Of a stretch of DNA of 64,000 nt, positions 1-64,000 are shown piece after piece; position 1 is the first letter of the stretch; the number at the start of each line of letters is the position of its first letter. The DNA lies in the NCBI GenBank assembly GCA_004431415.1, contig QPMI01000198.1:1-64000 (forward strand), given 5' to 3'. Under the pieces are notes generated by a model. It made no database searches and was not told where the DNA came from. It was given only the letters and a program-made list of their open reading frames with translations. The DNA comes from Cyanophora paradoxa CCMP329 (taxonomy: Eukaryota; Plantae; Glaucophyta). The translations under genes and the position numbers were made by a program.

Positions 1-1441
1 GCGTCGAGGGGCGCGGAGAGGCCGGCCTTGCGGGCGACGGCGTCGCAGAAGGCCTTCACCATCTCCTCCCGCCCCAGCGCCCCCAGGCTCTGCACCCCCC
101 TCGCTCGGGCCGGCGCGGGGCGGGGCGGGCGGGGGCGGGCGGGGGGGCGGGGGGTTGCACGTGGAAGGCGGCGGGGGCGGGGGCGGTGTTGCAGTAGACG
201 GAGAGGGAGTCGAGGCGGACGAGCTTGTGGGCCCGGGCCGCGCTCACCACGTACGCCGGGCTGTACTTCTCGTCCGTCGAACGCGCCGAGATCGACTCCA
301 GCGTCGCCCCCAGCGCCAGCGGCCGCTGCCCCGCCCCGTCGGCGCCCCGGCGGGTCTGGCGGGGCGGGGCGGGCGTGCCTCGGGGTCCGTGAGGGGGTCC
401 TCGAACCGCACGTGCACGTTCTCGATGCGGACCTGCGCGAGAGCGCCTCGGCCGGCGCGCAGCCGGCGCGGGCGCGTGGCGGGGCGGGCCTGCAGGTTGT
501 CGACGATGCGGGTGGCGATGCGGGCGGCGAAGCCCGCGTCGGAGGCCGAGGCGCCGGCCCCGGACGGAACGCCCCCGCCCGTGGCGACGTCGCCCCCCCG
601 CCCTCCCGCGCCTTCGCCTCCGCCGCCATTTGCTCTGCCGCCCCGCCCCCCCGCTCGCCCGCCCGCCCCGCGAGGCCCGGCGCGCTGGGGCGGGGCAGGG
701 CGGGCGGACCGAGGAGGGCGGCCTTGGCGGCCTTGCGGATGATCTCCGCCGTCTGCAGCTTGTCCCGCTTCGCCGCCACCCGCCGCTTCCCCTCCTCCGC
801 CTCATCCCACTGCGCGCCGCATCGGCCCCGCGCCCCGCGTCCCCCCGCGCTGGCGCGGGGCCCACGCGGACCTCGGAATTGGGCGCCGCGAGGACGTAGA
901 CATGCTGGATTAGCACCTCAACCGGCTCGCTCTTCAGTTTCGACCAGGGGACCTTGAGAGTGAGCTTCCCCAGGTACCCTGCCGCATTCTGTCAGCTGCG
1001 TGGCCGGCGGCGGGCCGCACGGCCGGTGCGGCGGGTCCTGCAGCGCTGCAGAGCTCGCCCATGCGCCAATGGGGCCCCCGGGACGCCGCCGAGCACGCGC
1101 GCTCTTCGGGAGGGCGCACCGCGGCGGACGGTGATCGGTAGGTTGAGCGAGTCGAGGGACTCGGGCCGGAGCTCGAGCTTCTCGAGGCGAATGTCCCCTG
1201 CGCACCGAACCGCCGGCGCAGCGCTCCTCTCAGAGAGGGCGCACGGGGCTCGTTGCAGCGGGCGCACCCTTCCATACGCCGATGTTCAGCTGCTCCCGGT
1301 TGAATCCCTTTACGTACTTGCCGAGATATCGATCGAGGAGGTCTGCGAAGGGACGAGGGCGCGTGTCGACCGCAAGCAACCACTAACCGCGCGCGAGCCC
1401 CATCCGGAGCCGCGCGCACCTGCAACAATCTTTTCAAACAT
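1..1441 (-). CDS. VPS13: VPS13-family lipid transfer protein, N-terminal chorein region (multi-exon; runs off the left edge)
   Basis: Spliced exons from ATG 1441 give MFEKIVA..RYLGKYVKGFNREQLNIGVWK/GDIRLEKLELRPESLDSLNLPITVRR/GYLGKLTLKVPWSKLKSEPVEVLIQHVYVLAAP..IVDNLQ/VRIENVHVRFEDP..LGATLESISARSTDE..HKLVRLDSLSVYCNT. These match the chorein_N/VPS13_N pattern. Confidence 0.92.
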
Positions 1442-1644
1442 TTTGCCGAGCGCGGGGGCATCGGCTGAAGCCCGCTTCTGCCAGGCTGTTGGCGAGGGGG
1501 GATACCGCCAAATTGTCGAGGTTGGCCCAGCTGCCGACGATCTTCTGATCGGGCGACAAGATCAGGCTCTACTAAACATTTCGCCCCCGCGCCCGCCCGG
1601 CCCGCGCCGGCTCCAGCGCTAGCGCCGCCCCCGCCGCGGCTTGA

Positions 1645-1790
1645 ATTACGATTGAATTCGAAGGAGCGGAGGTTTGCGATTACGATTGAAGGAGCGGAGG
1701 TTTGCGATTACGATTGAATTCGAAGGAGCGGAGGTTTGCGATTACGATTGAATTCGAAGGAGCGGAGGTTTGCGATTACGATTGAAGGAG
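1645..1790. repeat. Tandem repeat, 34-bp unit (attacgattgaattcgaaggagcggaggtttgcg) with one 28-bp deletion variant, ~4.5 copies
   Basis: Read directly. Units abut with no spacers. Confidence 0.9.
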
Positions 1791-2949
1791 ATTCGTATAT
1801 ATGCTGCCTGGAGGCTGGCGCCCGGGCCGCGCCCCTCGCGATCGTCCCCCCCCCCCCCCCCCCCCCGCCCCCCCCCGGGCCCTCCCTTCCTTTTTTAATT
1901 GCACTTGGCGTAGCCTGATATTGTAGTGGACCAAACAATTCCGTGGACCATCAAATTTTTTTGGTCCGCGTTTTTGATCCATCTTCGAGTAAATGCGTAG
2001 CCCGACACAAAGAGGGGGATTGTGTGACGGGAGGGCGAGCCCTGCACGGGTAGCAGCGCATAGAACCGCGTGGGGCAGCGCACCCAGTTGCCGAACCAGG
2101 CCTGGCGCTCAGTAGCGGCGGCAACATCCGGGCCTGAATTTCGAAGTCGATCTGAACTCGAGCACTCACGATCGCGTGGCACCGACTGCTCTCTAGATCT
2201 AGCTGCGCCCTGTCGTCAGTCGGTGCCACGGTGCCCTGTCGACGTCGTCTTCGCCCGCGTGCCACATCGCGATCGATATCTAGCCTATAGCTATGCTCGG
2301 GCTGCGAATCTGCAGCAGCCCGCACGCGCAGCAGCCCGTCCGCCGCGCGCGAGCGCAATATTGCGCATGCGCATGCAAGCGCAGGCTCGAGCCTGCGTGC
2401 AGCAGCAGGCAGAGCATGCATATGCGCAGACGCGAGTGTGCGCGCTAGCTCCGAGGCTCCACGATCGATTCCACACGCTATTGCTAGCGCTATAGTATAG
2501 CTATAGCTAGCGCTAGCGAAGCTGCATGCGCAGCTAGATCGACGACGCCTGCGCCGACAGCTGCAAAGAAGCGCAGGCGGCCGCCAAAGCGAACGTCAAC
2601 ATCAAGGTCTTCACGCGCAGGCTATAGCTAGGTGTGCAGAGGCGTTAACGTTCCATCAGGCCAGCGGCTGGCCCACGGGTCTTCTGGCGACGTTCCCCAT
2701 GGCCAGCTCGGGCGGGCGCTTCTCTCCGCCGAGGAGATCTTCGAATTCCTAACAATCAAGGTGGGTCCCCATGCATATATATGTTACGCAAGCGGTCTAG
2801 TCTGCGTTACACTTTGTTACACAAATGCGCAACACAATTGTTTCACTATGTGTGACACATTGCATCAATTTGCGCAACGTTTGCGTAACACAACGACGCA
2901 GCGGGAGCCCACCCCCCCCCCCCTTCCCCCCCCCCTCCCCCCGACGGCC

Positions 2950-3555
2950 TCGCAGCGGCTCGCGAAGGCTCTGGAGCACTTCCAAATCGACGTCATCGGC
3001 GCCTTGTACGCCCCCCGGGCCCCGGCTCGTTCCCCCTGGCATCGCCTCACCCCCCGCAGGGGCCTGGACGTGGGGGCCTCGACGGGCGGCTTCACGGACG
3101 TGCTGCTGGCGAGCGGCGCGTGGCGGGTCTACTCCGCTCGGACGAGCGCGTCGTCGTCCTCGAGAAGACGAACGCGCGGAGCCTCCCCCCCCCCTCTCGC
3201 TCCCCCCCCCCCACCCCCCCCGGAGCCTCTCCCCCGCCCCCGCCCCCCGCCCTAACCCTAACCCCGCCCTCGAGCTCGAGCTCGCTGACGTCGTCGTGTG
3301 CACGGCCCCAGCCCCCCTCCGGAGCCCTCCCCTTCTCGGCTGAGGCCCGGCAGGTGCGACGCGTCGTTCATCGGGCTGGCGACGGTGCTCCCGGCGGCGA
3401 TGGCGCTGGGCGCCGACGGCTGCCGCCTGGTGGCCCTCATCAAGCCCCAGTTCGAGGTGGGCAAGGGCAACGTCGGCAAGGGGGGCATCGTGCGGGACCC
3501 CGCGCTCCACCGCGCCGTCTGCGAGCGCATCCTCGCCTGGCTCGACGACCCCGAC
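2950..3555 (+). pseudogene. tlyA: TlyA/FtsJ-like rRNA 2'-O-methyltransferase fragment with introns, inside the TIR element
   Basis: RLAKALEHFQIDVIG/GLDVGASTGGFTDVLLASGAWRVY, LRSDERVVVLEKTNAR, CDASFIGLATVLPAAM, LVALIKPQFEVGKGNVGKGGIVRDP. The S4 domain and the AVDVG motif are missing and there is a frameshift near 3130. Confidence 0.85.
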
Positions 3556-3957
3556 GGCCGCCACGCCGCCCAGCGCGCCGGCCTCTCCGGTCGCAGCCCC
3601 CACGGCCACGGCCCCTGCCCCCGCGCCAGCCCCCGGGTCGCGGCCCCCGCCCCGCGCCGGCGCCATCCCCCCGGCCGGTTGTGCGGGAGGCTCGGCGGGC
3701 GGCGCCGCGGCTCGGCGGGCGGGGCGGCGGCTCGCCGGGCGGGGCAGCGGCGCCGCGGGCGGCTCCGCGTCTCGTCGCATGGGGCGGCGGCGTGGTGGGC
3801 GGCGGCGTGGTGGGCGGCGGCGCGGCTTGCGGGGCGGGAAGGAGGCGAGGCGGCCGGCGCCGCGGCTCGCCAGGCGGTGCGTGAGGCTCGGAGTTCGGCG
3901 GCGCGGCTTGCCGCATGTTAACGTTGTACATGCATATGGCGATGTTTAAGAGTAACA

Positions 3958-4185
3958 TAGGGGACACGTCACAGCGTTGTGGCACGGTGGCGGGGCATGG
4001 TGGGGCACGTCGGGGCACGGCCGCATGGTGGGGCACGTCGGGGCATGGTGGGGCACGATGGGGCACGTGGGGCACGTCGGGGCATGGCCGCAAGTAACAT
4101 GTACTAGAATCCTTAGGGGACACGTCACAGCGTTGCAATTGGGGCACGGTGGCGGGGCATGATGCATATGGGGCGCGTCGGGGCG
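3958..4185. repeat. 10-bp-unit minisatellite (ggggcacgtc/ggggcatggt) with a duplicated ggggacacgtcacagcgttg block
   Basis: Read directly. Confidence 0.75.
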
Positions 4186-4880
4186 ATTTCGTTCCAACAA
4201 GGGATCATCGGATGCCCAGTGAATGAGTGATCATGCCATGATGATATATAACTTAGTAAGGCTTGTTTAAGCCTTTATAAATTATATGCAATATGCATGC
4301 TGTTATGTATATTCAGTGGTAATGGAGTCACCCACCGAGGTCAGTTTTCATGATGACAGAAACTGGTGAGGTTAAGTTGTCAGGTTTCGAATTCAAGTTT
4401 GAGAACTCGTCAGACATTTTTTCGGCCTCGTACGGGCAAGGGTAATTTGCGAGTCCCGACCTTTTTATATATCCTGAAAGCCCCTTTAATTGTCGTTCTC
4501 ATGATGTCCTCTGATCTCATACACCTAATTTCCATCCAAAGATATGCAGTTCGGAAAGAATCGAGTACGTACTGATGCCATGATGTGGATGGCATATGGT
4601 GCCCTGGTCTCGATCTGGTCATCCCCCTCAGGGCCTAACGCTCGGCGCCCCCGGCTCATCTTATAGATTCTGAATCTCTGATGCAGGCGCTCCGATGCAG
4701 GCGCGGGGCCCGTCCTGGGGAGAACGGGCGCAGTTCCGCGGGCCCATCCCCTCATGTGCCCCCCTCACTCCCTCGAGGCGAGCCTTTTGTCTCGCGCCCG
4801 GCGGCCCCGGCTCATCTTATAGATTCTGAATTTGAGTTTAATACACGTCGTTCCTGTGTGCTCTCACGCTCGCCGCCCCG

Positions 4881-5790
4881 CCCGTCGAGCCGCGCCGCCG
4901 CCGGCCGCTCCGATCCTCCGCCCCGCCCAGAGCCGAGCCGCGCCGCCGCCCGCCGCGGCGCCGCCCCACCCGTCGAGCCGCGCCGCCGCCGGCCGCTCCG
5001 ATCCTCCGCCCCGCCCAGAGCCGAGCCGCGCCGCCGCCCGCCGCGGCGCCGCCCCACCCGTCGAGCCGCGCCGCCGCCGGCCGCTCCGATCCTCCGCCCC
5101 GCCCAGAGCCGAGCCGCGCCGCCGCCCGCCGCGGCGCCGCCCCGCCCGTCGAGCCGCGCCGCCGCCGGCCGCTCCGATCCTCCGCCCCGCCCAGAGCCGA
5201 GCCGCGCCGCCGCCCGCCGCGGCGCCGCCCCACCCGTCGAGCCGCGCCGCCGCCGGCCGCTTCGATCCTCCGCCCCGCCCAGAGCCGAGCCGCGCCGCCG
5301 CCCGCCGCGGCGCCGCCCCACCCGTCGAGCCGCGCCGCCGCCGGCCGCTCCGATCCTCCGCCCCGCCCAGAGCCGAGCCGCGCCGCCGCCCGCCGCGGCG
5401 CCGCCCCACCCGTCGAGCCGCGCCGCCGCCGGCCGCTCCGATCCTCCGCCCCGCCCAGAGCCGAGCCACGCCGCCGCCCGCCGCGGCGCCGCCCCGCCCG
5501 TCGAGCCGCGCCGCCGCCGGCCGCTCCGATCCTCCGCCCCGCCCAGAGCCGAGCCACGCCGCCGCCCGCCGCGGCGCCGCCCCGCCCGTCGAGCCGCGCC
5601 GCCGCCGGCCGCTCCGATCCTCCGCCCCGCCCAGAGCCGAGCCGCGCCGCCGCCCGCCGCGGCGCCGCCCCGCCCGTCGAGCCGCGCCGCCGCCGGCCGC
5701 TCCGATCCTCCGCCCCGCCCAGAGCCGAGCCGCGCCGCCGCCCGCCGCGGCGCCGCCCCACCCGTCGAGCCGCGCCGCCGCCGGCCGCTC
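4881..5790. repeat. 88-bp GC-rich tandem satellite, ~10 near-identical copies, with a degenerate continuation to ~6110
   Basis: cccgtcgagc recurs at 4881, 4969, 5057 ... 5761 (period 88). Part of the degenerate tail (5822-5890) is inverted relative to 3766-3828. Confidence 0.92.
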
Positions 5791-7102
5791 CTCCGCCCGC
5801 CGCGCCTCCGCCCCGCCCGTCGAGCCGCGCCGCCGCCCACCGTGCCGCCGCCCACCACGCCGCCGCCCCATGCGACGAGACACGGAGCCGCCGGCCGCTC
5901 CGATCCTCCGCCCGCCCAGAGCCGAGCCGCGCCGCCGCCCGCCGGGGCACCGCCCCGCCCGTTGAGCCGCGCCGCCGCCGGCCACACCTCCGCCCGCCGC
6001 GGCGCCGCCCTGCCCGTCGAGCCGCACCGCCGCCGGCCGCCCGTCGAGCCGCGGCCCGCCCGCTGCTCCTCCGCCGCGCTCGTCGAGCCGCGCCGCCCGC
6101 CCGGCAGGCTGCCGATTGCGTTACACAGTGTTCGCCACAGTGTATGGAATGTGTTACGCAACTCATGTGTGGCTTATGTGTAACTCAATGTAAGAGACTG
6201 CGTAACACAATGCACACAGGCGCACCTTCAGAGGCAGTACACGGAGACTGAAACGGGCTCCTCCGGCGGCGTCGCTTCCCCTCGGCGGCGTTCCCAGCCG
6301 TCGGTCCTTCTTGCCTTTGTCCTTCGGCTCGTCCCAGATGTGCCTTTTAGGGTCGATGTGTGTTCAGGAAGGTCTCCCCGCTGCGGCCTTTGCCGCAGTG
6401 CAATTGGCTTCTTTGCGGACGGCCGGTCGCCGCCAGCTCCCGGCAAACGCTGTGCCAAGGCTGCGCGCGACGATAGACAACACGTCTGGGCTCGAAGCGC
6501 TAGCGGGCGCGGCGGCGCAGCGGCGCTCAAGCTCGTGGCCTGGGCGGCGCCTTCTTGTTCGAGCTGCTGCAGCTGCTGCTTCAAGAAGGCACGTTGTCCG
6601 CCTCCGGCTCCGCGGCTCCTCGCTTCGTCGCGAAGTAGATCTAGAAGCACCGGCGCATGCGCGCGATGCTTGCGCAGTGCGGGACGCGAGGGCAGCGAAC
6701 CTCTGCCTCGTTAAAACCTTCACATCAGCTGCGCGCCGGCTCCATCGATCGTGCTTGCACTTGCACTTGCACTGTCGACGCTGCCCTCCTTCCTGCCGCG
6801 GCCACCTGCACCGTCGACGTCTGGCTTCTAGATCTTGCCCATCGTGCGATCGCCCCGGCCGTACGCGTACGAGCTCTAGCTATAGGGATCGACTGCGGCT
6901 CTAGCTAGCTGTATCCTGGCGTAACGCAATCCCCCGCTTTGTGTCGGGCTACGCATTTACTCGAAGATGGATCAAAAACGCGGACCAAAAAAATTTGATT
7001 TTTTTTTTTGGTGAATTACCGGCCACAGTCTCTAGACACCAAAAAAATTTGATGGTCCACGGAATTGTTTGGTCCACTACAATATATAGAGGCCGTGCGC
7101 AG

Positions 7103-7694
7103 GTCCGCCGCGGGCGGCGGGTGCTGAGAGGCTGGGTGGCGCGGCAGATGCTCTTCTTCGGGCACTACAGGTCCGCCCCCCTTTCCGTCTCAGGCACCTG
7201 CATAGAGACGCAGCTCGCTCCCAGGTTCCGCGAGGACCTGCATCTCGCCTCCCGTCTCCGCCCTGGCTGTAGGGTGCACATCGTCCGCGAGGACTACACC
7301 TCCAAGACGTGCGGGAACTGCGGGCACATCCACAGCAAGCTCCGGGGCAACAAGGTCTTCTGCTGCCCGGCGTGCGGGGCAACCATGGACCGCGACTTCA
7401 ACGGGGCGCGGTGCGTGCGCGCGCACCTCGGCCCGGGCCCCATGGCCAGTTAACGTTTTTCCTGCCCCGCCGCGTTACATTTCTCGCAGGAACATCACGC
7501 TTCGGAAGGCCTCGGGTGCGGACGACGCCGACGGGGAAGCCCCTCCGCTGGAGGTCGCGGCCGTCGACGTCGACGTCCCGGCACGAGCTCGAGCCCCGGC
7601 CCCGGACCCCGCACCGGATCCGGACCCTGAGGCGCCCGGCTCCTTGTCGGCGGCCCCGCCACCGGCGAAGAGGCAGCGCCTGCAGTTTAGCTAG
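7103..7694 (+). pseudogene. Fanzor (eukaryotic TnpB-like RNA-guided nuclease), 5'-truncated C-terminal part with two introns
   Basis: Exons 7103-7170, 7225-7410 and 7490-7694 give ARQMLFFGHYRFREDL...VHIVREDYTSKTCGNCGHIHSKLRGNKVFCCPACGATMDRDFNGARNITLR...PPPAKRQRLQFS*. This contains the ExYTSKTCxxC...CxxC zinc ribbon and the RuvC-III DRDxNGARNI motif. Confidence 0.88.
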
Positions 7695-7744
7695 CTATAC
7701 CTATGGCTAGCGCTAGCGCTAGCGCTAGCTCCTCGATCGCGAGC

Positions 7745-7945
7745 TAGCTCTCCGTTGGTTGACCACCAACCTCTTCCGCCCACAGTCTTGTGCGGCGCCG
7801 GTTAGCGCGTAGACCGGATAGAGGGGCTCCGTTCCCCAGGACTCTCCCGGCCCTTTGTTCACAGCGTCGAAGTCGTACCATATACACGTAGTGTGTGCTG
7901 TACCCGTAGACGCGTGTCACAGGCCGAGTTTGTTCAATTGCAGAT
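7745..7945 (+). ncRNA. Candidate Fanzor omegaRNA / element right end
   Basis: Lies just downstream of the Fanzor stop and has several stems: gttggt/accaac, caca/tgtg with ccgc/gcgg, ccggt/accgg, tacac/gtgtg. Position is typical of omegaRNAs; boundaries are unverified. Confidence 0.4.
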
Positions 7946-8705
7946 GAACGATCCATGCCCCCGCTTCAGGCGCATTGGCCGCGGTGCAGCGCTAGCGGCC
8001 CGCGCTCTTTGATGCGCGCCGGTCCAGCTGCGGGTGCTTTGGGTCACCCGCGCGCAGATCGCGCGCTTCCGCACATTTGCAGCTGCAGCTGCAGGGCGCG
8101 CGATGCGGACTGGGAGTCGCCGACTTACACGTCGCGTTCGGCAGACGCTACAGCGGCTGCAGCGGAGACTCTACGTTGAAAGCAGCTGCCACACTCTGAC
8201 ACGGCTGCGTGCGCGTCGGGTCGTTATTCGGCCGGGGTGCGGTGCGCCGGGTGCGCGGCTCCCTCTCTTGCGCTTCACTGGTTCGTCCCTGACATCGATT
8301 ATATAATTAGCTTCCGCCGCGCCTCAGCTTCGAGCTCCTCTCTTCTCTCCCTCCGACGCAGCCAAGAGTAACAGCCCGGCAACGTTAACGGATGCCGGCT
8401 GCGGACTCTGGGCCAGCCTCCGGCCGCGGCCGCGGGCCGGCGCCTCCCCGGCCGCGGAGCCCCCCAAGGGCGATTGCCAGCAGCCCTGGTCGACGTCCCG
8501 ATGCCCGCAGCGCTCAGCGGCTATAGCTAGTAGCGCTAGCGCTCGAACTCTTCCTAGTCCCGAGCCCCGGCGCCGGCCGCCACTATGGCCCCGTTGGCTG
8601 CTCCGCGAATACCGATCCTCCGTTTTCATTTTTTGAAATCGAGACAAACATTCAAAGAACGACAGATCTTCTGTTAAGATGAGAAACGCGGCGCGAGGCT
8701 TAGAT

Positions 8706-10490
8706 CTAGAGCGTAGCCAGCAATTGCAAGCACCATGCTATCGGGAATCGATATATCAATCTAGAATGGCGCGCCCAGCCATCAGCTATGTCCGGCGCAG
8801 GCGGGGCACTAGGGGCTCGGCGGGTAGCTATAGTTGGAGGGGGGCCGGGACATGGAGCGCTCCCGGGAGCGGCCCCGCGGGGGGCTCCCGGAGCGCCCCC
8901 GCGACCGCCGCTCGCGGCGGCCGGCGGGGCTCTCCGAGCGCTCGCGGCGGCGCGGGGGGCCGGCGAGGGCGGCGCGCGCGACCGAAGGAGGAGGGCGGGC
9001 GCGGCGCGGTCGCCCGCGGCGGCGGCCCCCGCGAGGGCCCCGTACGCCTCGCTGAGGACGACGCCGCGGCCGCGGGCCCGCACGTGCTCGAGGGCGCCCC
9101 GGCGCAGCTCCGCCGAGCCCGTCGCCTCGGCGGCCCGCAGGCACGCCAGCGCCTCCTCGTGCTGCTCCGGGGCGAGGTCCACCCGCAGGGCCGCCCGGCG
9201 GGCGAGGGCGGGGAGGGCGTAGTAGTCCCCGGCGCGGTGGAGCTCGAGGAGCTCGGCCGTCGAGTGCGCCCCCGCGGCGATCTGGCCGGTGTAGAGGTAG
9301 CGGAGCACGGCGCGCAGCGTCTCCGGGGAGAAGCCGCGGACCTCGACGCTCCTCGACGCGGCCTCCGCCATGCCCGACGCGAAGAGGGCCCGGAAGTGCT
9401 CGCTCTGGGCCCGCAGCACGAAGGAGTGCGCCCGCACGGGCGTGCGCGGCTCGACGCGCCGCCGCTTCTCCCCGCCGGGCGCCTCCTCGGCGGCGAAGGT
9501 GAAGGTGACGTCGGGCTCGGGCAGGCCGGGCGGGGCGGGGAGGCCCAGGCACGCGTCCAGCAGCTGCCCGTACCCCTCCAGCGCCGGCTCCAGCAGCTCC
9601 GAGTCGGGGCCCGCCGCGGGGATCGCCAGGCTCGCGTCCGAGAGCGGCACCAGCGTCTCGTGGTCCAGCCCGAGGTTCCCCTCCACCACGTGGCCGGGGG
9701 GCGGGCAGGCGCCCCGCACGCGCTCCCAGCGGGCCTCCTTGCCCTTGCGGGAGAGCACGGGGTAGACCTCGCAGTCGAAGAGGTTGCCGGCGAGGCGCCC
9801 CGAGGAGGGGAGCTCGAGGCGCAGGCAGCCGCGGCGCTCGAAGAGGCAGCCGGCGACCTCGGTGCGGACGCCGGCGGCGACCCGGATGTCCGTGCGGGAG
9901 AGGCGGCAGGCCTCCAGCGCGAAGGTCGCGACGCCCTCGACGTCGAGCATCTCCCCGTCCAGGTAGCAGTGGCTCAGCTCGAGCGCGGTGCCGCCGGAGA
10001 CGTGGAGGCCGGCGCGCAGCTCGCAGCGCTCCAGCCGCCAGCGCGCCCCCTCGCCCGAGAGCTTCAGCGCCGAGGCCACCACGAGGTTCCGCAGCACGAG
10101 CGTCCCCCCGCAGCTCGCGAAGCACTGCTGCACCGTCGTCCAGCTGTAGTCCCCGCGCCGGCACGCCCGGCAGGGCGGGCCGAGGGAGAGCTTGACGGCG
10201 CCCTCGCCGGCCAGCGTGATGCTCCGCGCCCCCAGCTGCACGCGCGCCTCGCACGCCGCGCACTCGTTCTTCGAGTCCGCCGCCGGGGACGGGAGCGCCG
10301 GGAGCTCTTCTTCGTAGGTGCCCTCCCGCACGATCACCGTCGCCGACGCCCGGTTGCTCGCCTTCTCCACTACGTCCCACGCCGCGCCAATCGACACGAG
10401 CACTCCCTCCTCCCCCTCCGCGCTCCCCTGCGCGTCCACCACCAGCTGAATGGTCTCCGGAACGCTTGGCTCAAGCGATTTACTCGCCAT
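8706..10490 (-). CDS. Protein with N-terminal right-handed beta-helix (pectin-lyase-like) region and C-terminal BTB/POZ domain
   Basis: ATVIVREGTYEE...SITLAGEG and repeated xLxxC strands, then PDVTFTF..VRAHSFVLRAQSEHFRALFASGMAEAASRSVEVRGFSPETLRAVLRYLYTG (BTB). The 3' end is uncertain (8706 or 8809). Confidence 0.85.
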   Translation of the reverse strand: MASKSLEPSVPETIQLVVDAQGSAEGEEGVLVSIGAAWDVVEKASNRASATVIVREGTYEEELPALPSPAADSKNECAACEARVQLGARSITLAGEGAVKLSLGPPCRACRRGDYSWTTVQQCFASCGGTLVLRNLVVASALKLSGEGARWRLERCELRAGLHVSGGTALELSHCYLDGEMLDVEGVATFALEACRLSRTDIRVAAGVRTEVAGCLFERRGCLRLELPSSGRLAGNLFDCEVYPVLSRKGKEARWERVRGACPPPGHVVEGNLGLDHETLVPLSDASLAIPAAGPDSELLEPALEGYGQLLDACLGLPAPPGLPEPDVTFTFAAEEAPGGEKRRRVEPRTPVRAHSFVLRAQSEHFRALFASGMAEAASRSVEVRGFSPETLRAVLRYLYTGQIAAGAHSTAELLELHRAGDYYALPALARRAALRVDLAPEQHEEALACLRAAEATGSAELRRGALEHVRARGRGVVLSEAYGALAGAAAAGDRAAPALLLRSRAPPSPAPRAAASARRAPPAAASGGRGGAPGAPRGAAPGSAPCPGPPPTIATRRAPSAPPAPDIADGWARHSRLIYRFPIAWCLQLLATL

Positions 10491-10809
10491 GGCTCGGTTG
10501 TAATTGTGCTCGCCACGCCGCGATGCTTGGCTACCAACTGCCAGCACCGGGGCGCGCTCGCCTGCCTCAGCTGCAGCAACTTGCCACCAGGCTGTCCGGC
10601 TGACCACCCTCGCTTCATACGAGCAGTGGGGGGCTGAGCGGGGAAGCGAGGTCTCAGGTGATTGCTGGCTTTTTTTGGGCTGGGAAATCCGCTACCCACC
10701 CTTTGCAAAACCAGTGAGTCAAATCCGCTTCTGGCGTCGACAGGATTCGCTCCGCCTGCATCGCATACAGGCGCCATCATCGATCCTAGCCCCTGAGACA
10801 GCCCGCAAC

Positions 10810-12743
10810 ATGGCGCGCTCGGACGACGAGGACAGGCGGGATCGGTCGCGCGACAGGAAAGAGAAGCGCCGTAGCCGATCGCGCTCCTCGTCGAGCAGCT
10901 CGAGCAGCGGCAGCTCGAGCGCCGGTACGGCTTGCGCGTCGGCCCGAGCGAGCGCGACGTGACGCCCTCGCTCGCTCGCAGGCGACCGCAAGCGCCGTCG
11001 CTCGAAGGACGAGGACCGGAAGGACGACGTGCGCGCCGCCCGGTCTGCCCCGTGCCGCTCGCTGACGCGCGTACGCGTGCAGAAAAAGCGGAAGGACGAG
11101 AAGCGGGAGGAGAAGAAGCGACGCAAGGAAGAGGTAGGCGCCATCCGAACTCTGCCGCCGGCCTGTGGGCCCGCCGGCTGGCCTCTAGCTAAGCGGCGAG
11201 CTGGAGCGGCGAGCGGGAGCTGGGAGCGGCCCGCGAAGCTGAGCCCGGAGCCGCAGAAGAAGGCCAAGAAGGAGGCGAAGCGGGCGGCAAAGGAGGCGAA
11301 GCGGGCGGCCGCCGCGGCGAAGGAGGCGGCGGCGAGCGCGGAGAAGGCGAGCGTGAGCGCGCCGATCACGCCGGACGACTACTTCGCCAAGGCGAGCGAG
11401 TTCCGCACCTGGCTCAAGGAGATCAAGGACAAGTTCCTCGACGAGATGAGGTGCCCCCGCCCGCCCCGCGCGCGCGTGCGCGTGCCCCCTTCCCCGCCCT
11501 CCCGACGCGCCCGGCCGGGACCCAGTTCGGACAAGGCGCGCAAGTACTTCTGCGACTTCGTCAAGGACTGGAATGCCGGCAAGCTGCCCCCGAAGTAGTG
11601 CGCCCTACCCCCCCCGCCTTCTCCCCCACCTCCCACACCGGTACCCCCAGCTACGCGGGGATACGGGAGACGGGGGTGGACGCGGCGGAGCGGACGCGCT
11701 ACAAGTGGGGCTTCGCCAAGAACGTCGACGCCCACCAGCTCGCCTCCGGTGCCCGCCCCGCCCCGCCCCCGCCCCCCTCACGGGTCCGCTGACCCGCCGG
11801 GCCGCGCAGTGCGGGACACGATCGACACGGACACGAACAAGGCCGCGCAGCTCGGGTCCGGCGCCCCGCGGGTGTGTTGCCTTCTTCTGCCCTGGCCGGC
11901 GCGCGCGGGGCGGACGGCGGGGGGCGGGGCGCAGGCGGCGGCGTCGGGGACGGGGACGAACAACGTGCCGCTGGGGGGAGGCGGCGGGGCGAGGCCCGGG
12001 GTCCGGCCCCGCGACCGTGCGCCCCGCCGCCCCGCCCCGCCCCGCCCCGCCGCGCCGGCGGCGACCCTCGCGGGGCAGCGGTGGACGAGGAGAACGAGCG
12101 GGACGCGGCGCGCATCGGCCTCAAGGCGCGCCCCCGCCCCGCCCCCCGCCGGCCCCCGCGTGCTGAGGGGCGGGGCAGCGGGACCGGAAGGCGCTGGAGC
12201 GGCAGCACAAGGAGACGATGGAGGAGCTGGTGCCCAAGGCCGACCCGGGCTCCTTCCAGGCCCGCCTCGAGAAGAAGGCCGCCAAGGGCGCCTACACCAA
12301 GAACGAGCGCGACGTCGAGCCCGAGATCAGGCCCGCCCCGCCCCGCCGGGGGCGCGCCGGGGCCGGCGTGTGACGGGGGCGGGCAGCGAGCGGGACCTGA
12401 TGGGGGGCGGGGACGACTTCAAGGCCCGTCTCGCCCGCGAGCGCGCCTGGCGGGTGCCGGCCCCCCGGCCCCTCGGCGCGGGCCCTCGCTGAGGGGCGCG
12501 CAGGAGAAGCAGCAGGCGAGCAAGGCGGCGCAGGCGGAGGACCGGCGGGCGGCGTACGAGCAGAAGGAGCGCGAGAAGATGGAGGCCTTCAAGGCCGCCA
12601 TAGGTGCCCCAGGGCCCCCCGGGGCTTGCTCGCGCTTCTGCGCCCCGACGCGGCCCCCGCCCACCCGCCCCGCCCCGCCCCGGCCCCGCAGGCTTCAACG
12701 AGCGCTTCGGCGCCGGCGGCCGGTAGCGCGGGCGGAGATCTAG
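10810..12743 (+). CDS. RS/K-rich nuclear protein, style cell-cycle inhibitor 1 (SCI1)-like
   Basis: Multi-exon. RS-rich N-terminus, then ITPDDYFAKASEFRTWLKEIKDKFLDEMSSDKARKYFCDFVKDWNAGKLPPKYYAGI, and a C-terminal coiled coil. Confidence 0.7.
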
Positions 12744-12978
12744 AGGCGAGCTCGAGCGGCCCCGCCGGGCAGCGTTCGTGTGCGAGCGGCGCCGACCGCT
12801 GCTCTGCGCCTGTGAAACTGCATGCGGATGCGCCGAGCCCGGGCCGGCGGGGCGCGCGCAGGGGAAGTTGGGGCGACGCCCGCGCCAGCCCGGGGGCGAC
12901 CGAGGGTGTGTGCTTAGTTACAGTCGATTTCTACAAGTCACGCGATGCGAAGAGGCGAGGAGAGGCACGAGGGCGGGG

Positions 12979-14859
12979 CTAGAGGAGGTCGAGTGCGTCG
13001 AGGGCCTCGGCGGCGAGCTCGCCCTCGGCCTCCTCGCACGCCTCCGCCCCCGCCGCCCCGTCCAGCGCCACCACGCGGCCCGAGGCCGCCGCGTCGAGCC
13101 CCGCCGCCACCTCGCGCAGGTCCCACACGTCCTCCGCGTCCTCCTCCTCCTCCGCCTCCGCGGCGGGGCGCGCGTGGGTGATGTGGGAGGGGAGGGGCAC
13201 GTCGCGGATCTCCGGCACGTCCAGCGCCCGCCCCGGCGCCTCCTCCCGCACCTCGTTCGCCTCCGCCCCCGCCCGCAGCGCCACCCGCCGCCCCGCCCCG
13301 CCCTCCTGCGCCGCGCGCGCCCGTGGGCGGGGGCAGAGCAAGGGCGGGGCGGAGGTGGGGGCGCGCACGGGGCGGGTCTCGGGGGTGGCGAGGGCGCGCA
13401 GCAGCTCCTCCCCGCCCTCCTCGCCGACTTCCTCCTCCCCCTCGGCTTCGGGGAAGGCGAGGGGGGCGGCGAGGGAGGGCCCGATGGGCGCCGCGAACTC
13501 GACGGCCTCCGCCGCGAAGTCCTCCTCCTGCGCCACCGCCAGCGCCACCGCCTCCACCCGCAGCTCCGCCGCCCCGGGCGCCCCCGCCCGCAGCGCCTCC
13601 GGCTCCACAACCGCCACCGCCCCCTCCTCGTGCAGGCCCACCGCCGTGTACCCGTGGCCCGCCTCCTCCCCCTCCTCCTCGAGCGCCACCGCCGTGTACG
13701 GGTGCGGCGCCACGGCCTCGGCCTCGGCGAGGGGCGGGGCGTCGGCGTGGGGGGAGTAGGGGGCGGGGGCCTCGGCGTCGGCGGCGTCGTGGCCGGGGAC
13801 CTCGACCTCCTCGTAGCGCCCGGCCTCGACCTGCTCGAGCAGCTCCCCCGTCGGCCGCGCCGGCACCTCGAACGTGATCTCCTCCAGCGCCCGGCCCCCC
13901 GCCGGCGCCGGCGCCACGTACGCCCCGCCCCGCCCCGCCAGCGGCACCACCGCCCGCGGGTCCGCCGCGTCGGGCCGCGGGGCGCCAGCACCTCCTCCGA
14001 GCCGCTCCGCACGAGCGGCGCCTGCCGCTCCACCGGCTCCGTCCCCGGGCGGACGCGGGGGGCGGGTGCGCCCGGCTCGTCGAGGCTGGCGACGCGCTGC
14101 GGGAGGACGCCGGCGCGCTCCGCGGCCCGCGCCAGCGGGTCCTCCTCCTCCACCCCGAGGCTCGCCAGCGCCCGCTCCACCCGCTCCTCCCACCCCTCCC
14201 CGCCCGCCTCCCCCGCCTCCTCCGCTTCCTCCTCCGCCGCCGGGGCCGGCGGGGCGGGGCGGTCCCAGGTGCGCTCGTGGCGGTCCTGGGAGCGCTCGAG
14301 GGCGGCGGGGACCTGGGCGGGGACCTCGCGCTCCTCGCGCGCCGCATCCGCCCCCTCGTCCGCCGTCGTCACCACCTTCATCCCGCCCTGCGCCCCGCCC
14401 CGCGCCCTCAGGAAAAGGAGGGAAAAGAAGTTTGGGCTGGGGCCGGGGCCGGCCTTGGTGACGACGATCTTCTTGATGGCGGGCGGGGGCGGCGGGGCGG
14501 CCTCCGCCGGCTCCTCCCGGGGCGGCGGGGCCGCGTGGCGCGGCGGCAGCTCGTACGCCGCCGGCTCCGCGGCGCGCCCCGCGCCGGCCTCCTCCGCATC
14601 CACCACGGAGACCGCCTTGCCCATCTTCGTCCTGCCGGCGCGTCAGCGGCGCCGCCTCCGCCGCGCCGTCACCCTCGCACCGGTACTGCACGTTCGCCGC
14701 TGGCCTGTACTCCACCGGCTGCCCGCTCGACTCGCTCGCCTCCGGCGCGCTCGGCTCTGGAACGTACTCCTGCCGCACGGGCTCCGGCGCGCTGGGCCGG
14801 ACGCTGGCGCTGCCGTTATTCACAGTTCCCGACTCCTCGGTCACTGGCTTCAGCGACAT
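12979..14859 (-). CDS. Hypothetical E/A/P-rich low-complexity protein
   Basis: Coding-like GC3 bias across frames (MSLKPVTEES..., EEITFEVPARPTG...ALDALDLL*). No recognisable domain. Confidence 0.5.
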   Translation of the reverse strand: MSLKPVTEESGTVNNGSASVRPSAPEPVRQEYVPEPSAPEASESSGQPVEYRPAANVQYRCEGDGAAEAAPLTRRQDEDGQGGLRGGCGGGRRGARRGAGGVRAAAAPRGPAAPGGAGGGRPAAPARHQEDRRHQGRPRPQPKLLFPPFPEGAGRGAGRDEGGDDGGRGGGCGARGARGPRPGPRRPRALPGPPRAHLGPPRPAGPGGGGGSGGGGGGGRGGVGGAGGAGAGEPRGGGGGPAGAGRGARRRPPAARRQPRRAGRTRPPRPPGDGAGGAAGAARAERLGGGAGAPRPDAADPRAVVPLAGRGGAYVAPAPAGGRALEEITFEVPARPTGELLEQVEAGRYEEVEVPGHDAADAEAPAPYSPHADAPPLAEAEAVAPHPYTAVALEEEGEEAGHGYTAVGLHEEGAVAVVEPEALRAGAPGAAELRVEAVALAVAQEEDFAAEAVEFAAPIGPSLAAPLAFPEAEGEEEVGEEGGEELLRALATPETRPVRAPTSAPPLLCPRPRARAAQEGGAGRRVALRAGAEANEVREEAPGRALDVPEIRDVPLPSHITHARPAAEAEEEEDAEDVWDLREVAAGLDAAASGRVVALDGAAGAEACEEAEGELAAEALDALDLL

Positions 14860-15341
14860 GAGCGAGAGCGCCGCGATGGAGGCCGGAGAGGCAACCTGCG
14901 GCCGGACGCCGAGCGGTTAGAGCGCCGCCGCCGGCCACACAGCGGACGCCGGGCGAACCGAGAGCCCTATCTGCTCAGAGAACGAAGGCTGCGGAGGCTG
15001 CATCTTTGAAACGCTCGCCGTCGCCGCTGCCGCCACGTCCTGATGCGAACATCAGTGCTAACCGATCGAATCATGTCCGAGCGCTACTGCGGCGCACCGC
15101 GCCGCCAGCGGCCCCTCCCCCGGCCTGCGTGGAACGTAATGTCAGAAGCAGCTTAGTTGCGTTGCGCTAACAACGAGAAGCTCGGAGATGAAACGGCAAG
15201 CTGGCTAGCTTTCAAACGTTAGCTACGACTTAGGTCCAGCGCGAGGGGAATGACACTTACGAGGGCGCCGAAGGCCCATCCAGCCGGCATGCCCGCAGCG
15301 AGCCGAGCAGGCTGGCCAAGCGGGGGGTACGCAGTCTTCTG

Positions 15342-18300
15342 ATGCCGGACCTCGCGAGCGGGGCGGCGAGCCTGCGGGCGGAGCCTGTCGCAGGCAAGGC
15401 TCCGATCAACATCGAGCTGCGATTGGGATCGGCGATCGTCCTCCGGGGGACTCTGCACCACGCGGCCCTTCAGTCCGGCCCCGCGACAGGTCAGCGGGCG
15501 TCAGGCCGTTCTCTGATCGCTCAAAGAGCCCATCTGCCTCGTATATTTCGCGATCGCTGATCCCCGAACGCGCAGTGAGCAAGTCGAACGCTGGCGAGTT
15601 GTCCTTCGAGTGGGCCTCTGCTTCGGAGCCGTCCGAAAGCACTCTGCGGCTGGACATCGTCGCGCGATCGGACGGCGAGTTCGATCTGCACTGGACGCTG
15701 CGCCGCGCCGAGTATGAGGAGTCGCGATGGCGCGTCGAGGACGTGTACGACCTGGCCTCCGGCAAGCACTGGTTCGGCGGCGGCGAGCTCTGCCGACAGC
15801 ACTGGCCGCTGGAGACGCTCGCCTGGGAGGCTCGCACTCCCCCGCCTGCCCTCCGTTTCCCCGTTTCGTTCTCGTCCGCGTTCGCGCGGCAGTACACAGC
15901 GGAGATTGCGCCGTGCGGTCCGCCGCCGTGGCGCTTTACTCCTCCTGAGTATTGCCATATTGAATACGATGCCAGTTTGAAGTGCCGCGGGCTCTTCCGT
16001 GCCCCGGTGCTATAGACGCTTCGCACATCCTCCCCGCCCCGCCCGCTTTCCCCGCTTTCCGCGCATCCGCGCAGCTCCAGTGCTGACGCGACTCGTCAGG
16101 TCGGGCCGTACTATCCTTTCGACAACGGCCCGAACGGGCTGGGCAATTTGCTGCACCCGCTTTTCTTCACGTCCTCGGGCGCCGCCATCGCAATTGGTGC
16201 GCGGTGTGCGGGCCTTGTGCAATGGAATAGTCCTCTTGCGATGGAGTGCCGAACGCTGCCGGGGGGGCCGCACACGGGTACGGGGGCCGGGCTGCACGCT
16301 GATGGGGGGCCACGGCATGCAGATCCGGCGCTGCCGTACCTGCACCTGGGGCTGAACCCCGTGACGCCGCCGCCGGCGGACCGGCTGCACAACCGGGAGT
16401 TCGTGACGGGGTTCGAGAACTTCGGGCGGGCGCTGCTGCCCCTCGTGGACGGGGCCGAGCCCGGGGCGCGCCGCGGCGATGGCCTCCTCCACGTCCAGGC
16501 CCGCCCCTACGAGTGCGCCCCGCCGGGCTGCGCTCGCGCCGGGCCGCGCTCGCGGCGGGGCTGAGCTCGCGCCGGCCGCGCAGCGACGACGGGATCCGGC
16601 ACCCGCTGGGCGGCTGGCGGGCCCCCGTGCTGCCGGCGGCCCCGGGGCGCCCGGGGGCCTGCAGCGTGCTGCGCTACACCCTCTCCGCCCAGCGGCACGC
16701 GCGGGCGGCGATGGAGCGCCTGCTGGCCGGCCTGCCGCGGGCCCCGGCGCCGCCGCCGGCGTGCCTCTTCCGGGAGCCGATCTGGACGACGTGGGCGCGC
16801 TACAAGATGGACGTGACGCAGGAGAGGGTGCTGGAGTTCGCGGAGGAGATCGCGGGGCACGGCTTCGCGCGCTCCGTCATGGAGATCGACGACCGCTGGT
16901 CCGCCGAGTACGGCGACCTCGAGTTCGACCCGCTCAAGTTCCCCGACCCCGCCGCCATGGTCCGCCGCCTCCACCAGATGGTGCCCCGCCCCCGCCCGCC
17001 CCTGCCGGCCCCGCCCCGCCGGCCCCGCGCGCGTGACGGCCGGCGCAGGGCTTCCGGGTGACCCTGTGGGTGACGCCCTTCGCCAACGAGGCCTCCGACG
17101 CCTACCAGGCCCGCCCCCCGCTCCCCTCCCGCGCCGCCTTCTCCGCGGCGAGCCCCGCGGCAGGAGGGGGCGGCGAAGGGCTACTGGGTGAAGGCCTCGC
17201 GGGAGCCCGGGGAGAGGGGCGTGGGGGCCTTCCGCTGGTGGCAGCCCGGCGGGGCGGCCGCCCTCGACGTCACCAACCCCGCCGTCCGCCCCGCCCGCCC
17301 CGCCCCGAATGTCTCCCGGCGCCGAGCCCGGGGCCCGCCCGCCCCGCAGGCCCTCGAGTGGTACAACGCCGGCCTCCGCAGGCTCCAGGAGAAGGTGCCC
17401 TCGTGCCCCCCTTTCCCCTCCCCTCCACCCCCGCCTCACGCCCGCCGCAGTACGGCATCGGTGCGCGCGGGGCCGCCGGGGCGGGCGCCGGCCGGGCACG
17501 CTCCGCCGGGGGCCGAGGCGGGGGCGGGGGCAGACGGATTCAAGTTCGACGGGGGCGAGGCCTGCTTCCTGCCGAAGCGGCCGGAGCCCGGCTGCGGGAC
17601 GCACGCCCCGCTCACCGCCCCGGGCGCCTACACCGCCGCCTATGTCCGCGGCGTCGCCGCCAAGTGCGCCCCGCCGCCCCCGCAGCCTCCTGCGCCCTCA
17701 ACGGCGGGCAGGTTCCCGCTGTGCGAGGTGCGCTGCGGGTACGGCACGCAGGAGCTGCCGCTGCTGGTGCGGGAGTGGGACCGCTTCTCGACGTGGGGCC
17801 TCGACAACGGCCTGCGGAGCCTCGTGACGGCGGCGCTGGCCTTCGGGGCGATGGGCTACCCCTTCGTGCTCCCCGACATGATCGGCGGGAACGCCTACGG
17901 CAACGTCCCCGAGCGCGAGCTCGTCATCCGCTGGGCCCAGGTCCCCGCGGGGCCCCGCGCTGCCCGGCGCCGCGCCTCACCGCCCCGCGCAGGCGAACGC
18001 GCTGCTGCCCTCGATGCAGTTCTCCATCGCCCCGTGGGACTACTACGGCCGCGACGCCGCCGTCCTCGAGGCGCGCCCCGCCCGCGCCCGCTCGCGCGCG
18101 CCCCTCACGTCCGGCGGGGCGCAGGGCACGTGGGTCGAGTCGGTGGCGCGCTCGGTGCTCGGCAACGACCGCGCGCGGCACGCCGTCTCGTGGGCCGTCC
18201 ACGCCGCCGCCCGCGCCGTCCTCAAGGCCCGCCACGCCCGCAAGGCCGCCCGCGCCGCCTTCGCCTCCCGCCTCCACCGCGCCGCCAGCGCCTGCTTCGG

Positions 18301-19023
18301 CGCCCGCGGCGCCCCGCCGGCCCCGCCCGCCGCCGGCGGCGGCGCTTCCGTCTTCGACGAGAAGGCGGCGCGGAGCAGCGGGGCGGAGGCGGTCTCCGAG
18401 CGGCTGCTCGACGCCCGCCGCGCCCTCAGCGACGAGGAGCGCGTGCGCTCCGCCCGCCGCCGCCGCCGCGCCGGGCCGGGGCCGACGCCGCGCGCAGGCC
18501 AAGGGCGATGAGACGGTGCGGCTGTGCCGGGAGGCGGTGCGGTGGCACCTGCGGGCGGCGCCCCTCATCCTCCGCCTCGCCGACGAGGCCGCCGCCACCG
18601 GCCGCCCCGTGCGCCCCGCCGCGCCCTGACTCGGCGCAGCCGCGGCTGAGCGCGGGGGCAGATCGTGCGGCCGCTCTTCTGGGTGGCGCCGGAGGACGCG
18701 GAGGCGGCGGCCGTGGGGGACCAGTTCTGCCTCGGCGACGACGTCATCGTGGCGCCCGTCATGGAGAAGGCCCGCCGCCCCCTCCCGCGCCCCCGCGCTC
18801 GCCCCGCCTGACGCTGCGGGGCCGCCGGCAGGGGGCGGTGGCGCGCGACGTGTACCTCCCCGCCGGTCGCTGGCGCGACGTCCTGCGCTCCGGCGGCGAG
18901 CTCCGGTGCCTCGGCGGGGGCGGGGCCGGCGCGGGCGGCGAGGACGTGGTGCTGGAGGGCGGGCGCTGGCACCGCGCCTACCCCGCCCCCCTCGACTTCC
19001 TCCCCTGGTTTGAGCGCTGCTGA
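15342..19023 (+). CDS. Glycoside hydrolase family 31, MYORG/KIAA1161-like
   Basis: HWFGGGEL..QHWPLE, PIWTTWARYK, SVMEIDDRW..YGDLEFDPLKFPDP, GFRVTLWVTPF, DGFKFDGGE (nucleophile), LPDMIGGN (acid/base), MQFSIAPWDY, DQFCLGDDVIVAPV, RDVYLPAGRW. Confidence 0.9.
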
Positions 19024-19199
19024 GCGCTCGCTGGCCCGACCGTCGGACGGCGGCGGCGGCGGCGGTTGTACATCTGTAGAGATCAGGCAGGGGGGGCGGC
19101 CTACCGGGCTGTACAGCAGGCCGCTCAGTGTGATCAGCAGGCTGACACAGTACAAGGATTTGATATCATGTACAATCAAGATCTATAGAAGCACATGCA

Positions 19200-22100
19200 C
19201 ACTACTCAGGCCCGAGGGGTTGGGGGGCGGGGCGCAGTCGCGATCGGGCAGCCGGGCGCCGGCATATGCATGCGCAGAGACGTTCTCGAGCTTCGAGCTC
19301 GCGATCGGAGTCTGTCAGCCTGACACTAGTACTGCGGCAGCCGCTGAGCGTCCGACATGAACCATGGCCAATTAACAGCTAGACCTCCCGAGTCCCCCAC
19401 GCATCGGCTGGTGGGGCTGCTGGACTCGACTGGCGAAGCAGCAGGATGCGGAAGACGGAGGAGCAGGCCAGGCGGTGTCGAGCGCCCTTCGCAGCTAGCG
19501 CTGCAGCTGCTGGCCATGCATATGGCCACATGTACACGGACATGTACACGAGCACGCACACTCGAGCTCAGCGCGGGAAAATTTAAAAGCGTCTTGCCCA
19601 GGCCCCCTATAGCTAGTAGGGCCTTACGGCCGCCTGCGACCCGCGGGCGCCTGGGCCACGGATAATCAGTTCAGGGAAGGAGAAGATAGACATATATAGG
19701 CTGCGCATGCGCTGGAAGCGGGCGCAGCACGCCGGCGCACGTGGACGTGCATGTACACGTGCGGCACTGCACCCGGGGCCGGCTCTGGGTTCGGCCGAGC
19801 TCCAGCACTCTCCTCGACGATCGCGAGTCACTGAGTGCCCCTCATGATCACGACCGCTCGCTGCCGCCGGCGCCTCCCGCTCGGGACGCGAGAGCGGATA
19901 GAACCTCCTCGCTGCACCCGACAGCGAGGGAAAGCGGGGTGCGGCCGGCAGAGTCGGCGAGGTTGGTGTCCACGTCCGCCCGCTCTGCGGACGCGCGCGC
20001 CCTTTCAGCGAGGCCCAATCTCCCGCCATGGCCAACGCAGGTGTAAATGCATCCTGTGCACCAAAGAGCCTCAAAAGTGCTGCCTTCGTGAAGTTCTTGT
20101 GGGTGGGTCTGAGCAGGAGATGCAGCACAGTCGACCCTTCGCCGTCAATGGCGTTCACGTCAACGGGGCGCTTGAGAAGCTCAGCGAATGCAGCGTCGTT
20201 CACGCATTCGCCCATGACCGCGTAGTGAAGAGCAGTGCGGCCGGCGTCGTCGCGGGCGGTGAGGTCGATCCTCGGGTCTGCGAGTAACGGCCGCCAAGCG
20301 CGGTCGTAGTGGACGCTGATCGCCGCCATGAGGAGCGTGCGGCCGCCGGAGCCGCGGGCGTTGGGGTCGGCTCCGGGGCGCGCGAGGAGGGACTGGATGA
20401 GGAACCCGGCGGGATCTTCCGAGCTCATCATCGCGACCGCCACGTGCAGCGCCGCCGCCAACCATTCGGCACTCTTGGCCCCCACGCGCGCGAGCGCCTG
20501 TAATATTCCCGAGCTCACGCCCTGCAGGACCTCCAAACGCGCAAGAGGGCTTCGCCCCCGTGCATCTGCGCGTGCGGTGGAGACCGCGGACCTGGGTCAA
20601 GCAAGCTGCAAGGTGGCCATGGAGAGCGCGCCAGGCACCGGTGGTCTCGAGAAGACCAGGGTGAGTGCGCATCAGCGCTTCGACAGCTGCAACGCCGGAG
20701 CCAAAGTTTTGCAGTACGGCAAAGAGAGCGTTCTCTCCGGCAGCGTCCTGCCGAGCCGCTAATATTGAGTCCCTCGAAGGGATATCGATCCGGTGCGAGC
20801 GGACGAGGATCGAGGGGGACATCAGCCTTGCCTTGATAAAGGGGTCGGAGCCGAGGGCGAGGAGGGCGGAGACGACGAGCCCGGATCGATCGGTGCCCTC
20901 GGTGGCGTGGACGTGCAGGGGCGTCCTCCCCGAGTGCGTCCGCGCGTTCACGAGCGGGGCGAGCCCCAGAGATCGCAACACCTGCGGAGGCGTTCAGACG
21001 CGACGATATTGAAAAGCGGCGCCCGCCCCCGCGGCCGGCCAGCGCATCGGACCTCGGCAAGCGCCTTGGGATCTTCGGGCGACTCGCGTGAACGGATCCG
21101 AAATGGCAAGTGTAACGGCGAAGCGCCCTCCTCCTCCCCGACGCTGCCAATCGTGTTACGAGAGGAACACGAGAGACACACGAGAAGCGGGACAATTCAT
21201 ACGGACAAGCGCGGCGAAGGGGCCACCCACGGGAAGAACGGAAATGGGCTCCCCTTTACACCGTGGCACGAAGTAGTGTGAGCGGCAACAACTTGTGGCC
21301 CCACCGTGGCCAAGGACGCAAAGGTGCGCACCCAGCGCTTGGCGGGGCTAGCGGCGAAGTGAGGGTGGGCGTGGCAGACGGCTTCGGGGTCCGCGCCCAG
21401 CTCCTGGAGGCGCTGGGCGAGGTCCAGGTTCCCTCCCACGACGGCCTCTGCCCCACTTGCAAAGTGGGCTTCTACGAGCGCCGGTGGCAGGAGGCGGGCG
21501 CGCGGACCGATGAAAGCGGTGCGACCGTTGCTGTTGCGCGCGTCGAGTCCCGCGCAGGCGTCCTTGGGGACCCGCGCAAGAGCGGAGAGGAATGCCACTC
21601 CATCAGCGTCCTCCAGGCGGCGCGCCCCCTCGTTCGGACTTGCATCGAAGAGCGCGCGCTCCGCCTGCAACGTTCCAGCCGCATTCAGACCGAGAGAGCG
21701 CGAGAGGGACGAGACTGGCACGCCTGGTTATGGAGCTCGCTGTCAAAGATCGCGAGCGCCGCCCGCGCCTTGAGGCGAGCGAGCACCTTGGAGTACTTGG
21801 GCGAGGGCCATACTGGCGAATTCACAAAACTGCAGGGGCGGGGTCGCGATGGAACGGTCAACGATCAGGCCAGGGCTTCGCGCCCGTGATCGGGTTTGGA
21901 GCTAGCTATATATATAGCGCGGCCGCACTGCTCCCACTCCATCATCTTTTTCGTTTTCTTGGAGAGCCTGATCTTTGCCTGCGTTGACGACGATGGTGAG
22001 CGCGTGCCGTGCCCAGGCTGCTAACGCAGGCACGCACGAGGTAGAGCTCGGCCAGCGACGGGTGCGCCTCGACGAAGCTGAGGAGCGCCTTGGCCTCCAC

Positions 22101-24920
22101 GGCCGAGTGTGAGAGGTCCAGCGCCCGCAGCTGCGGCAGCCTGCGGCCGCACGCCTCTCATGATCAGAGGCCGCGGCGCCTCTGCCCAGGTCTAGCTGCC
22201 GCGAAAGCATGCACGTGACGTAAATCGCTGAAGCTCGCAGCGAGCTCCAACACTCTCTAACCCCGGTACCCTCCCCCTCCCCCGGGGGACCCTCCCTAGG
22301 GTACCGGTGCTAATATTATGAATCGGAGGTGCTGATCTTAGCCCTAGAAAGCCGCAAGCTTAACTTACTATAGCCCCACGTATATATATGCCGCACCTAA
22401 GCCCAACGATGGGGGCAAGAATCGATGCAGGCCGCAGAGCGTCGATGACAAGAGTGTTGCTGCCAAAATACAGACGTGAGCGGATTCGCGGGAGTCGAAT
22501 CGGATTGGGCTGAGCTCACGCGAGGTAGAGGCGCTGGAGGGTGGCGGCGGCGCCCGCGACGGCGCCCCGGAGCGCGTCGGAGGAGACGACGATGTCGGAG
22601 AGGTTGAGGGTGTGGAGGGACCGCAGCGGCGGCAGCTCCCGGACGACGAGCTGCGCGAGGAGTCGGGGGTCAGGGATACGGAGCCGGAGGGAGATACAGC
22701 CGGCGATCTAGATCTGTACATGCAGGGGAGTGCGGATGCAGAGCTCGAGCGGGCTCGATGACGTACAGTCTCCCACCTCGATATCGAGTAACGCATATGC
22801 GCCAACGAAAGCTGAGTGAGCCCAGGCGTCCGCAAAAGTAGCTGCGGGCGGGAAGCCGTGTCGGGAAGCCGCGGGCGGGTATGTGTTCAAAGAAATCGCA
22901 GGCTCGCGCCGCTGCGCACCTTTTGAATGAGATCGTTGACCTCCTTCGTATCGGCACCGCGCTTGCGAAAGCCTATGGCTAGGTCGCTAAGGCACAGCTT
23001 CCGGACGAGCTTGCCAGCATGTCGGCACTCCGGATCCACACGCGCGGCCTGCATTTCAGACACGACCAACGACATCTGGACTAGCCCTAGTAGCTGTTTG
23101 GCTAGCAGTGGGCCGCCGGTCGAATCCATGGGCTCAGTCAGATAGGCAAGCGACGTCGAAAATCGAAATCGAATACCGAAGCTCGAGATCGAAACCCTAG
23201 GTCTACTTACCCTACGGGCTTAAGATCACGAAAGATCAGAGGTGCGGGCCGTGCCCGGAGGCTCGCCCGTTCCCGCCACGGACTGGCCCTAAGGGAGAGG
23301 AATGCTGCCCGAGGGGGCCGGAACCCCAACGAGCCCCGGACCGGGAGACCGGTACCGGGCCTCCCCCGCTCCCGAAGGTGCGTAAGGTGGAGCCGCATCG
23401 CGCCGCGTCGGATCGAAGCTGGGGTACTGGGGCCATCGCAATCCGTGCGGATCGCCTGCGCGACGCCGCGCGCGCGAAATTAAATCAAATCAAATTTTTA
23501 AACGAAAGGGATCCGGAGCGCACTGGTGCCCAATGTGAGTGCTGCTCGCTGAAGAGCGCACAGAGGGATTGGGTGGCCTGCCAGAGCGGGGCGCGTGTAG
23601 ATCCATGCGAAACCCCGGCGAAGGGGCGCGCAGGACCCTGCGCGCGCGACGTCGGCGCTCGACCGCGAGCGCCGCTCAAGCTTAAAACTCATCGCGCGCG
23701 CGCGCGCTGCGCATGCGCGTACCTGAGCGCGGCCTCGGTCGGGGAAGGAGCTGCGCAACGCATCGCGGGTGCACTCGGCGCCGCCGCCGAAGCGGGCCTC
23801 TAGATCTGCGGAATTATAAGTGCCCAGAAAATCAGACGACGCGAACGACGCGACGTCGCGCGCGCGCGCGCTAGCGCTGCGCGGGGTGTGCTCACGAGGA
23901 CCGCGTGGCAGCTTCGACGAGTTCCTGCGCGGAGAAGCGCAAATCCCTGCGCAACGCATCGCGGGTGCACTCGTCGCTGCCGCCGAAGCGGGCCTCTAGA
24001 TCTGCGGAATTATAAGTGCCCAGAAAATCAGACGACGCGAACGACGCGACGTCGCGCGCGCGCGCTAGCGCTGCGCGGGGTGTGCTCACGAGGACCGCGT
24101 GGCAGCTTCGACGAGTTCCTGCGCGGAGAAGCGCAAATCCCCTAGGAGGGAGCGCCCTGCGCGGGGCCGAATTTTCCGGAGTCAGGGCGCGCGAGAATCA
24201 TATGCATGATCACCCTTCAGCACGCGAGCACGTGCGCGGGGCGGCGCGCGCGGGCGAAGCGAACCAGAACACGCCGCGCCCGGCCGCGGGCAGCGAAAAG
24301 CAGCTGCGGGCGGGAAGTGCACGTGCACGTGGTTATGAGAAGGCGATCAGCTGCCGTCTTCGCGATAGGGTCCTATTATTGAGCCGTGCTTTACCTTGTG
24401 AACGAGCTCTTCGACCAGCTTCGCATCACGTTCGACGCCGCGCACGAAGAGGCCGCTGAGGCAGAGCCTGCGAACGTGCTCACCCGCATGCCTGAAGCAC
24501 CACTCCAGGAGCGGAGCGCTGCATGCGTCTGCGGGCTACGGGGCGAAGTCAGCGAGCATGCGCATATCTAGATCTAGAAAATGAAAGCGGGCTCGCCCCG
24601 CGGCTGAGTTCGGGCTCCTCGAAGATCGCCGGCTGCCAGCAGAGACTTCGTAGCCGGAGAGAAGCTGCGCCGATCGAACGAACGAGCCCGAGAACGCCTT
24701 CCGTCCGCACGACATCGCGGTAGACGGCAAGCAAGATGTCGTCTGCGAGCGGCATATGCATGCGTGGTCAGCGGCGGCGGCCGCGGATCGACCGCGGCCT
24801 CGTGCATGCACCGGGAAGGCGCTCGAGGTCGGAGTCGCTCGCTTCGCCCGAGCGCGGGTGCTTCGCTGCGGCCGGAGCCTCAGAAGTCGGGTCATTCGCT
24901 TCGGCCTGCGTGCGCTTCAT
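19200..24920 (-). pseudogene. Decayed duplicate of the F-box/LRR/ankyrin gene (copy A)
   Basis: Homologous to 26662-32022: F-box LERLP/DDILLAVYRDV and ankyrins GRTALHYAV, GRTPLHVHA. It has lost many ankyrin repeats, carries a ~1.5 kb insertion (22750-24290) and has a degenerate 3' end. Confidence 0.75.
23751..24143. repeat. ~196-bp tandem duplication inside the insertion that interrupts copy A
   Basis: ctgcgcaacgcatcgcgggtgcactc...gagaagcgcaaatccct is present twice, near-identical. Confidence 0.88.
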
Positions 24921-25247
24921 TGCAACTTAAAGCGTTGCTCCGTGCGCCTCCTTAAGAGCAGTGCGGGCCAGGCATTCGCGCCGCCGGCCTCTAGCTGTAC
25001 CCCCACATGTTATCGCCCCCCCCCGCGACATCTTCTTCTTTCTCGCAACCTCGCGGATCAGCGATCTAATTGCGCTCCCAAAGTCCAACGAACGATCTCA
25101 CATGTACACCACCAGCCCCGCGCACAGTCGGTACAAGGCATACGCCGCTGTCCCGTCACCCTTAGCCTCCAGACCTGCGGAATCACTTGAAGCTTAGCTT
25201 GGAAGCTTAGCGGCATAAGCCGAGGCACTGCCCCGAAGGGAGCAGAG

Positions 25248-25685
25248 ATGGCCAGCCCGGAGGAGACCCCCGGCCGCGGCGCTCCGGCAGACGCATCTCC
25301 CTTCGACGTTGCTGCCGCATACGAGCACGCGAAAAGCTTGGAGCACGCTACGGGTGCATCTGCCGCCCATCCTGCAGCGGCCGAGGACGATGAGAGCGAA
25401 GACTCGCCGCCGTGCGTGGTGCCACTCTGCGGCCCGCGTAGCAGCCAGTGACGCGCCGCAGGGTCTTCAACTTCACGGCGAGGTACGTGCCGGCCCCCGC
25501 CCTGCTGGACGCCGGCTTCCTGGGTGCGCCCCACCCGCGCCGCCGTCGCGCGCCCTCGCTGACGGGAGAGGGGCAGCGGAGGCGCTGACGGAGGCGCGGG
25601 CGGAGGCGCTGCTGGCGGAGCCGCAGGAGCAGGCGCCCTCTGTGAACCTTAAGGTGGACAAGCTCTTCAGCATCACCGTCGAGGT
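25248..25685 (+). pseudogene. Truncated duplicate of the 5' end of the coiled-coil gene at 32341
   Basis: Near-identical to 32341-32770. It breaks after KLFSITVE into a GC satellite (25690-26070) related to 3660-3900. Confidence 0.8.
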
Positions 25686-26661
25686 GTACTAGATCTAGCG
25701 AGGGCGGGGGCGCTATGCAGCCGGCAACAAGCCCATCGGCCGCTGCCGCGGCTGGCCCAGGCGCGCGCGAACGCGCGGAGCGGAGACGCGGCGGGTGGTG
25801 GCGCGGCTCGCCGGGCGGGGCGGAGGCGCGGCGGGCTGCGGCGCGGTTCGCCGGGCGGGGCAAAGGCGCAGCGCTAGCGGGCGGCGGCGCGGCTCGGCGG
25901 GCGGGCAGAGGAGCGGCGGGCGGCGGCGCTGCTCGGCGGGCGGGGCGGAGGCGAGGCGGGTGGCGGCCGCCGGGCGCTGTTCGGCGGGCGGGGCGGCGGC
26001 ACGCCGGGCGGCGGCGCGGCTCGCCGGGCGGGGCGGAGGCGAGGCGGGCGGCGGCGTGGCGCCCAGGGTTTTTCGTTTCATTTCAATCTCGGTTCAGTTT
26101 CGCTGATGCGAGCTATTGAAGTCTGGCGGCCCAGGCAAAAGACTAGCGAGCGCTAGCTGCAGGCTGCAGCCTGCAGATGCCGTCTTCGTTTATTTAGACC
26201 CCACCTTGCACATGCTCATGATCAGACGAGCGGGGGGGGGGGGGGGGGGGGGGGGGGAGGCCTAGGGGGGGGGGGGGGCGACGATCGCGAGTCGAAGACC
26301 TAGTAACGTACCGGCCGGGCCTTGAACTCCGCGCAGCGGCGCCACCGCGGTCCCTCCGGCGCGATCGTCGTGTACATCATTTCATGTCGCAATGCGCATG
26401 CAGCGCTCCTTCTTCGGACCTCATATGCATGCATATGGCGGAACGGCCGAGCAAAGTCGGGAGAGGACAAGGGCCGCACTCGACCGATAGATCGAGCTCG
26501 ATCTTTTCGACGGTAGCCTACTCATGATCACTGTCGTCCAGCGTAGACCACAGCACTGCATGTGACAGCAGATGTGCTGCTAGTGGACAGCTAGCGCTAG
26601 CGAACATCACATGTCACGTCAATGAATTCAAGATTAAATCATCTGAACATGTACATGCACA

Positions 26662-29600
26662 CTACTCGTCCTCGAGGAGCATGGGGAACGGCGCGCAGTC
26701 GGGCAGCCGGGCAGAAACGTTCTCGAGGCTGTCAGCGTCCGACCTGGCCGAATAGCCAGAGCTCCCGCATGCATCGGCTGCGGGGGTGGCGGGAGCCAGC
26801 TGGCGGAGCAGCGGGATGCGGAAGACGAAGGCGGGGGCGGCGTCCAAGGGGCGGAGCCCGTTGGCGTCGCGCAGCTCGAGGGCGCCAGCGGCCGCCGGCC
26901 CCGCCCCGTGCATCGCTTCCATGAGCGCCTTCACGAGATCCCGCCGCCCGCCCTGCGCCCTCCTCAGCACGGGGTGGGCGGGGCCATATGCATGCGCCTC
27001 CGCCGAACGGGCGCCAACGCACCGGCACCCTGCACGCGACGTGCAGCGGCGTCGCCCCGAGGTTGTCCTGCATGCAGTGCACGGCCGCCTCCGCGCTGGT
27101 CCGGTGGGCCGCCACCAGCAGCGCCTTCGCAACATCGACCCGCCCGCCCTGCGCCGCCCCACGCGATCAGCCGAGAGCAGAGTCAGGCCGAGAAGCCCGC
27201 GCGTGCGCACCCCACAGGCGACGTGGAGGGGCGTCGCCCCGAGCCGGTCCTGCACGCAGAGCGCCGCAGCCGCCTGGGGAGACTCCAGCATCGCCCGCAG
27301 AAGGAGCCCCACGCTCCCGCCCTTCGCCGCGACGTGCAGCTGCGGCAGGCGGGGACGTTGTGAGGGGCAGCAACTGAGCAGAACCGGCGAGGGTGCATGA
27401 TTGGGAGTGCGCACGGGGGTGCGGCCGGCGGCGTCGAGGGCGAGCAGGTCGGAGGCGGCGACGAGGGCCCGCGCCAGTTCGCCGAAATCATTCCGCGAAT
27501 AAGCAGATGACTCTGCCCACGGCTTTCGCAGCGCGTAGACGTGAAGCGCCGTCTCCCCGCTCATGTTCTGCACCCGGGCCGCCGCTGGGCACGCCCGCAG
27601 CAGCTCAAGCACGATTTCGCGGTCGGTGTCGGAAAGACGGTCGCTCGTGATCAGGTGCAGCGCCCCGTTCCCCTCTGCGTCCTGCCTGCCATTGAGCCAA
27701 GGGCAAGCGGGCCCTGGGCCAACGCCGGCAGCTGCAGCTGGCCCACCTGAGCTGCCGCGTCCGAGTACGGGAGAAGCTTCCTCGCGACCTCGAAGCGGCC
27801 CCGGCGGCATGCGAGCATCAGAGGGGTGCGGCCTGCCGGGGCGTTACACGGCGAAGGTCTTGACAAGCCAGGCGGGGGATGCTTCGAGGCCACACGAACC
27901 CCTCCGGTTGCGGAGGGCGCAGGCGGCGCGGAGGTCGCCGACGGCGGCGAGGGCGTCCGCAACCGCGTCCTCCCGCAGCGTCGTCACCACCTGCCGCCCG
28001 CCCCGCCGCCCCTCAGCCCGTGGAGGACGAGCGGAGGCTGCAGACGAAGCAGCGCTGGCGGGCCGGCGCACGTAGTGGAGGAGCCCCATGCCGAACTCGT
28101 CGAGCGGCTCCGGGCGGGCGCCCTTCGCGACGAGCGTCTTCACGACGTCCCGCTGCCGCCAGTCGCGCTCAAACTTGTGATCGTTGTCGTCAGCCTCGGC
28201 TGGGCGGATGGCAAGGAAGACGGGCGACGGCTGGCCGAGAGGAGCGCGCTCCACGTCGATCCCAGGAACCTCGAGCAGCATTTCCACTGTGACCCAGTCC
28301 CGCGCTGCACGCGTGCCACAGGGGCGTCCTGCAGGAGTCGGATAAGCAAAATAAGTGGCGCAGGACGTGAGCAGGGGGTGGCGCACTGCCCGCCCTCGGT
28401 GGCTGCATTCACGTTGATGCCAGGCCGGCCCAGCAGGAGCTGCAGCCGAGCGTTTGAAAGACACACGAGCGGCGGAAGCATGCGATTAAAAGACAGATTA
28501 AGGCTGCCGCACTTTCACCACAGTGGATGGCTCTGATCGGTGGTCGTGGACGCCTCCATACGTTCCACGTCGACAACGGTTAGACCCGACAGCGAGGAAG
28601 AGCGGCGTGCGGCCGGCACAGTCTCGGATGTTGATGTCCACGTCCGCGTGCTCTGCGGGCGTCCTTTCAGCGAGGGGGCCGAGCCAACGCGGGAGCCCTG
28701 CGCACCAAGAAGCGCCGAAAGCATCATCATCGAGGTTGGTCGGAAGCCCTCGAAGTGCACGTCCTTCATGGGCCTGAGAAGTAGATGCAGCGCGGTAGAC
28801 CCTTCACAGTCTATGGCGTTCACATCGACACGACGATCGAGAAGCTCCGAAAAGATAGCGGCGTTGTCTTCGAAGTAGCCCATGACGGCGTAATGAAGGG
28901 CGGTGCGGCCGGCGTCGTCGCGGGCGGAGACATCGAGCTGCGGGTCTGCGAGTAGCATTTGCTGAGCGCTCACATTGTGGGCGCTGATCGCTTCCATTAG
29001 AAGCGTGCGGCCGTTGGTGCCGCGGGCGTTCGGGTCGGCCCCGGGGCGCGCGAGGAGGAAGGGGAGGAGCTCCGGCCGGTCGCTGCGCCGGCCCCGATTC
29101 TCCCAGTGTGCATTCTCCCCGACCGCGACATGCAGCGCAGCCGCCAACGCTTCGGGGTCTTCGATGACTCCCGCGTCCACGAGCGCCCAGATTGTCCCTG
29201 AGCTCACACTACGCAAGGCCTTCAGACGCTCGAGAGGGCTTCGCCCCTGTGCATCTGTGGCGCCGGGTCAAGGTGTCTGAAAAGCGGGCAGCGTGATAGC
29301 TATAGGCCCAGGCGGGGGGCTTGCGCACCCGTCGTGCGGAAGAGGCCCGGGTGAGCGCCTAGCAGTGCTCTGACGACCTCGCCGCAGGACGTGCGACACA
29401 ACGCAACAAAGAGGGCGTTGTCTCCGAAAGCGTCCTGCGGGGCAGCTGATTGTGAGTCCCCTTGACACAATGGGATCCAGGGCAGGGGAGAGGGTAACAG
29501 AATCCGCGCCTTCAGAAAGGGGTTGGCCCCGAGCCTGAGGAGGGATGAGACGGAGAACGCAGAGCCATGGTTGAACTTGGCGTGGATGTGCAGTGGCGTC

Positions 29601-32022
29601 TTCCCCAAGCGTGTCCGTGCGTTCACGAGCGGAGCAAGCCCTAGAGATCGCAACATCTGTGGAGGCGTTAACGTTCAGACGCCACAGTGTTGAAAAGCAG
29701 CGGCCGCCTAGCGCCTGGCCAGCGCATCGGACCTCAGCAAGCGCTTCAGGATCTTGAGGCAACTCGTGTGGATATCGATGGAACTCCAAGTGCAATGCTG
29801 TCGCGCCTCCCTCCTTCCCCATGCTGCCAACCCCGTCAAAAGGTACGCACGAGAAACAGGCAAATTCACACTTACTCCGGAGACGAAGGCGCTACCCGAG
29901 GAAAAAACGGAAACGGGCTTCCCTTCGCACGAAGAAGTGTGAGCGGCATCAACTCGTGGCCCCACCGTGGCCAAGGACGCAAGGGTGCGTACCCAGCGCT
30001 TGGCGGGGCTGGCGGCGAAGTGCGGGTGGGGGTGACAGACGGCGAGGGGGTCCGCGCCCAGCTCCTGGAGGCGCCGGGCGAACTTCAAGTTCCCCTTCCG
30101 GACAGCCTCTGCCGCGATCGCGAAGTGGGCTCCTGCGTGCGGTGGGGGCGGTGGCAGGAGGCGGGTGGGCGGACCGATGAGAGCGGTGCGGCCGCTGCCG
30201 TCACGGGCGTCAAGTCCCGCGCAGGCGTTCTTGGGGACCCGCCCAAGAGCGGCGAGGAACGCCACGCCACCAGCATCCTCCAGCAGGCACGCCCCCTCGT
30301 TCGAACTTGCTTTGAAGAGTGTCTGCTCCGCCTGCAGCGTTCCAGCCGCATTCAGACTGAGAGAGTGCGAGAGGGACGAGACTGGCACGCCTGGTTATGG
30401 AGCTCGCTGTCAAAGATCGCGAGCGCATCTCGCCTTTCGAGGCGAGAGCGCAACTTGGTGTACTTGGGCGAGGGCCATTCTGTCAACTGCACGAAGCTGC
30501 GTGGACGGGGTCGCGATCGAGCGGTCAACGATGAGGCCGGGCTAGGGCTTCGCGCTCCCGGGCTTCGCAGCCCGGGGCACCGAGCTAGCGATCGATCTTA
30601 AAAACACGTACCTGTCCCACTTCGCTTCCGTCATCCTCTCAGTTGGCGGAAGTTTGAGTCGCGCCTGCGTCCAACTTGAACACGAGCACAGCATGCGTAA
30701 CCACGGGCACAGTAGCCAGCTCCAGATTAGAGCAACGCATGGGCGCACGATGTATAGTTCGGTAAGCGACGGGTGCGCGTTGACGAACTCGACGAGCGCC
30801 TTGCAATTGGCCTCCACTATGGAATGTGAGAGGTCCAGCGCCCGCAGCTGCGGCAGCCTGCGGGGCCGCTTTCAGATCAGGGTCTCTTTCAAATCCAAAT
30901 GATGCACCTCAGCCCAGCGAGGGGGGTCAGGACCGATGTGCATGCGGGGGCGTTGCTGATGACCAGCGTGTTTCTGCCAAAGACACGCGCGTGAGTGAGT
31001 CGCGAGAGGCATATCGATTCGGGCGGCCGCGGGTCGCACGCGAGGTAGAGGCGCTGGAGGGTGGCGGCGGCGCCCGCGACGGCGCCCCGGAGCGCGTCGG
31101 ATGAGACGACGATGTCGGAGAGGTTCAGGGTGTGGAGGGACCGCAGCGGCGGCAGCTCCCGGACGATAATCTACGCAATGGCGCTGTCAGAAGAGCAGAC
31201 GTCGACGGAGGCGATGCCGACGAGGCGACGGATTACGCACAGGATCGCGTAATGAGCATAAGCTTACGTTGGGATCGCGTTCGTGCATACCCATCATCAA
31301 GGCCGCCCAAGAGTTGCCTCTCGCCTCATCAGTATCGTGCAGGCAACGCATGTGTGCCAACGAGAGGTGAGAGAGCGCCGGCGCCAGCGAAAGCAGCTGC
31401 GGGCGGGAAGTGCACGTGCACGTGGTTATGAGAAGGCGATCAGCTGCCGTCTTCGCGATAGGGTCCTATTATTGAGCCGTGCTTTACCTTGTGAACGAGC
31501 TCTTCGACCAGCTTCGCATCACGTTCGACGCCGCGCACGAAGAGGCCGCTGAGGCAGAGCCTGCGAACGTGCTCACCCGCATGCCTGAAGCACCACTCCA
31601 GGAGCGGAGCGCTGCATGCGTCTGCGGGCTACGGGGCGAAGTCAGCGAGCATGCGCATATCTAGATCTAGAAAATGAAAGCGGGCTCGCCCCGCGGCTGA
31701 GTTCGGGCTCCTCGAAGATCGCCGGTTGCCAGCAGAGACTTCGTAACCGGCGAGAAGCTGCGCCGACCGAACGAACGAGCCCGAGAACGCCTTCCGTCCG
31801 CACGACATCGCGGTAGACGGCGAGCAGGATGTCGTCTGCGAGCGGCATATGCATGCGTGGTCAGCGGCGGCGGCCGCGGATCGACCGCGGCCTCGTGCAT
31901 GCACCGGGAAGCCGCTCGAGGTCGGAGTCGCTTGCTTCGCCCGACCGCGGCTGCTTCGCCGAAGCGGGCTCGTCAGGAGTCGGGCCATTCACCTCGGTCT
32001 GCGTGCGCTTCCTCCGCAACAT
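26662..32022 (-). CDS. F-box + LRR + multi-ankyrin-repeat protein (copy B, apparently intact)
   Basis: MLRRKRTQTE...DLERLP/DDILLAVYRDV (F-box), LRR exons, and an in-frame splice from KWD into FVQLTEWPSPKY. Many ankyrin motifs follow (GRTALI, GKTPLHIHA, GRTLLMEAI, GRTALHYAV, GETALHVYA, GATPLHVAC). Confidence 0.75.
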
Positions 32023-32340
32023 CTTCAGACGCTGCTTGAAACGTTGCTCCGTGCGCTTCCTCGAGAGCAGAGCGGGGCCTTTCGAATTACGTCGCGCTGT
32101 ACCCCACACGAGTTATTCCCCCACGACTCTTTTTTGCACCCTCACAACCTCGCGGATCAGCGAGCTATCGCGCATCCATAGCTTCAGCGAGCGATTCCAG
32201 GCCACCAGCCCTGCGCACAAGCGGTTGCAGGCGTACGCCGCTGTTCCGTCACCCTTAGCCTCCAGACCTGCAGCATCACTTTCAGCTTAGCTTGGACGCT
32301 TAGCGGCATAAGCCGAGGCACTGCCCCGAAGGGAGCAGAG

Positions 32341-35300
32341 ATGTCCAGCCCGGAGGACACCCCCGGCGCTCCGGCAGACGCATCTCCCTTCGACGTTGCT
32401 GCCGCATACGAGCACGCGAAAAGCTTGGAGCACGCTACGGGTGCATCTGCCGCCCATCCTGCAGCGGCCGAGGACGATGAGAGCGAAGACTCGCCGCCGT
32501 GCGTGGTGCCACGCTGCGGCCCGCGCAGCAGCCAGTGACGCGCCGCAGGGTCTTCAACTTCACGGCGAGGTACGTGCCGGCCCCCGCCCTGCTGGACGCC
32601 GGCTTCCTGGGTGCGCCCCACCCGCGCCGCCGTCGCGCGCCCTCGCTGACGGGAGAGGGGCAGCGGAGGCGCTGACGGAGGCGCGGGCGGAGGCGCTGCT
32701 GGCGGAGCCGCAGGAGCAGGCGCCCTCTGTGAACCTTAAGGTGGACAAGCTCTTCAGCATCACCGTCGAGGGCGGGCCGCTGCAGGAGGCGATCGGGGCG
32801 CTTGGCTGGAAGTCCGAGGGCGTGCAGCGCGCCCTCCGCAGGCTCGCCGCCGAGGTCACCCGCCAGGCCCAGTCCGTCGGTGCGCGCGGCGGCGCGGGGG
32901 CGGCGGGGGCGGGGCGGGGCCCGACGGGCGGGGCGGCCGGCAGAGGCGTCGGTGCTGCTGGAGATGCAGCGCTTCGGGACGGCGAAGACGGAGGAGATGA
33001 TGTTCCACCTGGGGCGCCACGAGCGCCGCACGGCGCGCGCGCTCGCCAAGGTCGCCAACGACTGCGAGAAGCTCGTCACGCGGGAGGCGCGGACGCTGGG
33101 GGAGGTGCTGCAGCGGAGCGTGAACCGGGCGCACGACGACCTGCGGGAGCGGCTGCGGCTGCTGGACGGGAACGTGGCCAACCGGGCGACCATCGACCAG
33201 GTCGAGCGCCTCCGCTCCACCGTCGCCGTCGTCGCCTCCGGCGGCCCCGGCGGCGGTGGCGGCGGCGGCCCCGGCGACGCCGTCACCACCGAGCTGCTCT
33301 ACCGGTGCGGGGCCGCCCGGCGCCGCCCGTGCGGGGGCGGCGGGCCTGAGAGCGGGGGGCAGGCTGGAGGCGCTGGAGGCGAAGGTGGAGGCGGGGCTGG
33401 CGGGGCTGGCGAGGCGGGTGGAGGAGCGGCCGTTCGGGGCGCTGGAGGCGGTGCGGGAGAGCGTGGAGCGGGCGGCGGCGGCGGGGCGCTGGCGAGCGAG
33501 GAGGCGCACGTGCGGGCGATGGACGCCCTCGCGGCCGTCGACTCGGGCCTCGCCGCCGCCGGCATCGCCCTCCGCCACCGCATCGACTCCGCCGAGGCCG
33601 ACCCCGCCCCGACCCCGCCCCCGCCGCCCCGGGGCAGCCCGCCCACGCCCGCGCCGCCACGGCGACGGGGGCGGGGGCGGCGGGCCCGGGGCGGGGGACG
33701 ACGCCGGCGTCGCGGGCGGCGGCGGCGGAGCTGGCGGAGCAGTACGAGCGGCTGCGGGCGATGCAGGAGGAGCTGCGGCGCGGCTGGCGCGAGCTCGACG
33801 CCGCTCGCCCGCGCTCCGTCGCCGCCGCCTCCGCGGGGGCCGGCGGCCCCGCCCCGCTGCACTTCGAGTACGCCTTCGCGGGGGCGTCTCCCTCCCCGCG
33901 GGGGCCGCCACCGCCGAGCACTTCCCCCAGCCCGCCCCGCCCCGCGAGGGCCCCGCCCCGGGCTCGCCCCCTCGACCGCCCCCGACTCCCACCTCCCCGC
34001 CTCCCCGCACTCGCCCCGCCGCCACCCCGGGCGCCGCCCCCGCCCCCGTTCCCGCTCCGTCGGCCCCTGCCGGGGCAGCCCCGCCCCCACGCTCCACGTC
34101 CCGCAGGCGCCCGTGACGCTCGTGGCGCCGCCCTCGCCGGGGGCCCCGCCGGCCCCGCCCTCGCCCCGCTGCCCGGCACGTCGCGTCGGCCCTCGCTGGC
34201 GCCGGAGGGGCTGGCGCTGCGCCCGACGACGGCGCCGCGGCCGCTGGGCAACCCGATCCCGCCCTCGAGGCCCGCCCGGCCTCCTCCCTCGATCCCCTCC
34301 ACCCGTCCCCTGCCCCCGCCGGCCCCGTCGTCTCCTCCGCCGCCGTCGGTGCCCCGGGGCCCCCACGCGCCCCGCCGGCCCCGCGCGCCTGACGCCCCCG
34401 CAGAGGCGCTGGCCGCTGAGGTGCGGGAGCTGAAGGGCGCGCACGGGACCCTCGCCCGCGACTCCGACGCCCGCGTGCGCCGCGCTCGCCCCTCACCCCT
34501 TCGCTGCCGGCCGCCGCGGCTCACGGGCGGGGCGGGGCAGCTGCGGGGCCAGGAGGAGCGGCAGCGGGAGCTGGGGGACCTCATCCGCAAGTGGGGCGAC
34601 CTCGTCGCCCGCCACGAGGAGTGGCAGCGCCGCTGGGGCGATGCTCCCGCCGCCCTCCAGCGCGACACCGCCGTCCGCCCCCGCCCCCGCCCGCCCGCCG
34701 CCCGCCGCGCCGGCCGGGGCGAGCCGGGGCGCAGGCGCTGCAGGCGTGGGTGCGGAGCCACGAGGAGGAGAAGACGGCCGAGGGCGGGGCGCTCTCGGCG
34801 AAGGAGGGCGCCGCCATCGAGCAGCGCCTCGCCTCCCTCGCCGACTCCCAGAAGAAATGGGCCCGCCCCGCTCCCCCCGCCCCCCTCCGCCGCCCCCCCG
34901 CGCTGGGGGCCCTCTGAGCGGCGGGCGGCAGGAGGCGGCGATCACGGCGGTGGACGTGCGGCTGCTGGAGCTGGGGCGCGTCTCGGAGGGCCTGGAGCAG
35001 GTCCTCCAGACCAAGGCCGAGAAGGCCGAGCTCGAGGCCCTCGCCGAGCGCGCCCCGCCCCGCCTCGCCCCGCCCCGTCCTGCCGCTCACGCCGCCCCCG
35101 CGTAGGACCCTCGGCCAGTCCATGAACCAGATCCGCGGTCCGTCCTCCCCTCCCCTCGGCCCGCTGGGGCCGGCGCGCGAGCCGAGGCGGGGCGGGGCGG
35201 GGCGCAGAGACGCCGGACCTGAAGCGGACGCTGGAGCAGCACACCGCCCGCCTCGACGACCTCTACCGCGTCCGCACCCGCCCCCGCCCCCCGCCCCCGC

Positions 35301-36779
35301 CCTTGCCGCCGGGTCGCGGGGCGTGACGCGGTGGGGCGGGCAGAACAAGGCGGACGTGCGGTACGTGGTCTCGTCGCTCTCGGCGAAGGCGGACCTGGCG
35401 GCGGTGGAGAAGAAGGTGGACGCCGACTTCATGAACGACCTCTTCGGGGCGCTGCGGCGGGAGGTGCAGGAGAACCGCCTCGCCGAGGCCGAGGTCGAGG
35501 GCGTCCTCGAGGGCCTCCGCGCCGCCCTCGTCAAGAAGGCCCGCCACCCGCCCCCGCCCCCGCCCCGCCCCGCCCCGGCCGCGCCCTCCTGACGGGGCGC
35601 CGGGGGCAGGCGGACCGGGCGGAGCTGGCGCGGGTGTCGAAGACGGCGTCGCTGCTGGTGCAGGAGGCGGTGCAGCGCGGCGGCGAGGGCGGCGGCGGCG
35701 GCGGCGAGCCCGACGACGGCCTCTGCTGCCTCTCCTGCCAGCGGCCCGTGCGGCGCTCCAAGGAGGGCCACCCCCTCGGCGCCTCCTACTCCCCGGCCTC
35801 CATCGCCGCGCTCTCGCGGCTGCCGGCCCTGCCGCCCAACATCACGGCGGCGATGGCGGGGCGGCTGCTGCAGCGGCTCGAGATCGAGCGGCGGCGCTGG
35901 TTCTCGCACACGCCGCTGCCGCCCATGTCGCGGCGGAGCCCGCGGGGGATGAACCCCCAGCTCGAGGGGGTCCTCCAGGAGGCTCGCCCCCCGCCCCGCC
36001 CCGCCCCGCTCGCCGCCGCTGAGGGGCGGGCGGGGGCGCAGCTGGCGTACTACGGGACGCCCTCGCCGGAGCTGGCGGGCCCCGAGGGGGCGCCGGGCCT
36101 CCCCGCCCCGGAGTACCGCGGCGTCCCCGACGACTCGCAGGCCCGCGCCGCCCTCGGCGCCGACGGTCCCCTCCCTCCCCGCCCCGCCCCTCGCCCCCGG
36201 CCCGTGACGCCCCGGGCCGGGCGGCAGGGCGCATGTACAGAATCTCAGAGGACGGCAACACGGACAAGGCGGTCTACCAGGCGCGGCCCCCCGCCCCGCC
36301 CCCGCCCCGCGCCGCCCTGACGCGCACCCCCGCCGCAGTTCAAGGCCCGGGTCCGCTGCCGTGGAGCCATGTCTCGATGTGGGGCGCCGCTGACGCGTCG
36401 CAGGGCCTCAACTGGGCGGGCAACGGGCCCCAGAGCCCGGACAAGCGCGCTCCCCCCCCCCTAGCCCCCCGCCCGCGCCGCGCAGCGCCTCTGACAAGAG
36501 GTGCGGGGCAGGCGGGCGATGTCGCGGGGCCAGCCGGTGTACCAGGGGGCGGGGCGGGGCGCGGGTTCGGCGGACCGGCAGTACCGGACCCTCAACGGGG
36601 ACCGCCTCGTGGCCGTCGCGCCGGGCACCGACCGCACCTCCGGCTCCGCCGCCCCACCCCTCGCCCCCTGGAGCGGCGAGCGCACCCCCGAGCGGGGCGC
36701 CCTGCCCCCCATCGCCGCCGGCGGGGGCGCCCTCCTCTCTTCCCCCTCCGCCCCCGAGCTCAGCGTGCAGCCAGCTTGA
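32341..36779 (+). CDS. Large coiled-coil protein, QRICH2/DUF4795-like C-terminus
   Basis: Coiled-coil exons, KADLAAVEKKVDADFMNDLF, KADRAEL, and CCLSCQRPV. Confidence 0.55.
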
Positions 36780-36867
36780 TATGCTGGAGTCAGAAGCTGG
36801 CTGTTGAACTAGATAGACTTTTCCTCGTGGTCTATGTCATGTACACGTTGGATTTGCTTAGAGTCTA

Positions 36868-39800
36868 TCACAAAATGTCGGCGGGGGGCGCCGGCGCGCC
36901 GGGCGGGGCGGGCCCCGGGCCCTCCGGGGGCCGCCAGGGGAGGAGGGCGCGCAGGAGGGCGGCCTGCGCGGCGGCGGCCTCCCGGGCGGCGGCGGCGAGG
37001 GCGGAGGCGGCGGCGGGGGCCGGGCGGCGCGGTAGGCGGCGAGGGGCCCGCGCACGCGCTCCGCGGCGGCGGCGAGGCGCTCGGCCTCGGGCAGCCGCGC
37101 CGCCGCCCGCGGCGCCGGCAGCAGCGCCAGGTCCGCCGCCGCCACCCGCGCCCCCTGCACCTGCCGCCCCGCTCGGGCGCGCCGGGGACCATCCGGGGCG
37201 GGGCACCGCGCACCACGTGCTGGGAGAGGGCGCAGAGCTCGCGGACTGCGGGGAGGGGTGCGCGTGAGGCGTCCCGAGGGATCAGAAGGGGGAGACGGCG
37301 GGGCGCACAGGCGGCGGCCTGCTGCGCGGCGTCGAGGCTCGGGGCCGGCGGCTCCCGGTCGGCGTCGGGCGGGCGCGGGGCCGGGGCAGGGCGGGCGGGG
37401 AGGCGGGCGCCCCCTCGGGCTGCGGGGGCGGCTGCGCGCTTGGGCCCTGCAGGGCGAGGGCCTCCGCGAGGAGCGCCTCGAGGCGGGCGGCGCGCTCGGT
37501 GGCGGCCGCCCGCGCCGCCCGCTCCGCCTCGAGCTCCGCCCGCAGCCGCCCCGCCTCCTCCTCCCGCGCCTCCAGCGCCGCCCGCGCCGCCCGCAGCGCC
37601 CCCTTCAGCGCCCGCTCCATCACCCCTCCTCCCGCCCCGCCGGCACCGCCGGCCCCCGCGCCCCGGGGCTGGAGCCGGGACCGGGGCCGGGCCGGGACCG
37701 GGGCCGGGGCTGGGGCCGGGCGGCGGGGACAGGGGTCGGGGAGGGGAGGGCGGACGGCTCGCCGTCCGAGGGCGCCGACGGCTGCGGGGCGGTCAGAGCG
37801 GCGGCGGGCGCGGGGGAGGGGAAGGCGCACGGGGGCGGCGGGGCGGGGCGGGGGCGAGGCGAGGGAGTCGGCGCGGGCGCGGGGGCTGCCCCCGCCCCGC
37901 AGCACCACCTCGTCCTCGTCCCCGAGTCCTCCCCGCCCCCGACCCTCGGCCCCCTCGGCCGGCAGCGGCGGCGGCACGCTCGGCCCGCCCCCGCCAGGAA
38001 GGGGTTCGGGGTCGGCGAGAGGGCACGAAGGCCGGCGGCGGCTCCGCCGACGCCGGCGGCGGGCCCCGCTCCGTCGGGAGAGAGGCCTCCGCTTCGGGCG
38101 TGGCGGGGGCGAGGGCGGGGGAGGCGACGGATGGGGCGGGGGCGGGGAGCGGTGGGGCGGGGGCGGGGAGCGGGGGCGTCTCGGGGCGCGAGGGGGATGG
38201 GGAGGCCCCGGCGGCGCGCGGCGCCGGCGCCGAGAGGCGCGAGCGGCTGCGCAGTACGGGCGTGAGGGGCGGCGGGCAGCGGGCAGCGGCGAGCAGCGGG
38301 CGGGGGCACCGGACGCGCTCCTTGGCGGAGGGCGGGCGGGGCGGGGGCGGGGGCGGGGGCGCGGCGGGCGGCCTCGAGGAACCAGAGGAGGGCGGGGAGG
38401 TCGGGGCGCGCCCCCAGCGGCAGCGCCAGCAGCGCCCCGCCCCGCGCCAGCGGCCCCCGCAGCTGCCGCGTCAGCGCCTGCGCGCCCCACCGCGCGTCCC
38501 CCTCCGCCGCCCCCGCGTCTGCCGCCGGGTCAGCACGACGGGGGCGCGGGGCGGCGGGGGCGGGCGGGCCGAGGAGGGTGCGGAGGGCGGCGAGGGAGGC
38601 GTTGAGGAGCTGCTGCTCGCGCGTCGCGGCGCCGGCGCCCGAGGCCGGGGAGCCGAGGCCGGGGCGCCGCACGGCCGGCGTGCTGTGGTCCCGCTGGCCC
38701 GCCCCCGGCGCGCCCAGCTCCGCGGGCCCAGCAGGACGACGTCGAGGGCCCAGGGCGGCCGCCCCGGCCCCTCGCCGGCCGGAAACGGCTCCTCCGGGGG
38801 GGCGGGGCGGGGGCGGGGGCGAGCGCGGGGGCGGCGGGGCCGGCGGGGCCTCGCCGTAGCGCGTGTTGTGCGCGGCCGGCGAGGGCGGGCCCCGAAGAGC
38901 CGCATGGGCCCCAGCGGGCTCTCCCCGCCCCGCCCCGACGCCGACGCCGAGGCCGAGGGGGAGGGCGGGGAGGCCGCCCCCGCGAGCGACGAGGGCGAGG
39001 CCGGCGCCGCGCCCTCCCCCGCCCCGCACGGGCTGAACCGGAAGAGGACGTGCGCCCGAACGTTCCCGCCGCTGCGGGCGGTCGGCGCAAGGAGGTGGGG
39101 GGGAGGGGGGAGGGGGCGGGAGGGGGTACCGTATCGAGAGGGCGGGGAGGAGGTCGGCGAGGCAGGCGTCGAGGTCCGCGGGGGAGGCGAGGGGGCGGGA
39201 GGTGGGCCCCCCCGCGGGGGCGTACCGCCGCGCGCAGCGGGAGGCGGAGAGGGAGAAGGCGGGTGGCGGGGCGCTGCTGCTCGTGAGGGAGGAGCGCCGG
39301 GCGCGCGCCGCCGGCTCCAGCGCGACCGGCGCCGCGTCGTTGAGCAGGTCCAGCGCCTCCTCCCCGTCTGCGCCCCCCGCTCCGCTCGCCCCGCGCGGCA
39401 GCCGGCGGGGCGGGCGGCGCGGGGCGCACGGATCTCCACGGCGGTCAGCTGGAGCTCGGGGTGCGCAGCAAGGAGCGCGACGCCGATCTTCCGGAGCGCC
39501 GGCTCCCGCGCAGGCGGCGGCGCACTGCCTCCCCGTCAGCGAAGCACAAAGGCGAGCGGGCGCTTATCGCACGGATGGCGCTTCGAGGATTTCATCGGCG
39601 AGAGGGATGTCGTCGACGCCCGCACAGCAACCGAGCCGAGGAGCCACTCGCACGAGCCTCCAATGCTCGGGACGAGAAGGGCGGCGTGCCCGCCGGACCC
39701 AGACGCGCGTTCGGCCAGGCGAGGCACCTCGAGGTTCGTCCAGTCGTCATGTGAGTAGATCGCGCGCACGTTGAAGCTGTTTCCATTCACAGTGACCTCG

Positions 39801-39880
39801 CGCGAGGCTTCGTCGACGCGCAAGCCTCGGCGCTCAAGGCAGCCGTCCTCATCGAGAATGACAACAACTGGAAGCTCCAT
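36868..39880 (-). CDS. Hypothetical protein with a possible degenerate kinesin-motor-like region and a C-terminal coiled coil
   Basis: Ordered weak matches to kinesin motifs: EALDLLN, RAHVLFRF, LDVVLLG, LLNASLAALRTLLG, LTRQLRGPLARGG. No P-loop. Coiled coil ALEAREEEAGRLRAELEAER. Confidence 0.45.
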
Positions 39881-40199
39881 GTCATCGGCTGGATGGGCCG
39901 GCGATGCCCGCTCGGGCGCCTCGTCCAGGACGTCGACACGCGCGTTCCCTGCGGTCAGTTTGCAACTTGAGAGCAACTGCGAACGCAGCGACCAGCCGAT
40001 CACTGCGGCGATCAGGTCCCAGCGCGCACGGGTAACACGACACTGAGCAACTGTAAGATTACGGAAAGCTAGCTTAGTAGAGTGGGTTCGACGCGGCGGC
40101 CATGTCGAAGTTTCAGGTTCGCTTCGGGCTGGCTTCTCGGCCTTGCGGAGAGGAAAGCGTTCATAAAGCGTAAGAGAAGACCGCGTATGGGCTGTTTCA

Positions 40200-42202
40200 A
40201 TGGCGGACGTGCGCGTCGGCGCGGTCCTCGCGCTGGTTACGCGGTCTGCGTGGCAGTCGAGCCAGGACAAGAATGCTGCGCAGTCACCTTAGCTATACGC
40301 CGAATCTCTTGCGAGCGTGGCATATCTGCGCTGACGGGCCTCGCCCGCGCAGTTCGGCAGCTTTATCGAGGGCGCGAGCTCAACGAGCGTCGAGGACAAG
40401 CGCATAAAGGCCCCCCCGCCGGCGTGAGCTAAGCGTCCCCTCTCTTCCGACGCTCGGATCGACCCGCGGCGGTGCCCGCGCAGGTACAAATGCGGCGGGA
40501 AGGATTTCGCCCCGGATTTGTCGAAGCCGATGGACGCGGGCAAGCCGCTGGGGACGGGGCTCGGCGAGATCTTCTCCTGCAAGTACTCGCCCGACGGCGA
40601 GCTGGTGGCCTCTGCGTGCGGGGACGGCAAGATCCGGGTCCGTGCAAGGATTTGATCTGGCGGTCCCAGCAGGTTCGATCGCTGGCTGACGCCCCGCCAG
40701 GTGTACAACGCTTCGTTCTGGCGGCAAAGCGACACGCTTATCAACCACGCCGACACGAAGCACCCTTGCACCTGCCTCCGGTTCCGCCCAAGCCTCATGG
40801 GTGCGCTCCGGCGGGCTCCGCTGCGCCCCGCCGCGCCTCGGGCCCACGCCTGCGGCAGGCTCTGATCGCATTGTCATCGCGACGAACACGCTCGGGAGCA
40901 TCAAGACGTGGGACCTGTGCGTGTCACCCCTTTTCATCCGCTCCAACCCAATCCCGGGGCCCCCGCCACACTTTCCCTTCCCGCCCCGCCCCGCCCCGCC
41001 CCGCCCAGCCGCGCGCTGCCCCTGACCCAGCATCCCTGCAGGACATCGGGCCGACTCGTCCGTGACGTCGTCCAGGAGGGCAGCGAGGTACCCCCCCCCC
41101 TCCTCCCCACCTCCCCCCCCCCCCCCCCCCCCCCCCCCCCCACACACACGGCGGCCCTTGTCGCCCATGTACCCCCTCCGACGCCGGAGGGACGCAGCTC
41201 TTCTCGTGCGACTACCGCTACGACGGACGCATGTACGCCTTCTCGGGCCGTACGCCGAGGTCCGCGCGCCCCGCCGCCCAACCCGCCGTACCCCGCCCCC
41301 CTTACACGCTTTCTGGGTACGCAGCTACTCGATTTGGGTACGGGACGAGGCGACGGGGAAGGAGGTGGCCGCCCTCACGGGGTCCTACCGCGCCATCTCC
41401 AACGACGTACGTACCCCTCCCCTCCCTCCCCGCGGGTGCACCCCGCCGGCGCCGAGGCGGGGTGCGGCAGATGAGCGACCAGTCGGCGGACACGACGCCG
41501 GGGGGGCACAGCAACCGGGTGTACGCGATCAAGTGGGTGCCGGACTCGGAGAGCCTGCTGCTCTCGTCGGGGTGGGACCACACGGTGCAGCTCTGGGACC
41601 TCCGCGAGGGCCGCTCCGTCCGCTCCTGGCTCGGCCCCGCTGTCTGCGGCGACGCCATCGACGCCAGGCGAGGCCCCGAGGCGCCTCTCCGCCCCGCACC
41701 AGGGCTGAGCGGGCCCCGCGCAGCACCTCGTCCGGCCCGGGGCTCATCCTCACGGGCTCGTGGCGGCCCCGGGACCAGCTCCAGCTCTGGGACATGGGCT
41801 CCGCCTCCCGCCTCGTCCGCTCCGTCGAGTGGTTCCAGGAGCCCGAGTCGCAGCGCTCCGGGTACAGCAACATGTGCGCCGCCCCGCCCCGCCCTGCGCC
41901 GCGCCGCGCGGGGCCGACCCCCCGCGGGGCAGCTACACGGCGTCGTTCAGCCGGCGCTCCTCGGAGCTCTTCGTGGCGGCGGGGAGCGGGACGAACGAGG
42001 CGCGCGTCTTCGAGACGGCCACGGGGCGCCTCCTCGGGCGCCTCCCCAAGGCCGACAAGACCATCAACTCGGTCGACTGGGCCCCCAAGGCCCGCCCCCG
42101 CCCCCGCCCCCCGCCCCGGCGCCCGCCCGCTGAGGCGCCGCGCAGCACCCGCGGGTCGTCGTCGGCTCGATGGATGGGCAGCTCGCCGTGTACGAGATAT
42201 GA
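40200..42202 (+). CDS. WD40-repeat protein
   Basis: IFSCKYSPDGELVASACGDGKIRVY, GHSNRVYAIKWVPDSESLLLSSGWDHTVQLWD, LILTGSWRPRDQLQLWD. Stop at 42200-42202; the start is approximate. Confidence 0.88.
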
Positions 42203-42377
42203 TCCCGGGGCTCGGGCCGGGACCCGAGGCCGGCGGCTGGGTAGGGGCAGGGCAGAACTAGCGCACGCAGGCGTATACGTACTGGTAGCCAGGGGTAGCT
42301 GCAGAGTCCGAGAAACAGCAGTAGGCCGCAGGGCTCCTAGATCTAGACACTCTGTGCAACTACGGGCATACGCATCG

Positions 42378-45300
42378 ATGTCGATCGCTTCAAGGCTTCA
42401 AGGCTTAATTGCATCTACCCCCCCTCGGCTCCCGCGGCGTCTGCCGCCTTTCGATCCGCCGCGCGTTGCGATGGCCTCCGACGATCTCGTCGAGCGGCTG
42501 CTGCGGGGCCTCGCCACGTGCCCCGCGGCTGTGCTCGAGCGGCCCGGCGAGTTCAAGGTGCAGGTTCTCTACAGCGAGGTCGTCAACAATCAGCTCGTGC
42601 GACACCCCTACCGCGTGGACGACAGCCTGTACTTTTACCCAGCATCGTAAGACCCAGCCCTGAGCCTCGGGCGCGACGAGAGCTGAACCCTGCATCGCTT
42701 TCGCGCAGGGCGATCAAGACATGCGGTGCAATCGCCGCCGCGCAAAAGCTCGCCAGACTGCGCCGTGAGACCGGTCCGCGCGCCCGGCGTCCGATCCCCG
42801 CTCCGCCGACGCCGCGCCGCGCCGCCGACGCCGCGCCGCGCCGCCGACGCCGCGCCGCGCCGCCGCCGCACGAGCAGGGAAGAGCCTGACGCTGGACACG
42901 CGGATGCTACTGTTCCCCGTTGCGACGCGGGCGGGGGCGCCGACGGCGGAGGAGCGCGGGCGGGCGGCGGAGACGACGCTGGCGCGGGAGGTGCACAAGA
43001 TGAGCATCGTCTCAGACAACGAGGCCTACAACCGCCTCTACGGCTTCGTCGGGCACCAGCAGATCAACGAGGCCATGCGCGCCCCGGCCGCCCCTCCCCT
43101 CCCCTCCCCCGCCCGCGCCGAGCGGCGGGGCGGCGCGCGCAGGTGGGCGGCCGGCCTCGCCAGCACCCGCCTCCTCCACCGCCTCTCCGAGTCCCGGCCC
43201 GCGGAGGAGCACCTTTGGTCCCAGGCCGCCGAGCTCTACCCCCGTGCGGCCCCTTTCCCGCCCCTCGCGCCCCCCCCGCCGACCGGGGACGGCAGCGGAG
43301 GGGGGACCCGTGAGCGTGCCGGCGTACCGGACGGCGCTGCGGGGCGCCCCGGGCGGCGGGCCCCTTACCAACGAGGCCCTCCAGGAGACCAGGGTAGGGC
43401 GCGCCGTCGTCGAGAGGGGCGCCCTCCGCGACGGGCCCTTCGACTTCACCGCCAAGGCCCGTACCCCCCTGTCCCGGCCACCCACGGAGATGCGCCTGCC
43501 TGGATTCGAACCGGTGCGCAGAACCGGATGACGGTGGGCGACATGCAGGACATGCTCGTGAAGCTCGCCCGCCCCGACATCCAGGTACCCCCACCTCTCC
43601 CCGCACCGCGTACCCCCGACGGTCCCGCCCCGACCCCCGCAGCTATCGACCCCGGGCTTCGACCTGCCCGAGGCTGAGCGGCTCGCGCTGCTGGAGGCGA
43701 TGCGCCTGTACCCCTCGCAGTGGCCTCCGGGCGGGTGGGCGTACCCCGACGACTACTGCAAGCTGCTGCTGCCGGGCCTCTGCCGCGTGCTCCCCAAGGC
43801 CCGCTGGCGCGTTTACAGCAAGGTTCACCCCACTGTACCCCCTGGTGTTGGATTACCCCCGAGCCCTCCTCCCAGATCGGGCGGGCGTACGGGTACACGA
43901 TCGAGAACGCTTACGTGACCGACGCGGAGGGGACGCGGTGCGCGCGGCCCGCTGCGCGCGGGCCCCCGAGAGGCTGAGGGGGGTAAAGGGCGTTCTTCGT
44001 GACGGCGGTGATCTACACGAACGCGAACGGCGTCCTCAACGACGACAAGTACGAGTACAGGGAGGTGCGGGGGCCACGGGCTCTCGGCGGGGGAGGCGGC
44101 GGGTCTGAGAGGGGCGCGGAGGTGGCGGACCCGTTCATGGCGGCGGTGGGGGAGGCGTGCGCGCGGCACAGCTTCGACGTGCCCCCGGCCCGCGCCGCCT
44201 GGGTCACCCGCTTCGACTACAAGACCCGCGCCGACGGTGCGCTGGGGGCGGGGCCCGCCCGCGCGCCCCGCGCGAGCCGGCGGCGCAGTGGAGCGGATCG
44301 TGGAGGAGTGCGCGGCGGCCGGCCTCAACACCCTCTTCTTCCAGGCCAGCCTCCTCCGATCCCGCCCCATCTCGCCTCGCTCCGTCTCACCTGAGCCTGC
44401 GGCGCCAGGTCCGGGGCAACGGGACGGCGTACTACCAGTCCGCCCTCGAGCCGTGGGCCCAGGAGCTCCTGCCGTGCGCCCCGCCCGCCCCGCACCGCCC
44501 CGGCCGGCGCGCCGCGCTGAGGCCGTCGCAGCGAGGACCAGCCCGACGGGAGGCCCGACTGGGACCCCTTGCGCACCGCCATCGAGTGCGCCCCGCCCCC
44601 GCCCCCTCGCTCCGCCCGAGCGCGACGCCGCGCCGGCAGCGCGGCGCGGGGGCGGGGCCTGGCGCTGCACGCGTGGGTGAACGTTGCGCCGGCGTGGCGG
44701 GGCAGGGAGGAGCCGCGGAGCCGGCGGCAGCTCTGGCACGCGCGCCCCGCGTGGATGTGGTACGACCAGCGCGGGGCCCGCCAGCCCCTCACCGACTTCT
44801 ACGTCTCCCTCAACCTCTGCCTCCCCGAGGCCCGCCCGCACCCCCCTCCCCTCCTCCGCTGAGCCGTCTGAGCCTCCCCTCCGGGGTCCCTTACTCAGGT
44901 GCGGGAGTACGTGGTGGCGGTGCTGCGGGACCTGCTGGAGGGGTACCCCGACCTCGACGGCCTCCACCTCGACTACATCCGCTTCCCCAACGAGCCGCCC
45001 GCCATCCCCGCCGGCTCCGACGTGCGCCGCCTAGCCCCCGTGTCTCCCCCTTTCTCACCGCATCCCCCGCGCCCCGAAGATCGACTATCCCCGGGACGAG
45101 CGGACGCTGGAGCTGTTCGGAGCGGCGCCAGAGGCTGATCGGGCCGCCTGGGACGCCTGGCGCGCCGAGCAGGTGCGCCTCCCTCCCTCTCATCGAAGTG
45201 GGGCGCCCCTCGTCACGCCGCGCCCGCCCGCAGGTGACGGCGCTCGTGGTCGCGATCCGGGCGCTCGTGGACGAGCGCAACGCGGGGCGGGCGGCGTACC

Positions 45301-45785
45301 CGCCGGCGGCGCTGGCGCCGGCGCGCTCGGGGCGCGGCGGCGGATGGCGCTCACGGCGGCGTGCGGGCCGCTGCGGGAGGCCGCCCTCCACCACCACCAG
45401 GCCGCCCCGCCGCCCCGCCCCGCCCCCTTCGAGCCCGGCCCCGACGCCCCCCGGGAGCGCAGGACGCGCAGGAGTGGCTCCGGCGGGGCCTCCTCGACGC
45501 CGTGCTCCCCATGGCGTACCGCAAGACGGGCGCCGACCTGGCGGCGCTGCTCGAGGGGTGGGGCGCGGGGGAGGCCGGCTGCCCCGTGGCGCTCGGGCTG
45601 GGGGTGTACATGTGCGCGACGGCGGAGGAGGCGGCGGGCAGGTGCGGGCGGCCGCGGGGCGCACCTCGGACCTCTGCCTCTTCGCCTACTCGAGCCTCGC
45701 CGAGCAGCGCGCCCGCGGCCCCGCCCTCGACGAGGCCCTCGCCGCCCTCGCCGCCGCCCAGCGGCCCGCCTTCGAGGCCCCCTAG
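42378..45785 (+). CDS. Fusion of a class-A beta-lactamase-like serine hydrolase domain and a GHL10 (DUF187/YddW-like) glycosyl hydrolase domain
   Basis: YFYPASAIK (SxxK split by an intron), IVSDNEAYNRLYGFVG (SDN), YSKIGRAYG, VIYTNANGVLNDDKYEY. The same exon continues into RAAWVTRFDY, followed by GLNTLFFQVRGNGTAYYQS, LHAWVN, YPDLDGLHLDYIRFP and WLRRGLLDAVLPMAY. Confidence 0.85.
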
Positions 45786-45940
45786 CCGCCCGCCCCGCCC
45801 CCGCCGCCCCCCTCGCCGAGTTGTAACTGTCGCCAATTGTAACTGTATCTACGACGGGGCTCGCAACTTGCAAATAGCAGAGGTAAAGAGCAGAGGAGGT
45901 GACTCTGAGATACTTTGATCGAAATCAACCATACATTTGG

Positions 45941-47694
45941 TCAAGTCATTCCATACTCGAGGCGCCAGCGGCTGGCAAGGAGGGGGCGCACGGAGCCCCA
46001 CTCCGAGAGATCTCCCACGCAACGGACGAGCACGAGGTCACCCGGGGCTGGAGCCGGGCGGGCTGCCATAGTCGCTAGCGGCTCAAGCGCCGCAAGCCCC
46101 TCAGCGGCTACAGTTTCGGCTGTTTCCGCAAGGATCAGCGACGCGCGCCGTAGACGCATGCAGGCGGCCAGAGCGGCGGTCTCCTCTCTGGTGGGATACA
46201 GCTGGTCCCTGATGTACTCTTCAAGGCTTTCCTGTGGTACGATTGGTACGAGAGCCGAAATGGGGGGGTACGAAGGTTGTCGGGGGGAGCACCTTTGCGG
46301 CACGGACGAGGGCAGCGGCGGCGGCGGATAACGCAGGGTCGCGGCAAATCACGGCATGTGGCACGGGCTTGGAGATGGTAAGAGAGAGAGCGCGGAGGGA
46401 GGGGGCGGAGGGGAGGGCTTCGGCGAGGGCGGCGAGGGCGGGTGCCAGGTGCGCGGGGACAGAGCCGGAGAATTGAATCGAGAGGCGCTCGAGGGAGGTG
46501 AGGCGAGGAATAAGAGTCAGACACCCGGGAGGAGGAATGAAGACAAGATTCGGGATATCCCTCCGCCTGCAGGAAGATAAGAGCGGGCGCAGAAGGATTG
46601 GTTGTGAACAGCGCACGGTCCGATCGACAAGGAATGCAGCTGTGAGGAAGAGATTCATGGGGGGTACAGAAGGCAAGGAGGACAGATAGCACCTTCCCGA
46701 CCGAGGCCAGGCTCGGCCAGTCGTAGCTTGATCCTAGGAGGGTCAGAGTTCGCAGGCTGTCCTGCAGGGAGGGTGAGAAAGTTGAGCGGGGGTATGAAGA
46801 AGAAATAGAAGGGCGCGCGATCTGGGCGACGTTATGCAGGAATTCAGTCGAGGCGAGTTCGAGTGTCTCAAGCTGCGAAGATGCGAACTGCGGTGCACCA
46901 TCACTGAGTCAGGATGCGGCAAAGGAAGGGGAGAGAGCGGGCGTGCCTTTGGGAGGGCGCTCAGGGCAGCATCGAGACCGAAGGCGCGCAGGAGGGGCAT
47001 GCGGAAGAGCGGGGCGAGGGAGGCCGCTTCGAGAGGGCCCGTGCGCGAGCGGGACGTCACCCGAAGCTCCTATAAGGCCACGGTGATCAACGGCGGGGAG
47101 TGCGCGCGGGGCTGACGAGCGGACCTCGAGAAGGGGGCACAGGAGCTCGATGGCGGCGGCCAGAGAGCGGGCGGACGATGAGTACGCATTCGAGTCCACG
47201 TACTCCATTTCGTGGTGGGCGATTCGAAGAGACCGCAGCCCGCCAAGCCCCGACCCAACCTGTCCCCACCAGGGGAACCGTAAGAAGCGGGCACCACCGG
47301 GAATCAAACCCCGAACGCCGCGAACCGCCAGAAGGAGCTCGCCGGAGGCGCCGATGGAGTCGGCGAGGTCGAGGCTCCGGAGGGCCGTCAGCCGCCGCAG
47401 CCCCGCCACGATCGCCTCGCGCTCCTCGCCCTCTGTAAAAAAAGATCAGGCCTCCGCGAAGAGGATCGGTGGGCCGCGGGCGCACGAGGCAGGCGCCTGC
47501 GCTCGCTGGCGTCGGCGGTCTGGATGCGGATGCTGAGCTCCTCGAGGGTGCCCGCCACCGGGGCCAGAGCCTCGAGCAGCCCCGCGACGTACGCGTGCCG
47601 CTTCTTAGCGTGCGTGTCCGTCGACGTCTCTGGGTAGAGAGCCGCGTCCCTGCGCGGCACTGCTCAGCGGCCGGAGGCAGCGGGGCTCGGCCCA

Positions 47695-47731
<37 letters not shown>

Positions 47732-48530
47732 GCAGGTGCTAGGACGGGACTCGGCCGGAGACAGCGGGGCAGGGGGAGGGTACCCGGGTCGACGCCCTTG
47801 AGCCATTCTCCAAAATGCGTTCATTTGGGACTCCACGTGCACGTCCCTGAGAACGGACACGTCGGCGATCGGTACGGGAACCATGCCAAGCGACGAAGAC
47901 GGCACCCATGCCAGACGAGGAAGCGACGAAGCCTCTGGATGGAAGAAACGAAGGAGAGGAAGGGCTTAGACGGTGGCTTAGGGTTCCACAGCGAGGAATC
48001 GAGTCTGTCGCTGCGGGTCCTGTGGGGGCCGGGCGCCGGTGCACGTTCAGAATGTGATAGAGAACATGGTAACAAAGAGTATGCCCGAGTATGCAGCCTG
48101 GCGGACGCCACATGTCAATCTCCAGCACGCTACCGTCGGCGAGCTGCACTGCGCCAGACTGCACGCGCTGGGCCCATTGCCTGAGCTCTGCTTCGGGCAT
48201 ATCGCGGAATCGCGAGCACCCGATGCGCTGTCCCCGAAGGCCGAGCGCGTCGAATTTTGTCGACGCCACAGTCGACGCCAGCACCTCGCGCAATCTCCGG
48301 CACACGAGCGGAAAGCGGCACCCTTCCCAAGCCTCCCGCACACCCAGACAGACGATCACGCGCTTTAGCAACTCGTCCGGGAGGAGCTCAAGGGCGGAGA
48401 AGACCCGCGCATCGTCGGATTCTGCAGCTGCTCCCCTCTGACGCTTGCAGCCGCGATCAACCGGTGAACTTTGTGGCCGGGGCTCGCTCATTGTGCCGGC
48501 GAACTTGGCGTCCAGCTCGCTAGCGCTCAT
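45941..48530 (-). CDS. F-box/LRR protein
   Basis: ALELLPDELLKRVIVCLGVREAWEGCRFPLVCRRLREV (F-box). Downstream LRRs include LRRLTALRSLDL, LTSLERLSI and LRALSLTI. Confidence 0.75.
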
Positions 48531-48642
48531 CGTGCTGGCGTAGACTAGGCCAGAGGGGGGGGATGGGTGGGGGGGGTAGAGGTCTAGAGCAGTTGTGACG
48601 GGAGCCCACGAAACCAGACCAGCCTTCAAACCAGCGATCAGC

Positions 48643-49999
48643 ATGAAACAAGTTGAGCGCAGTTGCAAACGGCGCTCCGTCACAGCGCGTCACTGCGCCC
48701 TGACAGCCGCGGCCGCCCTGCTCAGCGTATTAGCACTTTGTGCGAGATTCGAGGTCAGCTGGGCGTTGACAACAACAAGAGACTTGGGCCTCATCGAGCC
48801 TGGGATACAGCGCACGATCACAATAGCCGCCAAGGGGCTGCTGGAGGACGGCAACGAGGGCGAGAAGGTGATTCTGGGCGTGCAGCTGCAGGGCGGCTTC
48901 ATCGCCACGGCGCACATCTCAAACGCGGCCCCGCTCTCCCTGAACAAGATCCGCGTGGAGAAGAGCATCAACCTCACTACCGGGTAAGGCGGCCCCGCTC
49001 TCCGGATATCGATCGATAGCCGGCTCTGCGCGCGGCCGCCATATGCACGGCCAGCGGCCGTTGCCGAGGGCTCTGCTAGGTGGGAGCTGGTGACGACCAT
49101 CCTGGACAATGAGCGATACAATGTGGTGCATAGGAGGGCGTCCAGGTGAATCCGCGCTAAGAGCTGAGGAGGAGGCGCGCAGGTCAACTCGCTCTGCCGC
49201 GGCCTCAACGACTTGCCGGTCTACTGGCGGCTCGCGAACATGAACACGGTCTTCCAGGCGGCGGACGTCTACTTCGTGCGCACGCCTGCTCCGCCGCCCG
49301 CCCCCGGCCTCGACCGGACCCGTGACTCGGCGCCGGCCGGGCCGGGCCTGCAGAACGTGACAGTGGCAGCCTGCAGTGCGCCCCCGCGCGGAGCCCCCCG
49401 GGCCGGCCGCGGTACCGTTTAAATCCTGCGCAGCACCTTCAATCACGTCCGTCGCGCCAAGCCATGGCCCGCGAGAGGGCGGTGCGCGTCCGCCTCCCTC
49501 GCTACCCCATTACTTTGCCGAAAGCGGGCAGGGAACCTCGTGACGCTGAGCGGGCACGATCTCGCGCTCTCGGTGGCGGACGTGCGGGTTGGGGTGGGCG
49601 CCTCGGCCGTTGGGCCTCGCCCTCTCACCGCCGGCGACATCATCTCTGTTGCCCCCGACCGCTCCTCCGGTTCCGCTCGCCCCATCAATGCCCTGCCGGT
49701 TTGGTGTCGATGCCCTGCGCTGTGTCGCGCAGTGGTGCTGACCGTTCCCGCGGCGGCGGCGGAGAGCGTCGCGCCCGGCGGCGTCACGTTGCGCCTGTCC
49801 TCTGAAACGTTCGGCAATTCAACGGCTTCCTACGCCTTCGACCCCCCGGCTGGTCCGTCCTTCGCTTTTCGCGCTAGGCACAGGTCCGGATCCTGACGCG
49901 TGCACGACAGATGCCCGGTTCTTCACCAGCGCGAAGCTTAGATGCCCAACGTTACAAGCAGCGCAAGCGCGTTGTGCACCAGCAAAAATAGGCATTTGA
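48643..49999 (+). CDS. Predicted secreted protein with an IPT/TIG domain
   Basis: Hydrophobic N-terminus (AAALLSVLALCA). Spliced PSITSVAPSHGPREG/GNLVTLSGHDL matches the IPT/TIG start. Confidence 0.65.
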
Positions 50000-50543
50000 A
50001 GTTAGAACTTCGGAACTATGATAAGTTATCGAGTTAGTAAGTTGACGTCCCGGCTGGCCCAGTGGGGCCGTTTGCTGTAAATCATAATCAACCAATCAAA
50101 CAGTCAATCGGATCCAGTCAATGCGATAGGTGGGGAAGCCGGGGCGACGGGCGAGCGGGAGCTCCGGAGCGGGGTGGGGGGAAGAGGGGGTGCCAAGTGA
50201 AACGGAGGGCGGTGAACGGCGGGACGATCGGGGGCGGGGAGGAATGGAGTACCCCCCGGCGCTAGAAGTCGCCCGCCCCGCCCCCGCCGCCCCTCTCGCT
50301 CCAAGGAAATGAACGCAACCAGTCGTTGCAGGAACTTATGGAAGGGACACGAGAGGCAGCTCCAATAGTGCGGGGAAAATAAGACTGTAGACACGGGAGC
50401 CCGAGGGGCAGCAAATGGAAAGGGTTATCGGGAGCGGGGCCCGGAGGGCCCGGAATGGAAGCGAGAAGGTGACGGGGAAAGCCGGGGGGGCAGCGGGTGG
50501 GGAGGGGGAGGGTGCGGGGCGGGGCGGGATGCAACCCCGGGGC

Positions 50544-51628
50544 CTAGAAGTACTCGTTGGCGTAGTAGAAGACGTCGAGGCCGCTCTCGTCGCGGGCGAG
50601 CGCCCCCGCCGCCTCCGCGATCCGCGCGTACTCCCCCGCCAGGGGCGCCCCCACGCCCATGCCCGCCGCGAGGGAGACCACCGTGAGGGGGCCCCGCGCC
50701 GCCGCGAGCCGCCGCACGTCCTCCGCCAGCGCCGCGTCGCTCCGCCGCACGTCCGCCAGCACCCGCGCCCCGCTGCCGCCCCGGCCCGGCGGTGAGCAGC
50801 GGGCAGTCCCGGAGGCGGCGCTCGGGGCACCTGTCGAAGCTGCGGAGGCGGAGGGGCAGGGCGAGGGGCGCGAGGGCGGCGCACGCGCCGAGGAGGTCCT
50901 CGGGGGAGATGAGCGCCGTGCCCCGCGCGCGGTTCGCGAGGCAGTACGCCTCCTGCAGCGCCAGCATGCCCCCCGCCCGCGCCACGTGCGGCTCCAGCAG
51001 CGCGCACAGCTCCCGCGCAAGCTCATCGTGGAACGCCGACCCCGCGTGTTCCCTGCGCCGCCCCGCGCCGTGAGCTAGCGCCTGGGCGGCGCGGGCGTGG
51101 GGGCCGCACTTGGTCACCGCCCGCCCAGGCTGCGCGGCGCGCGTCAAGGGCCGCGCAGATGCGCAGAATGCTTAGCTACGCACCAGCCGGAGGCCAAGCT
51201 GCGTCGCTACCGACCGGAAATCGTCGTCCTCGGCACTGGTGGGCTGCGCCGACGCCTTGAACCGCTGCGGGGCAGGTGGTGTCAGAGCGGGCATTCGAGC
51301 GTGGGCTGGGGCACACTTCGGCGAGATCGACGAGCTCCTTCGCCCGCTGCATGAGTGCCTTGATGTCGCCCGAGAACGCGCTTTGCAGCGTCTGGTCCGT
51401 CTGCGCGTCCCGCGCCTCGCCGGCGCGCTGCAGGCCAGCGACGCCCGCGTACTGCGCGTTACGAAACACGCCGGGCTGCATGCTTGTGGGCTGGCTCGCC
51501 GGCTGCTGCGCTGCGGGGCCGGAAGGGTAGCTCGGCTGCGCAGAAGGAGGCGTGGCGCGGGACGACGTGGGCAGCGCCGGCTCGGAGGCGCCGCCCCGGC
51601 TGCGCTCCTTGCTCTCCTTGCCGCCCAT
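50544..51628 (-). CDS. VPS36: ESCRT-II subunit VPS36 (EAP30/Vps36 winged-helix region) with no GLUE domain
   Basis: AGVAGLQR..TDQTLQSAFSGDIKALMQRAKELVDLAE, FHDELARELCALL, GGMLALQEAYCLANRARGTALISPEDLLGAC, LARDESGLDVFYYANEYF*. Confidence 0.88.
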
Positions 51629-51745
51629 CGAGCGGCCTGCAACTCCGAGCAGCCGTACCCCCCTCCAAGTTCTAAGCTGTATCCCCCGTCCGACCCCTGA
51701 AAGTGCGGCCTGCAGCAGCCGGCAGCAGCGGAAAGCACGGGAGAG

Positions 51746-54700
51746 ATGTTGCGAAGACCGCAGGGCGCCGCGGCGCTGGCCGCGGTGGCCCTTGCGCTCC
51801 AAACTGCCGGAGCCCTCGCACAGAACGCCGCCCTGGACAGCCTCAATGGGTCCAGCGAGAGCACGGAACGGGCGTTGTACTGGGTAGGATTTGCTGGGTA
51901 AGCCCCCTTTGCTCGCCTATGCGCACCGCCGTGTTGAAGGAATTCGATGCCGCAGGATGGCGTTCGGTGAGGGCGGGCTTGCCGCCATCGCTCGGTTTAG
52001 CTTTAGGTTGAAGTGACCCTGCTTCACGCGCAGGCGTTGCTTGTTTCTTCGGGCGCTGGCTTTGTGCGCTGGTTCCCTGCCCTCTTCCTTGATCTGAGGC
52101 CTCACCGTGCGCCGCGCCGCGCGTTTTGACAGGGAATGGGCACAGAGATTACGTACGTGCTTGATCGTTCCCTTTGCGCACGCCTGCGCGGCAGCTAAAC
52201 CGCTTGGCACCGCATCCGCATTTCAAACTTCAGTACGGTGCGCAGCCGTCCAGCGCCGCTGCCGACCCCTAATGCGGACCATTGAACTGAAAATGATGCG
52301 CTATTGCAGTGCTGAACGCTTTCCAAGTGCTGGTCGCTTGCATGGCGTACTGGTGAGCCTTCCGCGTCCGCGCTAGCTGATTCCATGCTGAACCAGCGGG
52401 CAGGGGACTCTCTTTTCTTCACGGACAGGTCGATATGAACGTGCGCACGCGCTTGCCCTCCGTAGAACTCGCCTGCCGCGCGGATCGCTGGTGCAACGCC
52501 AAGCGGGAGATGCTCTCGTCGCTGACGCCGCCTCCAGGGCTTCCACGTGAACTGGATTCGCTACGTGGATTGGGTCTTGTGCGCTCCCGTCCTCGCCGCC
52601 CCCGAGCTAGCATGTGCTGTGCGCTCACGCTTCTCGGTGTGCTCTCGTCCCCGACAACAGCTCGACACCTATGTGAGTCTTTCCTCTCTCGCTCTGTTCT
52701 TCAGCCTGTCACACGCGCTCACTGTGCGTAGGATTCTCCTGTGCATCGCGTCGATCGGGCGCTACACATGGAACCAGAAGGCCCGCTGCTCCTTCTCCTT
52801 CCTTTTCCTCCTCTTCCCTGACCCCGGAAACAGATCGCGCTCGTCCTCGCCGACGTGACCATGATCGTGCGCGTCGCGCGGGGCCCCTGCTCCCCACCGG
52901 GGGCTCAGCCGCCGCGGGGCAGGGGATCGGGTTCTTCGCGGCCATCGCGCCCGAGCCCGGCCGCTGGGGCTTCTTCGCCTTCAGCTGCGCCATCTTCGTC
53001 GCCATCGCCGCGGTCCTCATAAAGGCGAGCCGCCCTTTTTTCTCTCTCCGAGGGCCCTCCGCCCTTTCTCACTGCTGCGCAGGGCTCGCCCCGCGCGCTC
53101 CAGCGGCTCCCGCGGGGCGGGCCGCGGACGGGGTACAAGGCGATGCTGGCGCTGACGCTGCTGACGTGGACGGTGTACCCGATCATCTTCGGGGTGGGCC
53201 CGGAGGGGGCGGGCAAGCTGAACCGGCAGGGCGAGGCGATCGCCCACACGGTCCTCGACCTCTTCGCCAAGGTCGTCTTCGGGTGCCGCATACCCCCCCC
53301 CCTCTCCCCCCGAACCCCCCCGCAGTGCATGGGCAGGCCCTACTGACGCCCCCGCCCCGCCCCCGCCCCCCCGCAGCTTCCTCTACCTCTACGTCGCCGA
53401 GCGCCGCTTCCGGCACCACAAGAGGCACCGCGACCCCGTGCGCCGCGGCCGACTCCGCCCAGCCGCCCCGCGCCGCCCCTGAGCCCCTCCCCCGCAGGAG
53501 TACGGCCGCGACGCCAAGTACGAGTCCGCCGGCGGCCACGGCTACGCCGACGTGCGCGGCCCCGCTCCCGGAGCGCGGGCGCTGCCGAGCGGGGCGGCGC
53601 AGGGCCACGCGCAGGGCGCCCGCCTGGGGCCGGACAGCACCTCCTCGACGCAGCGCAGCGGGTGCGCCCCGGGCCCCCGGCGGCGGCGGCCCTCCCGCGC
53701 CCGCCTCAGACGGTGGCCGCAGGGAGCAGAAGAAGAAGGCCTCTCCGGAGCGCAAGTCCTCCACGGACGGGAGCCCGAAGGCGAGCCCCGCCCCCCTAGA
53801 GCCGTCGGGGCTACGCGCGCGGCCGACGCGCCTGCGCGGCCGCAGAAAAAGTCGGGCTTCATGTCGTGGTGGCGGAACCGGCCGGCGGCGCGCAAGGGCG
53901 AGGAGAGCCCGCCGGCGCCCCCCGAGGTGGCCCCGGCCCCCGTCCCCTCCGCCACAGCCGCCGCCGTCGAGGTGCGCTTCGGGCCGCCCCCGCCTCCGGC
54001 CCCGCGCTGGGCCCCGCGCAACGGGGCGGGCGCAGGCGGCGCGGGCGGCGGGGTCGGGCCCGATGGGCCCGGACGGGCGGCGGCTCCAGGTGGGGGACCA
54101 CGTCTACTTCCGCGACGAGTCCGGCGAGTCCGAGGTCGGCGGCCCCCCGCACCTTCCCAGCGTCGCCGCCGCCCGCGAGCCGCCCCGGCCGCCGCAGGTC
54201 GGCCGCATCGTCTCCTTCTCGGAGGACGGGCGCAAGCTCCGCGTGCGGCGCTTCCTGCGGGCGCGGCGGATGGCGCGGGTGCAGCTCTCGGCGGCGGCGC
54301 TGGCGATCACGCGGGAGCCGCGGCAGTTCGACCGGCTGCTCGTGCGCTCGAACCAGCTCGTGCTGGTGGACACGGCGCACATCGTCGGGCGCTGCACCGT
54401 CGAGAACGCCGCCGACGTCGCCGACCTCTCCGCATACCTCGCCCGCGACCAGAACGCCTGGTGCCGCCCCGGCCCCTCGAGCCGCCGCCCCCGCAGCGAC
54501 CTGACGCCCCGCCAGGTTCTACGTCGACTCGTACGACGTCCTCACCGGCCGCACCGCCCGCGGGGACGCCCCGAGTGCGCCCCCGCCGTTGTCCACTTCG
54601 CCCGCGCCCCGGCCGACGCCGCCGCCGCCGCCGCCGCAGACGCCTCGTCCCACGAGGACAGCACGTCGGACGATGACGTGACCTTCGAGATGGAGTACGA

Positions 54701-55842
54701 GGGGGCGCCGCTCGGCGGCGGCGTGCCCCCGTCCCCGCGGGCCCCGAGCCGGCCGCGGGACCCGCCGCCGCCGGAGCGCTCGGGCTTCGGCCCGCGGGGC
54801 GCGGAGGGCGGCGTCCGCATGCAGGCGACGCGGACCCCGCCGGAGCCGAACCCGCTCGCCTACACGGAGGGCATGACGCCACGGCAGGGGCGACCGAGTG
54901 GGACCCGGAGCCGCCCGCTCCGGCCGCGCCTCGGCGGACCCGCCCGCGGCGGGCCCTGGGCGCCCCCGTCCCGCCCGCTGGCGCCTCCGGCAGCGGCAGC
55001 GGGCGCGGCCCGTGGGGCGCTCCCGTGAGCGGCGCCGAGTCGCAGTGGCGGAGCAGCGGCTGGAACCCGCAGGAGGGCGCCGCCGGCCGCCCCGACAGCC
55101 GCGGCCCGGGCGGCGCCGGCTGGGACGACCGGCGCGGGAGCTACGGGTACGGGCCTCCGGGGCCGGCCGCGACAGCCGGGCCGGCTCCGTCTCCGGGGCC
55201 GCCGGCGGCGGGCCGGGCGGCCGGGAGGAGACGCGCAGCCCGGAGCGCTTCGAGAGCGCAGCAGGGCGGCCCGGCACGCCGGCGTTCGCGGCCGGCGCCG
55301 CCAGCGGCGGTCCGAGCAGCGGCTACCAGCGCATGACCCTGCGGAATCCGAGCCGGGAGCAGGACTCGCGGAGCCCTCCGAATGTCTCCGGGGCGGGCGG
55401 CAGCTATGGACGGGTCGGCAGCCCCGGCGGCGGCTGGCAGGATGCGGGCCTTGCGCAGTCCGGCGGCTCCGGCGGCGGCTTTGGCCGCGAGCAGGAGTCC
55501 CGGAGCCCGCAGCTCGGCGGCGGCGGCTACCAGAGACCAGACCAGCGCCCCGCCGGCTTCGCAGGCCGCGAGCAGGAGTCCCGGAGCCCGCAGCTCGGCG
55601 GGGGCGGGGGCGGGGCCCCTCAAGGGCGGCAGCAGGAGACGCGGATCCCGGAGCTCGGCGGGGCCACAGGAGCGCCCTCCGGGGCGAGCCGCGGGCCATG
55701 GGGCCAGCCGGCGCGCGCGCCGTCTCAGAGCGGATCGGCAGGACCGTGGGGCCAGCCCGTGCGGCCGCCCTCGCGCGGCCCCTCCGAGCGGGATGCCGAG
55801 AGCACCCCGCAGGGCAGCCGCTTCGTGCAGGTAGCGCTGTAG
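51746..55842 (+). CDS. Type-1 (microbial) rhodopsin with a signal peptide, fused to a C-terminal BAH-like domain and a G/S/P-rich tail
   Basis: Spliced 7TM with WIRYVDWVFSTPMILLC (helix C), LADVTMIGIG (D), WTVYPIIFGVGPEG (F) and HTVLDLFAKVVFG (G). The frame continues to LQVGDHVYF..EVGRIVSF..LRVRRFLR..LVRSNQ..HIVGRCTV..FYVDSYDVLTG. The 3' end is uncertain (55028 or 55842). Confidence 0.85.
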
Positions 55843-56366
55843 CTTTAGACATAGACAGGCCGAGAACACTTTATGGTTGCAGAGCTGGCAGTAATGTGAA
55901 AGATCTGGAGGATAAACTTCTAAAATCAGACTAGGCTTCGGATGTTGACCTGCATTGATCTGCATGAGCAACTCCAATCGGAAGCTTAAGTCCAGTTGAC
56001 CATGAGTATCGAACGATATACCGTATGGATCTGGATTGCAATTGCGCATGAGCTACACTCAGTGACTAGATATCGATCTAGATGCCTCACGTAAATGATG
56101 CCACCGCACCACGCAACTATTTTAAACTGAATCGAATAACTTAGTAAGATCGCACACACAAGCTTCACGAGTCATGATCAGTGACAAATTTGAATGCCCA
56201 TACTATGATACGAAAGTCTAGCAACAGACGATAAAGATACCAATCATGCATGGACTAAAATACAGGGGCTGTGCTTGAAAAAAGGGCGCGCGGGCCTGCG
56301 GAGGACAAGGCGGGGTAAGGTTTTGGTAGCTTGGGACGACGGTGAGCGGGGAGGGCGCACGGGGGG

Positions 56367-57535
56367 TTACTGCGTCTTCGAGTGGAGCTCCAGCTCGAAG
56401 CGGGCGTCCGCTTGCAGGAAGCGGTACCTAGGGGAGGGGAAAATCAGGCGCCGGGAGCGTACGGGAGGGGCTGGGGGGCTCACCAGAGGACGGCGAGGAG
56501 GGGCGTGGCGGCGTGCCAGAGGGAGTGGGCGTCGAGGAGGAGCCAGACGGGGGGGAAGTCGCCGAGCTCGAGGGCGATGGCGGCGTGCAGGCCCAGCAGG
56601 GCCACCACCAGCATCCACGCGTGCGGCCGCCGCGTGCGCGCCACGAACACCACCCAGGCAAGCGTGTGGAGGGCCCCCACGGCGACGCTCGCCGCCATGT
56701 TGTACCCGTAGTCGAAGCGCCCGAAGGAGAGGTACGAGACGTGGGCGATGTACAGCAGCACGAATGTGTAGCCGATGAGACGCGGGCAGTTCCACGCGTT
56801 GTGGATGCGAAGCAGGGCCGCGTACAGGCCGCCAAGGACGACCAGTCCCGCGCTGAAGTAGTCGAGCTTCTCCGTGAGTGGCGTATCCCTGCAATGGAAG
56901 ACCGCGCTCCACAGCCAGGCATTGACGTTCGCCGCCGCCGAGAGCATGAAGACGCGGCGGAAGGGGAGGTTGGAGGGCGCCTTGCGCCGGAACCAGCGGT
57001 AGAAGTACGCGTGCACCGCCAGGTTCGCGAGCGAGAAGAGAACCGAGGCGGGCTCCTGTATGCCCCAGACGCGCACGAAGGGCCACTTGCCGTAGTACTG
57101 CAGCACAGTCTCGTTGCGCTCCAACCGGATCTCCGTCACCGCGTGCATGCACTCGTACGCGCAGTTCTCGTCGCACGTCCACCGAAGCAGCTTCAACGCG
57201 AACGGGAGCTCCGCCGGGCCCGTGTCCGCATCCTCGGTGTCGTTCCTCGCCTTCACGACTTCCTGCACGGCCGCTATCATCGCCGCTTCGTCCTCGAACT
57301 GCTCCAGCCCACCCGCCGCTATCTGCCCAATTGCTTCTTGCAGCCGCCGCCTTTCGAGAGCCTCCTTCCGAGCTTCCGGCCCCGCGCACTCCTCGACTAA
57401 GCACTCGTCTAAGCAGTGCTGAAAGCCGGGTTCGTTGTCGCCGAGCGACGCGATTGCTGGTGCTACATAAGATGCTGCGACTACGGCGAAGAGTAGCGCC
57501 GCGAGCGCCCACGGCGCTAATCGTACTCGCCGCAT
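56367..57535 (-). CDS. PGAP3: PGAP3/Per1 GPI lipid-remodelling protein
   Basis: Signal peptide, ASLGDNEPGFQHCLDEC, WTCDENCAYECMH, QYYGKWPFVRVWGIQEPASVLFSLAN, WSAVFHCRDTPLTEKLDY, LELGDFPP, DAHSLWH. One intron near the 3' end. Confidence 0.95.
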
Positions 57536-58191
57536 CCCGCCTTTCGGGCGCCGCCGAGGCCCTATCGGGCGCCGCGGCGAGCTGGATTAGCGTGGTCGCA
57601 GAGGCTCAACTGGCCGCGGAACGCGAAGGAAAGTCTCGCAGTGTCTGCAAGCCGCCCGATTTGATTGTACCCAGGCGTGGCTTGACCTCAAGTTGACGAC
57701 AAGTCGCTAGTGCTGGCTTGGCTTGGCCAGCTGCAGGCTGGAATTTGATCGCGCTTCTTGCCCGCCGGCGCCCCCGCGCTTCTCGCCGGCGCCAGACCGT
57801 CGCGGACTGTAGTCTCTAGCGCTGTTCCTGGCCATGGCATTCTAAACATTCAAAACTAGCTAATCTGCGAGTCTCGCGCGTTGAAGGCGGGATCTGGAGG
57901 TCCCAGAGGCTACCAACATCTGCTGAAATCGAATCTAACGGGCTGAATCGATAAGTCCAAATGCAAGGAAGTCGATGAATCGGAAGATCTTAATCTGGCC
58001 TAGAACACTACCGCAGGTGCCGACTCGACGATCATGAGCATGAACTAAACAAATTCAAAGGTCAGAAACAGTCTACGAAATGTCAAATTGACATCAATCT
58101 GGTTGAAACTTTTTGAAAGCTGGTTAGGTTTCCTAAACGTGGGCATCGATCGAAATGTCGATGATCTTTACAAAGGGTTCAAGGCTATATA

Positions 58192-59757
58192 TCACTGAAA
58201 CTGCATGGAACTGTGCATCCCGGGCCTTCCAAAAAGAAAGCTGCGGCGCCGAATCATCTCAACGAGCGTAGGCTGGACCGCCGCCGGCGACGCGGGACTG
58301 GAAGCCGCCGGCGCTGTGCAGGCCCGACATGCGTGACATCGCGTGCGGCGAGATCTGGCGCGCCTGCGCGAGAGCCCGGTGAGCCGGGACAGGGCAGGGC
58401 CATGCGCGGGCTCAATCGCGGACCTTGCGCAAAGCGCTGAACTGGTCGCTGGCGGACTTCGCGGCCTGCAGAGACGGGGCCTGCCGCCCCAGCGACGGGC
58501 GGATGAGCGTCGGGCCCGCGGCCGTGCCGCCCGCGAATCCCGAATGCCGCTGCACGCTCCCAGCGCTGCCGGGGGCGCGCTGGGCGAAGAGGGAGAGCTG
58601 ACCGGCGGGGCGGTGGGCCGCGTCGGACGGGGCGGAGACCGTGCCCTCACGGTGGTACTCGGCCATAGGCGAGCGGGCTGCCGCAGGGCTGAGCGTAGCC
58701 GACCCAGGGCTGACCGCTCCCTGGGGCTCATAGCCCGGCCGCCCCAGCTGCCCCAGCTGCCCCGGCCCGCCGCCCGCTCCCCCGCGGCGGACGCAGTCGT
58801 ACAGCTCCTCGAGCTTGCGCTTCTGCCTGCGCGCCGCGGGTGAGCCGCGCTCTTGTGTCGTGTTCTGTGTGCGGGGCGTGCGCGCCTGCTCTTCTCCTCC
58901 AGTCTGCTCTCGACTTCGGATTTCTCGCGGTGAATCGCCTGATTCTCCTCCTCGAGTTGCTTGAGCCGGTGGATCGTCCGCTCCAGCTCGTGCGAGATCT
59001 GGGCGGCCTGAGCGGCCGGCAGGGCTGCGCCAGGTCCGGGGATCAAACTCGGCACCTGCATCGCGCGCTCCTCCGCCATGTGCCCCGCAGCGCGCGTGTT
59101 CTGAAGCTCCGTGGAGTGCTCGTGCTGGAGGAATGAATTCGCTGCGTCTGTCTGGTATATCCAACACGCCTGTCGCGCGTGGCTAAACGAGGTGCTAGGA
59201 AGCGGCAAGGCGGCTGGGCGGCCGCACGGACCATGGCAGCCTTCGAGATCTCCACTGCCGAATGGAAAGACAGCTTCATAAGTGAAAAAAGCTCGATTTC
59301 GGGCAAGTAAAGTACGCACATATGATCTCAGGTTCGAGTCCTGCGAGAATCACTGCAGAAAGATCAGCACTTCTGCTTACGAAGAGAATCGAGGTGCGCA
59401 CTCGTCTTCCACTCCTCCGAAGGGTTTCGATCCACCAGCATCACCTGCGGGCGCGGCGTGTGTTGTATTGAGAAAGCAAAAGCGTGGTTGGAGGAGCTTG
59501 GTCATGTACATGGGACTGGCCCAGCCTTCGGTTACACGCTGAGCACGCCATCACGGGCCCGCCGAAGTTCGCATTTCCGCAGTCAATACAAAACGTATGC
59601 CTAGACCGTTGCGACCGCCGTCAGCTGGGGGAGAATGCTGGCCGGAGCGATCGAAATCATGCCAGCTCGAAAGCAGGGAATCTCACCCGCACAGCGTGGA
59701 AAAGCACTCGCGCGCGAGCGGGTTCCAGCACCGATTGCAACGCATCTGCATCTGCAT
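58192..59757 (-). CDS. HEI10: HEI10/CCNB1IP1 RING E3 ligase (meiotic crossover factor)
   Basis: Spliced MQMQMRCNRCWNPLARECFSTLCGHTFCIDC..ACSACNRRL..NPSEEWK..ILAGLEPEII..CWIYQ, then a coiled coil with RKLEELYD. Confidence 0.85.
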
Positions 59758-60283
59758 GCCGCAGCGTGTGACTTTTTCCGATGCGCGAAACCTGTCGCTG
59801 AGCGTACCTTTGCCGCGCGAGCGCACAAGGACGCCTAATCGTGATATTTGGCGACTGGGAGCAGCTTACGGCGGTGCCGGGGCGCCGGTCGGGCTTGCCC
59901 GCTTCGATCTGGGCGGGCCGAGCAGAGGAGGGAGAAACTTCGTTGCACGATGCAGTTATGGCGCGAGTACGTCCCCTCGCTTGCGGGAGGCTCGGTGGCT
60001 GCGCACTGCAGCTCTACTGAGGCAGCAACGGTTTGGTTTGAGGTTGAACTGCCGTACCCCGCCTGCATGCGCAGACCACCGTGTAGCACCTATATAGCGT
60101 AACCTTCCGAGTTACGTAATATAAGTTTTTTTCCGAGTCTAAAGCGTAACTTCCCGGGGGTCCAGGAATGGCGTCGCGCATTCGGGCTTGAATTCCTAGC
60201 CTTCACTAGCAGGCGTAATGCAGGAGCCGACAAGCTCCAGGAATGCGCGGCGCGGGAAGGGGGGTGCGGCAGCTTAGCTAGTG

Positions 60284-61279
60284 ATGCCGAAGGCAATTTT
60301 GCAAGCAGCCGCGGCAAGGCGGCCGCGGCCAGCGCAGTGCCGACTCGGCCAGTGTGGAAAGCCCGACTGTTCGCATCAGCCAAGATAGCCGGGCCGGAGC
60401 ACAACGGCCCGTCGTGCGGCCTGGAGGTGGAGTTCGAGAACGGCCCGCCTAGCGGACGGGAGGATCTGGTGGCGAAAGCGAAAGCTAAAGGCCTCATCAA
60501 TAGCAACCCAGGCGATGTCGTCGTGACGAGGTGGACCCCGGAGGGGCGTTTCGATCTCGTACTGCCTGTGAGTCGTCGCCACGCTCTCCCAGGACGCTGA
60601 TGGCGCTGACACGCCAGCGCCCGCACAGGACACGAAGTTCGTATACAGTGCGGAGCAGCCCCAGTTCGTGCTGAGTCCGCGCGGCGAGGAGTTGCTTCCC
60701 GACACGTTCAAGCTCGTCCCCTGGCAGCCCGGGCCGCCCCCGGTAAGCTGCAGCGCATTGACATGTGCGCGGGTTCCGTTGAAGTCGGGGCACGCGCAGA
60801 TCGCTCGCAAGAGGGCCGGCAGGGGCGCGCGCTCGGACGAAGACCACGACGAAGACGAGGACGGCGAAGGAGCGGGGCTGCGGAAGAAGAAGGCGAAGCA
60901 CCCCACCACGTATGCTCATATAGAGTGGTTAAAGGCGGGCGGCGACACGGAGGGCGTCTTCAACGGGTGGAATGTCGACCAAATCTCGAACGCGGTGCGC
61001 ATGCGTGCGCGCGCGTGCGCGCGCCGGGCCGGCCCCGTGCACGCCCTGATCGGAAGCGCGCAGATGAAGCAGAGGCAGATGAACCAGAAGAACGTGGATC
61101 GCTTCATCCGCGCGATCCGCTGGCTGCACTACGGGATGCCGGAGGGCGACGCGTACAAGCACGGGGAGTACACCGCACCTGCAAGCGAGTTCAAAAGCGA
61201 GAAATACAGAATGAGATGTGGGAGGAGTGCAGGAGCACCACCCGACGAACGCGTCGCGCAGCGAAACAAACTTTTCTAG
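60284..61279 (+). CDS. Hypothetical spliced protein, probably transposon-associated
   Basis: Canonical introns join coding-like exons with an acidic/basic patch (EDHDEDEDGE..LRKKKAK). Lies in a lower-GC block next to the integrase remnant; the start is uncertain. Confidence 0.4.
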
Positions 61280-61368
61280 GACTTCTGGTTTGTCGATGTC
61301 TGCTTTTACATCCCCAAAACCTGTGCATTCCCGTCATCACTGCATGAATTACTGTGAATTCGTAGCAT

Positions 61369-62641
61369 TCACGCACCGTCCGCCCACTCTCCAGTAAGGG
61401 GCACGACATCGTCTGGCGGAAAGAGGTGGTACGCAGCTGGTGTGCGGTCTTGGAGCATGGACCCGTACACGACGATGCCAGCAGCTGTTTTTACTGCGTA
61501 GTTCGGAACCGTCGCCACCTGACGCACCTCTATGATGACTGCGGGCATGCGGCCATCCTCCAGGATGCTCCTGTCCGCCTTGGCAATCTTCAGAGCCACG
61601 AGCTGCGAGCACAGCATATGTCATTCATGTCGAATTCCTAGACATTTCTGGACGCACGGTGCCGACGCTGAGGGGAGTGATGATCCCGTTAGCAGCATTG
61701 GCCGCCGCGATCTGACGGTCTCGGTACTGCAGCAGACGATCTCGGAGCTCGGAAACCTGTGCGTCGTACAGCTCCTGGTTTTTCTGCGCAATTGTTAGCC
61801 CCGTGGGATCCAGTGGGGCCGGGGTAGGATTCCGGGATGGATGCACCAGGTACGCGTAATGAATACCCATGAGAGTCCCACGTACGTGCCCTCCAAGATG
61901 GTGGCTCTTGGCCCGCTCGAACTCCTCGTTTGCAAGGCCTGCTTCCTCGTCCTCCATCTCCGCGGCTTCCTGGTCTGCTGCGACACCAGCGTCGCTCAGG
62001 TCGACGTACGCATCATCGTCGAACTCCTTCTCCTTCTGCTCTGACGTTCGCATGTCCACGTTTGCTCCACAGCTCTGCAGAATTCAGTCAACCCATATAT
62101 AATTCACAGAAATTCATTCGAGGAAAGCGCGGAGACTCACCTCGAGGTCCCCGTCAATGTTGAGATTGAAGCCCCCCGTGTGCGGGCTCAGCGATGGCAC
62201 GAGCACATTGTGCCGTACGGTGCCTTCACGGTTGTAGAGAGCCTGGAAGGGCGTCCTTCCGTGGCCCTTCTTGAACACCGTGGTGTTCATCGCCCACTGC
62301 ACCTGAGCAGCCGAAAGTAAGTACAAGCCGTAGTATTAATAACAGTACCGCAAGATTGGTGGAGTACCGCAGGCAGGCCGAGAACCCAGTTCTTTGTACC
62401 GTTCAGGAAGCACCATGAGGCGACGCGCCTCCCTACTATCCTGTTCCCCCGCTCCACCGAACCTACGAATGTGCATGAATGCTCCATGAATGCGCAGCGG
62501 AATCGAAAGTTCGCACCCTGAGACTGCGGGTGGTTCGGGCGGCCGTGGCGGAAGTCGACATCCTTGCCAAGCACCATCTTGATCTTGTCGATTAGGTGGT
62601 GCATGACCTGTTTGAAAAACGATTGAAGGTGTGCCGCCCAC
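61369..62641 (-). mobile_element. Ginger2/KRBA2-SCAND3-like DDE integrase remnant with introns
   Basis: GGTPSIVFQT, RHGRPNHPQSQG/SVERGN, NWVLGLPAV/QWAMNTT..TPFQALY, and a C-terminal VALKIAKADRS..PAVIIEV..YAVKTAAG module. The expected DNGxEF segment is absent, so it is probably inactive. Confidence 0.75.
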
Positions 62642-63694
62642 TTTCCGACTCCCAGCTAGCCCTGGTCGTCGGCTCTAAGCCGGCAGCTTGCCTTGCCTTG
62701 TACCCTTTGTAGCCTGCTATTCCTGGTGCCACGTTGTTGCCAACTGGCCCGCTTATTTTAGCCCTGGGCCCTCGCTTGCCCTGCGCGGCGCTCGCTTGCT
62801 GTCTGTCGACGTCCTTGTTCTCTTGTTCTCTCTGTCTTACGCTGGCTCTGCGCCTGCTGTGTACGTAATGGCACCCGCTTGCCGCCGCCCTACGGTGCCG
62901 TACGGGCCTGTCCCTCTCTGCTTGGGGCGCCTCTGGGCCTAGCCAACTGCTTAGCGCATCCCGCTCAGCGCATGGGGGCTGCTGCGTTGGGCTTCGACTT
63001 TTTAGCTCGTATGCCTGGGGACGAACGCTGCGCTCTTGCCCGAACCCCTGGACAAGCACGCCATCGTTTGCCTCGGCTTGCGCGTACGGCCTCCACTCTC
63101 TTGTAGTGGGAAGCGCCTATGCGGCAGAGCTTAGCAATACTAACCGCATGGTTCATGCCTTTCCACCCGCCACTGCGCCTTTCTTGCTTACGGACCTGGC
63201 GCACCACTCTTTCTGTAGTGGGAAGCGTCCGCCAATCCGTCTATTGAGCCGCATGCGCTCACAGTCATCTAAACGTGCCGTGGCTGCGCTCAAGAGCAAA
63301 TGCTGATGCAGCCCGCGCGCATGTCGAGTGAAACTGTATTGCATTGTATCGGGGGACGACACCACAACGTACTACTAAATGTATTGTATGTGGAGCAACA
63401 CCCTCTACATCTACACACGTCGTCATTACGATCGAATTGCGTGTTGACGCCGATCGAATGATGATCTTGTTGTCGTCGTGGCATGTCGTTTCTTCCCTGG
63501 TCCACGTGCAGTGAGACGTATGATGATTAAAGCTGTCTGACTGAGTATTCTTCACAAACATACCTTCTTTTCGTCGTCGTCTTGTTTTGTCGAGTTGCCC
63601 GCATGCTCGTGACATGCCAGGCTCGCAAGGCAGCTATGAAGCGCCAGTCAACCAATCTTTGCTCTCTGCAGAAAGTACAGAGTCAGCCCGCCAA

Positions 63695-64000
63695 GACGTG
63701 AATGCCCTGGGATAACATGGCCCCAGTCCGCGCCCGAGGTCTCACCTACGACGGCTGCGATGGCACCTCCGGCTAGCCCGAGGCACGCTCAATGGTGGCG
63801 AGTGTATCTGAAGAACGCATGGAGTCAAACCGCTGCGACGTGAAAGCCCCTGGGATAACAAGGCCCCAGTACGCGCCCGAGGTCTCACCTACGACGGCTG
63901 CAGTGGCGCCTGCGGACCTCCCGAGGCACGCTCAGCGGCGGCGAGTGGCATCCCTCGTGAGGATCACTCCACTTGACTCCACCCTGCATCCAGAGGACGT
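63695..64000. repeat. ~115-bp imperfect direct repeats separated by unrelated 27-43 bp segments; a third copy may start at the window edge
   Basis: gacgtgaa..ccctgggataaca..cccgaggtctcacctacgacggctgc..cccgaggcacgctca occurs at 63695 and 63837. gacgt is at 63996. Confidence 0.75.

What the first reader, a model, noticed from the sequence alone, without database searches (positions are those of the whole stretch)
51746..55842. Microbial rhodopsin fused to a BAH (chromatin-reader-type) domain: candidate light-sensing-to-chromatin module
Seen: GT/GC-AG introns join one open frame. It runs from a signal peptide (MLRRPQGAAALAAVALALQTAGALA) through seven hydrophobic helices with type-1 rhodopsin hallmarks (RYVDW at ~52559; retinal lysine in DLFAK at 53269). 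A linker with basic NLS-like clusters follows (RRFRHHKRHR, KKKASPERK, SPKKKS), then a domain at ~54073-54550 matching the BAH pattern (VGDxVY..GRI..RFxR..S..IxGRCxV..FY..YD..TG), then a long disordered tail. Established: BAH domains occur mainly in chromatin proteins (DNMT1, ORC1, Sir3, polybromo). Known enzymerhodopsins carry cyclase, PDE or histidine-kinase modules. Inference: a photoreceptor using BAH as its cytoplasmic/nucleoplasmic output, either on the nuclear envelope, by proteolytic release, or as an interaction scaffold. I know of no described rhodopsin-BAH architecture but could not search.
Basis: partly seen in the sequence, partly recalled or inferred. Interest (0 to 1): 0.92.

Follow-up and report, generated by a model that had tools for sequence, protein, structure and literature searches.

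The report
Algal rhodopsin with cage-less BAH domain
In the alga Cyanophora paradoxa a light-absorbing membrane protein really is made in one piece with a domain of a type usually found in chromatin proteins; the pairing was already listed in a 2023 computer survey, and the domain lacks the pocket that reads histone marks, so it more likely binds partner proteins at a membrane than chromatin.

Summary
The fusion is real but not new. Spliced contigs from two studies join the rhodopsin and BAH exons in one 22-exon frame. Five bases missing from the assembly extend it to 906 aa, ending at 55842. Pfam finds Bac_rhodopsin and BAH. The protein is Cyanophora paradoxa tig00000849_g4760, which Sushmita et al. 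2023 (PMC10865886) list as CyapaRh2. The scan noted a similar fusion on another piece of this genome (s1-517540).

New here: transcript support; a corrected tail; a D-S-C helix-C motif without the proton donor (the paralog keeps D-T-D); and loss of all three methyl-lysine cage aromatics in both paralogs (E/R/L, E/R/M, by sequence alignment). The basic clusters are not shared with the paralog.

Best reading (about 0.5): a slow-cycling membrane photosensor whose BAH is a cytosolic protein-binding module. A direct light-to-chromatin link stays possible (about 0.2).

The parts
51684..55842 (+). Whole gene (CyapaRh2 = tig00000849_g4760): 22 exons, 21 introns of 51-97 nt, 906-aa frame after RNA correction
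51746..51820 (+). Signal-peptide-like N-terminus (basic start, hydrophobic residues 7-25, A-x-A end); paralog has a similar one
   Evidence: hydropathy, alignment; no signal-peptide predictor was run
51866..53398 (+). Type-1 rhodopsin domain, about residues 41-253, exons 1-14; seven helices
   Evidence: Pfam PF01036 E 2.6e-41; AlphaFold pLDDT 95; Z 31, rmsd 1.5 to bacteriorhodopsin
51956..51966 (+). 11-nt microexon
   Evidence: (table 5c)
52234..52237 (+). 4-nt microexon
   Evidence: (table 5c)
52661..52672 (+). 12-nt microexon inside helix C; carries S114 (BR T89 position)
   Evidence: (table 5c)
52559..52573 (+). RYVDW: R107 (BR R82), D110 (BR D85 counterion); helix-C motif D-S-C, with C121 at the BR D96 donor position
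53257..53271 (+). DLFAK: D237 (BR D212), A240 (BR A215), K241 retinal lysine
53402..54083 (+). 126-aa low-complexity linker with basic clusters at residues 254-263, 306-308 and 322-324; no similarity to the paralog's linker
54084..54549 (+). BAH domain, about residues 381-497, exons 19-21; cage positions E397/R415/L417
   Evidence: Pfam PF01426; Atlas features 0.92; MTA1 alignment
54640..55842 (+). Last exon: Gly/Pro/Ser/Arg-rich tail (about 400 aa) with short internal repeats; five bases missing from the assembly
   Evidence: (table 4)

Best explanation
CyapaRh2 is a membrane photoreceptor of the bacteriorhodopsin fold, probably in the plasma membrane or another membrane of the secretory route. 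Shown: one transcript and frame; a complete retinal pocket by sequence; a seven-helix fold; a BAH shared with a distant paralog. Inferred: retinal binds K241. Light moves the Schiff-base proton to D110, and the R107/E219/E229 group can release it outside. With Cys in place of the D96 donor, reprotonation is slow, so the active state lasts long and little current flows. Type-1 topology puts the 68-kDa C-terminal part in the cytosol. There the cage-less BAH and the disordered tail hold partner proteins next to the rhodopsin, and the long-lived photo-state, a local pH change or light-dependent phosphorylation of the linker and tail changes that complex. The BAH is about 125 flexible residues from helix G, so it most likely acts as a tether, not as a rigidly coupled switch. 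The partner and the downstream response are not identified; the photophobic reaction of Cyanophora is one candidate output.
For: Spliced contigs and exact coordinate fit. Pocket residues R82, D85, D115, W182, Y185, P186, E194, E204, D212, K216 equivalents present. Model pLDDT 95; Z about 31 to bacteriorhodopsin and 30.6 to sensory rhodopsin II. D-S-C motif against D-T-D in its two nearest relatives. DSE-motif rhodopsins, which share the Ser, pump little or not at all and cycle very slowly (PMC10865882). BAH kept at 33% identity, E 1e-15, between paralogs whose linkers share nothing. Cage aromatics, needed for methyl-lysine binding in AIPP3 (PMC7718874), are absent in both. BAH domains mainly mediate protein-protein contacts (PMC9910501). 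Cyanophora has a photophobic reaction but no phototaxis (PMC2781859).
Against: No absorption, photocycle, localisation or partner data. A240 is pump-like, not the Thr/Ser of haloarchaeal sensory rhodopsins (own knowledge). The paralog has a full pump motif with the same BAH, so the BAH need not be a signalling output. Cage-less BAH domains can still bind histones weakly (PBRM1 BAH2, PMC10425938). The BAH model is poor (pLDDT 44), so the cage mapping rests on sequence alignment.
Confidence: 0.5

Rival explanations
1. Pump with an anchor: the family are light-driven proton pumps (CyapaRh4 active, CyapaRh2 slowed or regulatory). The BAH and tail only place, cluster or pair the pumps at a membrane site, independent of light.
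For: CyapaRh4 and the third clade member have D-T-D. A215 and the proton-release Glu pair are kept in CyapaRh2. The long flexible linker argues against direct coupling.
Against: CyapaRh2 lacks the donor Asp. Ordinary pumps need no folded cytosolic domain (own knowledge), yet the BAH is kept in both paralogs.
Confidence: 0.25
2. Light-to-chromatin link (first reader; Sushmita et al. 2023): the protein sits in the inner nuclear membrane, or its C-terminal part is cut off and imported, and the BAH binds nucleosomes or chromatin proteins without a methyl-lysine cage.
For: BAH domains are chiefly in chromatin proteins; the best sequence match among solved structures is MTA1 (E 0.007) and the top, weak fold match is DNMT1 BAH1 (Z 4.3). 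Cage-less PBRM1 BAH2 still binds histone tails; Sir3 and Orc1 BAH bind the nucleosome body (cited in PMC7736783). Basic clusters follow helix G.
Against: Cage lost in both paralogs. Basic clusters not shared: the paralog is acidic after helix G. The signal-like N-terminus points to the secretory route, and a 68-kDa cytosolic part is large for passive entry to the inner nuclear membrane (own knowledge). No shared cleavage motif seen. The nuclear signal quoted in the 2023 paper lies inside BAH strands.
Confidence: 0.2
3. Annotation artefact: two neighbouring genes joined by the gene model or by read-through.
For: Contigs are unstranded and cannot prove a single molecule; the genome is very compact.
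Against: One open frame over 21 canonical junctions in unbranched contigs from two studies; no second start seen; a 39%-identical paralog has the same order of domains.
Confidence: 0.03

Closest known systems
CyapaRh2 (Sushmita, Sharma, Kaushik, Kateriya 2023, PMC10865886)
   Same: The same protein: the paper's quoted string matches our BAH exactly, the architecture is given as Rh + BAH, and the same three mechanisms are proposed.
   Different: In silico only in the text read. This work adds transcript support, the corrected 906-aa tail, the D-S-C motif and the loss of the cage.
CyapaRh4 (P0010, tig00000865_g5067.t1)
   Same: Signal-like N-terminus, rhodopsin (39% identical), linker, BAH (33%), low-complexity tail; same cage loss; same clade (SH-aLRT 98).
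   Different: 596 aa; D-T-D pump motif; Phe at BR Y185; acidic, His-rich linker.
Bacteriorhodopsin and DTD proton pumps; cyanobacterial MrHR T74D
   Same: Fold (Z 31, rmsd 1.5 A), counterions, proton-release Glu pair, A215; best PDB sequence match is MrHR T74D (E 3e-28).
   Different: No D96 donor; Ser at T89; Gln at V49; large cytosolic extension.
Sensory rhodopsin II and DSE-motif rhodopsins
   Same: Donor position or T89 altered, which goes with a slow photocycle.
   Different: No Htr transducer known in this eukaryote; no Thr at 215; DSE proteins keep an acidic donor and have no BAH.
Enzymerhodopsins (HKR, Rh-GC, Rh-PDE)
   Same: Rhodopsin fused to a cytosolic module.
   Different: No catalytic domain; seven helices plus a signal-like segment; long disordered linker instead of a coiled-coil signalling helix.
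Histone-reading BAH domains (AIPP3/EBS/SHL, BAHD1, ORC1, DNMT1 BAH1) and MTA1-type BAH
   Same: BAH sequence profile and strand pattern.
   Different: All three cage aromatics replaced; attached to a membrane protein.

Membership tests
Type-1 (microbial) rhodopsin | Seven-helix bacteriorhodopsin fold | tested here: met
   Model pLDDT 95; Z 31, rmsd 1.5, 217 aligned to 4hyx
Type-1 (microbial) rhodopsin | Retinal lysine in DxxxK of helix G and aromatic pocket residues | tested here: met
   D237, K241, W207, Y210, P211; PF01036 E 2.6e-41
Type-1 (microbial) rhodopsin | Binds retinal and photocycles | not testable with these tools
   Needs expression and spectroscopy
DTD/DTE outward proton pump | Acceptor D85, counterion D212, R82 | tested here: met
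   D110, D237, R107
DTD/DTE outward proton pump | Carboxylic proton donor at position 96 | tested here: not met
   C121; motif D-S-C
Haloarchaeal sensory rhodopsin | Thr/Ser at BR 215 and a cognate transducer | tested here: not met
   A240; flanking genes are Vps36 and Per1
Channelrhodopsin | Helix-B glutamates, E at 85, C-P in helix C, ChR clade | tested here: not met
   Alignment with ChR-type rows; outside the ChR branch
Enzymerhodopsin | Fused catalytic domain (kinase, cyclase, PDE) | tested here: not met
   Only PF01036 and PF01426 score; NCBIfam blank
BAH domain (PF01426) | Sequence profile match | tested here: met
   32.8 bits over 30.8 cut-off on the genomic stretch, 27.4 on the full protein; paralog 26.5, E 6e-6; Atlas features 0.92 and 0.93, ten of ten best hits BAH
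BAH domain (PF01426) | BAH beta-barrel fold | tested here: inconclusive
   Model pLDDT 44; top match DNMT1 BAH1 Z 4.3, tied within 1 with unrelated SH3-like folds
Methyl-lysine-reading BAH | Aromatic cage (AIPP3 Y149/W170/Y172) | tested here: not met
   E397/R415/L417 and E438/R456/M458, by sequence alignment to MTA1 and motif spacing; not confirmed by structure
Methyl-lysine-reading BAH | Binds histone peptides or nucleosomes; nuclear location | not testable with these tools
   Needs pull-downs and localisation

The most novel reading that the evidence does not exclude
A retinal photoreceptor that acts directly on chromatin: at the inner nuclear membrane or after light-triggered release, its cage-less BAH binds nucleosomes or chromatin proteins, giving a one-component route from light to gene control.
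Probability: 0.2. Interest if true: 0.85.

Novelty: already known. Interest (0 to 1): 0.4.

Why it matters
Many modular rhodopsins in genome surveys rest on gene models alone. This one now has transcript support and a conserved paralog, so it is a sound target for bench work. A BAH domain on a membrane photoreceptor is outside the known chromatin roles of the family. The pump-type and donor-less paralogs form a natural pair for testing how a pump becomes a sensor, and one may underlie the photophobic response of Cyanophora, whose receptor I did not find named in the papers read.

Tried and rejected
The joined spliced model was built only inside scripts and was not sent to any search tool. Searches used exons by window reference, or the public record P0001 by id, which matches the model over residues 1-588 and the last 221.

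Word-index protein searches found only the query itself and missed even the known paralog, so they say nothing about other glaucophytes. Pattern scans for BAH relatives in metagenomes and for the three-member clade in prokaryotic genomes were blank.

A cyanobacterial origin, suggested by the top PDB hit MrHR, was not supported: in a quick tree the three sequences form their own branch (98) nearer other eukaryotic pumps (90), apart from the cyanobacterial rows sampled. That tree is unrooted, sparsely sampled and left out MrHR-type, channelrhodopsin and the longest-branch rows. Ribosomal uL6 hits to the BAH are weak, cover the middle part only, and are taken as chance. The source organism of P0005 could not be found. 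One search compared two alignments of the same sequences and is uninformative. A sequence look-up in the scan's notes was blank, which means nothing here.

Full report
Observation. The region is a compact, GC-rich eukaryotic gene on the + strand. Public runs hold about half of its words, as expected for spliced RNA. Laid on 51300-56300, run X1 gives one 2453-nt contig over 51684-55512 and run X4, from another study, one 2442-nt contig over 51695-55512. Both skip the same introns; the unspliced run X9 skips none. From these joints I built a 22-exon model with 18 GT-AG and 3 GC-AG introns of 51-97 nt and three microexons of 11, 4 and 12 nt. It reproduces the contig's own coordinates at all ten checkpoints, which also fixes the junctions not listed in the tool's table.

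One correction. In the assembly the frame stops at 55028 (633 aa). All three RNA-like runs carry five extra single bases in the GC-rich last exon; with them the frame runs to the stop at 55840-55842 and gives 906 aa. The long contig ends at 55512, inside a 61-nt direct repeat, so the last 330 bases rest on frame continuity and a second contig. The joined model stayed in my scripts and was not sent to any search tool; searches used exons by reference or the public record P0001.

Identity. The BAH stretch finds one protein, P0001, EukProt tig00000849_g4760.t2 of Cyanophora paradoxa. It equals my model over residues 1-588 and the last 221. Pfam gives Bac_rhodopsin (E 2.6e-41) and BAH (E 7e-8 on the genomic stretch, just over the cut-off; E 3e-6 on the full protein, just under). 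Language-model features place it with BAH clusters. A search with the helix F-G exon found a paralog, P0010 (tig00000865_g5067.t1, 596 aa), with the same domain order. It also found P0005, a 314-aa synthetic-construct opsin of unknown source that ends before any BAH could start. The three form one branch (SH-aLRT 98, quick tree). Between the paralogs the rhodopsin (39%) and BAH (33%, E 1e-15) are conserved, while the linkers show no similarity. This suggests the BAH has been kept by selection since an old duplication.

Rhodopsin domain. The model is confident (pLDDT 95) and matches bacteriorhodopsin at Z 31, rmsd 1.5 A. By motif-anchored numbering it keeps R82, D85, D115, M118, W182, Y185, P186, E194, E204, D212, A215 and K216. 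It has Ser at 89, Cys at 96, Asn at 46, Gln at 49 and Phe at 189. The motif is D-S-C, against D-T-D in both relatives. Loss of the D96 donor slows reprotonation, as in sensory rhodopsins (own knowledge), and DSE-motif proteins pump little and cycle very slowly (PMC10865882). I infer a retinal-binding, slow-cycling protein with weak or no pumping. It is not a channelrhodopsin or an enzymerhodopsin.

BAH domain. The best solved-structure match is MTA1 (E 0.007). The predicted model is poor (pLDDT 44), and fold searches are inconclusive although DNMT1 BAH1 ranks first (Z 4.3). Methyl-lysine-reading BAH domains use a three-residue aromatic cage, Y149/W170/Y172 in AIPP3, and mutating these residues reduces or abolishes binding (PMC7718874). 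By alignment to MTA1 and by my knowledge of the flanking motifs, the equivalent positions are E397/R415/L417 here and E438/R456/M458 in the paralog. The Glu and Arg are the same in both and might pair across the pocket (inference). This argues against a histone-mark reader. It does not exclude weaker or cage-independent chromatin binding: PBRM1 BAH2 lacks the cage and still binds tails (PMC10425938).

Location. The N-terminus looks like a cleavable signal in both paralogs (no predictor run). Type-1 topology puts the 653-residue, 68-kDa C-terminal part in the cytosol. The basic cluster right after helix G fits the positive-inside rule, and the paralog is acidic there. Nothing tested here favours the nucleus.

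Mechanism. Best reading (0.5): a slow-cycling membrane photosensor whose BAH and disordered tail tether partner proteins. Rivals: a pump family in which the BAH is only an anchor (0.25), a direct light-to-chromatin link (0.2), an annotation artefact (0.03). The transcript, frame, fold, residues and paralog are shown; retinal binding, kinetics, location and partners are inferred.

Prior knowledge. Sushmita et al. 2023 (PMC10865886) list CyapaRh2 and CyapaRh4 as rhodopsin + BAH. The string they quote for CyapaRh2 matches our BAH exactly, and the one for CyapaRh4 occurs in P0010. Their discussion proposes membrane signalling, cleavage with nuclear import, or nuclear-membrane location. It was the only paper in the held library that combines these terms, and I found no experimental work on either protein; subscription journals are mostly not held. 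The scan's notes list a similar fusion on another piece of this genome, probably the paralog.

Verdict. Real, expressed, and already listed in silico, but uncharacterised. Novelty: already known. Interest 0.4. The most novel open reading, direct control of chromatin by a rhodopsin, has probability about 0.2 and would merit 0.85.

Noticed in passing
window 54886-55150: Five single bases present in all three RNA-like runs are missing from the assembly; the public 854-aa gene model differs from the RNA-based 906-aa frame over this stretch.
   Followed up: yes
window 52234-52237: A 4-nt microexon is used in all three RNA-like runs. The two public isoforms (t1, t2) differ only at residues 72-73, at this spot; the RNA supports t2.
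   Followed up: yes
window ~50500-51660 (- strand): A Vps36/EAP30-family (ESCRT-II) gene lies head-to-head with the rhodopsin gene; the RNA contigs of the two end only 24 bases apart (51660 and 51684), implying a tiny bidirectional promoter.
   Followed up: partly
window 55572-57535 (- strand): A Per1/PGAP3-family gene (E 7e-89) converges on the rhodopsin gene; a deeper RNA contig covers 55572-56295 and beyond, so the 3' ends of the two transcripts appear to overlap.
   Followed up: partly
P0005 (AHH02111.1, 'protein 72', synthetic construct): Third member of the clade, D-T-D, sharing with CyapaRh4 a conserved stretch of about 40 aa after helix G (37% identity, E 8e-10). Probably from a published algal opsin screen (own knowledge); source species and any test result not found.
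   Followed up: partly
window 52310-52352 (helix B): Gln78 sits at the BR Val49 position next to the Schiff base, where the relatives aligned have Val, Cys, Ile or Thr; it could tune colour or pKa.
   Followed up: no
window 55466-55772: The tail holds short coding repeats (three R-E/Q-Q-E-S/T-R-S/I-P units and several G-P-W-G motifs) that could be phosphorylation or partner-binding sites.
   Followed up: no
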